Assembly: GCF_004010195.1 (NCBI RefSeq)
Contig: NC_057718.1
Coordinates: 84,050,924-84,073,082, forward strand
Direction: 5' to 3'
Source of the DNA: Chiloscyllium plagiosum
Lineage: Eukaryota
DNA length: 22,159 nucleotides
Within the stretch, counting starts at the first letter, position 1. The number at the start of each line of letters is the position of its first letter. The notes beneath the pieces were generated by a model. It had not been told where the DNA came from and did no database searches. It was given only the letters and a program-made list of their open reading frames with translations. Positions 1 to 22,159 of this stretch are shown piece by piece. Position numbers and translations under genes: made by a program.

Positions 1-2659
1 ATCTCTGATGAGCTCTTGATCTCACAACATTCTCTTAATTGTGCATTTCCTGACTTTTAAAGCCTAGTGATAACCCATGTCATAACATCATTGCAATGTC
101 AGAAATTCCTTGCAGACTATATTAGAAAGCTGTTTTTTGTTTAAGAGCATACGATGAAATGGCTTAATCTGGAAGTGGAGATTTGGGTTTATTACAAAGT
201 GATCCATTAACCTTTGTTTTATTTCACTGATACTTATAATGCTGAAGTATTTATTCAAATGACCCCACATTCCTGTACTCCATGTGCCCAAACATCATAC
301 CAGTCTAAGTTGTTACAGGATATTGAGGAAAAAAATTTGAGCCATAACTGAATAGTGTGTGTTAATTCCCAGTACATATTATTTGCTAATTGATTCGTGT
401 GTTGAGCACTGAACAAATTAGATTCAAATTTATAGAGACCACAGTATTGAACTAAGTCATGATGCTGAATGCAAATGGACCTGTTGAGTGCTTTCTGCAG
501 TGTCTTATTTAAGAGAAAGAAAGCAATCTTGAATTCACAAATAACTCATGAATTTAGATGATAATTGACTCTTAAAGCAGATTGACATAGATTGCAGAGT
601 ATATAACACTAGTGCAGTATTACAGCAGGATGCATGAGAGTATTGGGATGCAACATGCGCTTATCAGACCATTAAATTGCTAACCAGTTAGCATTGGAAT
701 GCATGGATGACAATGTACAGGTCAGACTAAACAGTGCAAGCTAGCTATTTTTGTTAATAATAGATTGCTTGTTCCAAGCCCCATTCAAAAATGCAGTATT
801 TAGCATCAAAAATAAGATTTACAAATAGCTTTTGGGCTCCATATATGAATCCTGCTGTTACCTTAAAAAGATATCACTTTTTAATCGGCCTGTCTATATT
901 GTAATTTGACCTTTTCCAAACATGCCACTTCATAATTTAGTCAAAATGATCCATTCTTAATGTTAGCATTTGAATTTGATTCACACCTTCTTGTTACAAC
1001 TGTACATTACTTCTCTGCAATAGCTTAAGTCTTTAATTCACATTATCTCAGAGTGTCACTAGTCCCTGTTTTTAATTTTTCCAAAAGTGTTAAAACCATC
1101 ATGATCATGAGTCAGGAAATAGGGGTGCAGGCCTTTATAACAGAACTAAATATGAAAAATGATCGATATAGTACATTATTTGATTGCAAGCCTTTGGCGC
1201 ATTGAAATAAGGGCATAACCCTGAACTCTGGTTCAAAATGTACTGATGTTATGATTTGAATTATCCACAAATTTTCATTCCAGTAGCTTACATTTGTGAT
1301 TTGAACAAATACACTTATGCATGCTAATTTTAAAATAAATCACTTTATTGCCACTAGAATAAATAAATTCAACAAGCACTATTAAATCTACTGTATCTAA
1401 TTAGACTTCGTGTTGGTAATTTATCATACTTTATTCAAAACACTTCATCTATGGGACAACCGAACAATATTAAAATGCTATCATTTCAGCAAGCCATTTT
1501 AAGCACTTTTACATATCAGTGGCTATACTGTTTCAGTTAATCTATTGATAGGGCTGCCAAATATAAACTGTTATGGGTATTTTTACAATATTTAGTTGGG
1601 GGAAAAGGCTTAATTGGCATTAATTTTTTTTATATAAGCAAGTAGATTTCAGCTTCAGGTGCTTTCATTGATCTTGTAAATTTGGAAAATGCAGAAGGGA
1701 GCATGGAGGGTTGGGGTAAAGTACAAAATGACTGGTAACGGATTTACGCAATTATAATCAGCAAGTTAAATAAGTCTTAAAACTGCTTGATTTTTGTTGG
1801 CATGATATTTAAAAAGTGCTGTATCATACAAGTATCATATTTAAGCCCACTAATTCAGTAGTTTTGGACACTATTTAGGAAGTTTTTTTTCGTTCATAAA
1901 TGGCAGTGTCATTGAGAAACCTTTGTATGTTGTCATTGAGTCAAAATTTGTCAACTCTTTGCCAATTGTTACTTTTCTCTTGATCCTATCAAGTGTTTGT
2001 TAGATCTTTTAAGCCTGGCAACACTTAAACTACATGTAAGTCATAAGCATGCTGTTTAAGTTGAATAATGATGCCACTATGAAAGGCAGTGAGTGCACAG
2101 AAGACTGAATTTGGAAGACTTCACTGAAAAATATACGGGCAATGAAAATTAGCAGACCAGTCAGATTAACTTTCAGGGTTACATACCAGTTGGAAAATAC
2201 CATTACCAGTGTGCATTTCTGTTTGTACTGTATATGTCAATTAGATATGGTTCAGCAAATGAAAGAAAGCACTTGAAAAATATATTCCCTATTTATGCAA
2301 GCTTGGCTGTCTATGGCTGGAATCCATAGTTGTCATATTGCAGCTGACTAATGAGGCAGTATTGCTGTATATCTAACAGACTTCAAATTAAGTCTATGAG
2401 AACTACTTTCAGTACATGTCAGCATGGTAAATATTGGTTAGTTGAAACTTCAGATTTGATACAGTTTCAGCAGACCTGTTCAGAAGTAATAGATGTTCTC
2501 TCTGTACTGCTGACTTTATTTTCTGCCAAATTTTATATTTCTAGGTATTGATCACATAATGCGGGAAAGAGAAAACAAAGTGTAATTTATTATTTTTAAA
2601 AAATAAGTCCAACTATGTGCCTCCTTAAAAGTGCATTGACTTTCAGAGTATAATTTGTA

Positions 2660-2790
2660 AAGGAATATAAACAGATTTAGACCATTCAGTTCTGCAAACC
2701 TTTTCCACCATTCAGCCAGATAATGGATGATTTGTACCTCACCTTCATTTACTCATTATTTCTTCATGTCCCTCTTGAGGAATATCTGAC
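2660..2790 (-). mobile_element. Old, degenerate CR1-type LINE 3' end
   Basis: gaccattcag...ccaccattcagccagataatggatgatttgtacctc resembles the reverse complement of shark CR1 3' tails. Confidence 0.4.
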
Positions 2791-3169
2791 CAAATTAGGC
2801 TTCCTCCCTCGAGAAGAAATTGCAGCAAATCACAGCAACAAAGCTGGTGGTCTTTAATGCAAAGCAAACTAAGATTCACTCTGATCTGGTTGGGAACCTC
2901 CTACATTATAAATGAAGTCATTTAATTGTAGTTGAATGTGTCGTGATGCGCCCTGTACTGTTTGTGCTAGACGCATGCCAGTTTTAGTAGCTGCCAAATG
3001 TGCCTTTTTATTATGTCTCAACCTTCTTTTCTGACTTCTTGAACTTTTTTTAAAATCCTCTTTGTTTTAAGAAAAGGGAGGTGGGGCAAGTTATATTTCT
3101 GGTTATATGCACCAGAAAACAAACCTTTTCTGCTATAAATATAAAATGTACATATCAGTGGTTAAATTT

Positions 3170-3224
3170 TGTGTGTGTGTGTGTATATGTGTGTGTATAT
3201 TATATATATCACATACATATATAT
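3170..3224. repeat. Compound (TG)n/(TA)n microsatellite
   Basis: tgtgtgtgtgtgtgtatatgtgtgtgtatattatatatatcacatacatatata. Confidence 0.9.
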
Positions 3225-4688
3225 AAATGCATCAGTTTGAATGGCATAGTTATTTGCAGCTATGATTATATGTAGTCATTAGATAGAAGTTGACCAGATT
3301 TGAGAACAAATGGTAGTCTGTCTTGGCACATCTAAAACGATTTGTATACTTTAACCATGTCTGTAGAATTTTGTATTCTATGTTAGGAGTAACAGTATTC
3401 ATTTTGCAATTCAGTATCATAATTGTGGTTTCCCCTGCATCGATTACACTGAAAAGTTATATTCAAAAAGAATGGGAACAAGTAAATAATGGCAAAGCAA
3501 CACTTGACTTACAAAATAGGACCCAGATGAAATGTACACAATAATGAAATAAAATTGATTTTGCCTTACTTTTGTTCCAAGTGTATTAGACTGACATGTT
3601 TAATGTAACTCACCAGGATATTTTGTTTCTTTCCTGCAACAATTATTTTTAACAATATTCTAAGTTGTTTTTCAACTGGTATGTAAATCCTAGAATGCTT
3701 CGCAATGGGAATTTTTGCATTTGCCTAATTTTTTTGTGTGTAATTGGTTTTTATTTTTAAATGGTTATGTTAAATTTCCAGGTGTCAGATGTTCTGTTTT
3801 TCCTTTTTAATTTATATTTTAAAAAAATGAAAACTATGTATTAAATATGTTTGAAACCTTAGTGTTTCATTTAGTGTTTTCATTTTTAATCTTGGGTATC
3901 TGTTTTTGCAGAGGTTTAATTCAGGAGTAAAAATCAGTGTTTCTCATTTATACGCTAAGTTTTAGAACAATAGATGGGTTACGTCTTCAAGGAGTAGTAA
4001 TTTGAGTCATTGTTTAGACAAGTTCAATAATTAATGAAGGATTTTTTGGTTTCTGAACCAGAATAAACGTGCGTCCAATTAATGAACTTGCCCTTTTCTC
4101 TCACAATAATAGATCTAGACAGTAAACACCATGGTTCATTTTAGTTGTATAGTTTAATTTTATATTGGTTCAATTTCTTATAGTTCAGGTTTCTATATAC
4201 TATTATCGATGCTGTTTTGTCTTAATTTAGTCTTTAATATATAGATCATGTTCTGACTCTGAACAAGAATTTCCATTACATTGTGTTGTTTTTTTTATGG
4301 CAATTTGCTAGGAATTAGCTAAACCGAGACAGTTTGATAAATATTAATGGAATTCATATACACCCCAGCTCATTTGGTTTAAAGCCGCATTTGAGGCAAC
4401 AAACAACTAGGTATTGAACAGTTGGTCTTGCTGACTGCTTATCCATCAGAGTAATGGATTTCATCAATAAGCTGCACAAAGGTACCACTCTTTAAAAAAA
4501 ACAAAGAACATCTTAATACAAATTTAATTTATTTCTAAAGCTGGACCATGCCAAACTTTGGCAATATATAAATTAACATGATCATTATTTGTTTTCTGGC
4601 AGGAGATGGAAGAAAGAGAACACAAAATTTTGATCGCTGATTGGGCCAAAAGTTTCTTTATCTTGCACTTTCTCTGTCTCTATCTACC

Positions 4689-4724
4689 TGTGTGTGTGTG
4701 TGTGTGTCTCACTCTCACTCTCAC
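4689..4724. repeat. (TG)9 followed by (TCTCAC)3
   Basis: Read directly from the sequence. Confidence 0.9.
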
Positions 4725-4769
4725 TCACACTCCTTTTATGATGCTTATTTCACACTCTCCAGTTGTTAA

Positions 4770-5283
4770 TGGTTCTGCTCAGATCGCCCTGCTATAGGAA
4801 AGATGTTATTAAACTGAAAAGGGTGTAAAAAATATTTACAGAGATGTTGCTGAGACTGGAAGGTTTAAATTATAAGGAGAGGCTGGATATCCTGGGACTT
4901 TTTTTTGGTGGAACATAGGAAGCTGAGGGGTGATCTTATACAAGTTTATAAAATCATGAGAGACATCAATAAGGTGAATACCAAAAGACTTTTCCCAGGA
5001 TATGGAAGTCCATAACTAGATGGTGTAGGTTTAAGGTAAAAGGGGAAAGATTTAAGAGACAACGTTTTCACATAGATGTTGCATATATGGAATGAGCTGC
5101 CAGAGGAAATGGTTGATGCAGATACAATTAAAGATTTTAAAGATACTTGAATAGGTACATGGATAGAAAGATTTAGAGTTATATGGGCTAAACACAGGCA
5201 AATGGGACTGGTTCGGTTTAGGAAACCAGGTTGGCATAAGCGATTTGGGCCTGTTTCCATGTTGCATGATTCTGAGATTCTAT
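4770..5283 (+). mobile_element. CR1/HER1 LINE 3' fragment (decayed RT C-terminus plus tail)
   Basis: Residual CYRKDVIKL..V.K.FT.ML..L.GL.Y.ERL and LRGDLIQVYKIMR motifs. Tail gggcctgtttccatgttgcatgattctgagattct. Confidence 0.88.
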
Positions 5284-5621
5284 TTACACTCCTCCCCACC
5301 ATGCCACACAAGGTAAATCTATCCAGTCGAGCCTTAAACCACAACAAAAATAAATTAAACAAACTTAATCAGCTTTGCCGGCAGAAGACGGTTCTGCAAC
5401 ATAATATCCTTTCTGCCAGGAGTTTTCAAGTCAGCAAAACTATCTTGGCAGAGTATATAGGTCACCAGTTAAAGTATATCTGGGCTTTGAGGACTTGTGT
5501 ATTCATAATATAAGAATTCTACCCTCAATGTATTATATGTATGAACTCTAAATTACATTTTAATGATTAATGTATATACTGTACCATGAATACTACTTCA
5601 TAGACTATCAAAGATAGTTAT

Positions 5622-5801
5622 AATCATAGAATCCCTTTCGTATGGAAATAGGTTTGTTGGCCCAAGTCCACACCAACCCTCCGAAGAGTAACCCACCCAG
5701 AACTAATCCCGTGCTTCTCTACATTTATACCTGGCTAATGCACCTAACCTACACATCCCCGAACACTATGGGCAATTTAGCATGACCAATTCACCTAACC
5801 T
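5622..5801 (-). mobile_element. HE1-like SINE, 3' half
   Basis: Matches the tail portion of the full copy at 20986-21301 (caagtccacaccaaccctccgaagagtaacccacccag...gggcaatttagcatgaccaattcacctaacct). Confidence 0.85.
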
Positions 5802-5826
5802 ATTCTACTTTAAATTTATACAAAAT

Positions 5827-7400
5827 GAACTGAATTTCCCAAAATTTAGCTGTATCAATTTCAGGGAATCTCATATAGGGTTTTCCTTCATGAGCCCAAG
5901 TGTTTTTTTCTCATGCACATTTATGCTGCTCACCTGATTGGAGTATGTAGCACACTGCTCTCATATGCTGTCTTGCACTCAGCTGCAGTGAAATACTTAC
6001 TGATGCCATATTAAAATGCAGCTGTACACCACTTCAAATAGTGTAAGCCAGGAATGAAAATCTGAGAATGAAAATCCAAAGGCAATGATTGACAGAGGGA
6101 AATTGATACTCTTGGGTCACTTACAGGAACCGAGAGGTCCTGTTGGACTAGGTGGTGGAGAGGAGGGCTGTCCTTTTATTCTCAGAATCACCAGGGGAGA
6201 CTACAGCAGCAGATTTCACCAGCATGTTCTGATAGGTTGTTGGGATGTCAATGGGCCAGAGGATCGCCCAGCAGTGCAGGAAGATGACTTTCTGTATTCA
6301 GCAAGTATAAATGCAGAAATACAGAAAGAAATGCTCTCTACTGTCTTGCACTCACTATAATTTTGCCATTGTATGCACCTTCTGAGGTTTGTGATCTGCA
6401 ACTCTCATTATTGTCATGCAGTATGTTCCCTTGATGGCTCTCATCTCTCCTATTCCCCCAAACTACTAACTTTTTTTTCCTCTGCACTCACTATGCACGC
6501 ACACACCTCATTAAGTTTCCTTCACTTACACTAACTCGAAGAGCTCTGGTTGACACTTTTATCTTACTCAATTCCTCCCTTTGTCTCATTGCAGAAGAAA
6601 ATGGCCCACAAGAAGCTGAAAGAGCTAAGATGTTTGTGGAATGGTCGTCAATTGTCTTCTTGCTCAAATGAGCAAAAGCTCTTTGAGCTGGCAGGAGAGG
6701 ATAGAGACAGCTTGTGGGCTGCTGAGATCCTAACAGCAAGTAAGATTCATTTTGATTGCTGCATTGTTCTTCCATTGCCATCATGTGAGCATATTCTTGA
6801 CATGCTCCAGCTTTAAACTTGTTGTGCAACTTATTCCCTCACTTGTCTTCTATAGGCACTAGTGGCATCCAAACATCATCCTCTTAGAAGAGACCAGTCT
6901 TTCTATCCACCATCTTCTCCTCCACTGCTGAGGAAGAAGCCACAGATCCTTAAAGCATCTCAACCAGCTCAAATACTGTAACCTGAGTGGCACACATGAC
7001 TGACCTGTCTCCGTAGCTGGCCAAGAAAGAAACCCCCAGGTTTCTGGGACTTAGGACTGCCAGAGACCAGGTACCTACCTAGCCCCAGACAGGACAGGAT
7101 AGGATGTTGGCCACATAACTGTTAAAATACATCAGCTCACAGGTTTGTTGCACACTAGGTCAAAAATTGGAGGAGTTCACCTATGCACTCTGCCCTGCCA
7201 GCTCCACTTTGCATGTATCTGGCTGCTATAGAGACCCAGGTCTAGCAGGATGCTCATTGGCGCTCAGATCTGTACTCCATTGCTGCAGCCATTAATTAAA
7301 AGGCGACAGAAATACAAGGGACCTTGACTTCACCCAGGTGTCTCTTTCTCACAAGGGAACAGAGTGGTGCCAGAAGACATCCAGCAGAGGAGGAACCAAA
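5827..7400 (+). mobile_element. Ancient PIF/Harbinger-like transposon remnant with pseudogenised Myb/SANT-like gene
   Basis: Segment 1 (~6134-6305) reads EVLLD*VVERRAVL...RIAQQCRK..DFLYSA with frameshifts. Acceptor ttgcag|6595 opens a 145-nt exon KKMAHKK...EQKLFELAGEDRD ending at donor gtaag (6740). A third acceptor tctatag|6856 is followed by stop-riddled sequence. The 5' region is homologous to 15430-15642 (-). The right end is uncertain. Confidence 0.65.
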
Positions 7401-8617
7401 TGTAGGCCCTCTTTACCATCTTTTCCTCAGTAAACTGCCACTCCCCCAAATGTTCAGTGTCCATGACATCTTTTCATTGCTTCTGGTGTCTACACCATGG
7501 CATTCAAAGATATTTCTGGAACCTCCCTGTTTTCTTTTGGAGACAAAAAATGGCTTCAGCATTTAGACAAAATGGCTGACCAACTGATTTAAAAAGCCTA
7601 CTTCTGCATTTAAGTGAAAAATAATAGTGCCTTTGGGAAGGGGGTTATTCCAAGGCAAAAGAAAGCATTATCTGAACAGCAAGATTCCAAATAATGTAGA
7701 GAAAGCGCGATAAGGAGATTCAGGGCTGAACAATTCAAAGATTTGTAGCAAATACAAGAAATAATGGAATTGTAACTGATTTTTAAAAAAACTTTGAAAG
7801 ATCACTAAACTACCAGTAATTAATTCAAGTCTCATTAAAGAAAGGAGGTGTTTGACCTTAAAAACAGCAGCTAAAGTTATCTCCTAGAAATTAGCTGATT
7901 ATTTGTAATATTAATAGGTTCTAGTTAAAGATTATTTAAATAAGCACAGAGATTTCAACGTAATTATAAAACTTTATAATGAAAGCACTAAGGGAAAACA
8001 TTAAAGAGATGCCTGGCATATCTTGTCTCATTAGCTAAAGAATGTTAACAGTAATAGTAATTACAAAATTTTATAATAAAACTAATACTATGAATTTTAT
8101 AATCGAATCAACTGCCTTTTACATAAAAAGAAGTAATGGAATTTGATAAAGATAGCAAGTATAATGAACAATAGAATTCAAGGAAGCCAGGGATGTGACC
8201 AAAAGAGAACAGCTAGTAACTTTGGAATGCAACATAGAAAGACTCCAAGGATTGTCTATATGAAAGCCCATCATTGATATCAGGTGTTTTACAGAATCGG
8301 TCCCATTGAGGAGCGGGTAGGCCACAGTAACCATAAGTATGATCATTGTAACGCAATGTATAAAAAATACTTTTTTCACTGTAAAAATCAGGGTGTGCCA
8401 TTGATCTCTCTTCCAATCTGAGCTGAAGTGAATGATTATGTTCACACGTCGAAGCCAGGATCGGGAAGTTCCTTTGGCCCTTTCCCTGTCTTATCCAATA
8501 TTTGCTTGAATAAAAGTCTGCTGCGTGTCTGTATCCTGTCAGCCTCCTGAATCTTTGTCCCCAGTCAGGGGTCACGCTACTACAATATGGGAATTCGGTA
8601 GAGCACTCCAAGGTCAC

Positions 8618-8720
8618 TTTCTGTTTCCGATTCCTGAAGAAGGACTTATGCCCAAAACGTCGATTCTCCTGCTCCTTGGATGCTGCCTGACCTGCTGCGC
8701 TTTTCCAGCAACACATTTTT
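8618..8720 (+). mobile_element. 103-bp Penelope-like terminal mini-insertion with 14-bp TSD and mutated hammerhead
   Basis: CACTCCAAGGTCAC flanks it exactly at 8604-8617 and 8721-8734. It contains CTGAAGA-A-GGAC-TTAT-GCCC-AAAA-CGTC and is homologous to 8871-8960 (-) and 14097-14184 (-). Confidence 0.8.
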
Positions 8721-8833
8721 CACTCCAAGGTCACCCCTAGACCCATCCAAGCATTGGAACCTCATTTTGTGAAGGCTTATTGTCTGCCTCATGATCCCCC
8801 TGGTGGAAGAATGTGCTGCACTGTATCTACTAA

Positions 8834-9045
8834 GAGAAAGTAAGGCCTGCAGATGCTGGAGATCAGAGTCAAAAAGTGTGATGCTAGCAAAGCAGAGCTG
8901 GTCAGGCAGCATCCGACGAGCAGGAGTCAACGTTTCGAGCATAAGCTCTTCATCAGGAATGTGGGGGTGCCCTGAGGTCTGAGAGATAAATGAGAGGGAG
9001 ATAGCTGGGAATGCAATATAGATGGAAGTGGGGGGTGATGATGAG
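8834..9045 (-). mobile_element. Penelope-like element terminal fragment
   Basis: Colinear with 14057-14285 (gagaaagt..ctgcagatgctggagatcagagt..tcatcaggaatg..ctgagagataaatg) and carries a hammerhead core. Confidence 0.72.
8925..8960 (-). ncRNA. Minimal type-I hammerhead ribozyme motif, intact core
   Basis: Minus strand AUUC-CUGAUGA-A-GAGC-UUAU-GCUC-GAAA-CGUU-GACU. Both conserved boxes are present, with a perfect 4-bp stem II, palindromic AACGUU stem III and a weak stem I. Confidence 0.72.
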
Positions 9046-9119
9046 GGCTCGTCTTGTGTGTATGGAAGCAGTGGTTCGAGGACAAAAATAAATTGGTCCT
9101 CTATCTCCTCTACAGCTTG

Positions 9120-9849
9120 AGGTACCCTGCAAATTCTTTATTTGGAAGCTTTTCAGTAGCCACCTGAAGGTTGCTGCTGGTCCTGGCCTTAGTGACATGA
9201 GTTCTCAATTTCTGTGGCCCTTTGTGGTGCAGTCACAGCAATGATGGTACTTAGTGTGGCTTGATCCATTGGTGAAGAATACAATGAGTCTCTCTGAGGA
9301 TATCAGAAACAAAGCAGCTTCTTCGTAATGTGATCAGTCAGCAGTCTCAGCACACATATATGTGAGTTTATCATAGTCCTCAACACAGTGGAACATTCGA
9401 GGCCTCTGACAAAGAACGCAGTGGGCTGCCTCTGTATGGACCTTTTAACATAGTGCACTTTTACTGAAATGTATGATTATAAGCCATATTGCACACACAC
9501 AGTAGATTTTAAGTGTCGTAGGAGCACTGACACATTTTCCTCCAACCAAATCTAGCCCAAGGAAGGCAACTTTACATATAACATTTCATACATTGCATCA
9601 GATGGAAGGTTGCTGGACCATTGTTTTAGCAGGAATGGTGTCACTCAGCATTGGCAAGATTGTTGGCGTGACAAAGTGATATGCTGCTATTGCTCTGGGT
9701 GTTGAAGGAATCTGGTGGTATCCCTTTAACAATTCTATTTTGGTTTGAAATCTGGCACTGTCAGCCCCTAGTAATACAATTTTACAACTGAGGAAGGAGT
9801 TGAACTTTCCTTTGTTATTGACCTTTCTATAGTCTATGCAAAATCTGCA
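9120..9849 (-). mobile_element. Decayed Gypsy/Ty3 LTR retrotransposon pol (RT to RNase H) fragment
   Basis: Minus frame from 9849 reads CRFCIDYRKVN...TKIELLKGYHQIPSTPRAIAAYHFVTP then PATF after a frameshift, the classic Gypsy RT motifs. An FRWLL-like RNase H end motif lies near 9170. Confidence 0.8.
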
Positions 9850-9854
9850 TTTGG

Positions 9855-9975
9855 TGAGGTGATGGCAAAATAATGATGTTACTGACTAGCAATCCAAAGA
9901 CCCAGTCCAATGTTCTAGGGACATGAGTTAAAACCCCACTGCAGCTGATGTAGTTTCAGTGCAATAAATCTGAAA
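9855..9975 (+). mobile_element. tRNA-derived head of a SacSINE1/DeuSINE-like SINE
   Basis: gaggtgatggc..tgttactgactagcaatccaaagacccagtccaatgttctagggacatgagttaaaacccc, with degenerate A/B boxes, resembles the recalled shark SINE head. Confidence 0.5.
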
Positions 9976-10122
9976 TCCCTAAGTGTCACAACATTTGTAT
10001 TCCAATTTCAAAGACAACAGAAAAATTGAAGTTAATGTGGAAATCAGTTTAGTTATTGAGTCATAAAGTCAGTCATACAGCATGGAAACAGATCCTTTGG
10101 TCCAACTTGTCCATGCTGAACA

Positions 10123-10415
10123 GCCAGGAAATTCCTAGAAGCATGGCACTCATCCACAAACTCCATCCACAAACACATCGACCTGGACCCAATATACCGG
10201 CCACTACAGCGGACAGCTGAAACTGACAACCGGAAGCGGCAGGTACAGGCCACTATAAATGCCGGAGGAAACACCACAGAGGCTCTTACCAGGAGGCTCC
10301 CAAGCACTGAGGATGTCACCTAGACAGGGGACGAAACGTTTGCAACAAAAACTTCCAGCTCGGCGAACGGAACCACAGCAACAAGCACCCGAGCTACAAA
10401 TCTTCTCACAAACTT
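10123..10415 (+). mobile_element. 5'-truncated Penelope-like element: GIY-YIG endonuclease C-terminus plus terminal repeat with hammerhead
   Basis: Open frame 10123-10323 reads ARKFLEAWHSSTNSIHKHIDLDPIYRPLQRT...STEDVT*, with the R.FLEAW..SI.K motif typical of PLE GIY-YIG ends. TGAACAGC is repeated at 10117-10124 and 10416-10423. CpGs are preserved. Confidence 0.82.
10304..10343 (+). ncRNA. Minimal type-I hammerhead ribozyme motif, intact core
   Basis: GCA-CUGAGGA-U-GUC(A)CCU-AGAC-AGG(G)GAC-GAAA-CGUU-UGC. Stem I is GCA/UGC, stem II is 3+3 bp with an A.G mismatch, and stem III is the palindrome AACGUU. Predicted cleavage after U10340. Confidence 0.78.
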
Positions 10416-11225
10416 TGAACAGCTTTCCTAAATTGAACTAGTCCCATTTGCCTGTGTTTGGTCTATATCCTTTCTAAACCTTTCCAAGTATCTGTCCAAA
10501 TGACTTTTAAATGTAATTGTACTAGCCTCCACCACTTCCTCTGGCAGCTCATTCTATACACGCACAACTCTGTGTGAAAAGGTCCCTTTGAAATGTTTTC
10601 ACTGTCACTTTAAACTTATGCCATATAGTTTTGGACTCCCATACTCTGAGAAAAAGACCTTGGCTATTCACCTTATCTATGTTCTTCATGATTTTATAAA
10701 CCTCTATAAGGTCACCACGCAGCCTATTCAGCATCTCCCTCTCGCTCAAACCCTCCAGTCCTGGCAATATCTTCATATATTTTTTCTGCACCCTTTCAAA
10801 TATAGCAACATCTTTCCTATAGCAGGGAGACCAGAACTGAACACAATATTCCAAAAGTGACTGTACTGCCATAACATGACCTTCCAATTCCTATATTCAA
10901 TGGACTGACCAATAAATTTACTACTGCTGTAGAAATTTGGATAATTTGTAACTAAATAAATGTTTGTAAGATTATGGAATGATTGGTTCCACTCATCAGC
11001 TGGCTTTTTCATGTAATATTGATACTTTCCCTCTTATGCAGGGTCTATTAGATTGTGACAATTTTAAGTATGTGAGCTAAATTCTCATTACAGCACACAT
11101 TTCAGGATAAGTGCTCCCACCAACACAGCCTCCCATCTGCAACACATGATGAATGCCTCTACATAATTTGATCAGGATACAACAAGAGATGGACAGACAG
11201 AATATTCCAGTTAATGTTGTATTGT

Positions 11226-11231
11226 TTTATT
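11226..11231 (-). promoter_or_regulatory. Probable MORN2 polyadenylation signal AATAAA
   Basis: tttatt on + lies ~170 nt downstream of the MORN2 stop codon. An ATTAAA variant is also present at 11323-11328 (-). Confidence 0.6.
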
Positions 11232-11401
11232 AAACATGTTAGAACCAACCAATTGAATGATTTCATGTAAACCAAACAAAATTTGTATAAGGCAGATTCT
11301 TTGAAATAAAACTATATTTTTCTTTAATGTTTTAGTTGCATAAAAAGTACTTTAAAAATCAAATGCCAACATTCCAGGAACAAGTTTCATCCGTTCAGGA
11401 A

Positions 11402-11504
11402 TTACATATCCATTTTCAACTTGAGAGCTGGTGCAGCTCTGTTATGAAATGTGCCAACCCATTCATAACCTTCTGAATCTATGAACTTGCCTTCCCCTTC
11501 CAAT
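11402..11504 (-). CDS. MORN2: MORN2 last coding exon (103 nt to stop), not in the ORF track
   Basis: Acceptor ttcttcctttgcag|A. The phase matches the upstream exon (AA|A = Lys). Reads LEGEGKFIDSEGYEWVGTFHNRAAPALKLKMDM*, matching the recalled MORN2 C-terminus [33 protein letters not shown]. Confidence 0.93.
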
Positions 11505-12915
11505 CTGCAAAGGAAGAACTTATGAGAAGGTATATATTTGAAATTGCATTTAAATTTTCTCTACATAATTTTACATTAGAAATACTATCAAGTAGAATGG
11601 AATGAACATTGTAGAATATAGATAAACTATATAGAATATAGATAATGGCTTCTTAAAAGGTCAGTTTTTATGCATGTTAGTGAGTTCTCAAAGGAATCAG
11701 TAATCATAACATACAGACTATTAATCTTTAAAATCTCATTGATTAATTTAAAAAGTCTTGGGACATAATTTTCCCAGGCCTTGAACAGCATAGGGAATCG
11801 TGAGAAAGTCAGAAAAGTACATTGAGAATGAAAAAAATCAAATTCCCAGTATCAAGAAAAAGAATTACAATTTTGTGGTAACTTCCTTATTTCAATACAT
11901 TTGAATCTCATAAATGGCTAATCTCACCTCCTTCTATGCAGCTCCCTATCCTTCCTGAGAAAATAGAATGTGAGAATACCAATTTCTGATAGCTCGTCCC
12001 TCACTTCACTAGACCTTCATCCAGCAACAATGTCACTATCACTTAGCTTTGCTTGCCTCATGGTGACACTCCTCTTTCACCCTTCCTCCAAGCAAGTGGG
12101 CATCACCAAGTACTAGCCTCATCACATCATGATAGTTACTATTAGTCAACTCACACCCCTTCAGCCTTTCAGAACTCCACTTTGGAATTCATGAACATTT
12201 AAGCCTTGCATTCTTCTCCAAGTTGTCTTGCACACATTAATACACATGCAGCACATGCATTTACATAGGATTCATCTTATGCCTGTTAGCTTGTTTTCTT
12301 AGCATTCACTCACTTTATGCTTAATTTGAAACTTAGCATTTCTGGTTTGCAATGACTTTTAGCACAGACAGAAGGGCAGGTGGCTTGACATGCTTGGGCA
12401 GCAATGAACAGTCAAGGGGATAGACATGTTGCAGCATGCATCATACTACATCAATTTAGCTTCTGGCATTTGCTGTAGGTATTAATATGATAAACACACA
12501 TGCTTCAACCAAAATGCCATGCCTGAAATTCAAAAAGTACCAATCTACAGAGAGGCCCAAGGGGCACTAAAATCAGTCAGAGTGTATCATCATAGTCAGT
12601 CAATGGGTTTGTCTGATTACAGTACTGAGATTGGCAATGATCAGTCAGCCTCTTGGTCTTACTGCTGTCCGGGATCATTCTATTTGGTATCCAGGAATTG
12701 GGTTCCATTCAGTGCTCGGTCAAGCCCAGTTTGTTAGAAGATTACAGGTAAGTCTGTTGGGAAGCTGAAGGGACATCAGTACAGGGGCTATCACTACAAG
12801 TCAGTCCTGAGGGTTTGGCAATAATGGTCAGAGTCTCATCAGAAAGAAGTCTAGTTGGGCAAAGTGAGAAGTTCACATTTGAGGCAAGGGTGATACTTGT
12901 GATTTAAACTGTGTG

Positions 12916-13202
12916 ATCATAGAATTCCTACAGTGTGAAAGCAGGCCATTCAGCTCATTGAGTCCACACCAACCCTCTGAAGAGCATTCCACCCCTATTT
13001 TATCCCTGTAACCCCACTAATCAAGCCAATCTACCATCCCTGGATACTTCAGGGAATTTAGCATAGCCAATCCACCTAAACTGCACATCTTTGGAATGTG
13101 GAAGGAAACCAGAGCACCTGGAGGAAACCCACGCAGACACAGGGATAATGTGCAAACTCCACAATTGAATTTGGGTCCCTGGTGCTGTGAGACCACCATG
13201 CC
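12916..13202 (-). mobile_element. HE1-like (V-SINE) tRNA-derived SINE with internal deletions
   Basis: Contains the V-domain-like core GTCTGCGTGGGTTTCCTCCAGGTGCTCTGGTTTCCTTCCACATTCCAAAGATGTGCAG on -. Homologous to 20986-21301. Confidence 0.88.
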
Positions 13203-13299
13203 ACTTATACATACTTTTAAACATGAATTATCTGTACATCTGAAGGAATAAATAATTAACTTGAGTGTTTCTGTCGCAATGGTGATTTTTAAAAAACCG

Positions 13300-13880
13300 T
13301 TATGAGGATGACGTTTTTAAGCCCTTTAATTTACCATAGGGCATCTGATGTAATAAGATCAACAATTGTGTATCAAGGTTTCTTGAGAAGTGTCTGGAGT
13401 TTTTTAAGCTTGAGTGAAACCTGTATAGTTTAGAGAGAAAGACCCTTTTCAGTTTTGGTAGTTTGGCAGATATTTTCAGGTGTTAAGTTCTTGAGAAAGG
13501 GAGAAAGCAGTTAAGATTTATTAACACTAGATTACCTTATGGTAAGGAAGTACTGAAAGCTCCATACTGGACACGTTTAGATAAAACCCTGGGATTTGTC
13601 AAGGAATGTTTTGGGTTTAATGAGATTATATTTCACTGCGTGTTTCAAAATCTTACAACACAAATTTAAAGTAAATAGCCTGGTTTGTTTTTATTTCTTT
13701 ATTTCTCTGGTTTAATATATTTATGTTTATTTGTTAAAAATAAATCTGCATTATTGGATGCTTATGTTTCACTGAGTAACCACCACATCAAAACCAAAAC
13801 AAAATACAATATGATCTGTCAAGCCAAATTTCAGTTAGGGATCGGAATTGTCCAGTAATAGCATCAACTGGGATCAGAAT
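13300..13880 (+). mobile_element. Probable degenerate solo LTR (Gypsy-type)
   Basis: Ends in gggatcggaattgtccagtaatagcatcaactgggatcagaa, resembling shark LTR 3' termini as recalled. Boundaries are uncertain and no TSD was found. Confidence 0.35.
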
Positions 13881-14056
13881 GTGTGGAGAGGATAATGACA
13901 ATGACAAGTGGCAATTCTAAATATAAGGGTGGAATCTTACATTGTATTGGGAGTCGGGGTATGGGGCATTGTGTGATGATTTTATTTTTACATGTCACAA
14001 CCACTTTGACTTCAGTGGAACCAGAGAGGATATGACAATGCAATAAGCCAAATACT

Positions 14057-14285
14057 GAGAAAGTGAAGACTGCAAATGCTGGAGATCAGAGTTGTGAGTG
14101 TGGTGCTGGAAAAGCACAGCAGGTCAGGCAGCATCCCAGAAGCAAGAGAATCGACATTTTGGGCATAAGCCCTTCATCAGGAATGAGGCTTGTGGGTCGG
14201 GGCTGAGAGATAAATGGGAGGGGGTGGGGTTGGGGGGAGGTAACTGGGAAAGCGATAGGTGGATGAAGGTGAGGGAGAAAGTGAT
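14057..14285 (-). mobile_element. Penelope-like terminal fragment with inactivated hammerhead (14149-14184)
   Basis: Minus strand CTGATGA-A-GGGC-TTAT-GCCC-AAAA-TGTC. Homologous to 8834-9045. Confidence 0.72.
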
Positions 14286-14307
14286 CACCTTCTCCACTTG
14301 CTTATCG

Positions 14308-14438
14308 TTGGACTGTGGGAGAAAACCAGAGCACCTAGTAGAAACCCACGCAAACTCCTCACCGACAGTCAAGCTGAATCAAACCCGGGTTCCTGGCACT
14401 GAGGCAGCAGTGTTAACTACTGAGACAGCATGCTGAGC
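14308..14438 (-). mobile_element. HE1-like SINE, 5' portion
   Basis: ttggactgtgggagaaaaccagagcacc..gaaacccacgca..aacccgggttcctggcactgaggcagcagtgttaactactgag matches the head and core of the other copies. Confidence 0.8.
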
Positions 14439-14999
14439 CATCTTGGCCTCAAGCAATCCTGGAAGTTCCATTTCTTATAATATTTGAATCCTTGTCATCT
14501 CTGTAAAGTTGATGGTCACAGGCAAGGTTATAAGCGTTGCCTGCATTTGCCAATATTTCACAAGTTTCATTACTACATGCCTTGGAGTGGCTATCTTTGC
14601 ACCTATATAATGTAAGAATGTGGTCAGTTATAGTCAGCGGTGCATTTTTTGGATATGTTGGTGGGTGGAGGGACAAATGAGCCTTATAACCTTCTTATGG
14701 TGTTTGATTAAATGGCTTGAGCCACATGTATCTCAATAAAGTGAAGTATGCCAGAAATCCATGAAAAGACATTACATTGTCCTTTTTCTGACAGGGATCC
14801 ATGCAATATGTTTTATGGCTGAAAGTGAAACCTCGTTTGTGTTTGCTATGATTGCTCAGGCATCACATTATGGAAACATTATTATGGTTTTGATATTCCC
14901 CACATAGTATCAATGCACCCATCCTGAATGCATGCAGCAAGGGTTGGTTGTATTGTCCCTGTTGCAAACCCATGCAAATAGTGCAGGAGAAGGTATAAC

Positions 15000-15642
15000 G
15001 TGACTGATAGTAAGTTACATTGACGGCTGGAGAAGGTAAGCACCACTGACAAACCTACCAGGTGTTCCTGTGCCTGTATATGCAGTTTCATAAAATTATT
15101 AATATCCAATGCCACGGGGTGATGTTTTGACTGAGCCTGAACAAATGCCTGGTCTCCAGTCCTCTGAATGCTCATGATTGGGGGCATTTTTTCCTTGACC
15201 AGCTGCAGAGTGTAGAAGATCAATGACTTTCATCCTGCACTGACCCTGGCTGCTACCTAGGTCCAGGCTGGTTTCATCTGGTTGGGTAGTGTTCTTTGAC
15301 AGTTCTCTCCACCATTCTGCCCACCAGCTTCTCCAAATCCCTGTTGAAAAAGCAAGGCTCAAGCTTTCCTTTCAAGCCCGATAATCGTCGAGCACACACG
15401 TAGATGGGCAGTTGCTGGCTTTCAGTGTCTGAAGTACTATGGAGCTGGGCTTTAATTTGGCATCAGTGACACGTATACCGGAACATCCCAGCAGTAGCAA
15501 ACACTTCCATCACTACTTCTGAACAAACTGGTTGCATAATGAATGAGTTGAAGAGCAGACAACTGCTTGATAAAAATTGGCGTGAGAATCCCCACCATGA
15601 ATTTGTCATAAACAACACTCAAATTTAGGGAAAACCCAGTTC
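15000..15642 (-). mobile_element. Second Harbinger-like remnant with Myb/SANT pseudogene
   Basis: Minus strand with frameshifts: FNRDLEKLVGRMVER / PAWT*VAARVSA / QCRMKVIDLLHSA / KEKM..QRTG. Start gaactgggttttccctaaattt versus gaactgaatttcccaaaattt at 5827, and actgatgccaaattaaagcccagct versus actgatgccatattaaaatgcagct at ~5999. Confidence 0.65.
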
Positions 15643-15742
15643 TTGGACTTTGATGCTGAGCGAGAAATAGTTAAGAATAAGCTTGGATACTTTCAAATGG
15701 CTACCAACGTCTGATTTGAAAGTAACCAAACTCTTAGGAATA

Positions 15743-15956
15743 CAGGTAATTCTGCTATAATGTGTGTTTCGTCAACGTGAATTCACTGGAACGTGATTGA
15801 TGAATTGATGCTATTTGCAATGCACACTTTTAAAACATACGTTGGCTGTAATGCAATTGCATCGCTAATGCTTTAAGCGCTGTTTTGAAGATGTGATTTT
15901 TCTATAACGCAGGGTTGGATAAGAACATAACTATTGCGTTATGAAAGAACTGACTG
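15743..15956. mobile_element. Tc1/mariner Tigger(pogo)-type MITE, 214 bp
   Basis: TA flanks at 15741-42 and 15957-58. Imperfect TIRs CAGGTAATTCTGCTATAATG versus reverse-complemented right end CAGTCAGTTCTTTCATAACG. Internal AACG(C/T)G subrepeats. Confidence 0.72.
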
Positions 15957-16590
15957 TATACAAATGAATGACTGATAGTTAGGAATTATTACTATTCCTA
16001 GAAAGGCCTGTCTAAGGGCTGATTGCATTTACATTGAAATTTATCATCCAGAATAGATAGGCCACAATGAGATCTTCAAATATTTCTGCATGGGAATTAG
16101 GATTTCTTAACTACAGGTATTGATAGAGAAAAAAAACTTAAATCAGAACATAGTTTTGCAAAGAAGTGGATTGAAACCCTCCCCTCCCGTTATACCATCC
16201 ATTCCCATGATCCCTTACACAATCCATATCAATTCTCCCAGAATCCACCACTAGTAAACTTCAGGAGCCATGTTGAGATGAAATAAAATAAAGGTCTAAA
16301 AAATTTATATGACCTTCACTACCTTAAAAAACCTCATATGTGAAAGCCTATTTTTAATCTCATTTGGTTAATCTCTAATAAAAATTAACGTTTATTCATA
16401 ACTCCACAAAACCAGCTAATTTTTAAAATCAATGTCAACAAATAGCTCTGTAATTGTTTCAAGAGTTTTTTAACTCTTGCTGGAAACCTTTTTTATTTTT
16501 TGAAGGGCATGGTATTTAAATAATTTTACATCATTACAGTTAATCAGGCTTTATCTGTCCTTTAAGAGTCTTTCTATATAGCTATTCCAA

Positions 16591-16941
16591 AATCACAGAA
16601 TCAGAATCCCTACAGTGTGTAAACAGGCCTTTTGGCCAAACACCAAACTTCCGCAGAGTATCCCACCCAGACCCAACTCCCTACCCCTTCCCTGTAACCC
16701 AGCATTTCCCATTGCTTATGCACCTAATCTATATATCCCTGAACACTATGAGCAATTTAGCATGTCCAATCCAGCTAACCTGCACATCTTTGGACTGTGG
16801 GAGGAAACTGGAACACCTGGCAAAAACCCATACAGACACGGAGAGAATGTGCAAACTCCACACAGACAGTTGCCCAAGAGTAGAATTGAACTGGGTCTTG
16901 GCACTGTGAGGCAGCATTGCTAACCACTGAGCTACCATGCC
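16591..16941 (-). mobile_element. HE1-like SINE, full length
   Basis: tRNA-like head GGCATGGTAGCTCAGTGGTTAGCAATGCTGCCTCACAG, V-domain-like core and CR1-like tail ending (GATTCT)-type repeats. Confidence 0.9.
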
Positions 16942-17504
16942 TATAAATTCATGACTTCAGCACTGCTACAGCAAAAATGAGGACATTTGCACTGAGTTCA
17001 GGGGGTCTAGCTGAATTTGGATTTCCCTGATCCCTTTCTCCGACCAGCAAAAAAATGGGATCTATCAGAAGTGGACTTGAGAACTCCATACTTAGGACCT
17101 GCCTTCTGTTTTGGGAGTGCTGCAGAGTCTCCATGATTCCAGATATAAATTGCTGGACTCAAACTTGTAAGAGTCAGTTTGTATTGTGTCACAGGAAAGG
17201 GTCAATTACTTCAGAAATCCAAAACAAGGATGTTATTAGTAAAATTAATTTATTTCTACTTCATTGTTTCCAGTTGAAGACCTAAAATACAAGAATTTCT
17301 TTCTTGCAAATGAGACTATGAGTACAGAAGCATAGTAGTTACATATTGGAATACTAAACGTTGGCCTGGGCGAATATTGCACAGAACTTTTTTTATCCCC
17401 TCAGCAGTTTGAAAATGAACTCTAATTTTAAAAATGTGGAAATAAAATTGTGCTATTAGTGTAAGAACGAATAAACAGAAACCAAACTATTTCACTATTT
17501 TTCT

Positions 17505-17700
17505 GTTAGGAAGAAAATCTTCCTCCTCCCTTGACCTGACTTTCATGTGACTCCAATGCAACACCAAAGAGGTTGATTCTTAATTGTTCTCCAAAGTAGT
17601 TGAGCAAGCACTCAACTACATCAAAACTGGCAACTAGAGTTGGGTAATTAATATCCACTTTACCAATGATGCTCGGATCTTGAGAATTAATTAATTTAAA
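17505..17700 (+). mobile_element. SacSINE1/DeuSINE-like SINE 3' portion, degenerate
   Basis: catgtgactccaatgcaacaccaaagaggttgattcttaattg..agcaagcactca..ggcaactagagttgggtaattaat resembles the recalled shark SINE 3' region. Confidence 0.5.
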
Positions 17701-18262
17701 GAAAGGAACAAGGAGTTGCTTGCACTTGATAGGCAGTCCTATCAAGGCAGTCCTAATAAAGGCAGTATACTTGAACGATAAATAGTAATTTTAGACTGTA
17801 AGCATATTGCCAACTACTACATTGTGAGCAGAGAGAATGGGGCTATGTTCAATTACTCATATCGTTTGTCGCAGAGTATGTATTAGGATTGCAACCTTCC
17901 AGAATCATCCTGGAGTCTTCCCAAAATTTAAGATTTACCTCCAGATAACCAAGGAGAAAAATCATAGGCGCATTATGAAACAAGTTATTTTCTTTCAATA
18001 TTTTTGCTTATCAGACATAAAGTTGTGATTTCGGAAAGAAAAAAACTAGTTAGACTATTAAGACAAAGAGTCTGTTTGCTTTCCAATTGATATAAAATGG
18101 CATTGCACAGTAAAAATGGACATATTAGTTGATCACTGGAGAGCACATGCAATGCATCCAATCTGTGTTTATAATATGGTGTGTATCTATAGAAACCTAT
18201 TTTTGCATATCTTCCTCTCTAACTAAATAACCAGATTCTATTTTAATGTCTACAGTCACTCA

Positions 18263-18460
<198 letters not shown>

Positions 18461-18477
18461 TTATTACTTTTTTATTG

Positions 18478-18720
18478 AAGGAACAAAGGAACTGGAGTAT
18501 ATCAGTCTTTGAGCTTGTACCCCTAATCATAACTAGACTATATCTTAACTTCATTGACTTAGCCTGCTTCCTTGCCTAATAACAATTTATCAATTCTAAT
18601 CTGAAAATTTTCAATTTGCCCAGCCACAACATCTCAATTTGGAAGACTTCCAGGTTTCCAGTATCCTTAGTATGAATAAGTACTTCATGATATTATCAAT
18701 GAATAAGTTTATTACCTTCT
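18478..18720 (-). mobile_element. Old degenerate CR1-type LINE 3' end
   Basis: gaacaaaggaactggagta..ttttcaatttgcccagcc..ttccaggtttccagtatccttagtatgaataagtacttc resembles reverse-complemented CR1 ends. Confidence 0.4.
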
Positions 18721-19129
18721 TCAGTCACGTCAAATGCCCTGAACATACAGGGTATCTCGAACTTCACAAACAGGAAAAAAATGAATGATAAAAAATCAGA
18801 AAATAAATGAACCAACTTACAAAATAAATTGACCTTTTGGTACAAATTCACAAATTACTTAAATCCTTTGCTTCAGTATATCTCACACCATTACCATGGA
18901 AATATGCCAAGATTGTATCGGATATGAAAAAGTAATCTCATATTGGAATCATCTGCCCAAAGTAGGTTCATGGGTAGTTTACAGGCCAGCAGAGTCAGAT
19001 GACTTTGCCATAATAGTAGGACATGCAGGCAAGATTACGGGGAGACATAAAATGTCCAGAAGACAGTGTGTGGATACAGAAGACATGGGCCCAGTGAATA
19101 CTTTGTATCAGGCTTCACAATGGAAAAGA

Positions 19130-20182
19130 ATGATGCACGTATAGACATTAAAATAGAGAGGTTTATGGTGAGATGGGAAAGATTTAATAGGGACCCAAGG
19201 GACAACTTAGGTTGTGGTGGTGCTTGTATGGAATGAACTGCCAGAGGAAGTGGTGGAGGTTGGTTCAACTACATTTAGTGAACATAGAGGTATAGCTAGT
19301 AGGTTTGCAGATTACACCAAAATTGAAAGTGTAGTAGACAGTGAAGACGGTTACCTCAGAGTACAACAGGATCTTGATGAGATAGGCCAATGGGCTGACC
19401 AGTGGCAGAAAATGGTTAATTTAGATAAATGCGAGGTGCTGCATTTTGGAAAGGCAAATCAGGGCAGTACTTATACATTTCAATGATAAGGTCCTGGGGA
19501 GTGTTGCTGAACAAAGAGACCTTGGAGTGCAGATTCATAGTTCCTTGAAAGTAGTCACAGATAGATAGGATAGTGAAGAAGACGTTTGGTATGCTTTCCT
19601 TTATTGGTCAGAGTATTGAGTATAGGAGTTAGGAGGTCATGTTGCGGCTATATCGGACATTGGTTAGGCCACTAACCATTGTGTGCCATTCTGGTCTCCC
19701 TCCTCTAGGAAGGATGTTGTGAAACTTGAAAGGATTCAGAAAAGATTTACAAGGATGTTGCCAGGGTTGAAGGATTTGACCTTTTGGGAGAGGCTGAATA
19801 GGCTAGGCTGTTTTCCCTGGAGCATCGGAGGCTGAGGTGTGACCTTACAGAGGTTTATAAAATCATGAGGGCCATGAATAGGGTAAATAGACACGGTCTT
19901 TTCCCTGGGATGGGGAGTCCAGAACTAGAGGGCATAGGTTTAGAGTGAGAAGGGAAAGATTTAAAACTGATCTAAGGGACATGTGTGTATGGAATGAACT
20001 GCCAGAGGAAGTGGTGGATACTGGTACAATTGCAACATTTAAGAGGCATTTGGATGGGTATGTGAATAGGAAGGGTTTGGAGGGATAAGGGCCGGGTGCT
20101 GGCAACTGGGACTAGATTAATTTAGAATATCTAGTCAGCAAGGATGAGTTGGACTGCTGTACATCTCCTCTATGACTGTGAC
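19130..20182 (+). mobile_element. CR1/HER1 LINE: short 3' piece (~19130-19270) fused to a longer RT-to-tail fragment (~19285-20182)
   Basis: SRFADYTKI..QQDLDEIGQWADQWQ..NLDKCEVLHFG, later FWSPSSRKDVVKLERIQKRFTRMLPGL. WNELPEEVV occurs twice (19228 and 19989). Tail ctctatgactgtgac. Confidence 0.92.
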
Positions 20183-20254
20183 ATATTGGAAGTTATCACT
20201 AGAGAGGAGGTACCAGAAGGTTTGGCAGCCTTAAAAATAGATAAATCAGCAGGA

Positions 20255-20773
20255 GTAGTTGCAGTTCTGGTCACCACATTATTGAAAGGATATGGTTGCG
20301 CTAGATAGGATGCAGAGGAGATTTACTAGGTTGATGCCTGGACTAGAGGCTCTCATTGTTGAGGAAATATTGGATAGGCTGGGTTGTTTCCGAAGGAGCT
20401 GCAAAAGTTGAGAGAGGATCTGATGGAGATGGATAGATAGTGAGGAGTATCAATAGGGTGAATAGGAAGGTAATTTCTCCATTAGGAGAGGGGTGAATAA
20501 TTAACGGGTACAGATTTCAGACAAGTGGTTAAAGGCTAAGAAGAGAGTTGAGGAAAACTTTGTTCACTCTGATGGTGATGGAGTCATGAATTCACTGCTT
20601 GAAAGGGTGTTAATATCAGAAATTTCTATCATATTTTAGCAGTATTTAGTCATAGTCACCAAGACTATGGCCCAAGAGTGGGAAAATGTGATTAATGTGG
20701 TCAGATCTTTGTTGAACAGCATAGAGTGATGGACCGAATGGTCTTCTTCTGTGCTTTAAACACTTATGATTCA
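20255..20773 (+). mobile_element. Older CR1 subfamily 3' fragment
   Basis: QFWSPHY*KDMVALDRMQRRFTRLMPGL motif with stops. Tail gatggaccgaatggtcttcttctgtgct..tatgattc. Confidence 0.82.
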
Positions 20774-20985
20774 TGTATTGTGTTCCAGAAATTTTTCTTT
20801 ATAAACAGCATAAGCTGCAAATTCACACAAGTACTACTATAAGACCAGAAATTTAACCAATTGTGGAGCACACAACTCCAGATCAGTTCTTAGGTCTGTC
20901 AGTCCTGATTAAAATAGAGGTACTTTACAATGCAGCGAAATGTTTATTTACTGTTCCAGATGAGAGTACTATGCATTCCTATTAA

Positions 20986-21301
20986 TTTAGATTAGATTAG
21001 ATTACTTACAGTGTGGAAATAGGCCCTTCGGCTCAACAAGTCCACACCGACCCTACAAAGAGCAACCCACCCAGACCCATTCCCCTACGTTTACCTCTTA
21101 TCTAACACTACAGATAGTTTAGCATGGCCAATTCACCTGACCTGCACATCTTTGGACTGTGGGAGGAAACCAGAGCACCCGGAGGAAACCCACGCAGACA
21201 CGGGGAGAATGTGCAAACTCCACACAAACAGTTGCCCGAGGTAGGAATTGAACCCAGGTCTCCGGCGCTGTGAGGCAGCAGTGCCAATCACTGTGCCACC
21301 G
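20986..21301 (-). mobile_element. HE1-like SINE, near full length and young, with (TAATC)n tail
   Basis: Head CGGTGGCACAGTGATTGGCACTGCTGCCTCACAGCGCC, B-box GGGTTCAATTCC, V-domain-like core and tail gtaagtaatctaatctaatctaaa. TTTAGATT occurs at both junctions (20986-93 and 21302-09). Confidence 0.92.
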
Positions 21302-21523
21302 TTTAGATTCAATGTTTATTGTATTAAAAGAATCGCTTATCATTCAACAAAGTGAGAGCTCATAACACATTGTGCGTGTAGCATTGGTACAGTCACATTC
21401 ACATTCCAATCATCAACTTTTCAATCATCTCGATGTGTGAATGTTTTACAAACTGCTTTTGAAAGAGTTTCTCTTTTCAATGACATTGAAAGTTGTTAAT
21501 ATCAACCAAATAATTTGGAATAA

Positions 21524-21655
21524 AAAACAAACAAGAAATACACAGCATGTCCAGAAGCATTGTGGAAAAAGAAACAAAGTTAAAGGCTCTAAGTCTGTGA
21601 TGTGAACAGGTCAAAAGATGTGAGACTTGCTGAATATTTCTCGGTTGTATTTCAG
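21524..21655. mobile_element. Highly degenerate PLE-terminus-like remnant
   Basis: gaaatacacagcatgtc and gacttgctgaatatttc form imperfect inverted arms resembling another shark PLE end. No hammerhead core remains. Confidence 0.3.
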
Positions 21656-21743
21656 GGTTGCTCTGCTGTGCTTTATTGAGCTAATTCCAGACTTACCGTC
21701 AAATTTATTTCACTTTTTTTTCCCAATTGCTGCACGCATAATT

Positions 21744-22159
21744 AGAACATAGAACATAGAAAAATACAGCGCAGTACAGGCCCTTTGGCCCTTGATGTTG
21801 CGCCGATCCAAGCCCACCTAATCTACACTTGCCCACTATCCTCCATATGCCTATCCAATGCCCGTTTAAATGCCCATAAAGAGGGAGAGTCCACCACTGC
21901 TACTGGCAGGGCATTCCATGAACTCACGACTCGCTGAGTAAAGAACCTACCCCTAACATCTGTCCTATACCTACCACCCCTTAATTTAAAGCTATGCCCC
22001 CTCGTAATAGCTGACTCCATACGTGGAAAAAGGTTCTCATGGTCAACCCTATCTAAACCCCTATAGTTTAGACTCACCGGCCTATGTTACTAGGGTTATC
22101 CCTACTCCCCTTCTTGAACAAGGGAACCACATTTGCTATCCTCCAGTCTTCTGGCACTA
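21744..22159 (-). mobile_element. Young CR1 LINE with (TTCTATG)n tail and a large internal RT deletion; runs off the window
   Basis: Minus strand VPEDWRIANVVPLFKKGSRDNPSN/RPVSL is joined directly to RGLDRVDHENLFPRMESAITRGHSFKLRGGRYRTDVRGRFFTQRVVSSWNALP. CpGs are preserved. Confidence 0.9.

Follow-up and report, generated by a model that had tools for sequence, protein, structure and literature searches.

A 299-bp insertion in a LINE relic

The window analyzed here is a single 22,159-nt stretch of Chiloscyllium plagiosum DNA, and all positions are counted from its first letter. It contains an insertion that is probably the 3' end of a Cercyon-like retrotransposon of the Penelope/Poseidon clade, inserted once and now inert. 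The clade label is our assumption, drawn from the order of domains and the likeness to the Anolis element PAc. The features of the locus are as follows.

10071..10116, minus strand: 3' end of the host LINE relic
10117..10124, no strand: left-hand member of the 8-bp direct repeat pair TGAACAGC, with 7 of the 8 bases also belonging to the element (5' microhomology)
10118..10418, plus strand: 5'-truncated Penelope/Poseidon-type element (net 299 bp), comprising the end of an endonuclease ORF, a terminal repeat with a hammerhead, and a start-of-ORF tail
10123..10206, plus strand: frame 1, last conserved part of a GIY-YIG-type endonuclease domain
10207..10323, plus strand: frame 1, C-terminal tail of 38 codons that crosses the promoter-like region and enters the hammerhead, with stop codon TAG at 10321-23
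10230..10236, plus strand: CCGGAAG, possible upstream promoter element, also NRKR codons
10254..10260, plus strand: TATAAAT, candidate TATA box, overlapping an in-frame ATG at 10259-61
10285..10291, plus strand: initiator-like position, TCAC in the family majority, with private changes at 10288 and 10289 in this copy
10304..10343, plus strand: type-I minimal hammerhead ribozyme (min-HHR), predicted cut 10340/10341, fitting the consensus in Fig. S3 of PMC4209133
10313..10315, plus strand: ATG composed of A9, the additional U, and G10.1, where the RT-EN ORF in frame 2 likely begins, with core A6 at Kozak position -3
10313..10418, plus strand: first 35 codons of the putative ORF in frame 2, 33/36 identical to residues 19-54 of protein P0169
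10341..10418, plus strand: AC-rich segment 3' of the predicted cut site (69% A+C), ending at ORF nt +103 to +106
10416..10423, no strand: right copy of the 8-bp direct repeat TGAACAGC, its first 3-4 bases being also the element's 3' end
10424..10890, minus strand: remainder of the LINE relic that hosts the insertion, continuing the left flank collinearly across a single 8-mer copy
11402-11504 and 18263-18460, minus strand: two exons of a MORN-repeat gene

The limits of the insertion were established by aligning contigs and reads from four public runs to positions 10020-10500 at 85% likeness. Upstream of 10118 the family sequence continues with codons for TIIGQAKQR, the preceding endonuclease codons, and loose ends lie before 10118; at the other side it ends at about 10418-19, as seen from pieces ending at 10418 and from loose ends behind 10418/10419. 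Joined forms that skip 299 bp (~300) correspond to the uninterrupted LINE, which is confirmed by another LINE copy in the window. The joined forms and the family ends together identify a 299-bp 5'-truncated copy within an older, antisense LINE relic, presumably of the CR1/HER1 type. The 8-bp direct repeat is of the kind left by PLEs, either as a target-site duplication or as 5' microhomology; as its bases are partly derived from the element at both ends, the two are inseparable, and the reading as a clean 8-bp target duplication was softened to duplication and/or microhomology. No second copy of the element was found in the 22,159-nt window, and the insertion is solo.

The insertion is on the opposite strand from the MORN-repeat gene, about 1 kb past its stop and about 0.8 kb past its poly(A) signals, which are near 11330 and 11230. 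The gene, which we take to be MORN2-like, has its last exon at 11504-11402 (Pfam MORN E 4e-11). Cleavage of the MORN pre-mRNA by the hammerhead was ruled out, as the motif is on the wrong strand and downstream.

Other parts of the window carry repeats of several kinds. Copies of a SINE-like family (5663-5801, 12920-13192, 14296-14436, 16603-16936, and 20998-21300) and LINE 3' ends (4772-5225, 19159-20059, and 21823-22086) are presumably of the HE1/HER1 type. The open frame at 8646-9137 (minus strand) resembles a scrap of a DDE transposase (Pfam DDE_Tnp_4 E 0.02, below the cut-off), and the one at 9598-9885 (minus strand), which has no Pfam match, we take to be a scrap of a Gypsy-type RT. A Pfam search of 11 other ORFs in the window gave nothing above the cut-off.

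A minimal hammerhead of the PLE type

The original prediction had located a minimal hammerhead at 10304-10343, and every coordinate agrees with the sequence. Stem I is formed by GCA (10304-06) and TGC (10341-43), and the core CTGAGGA (10307-13) is followed by a single extra T at 10314. Basal stem II pairs GTC (10315-17) with GAC (10330-32) and can be extended beyond an A.G mismatch by CCT/AGG, leaving a 4-nt loop. GAAA occupies 10333-36, the palindrome ACGT occupies 10336-39, and N17 is U10340. The extracts of PMC4209133 used here, mainly its main text and Fig. S3, describe PLE min-HHRs with a CUGANGA core, one extra base before helix II, and a G10.1-C11.1 pair, together with a long helix II, a short helix I, and a loop-less palindromic helix III. 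The present motif has the same make-up: CTGAGGA, GAAA, and UU (10339-40) give the pattern CUGANGA...GAAA...UH, T10314 is the one base between A9 and 10.1, G10315 pairs with C10332 (p 0.97), and ACGT supplies the palindromic 15.2-16.2 without loop 3. With all four hallmarks of PMC4209133 present, the assignment to the PLE-type class stands, and the motif is confirmed as a real min-HHR, a known kind of motif. Stem III had been drawn as AACGUU; the palindrome is there, but helix III proper is only ACGT, since AACGUU includes A14 and U17, and pairing these would block the core instead of building it. The palindrome around helix III extends to a perfect 8 bp, AAACGTTT, at 10334-41.

A descriptor with a palindromic helix III and a minimum of 3 bp in each of stems I and II gave 0.0033 chance matches per window in 1500 first-order Markov simulations of the window; with the palindrome dropped, the figure was 0.055. 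The Rfam scan gave 7 matches at E<=5, none of them to a hammerhead, so the canonical hammerhead models do not recover the motif. When folded alone, the 40-nt motif forms stem I with p 0.79-0.86 and basal stem II with p 0.94-0.97; a 57-nt stretch including flanks folds no better than shuffled sequences (z 0.27). When two strands are folded together, A14 is paired with U17 by the 8-bp palindrome (p 0.87), an arrangement that would block the hammerhead core, and stem I across the strands is rare (p 0.09). The C17 variant likewise failed to fold into an active dimer in the model. A pattern scan of viral contigs for the motif gave 0 matches.

A second, shorter hammerhead-headed repeat family was seen in the same window at 8875-8965 (minus strand), 8630-8720 (plus strand), and 14097-14190 (minus strand), with the core CTGAWGA and a 4-bp stem II. 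Of the three copies, the one whose core is at 8956 (minus strand) still fits the descriptor; in the others the CG on the GAAA side is gone.

A likely start codon and a stop codon within the ribozyme

The original prediction overlooked that the ATG at 10313, within the hammerhead, likely also opens the RT-endonuclease ORF of the family. P0169 was the only frame-2 match among 2 candidates and continues into an RVT_1 domain; it is 92% identical over 223 aa to P0001, which ends at the hammerhead stop. The distant 832-aa ORF P0023 begins at the peptide of the hammerhead ATG (17/40 identical, E 3e-4). The annotated start of P0169 is an in-frame ATG lying 54 nt further upstream, equivalent to 10259, and the ATG at 10259-61 overlaps the TATA-like box and has a weak context, with a pyrimidine at -3. 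We infer that 10313 is the start, because of A6 at -3 and the agreement with P0023 and PAc. Two spellings of ATG are possible within 10310-10315, A6-N7-G8 and A9-N-G10.1, which share a frame and are offset by three bases; the ending DEVS of P0005 in place of EDVT, seen in the protein alone, is compatible with a switch between the two spellings.

Read from 10123, the frame stays open over 66 codons and ends with the TAG at 10321-23. This stop had been placed within stem II; more exactly, it straddles the last upper stem II pair and the loop. The search with the frame-1 protein gave 5 matches among 23 candidates, and the 74-88% identity to these 5 proteins of Chiloscyllium punctatum and Hemiscyllium ocellatum bears out the predicted C-terminus of a GIY-YIG-type PLE; Pfam on the 67-aa frame-1 peptide gave a chance match only. 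Among longer relatives, RVT_1 was found in P0169 and P0001 and a weak Pfam GIY-YIG match in P0005 (E 0.027, below the cut-off), so that a single ORF with an RT plus a GIY-YIG domain at the C-terminus is present in relatives and not in this truncated copy. The stop recurs at the hammerhead position in five of the seven subfamily proteins with an endonuclease end (P0001, P0003, P0004, P0005, and P0039), and of the other two, P0002 reads through it and P0006 stops earlier. A regular expression run over 168 proteins found the endonuclease end in 68 and the hammerhead-register peptide in 6, but missed P0003 and P0039.

ATG 10313 and TAG 10321 are 8 nt apart in different frames, giving an overlap of start and stop of 11 nt. 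With both overlapping inside the ribozyme, the repeat unit would have no UTR. On the sequence evidence, the terminal repeat in the shark family consists of the end of the putative ORF overlapped with its beginning, and holds a hammerhead, the first ORF codons, and a tail. The ORF is estimated at ~837 aa and the unit at ~2.5 kb without UTR, by arithmetic from overlapping database proteins, the unit being pieced together from predicted proteins. A literature search, with most subscription papers and Repbase outside its scope, found no stop/start overlap inside a PLE hammerhead. On that search, what seems new here is a hammerhead that carries the ORF stop besides the likely start, as a start inside a hammerhead has already been published for Anolis PAc. 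An AUG in the core is not universal, being present in ~20 of the 56 published rows (by eye, PMC4209133 Fig. S3).

The promoter-like region and family transcription

TATAAAT (10254-60) and CCGGAAG (10230-36) are both present where the original prediction had pointed them out. TATAAAT occurs 14 times in the window (8 on the plus and 6 on the minus strand), and CCGGAAG, presumably an ETS-like element, occurs once. The majority TCAC of the family sits 26 nt after the TATA-like box and may serve as an initiator. A TATA box plus the initiator TCACT are described for the terminal repeats of A. vaga Penelope elements in the extract of PMC3846280 used here, and this precedent makes a promoter reading plausible for the shark repeat; by analogy, a candidate terminal-repeat promoter upstream of the hammerhead is plausible. 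A sigma-70 promoter scan, a model ill-suited to a vertebrate, found nothing.

RNA data came from run X21, a poly(A) single-cell run of which ~2% was read, with low power for cut ends. Family RNA is biased toward the sense of the element (~205 versus 26 raw reads at 10326-42), and the LINE flank is biased in the opposite direction. Only 5 of 836 raw RNA reads were at least 99% alike to the copy. No pile-up of read ends was seen at the cut or anywhere else in the X21 raw reads, at the low power stated.

Two observations concern the structure of the family. C at 10340, which is silent in frame 2, accounts for 52% of raw RNA reads but, in each of two DNA runs, for only 30% and 6% of the contig depth, and the C17 subfamily is perhaps the transcribed one. 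Another subfamily matches from ~10283 on and differs upstream (loose ends at 10290, from 86 contigs of one run and 120 of another), suggesting that a conserved module starts at the initiator-like position, ~20 nt before the core.

Relatives and known systems

In a quick tree of 45 chosen proteins, with no named Poseidon, Neptune, or Cercyon reference among them, the 9 from sharks group as a single clade (SH-aLRT 99) that splits into two subfamilies. The group sister to this clade (SH-aLRT 92) includes P0010, and proteins of the tapeworm Sparganum proliferum lie further out. The shark PLE proteins are 49-58% identical over RT-EN to P0009, P0010, P0023, and P0027, near flatworm-type sequences. 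Together with the S. mansoni(1) motif described below, these comparisons hint, as a first lead, at a Cercyon-like origin of the shark family and perhaps at transfer between parasite and host. A metagenome scan with P0023 returned 7 distant loci (29-50% identity), uninformative on the start/stop junction. P0003, P0006, P0013, P0018, and P0019 are predicted host proteins ending in pieces of the PLE ORF, annotated as 5'-nucleotidase domain protein 1, MAP3K7, CUE domain protein 2, EYA3-like, and WW-binding protein 2-like; these are either exonized copies or annotation artefacts.

The nearest hammerheads by look are those of the Cercyon PLEs of flatworms. Two Clonorchis sinensis rows in Fig. S3 of PMC4209133 share the GCA/UGC stem I, the helix II start GUC(A/U)CC, and U17, and the S. 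mansoni(1) row encodes, by eye, 16 residues identical to the tail of P0010. In P0010 and these flatworm elements, frame 1 reads through the hammerhead, whereas the shark frame 1 stops inside it. As at this locus, min-HHRs are described in the extracts of PMC4209133 as mostly solo copies from truncated PLEs; the rows of Fig. S3 consulted include no shark, and the main text is silent on start or stop codons in the motif.

The closest functional parallel is the Poseidon element PAc of Anolis carolinensis (Frangieh et al. 2024, PMC11167929; extracts), whose ORF starts at stem II and whose hammerhead cuts 26 bp downstream, compared with 28 in the shark. Reverse transcription of PAc starts at +111-118 in an AC-rich segment, the protein is needed for cutting, insertion proceeds from unprocessed RNA, and no reads end at the cut. 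The AC-rich 3' end lies ~110 nt into the PAc ORF, compared with 103-106 in the shark. The extracts describe an ORF-pLTR junction and a repeat upstream of the start in PAc, with no mention of a hammerhead stop codon, and PAc activity has been demonstrated, whereas that of the shark family is putative. As in the shark, the repeat of the Adineta vaga Penelope element holds the first 12 ORF codons (22 with the tail), a TATA box, and an initiator, and the 5' junction of its insertions shows duplications or microhomology of 8-10 bp (Arkhipova et al. 2013, PMC3846280); in contrast to the shark, no overlap of ORF end and start is described in the extract used. Non-LTR retrozymes share the type-I hammerhead, a PLE origin, and occurrence in one chondrichthyan genome (bioRxiv 10.64898/2026.07.22.740005, in part). 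They are tandem and non-coding, whereas the shark insertion is solo and coding-derived, and it is not a retrozyme.

A proposed mechanism

We regard as well supported, overall, an account in which the locus holds a truncated PLE with a hammerhead bearing start and stop codons, uncut RNA is the template, cutting acts as a brake, and this copy is inert. By analogy with PAc, transcription would start in the upstream repeat shortly before the hammerhead and translation would begin at the hammerhead ATG. The ribosome would stop inside the downstream hammerhead, adjoining the AC-rich segment, and the new protein would bind this segment and start reverse transcription there. The predicted cut at ORF nt +28 would remove the start codon from the 5' copy and the priming segment from the 3' copy. 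Since a cut would strip one or the other, uncut RNA would be the transposition template, and the hammerhead may act on tandem transcripts as a brake or processing step that is slow, depends on dimers and protein, and is not required. Because the present insertion includes sequence to the left and right of the cut site, the RNA it came from had either not been cut or been rejoined; the insertion would have been copied from ~+105 back to 10118 and joined to the target by the 7-nt microhomology.

Alternative explanations

The hammerhead likeness could in principle have arisen by chance within coding sequence, a reading that gains something from the missing Rfam match, the folding z of 0.27, and the constraint that both frames put on the letters, yet is scarcely credible given the 0.0033 matches expected per window, the usual PLE position of the motif, its four hallmarks, and the existence of near-identical motifs in the rows of PMC4209133. 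Family variation argues against it as well: the only variants listed inside the hammerhead, from 40 of 114 rows, are N7 and N17, both free positions (P 0.046). The hammerhead is only weakly conserved relative to its flanks, with 0 of 21 polymorphic places in the same rows within the 31 constrained positions (expected 2.2, P 0.09), and the two reading frames confound any such comparison. No compensatory pair in helices I/II was found among these 40 rows; compensatory changes in both helices have been published for other genomes. The stop codon is a different matter, and we lean slightly toward its being in the hammerhead incidentally, with a protein that functionally ends with the endonuclease, a frame 1 that runs on to the first stop, and selection on the start codon and RNA fold only. 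This reading is compatible with the account above and concerns only the meaning of the overlap. Mean pairwise identity in 5 relatives is 0.87 in the endonuclease core (over 68 aa) and 0.71 in the tail. Among family-polymorphic changes, with 7 private places set aside, 2/7 are synonymous in the tail, 4/7 in the endonuclease core, and 4/7 in frame 2; the tail count is close to its neutral share of 0.29 (~0.3 for the three regions), and none of these counts is significant (frame 2, p 0.12). The tail thus seems weakly constrained, so the position of the stop may be incidental. The chance that a frame stays open for 38 codons is 0.16, P0023, P0009, and P0011 end well ahead of the hammerhead register, and P0007 and P0010 pass through it. 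Against an accidental placement, the same stop codon is found in five of the seven subfamily proteins, from two genera, and frame 1 also extends as far as the hammerhead, or into it, in a second shark subfamily (P0007 and P0019) and in the P0010 cluster.

Two further alternatives concern what the ribozyme does. The original prediction suggested a young family whose ribozyme may still work, but neither suggestion is supported for this copy. Its private changes, defined as differences from at least 95% of family depth, number at least 7 in 299 bp (2.3%), 4 of them in 10281-89, and are a minimum from 40 of 114 rows; of 25938 contigs aligned in run X3 (LINE flank included), 2212 are at least 99% alike, 5488 are 95-99% alike, and 18238 are below 95%. 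With these changes, no partner copy in the window, and a template that was uncut or rejoined, activity here finds little support. Continued cutting by a young copy at this locus, for example by pairing in trans with family transcripts, is accordingly very unlikely: all core and stem positions are intact, trans partners exist because the family is very abundant and transcribed, and U17 is common in published min-HHRs (24 of 56 rows, by eye, PMC4209133 Fig. S3), but the solo copy lies ~0.8 kb beyond the MORN poly(A) signals on the other strand, the palindrome pairs A14 with U17 in the two-strand fold and stem I across the strands is rare there, and even dimers of min-HHRs cut poorly in vitro according to the extracts of PMC4209133. 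GUC and GUA are the fastest cleavage triplets (PMC3138052, in part); even so, U17 does not show the copy to be dead, as most of the depth in both DNA runs has U at this place (C share 0.30 and 0.06), and from this and its frequency in published motifs it is not specific to this copy. The copy is almost certainly inert, that is, uncut in vivo, because it is solo, has a damaged initiator, and lacks a known sense transcript. A model in which dimer cleavage frees unit-length RNA and ligation restores the hammerhead in a circular RNA, the ORF running one full turn plus 11 nt and the circle being translated and/or reverse transcribed, we consider unlikely. Its geometry fits: the cut is downstream of both ATG and TAG, so only rejoining would reconnect the start to the ORF, and a circle could yield a copy spanning the cut site. 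Circular intermediates have been proposed for PLEs (PMC4209133), and self-cleaving motifs can support cap-independent translation (PMC13725137), as far as the extracts of these sources go. Tandem DNA repeats, however, yield this geometry with no circle involved, in vitro insertion of PAc hammerhead mutants is normal, with no reads beginning or ending at the cut (PMC11167929, extracts), the X21 reads show no pile-up of ends (at low power), and Naiads proliferate without hammerheads (PMC8557442, in part). The PAc and Naiad data thus weigh against a required role of the hammerhead.

Implications for the shark PLE family

Beyond the brake-type account, the ORF might be closed, in the sense of a unit without untranslated sequence in which the ribozyme is the junction of gene end and gene start and a translation switch, a possibility that we hold to be rather doubtful. 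If it were true, cleavage would uncouple the start from the body of the ORF, and ligation would make a circular mRNA that is translated for one full turn. The 11-nt overlap could, on tandem RNA left uncut, lead to termination-reinitiation, and a ribosome ending in the hammerhead would gate its folding. The single copy at 10118..10418 is itself ordinary debris of a very abundant family. For the family, a ribozyme that carries both start and stop would mean that cutting must silence the 5' copy and strip the priming segment from the 3' copy, unless the ends are rejoined.
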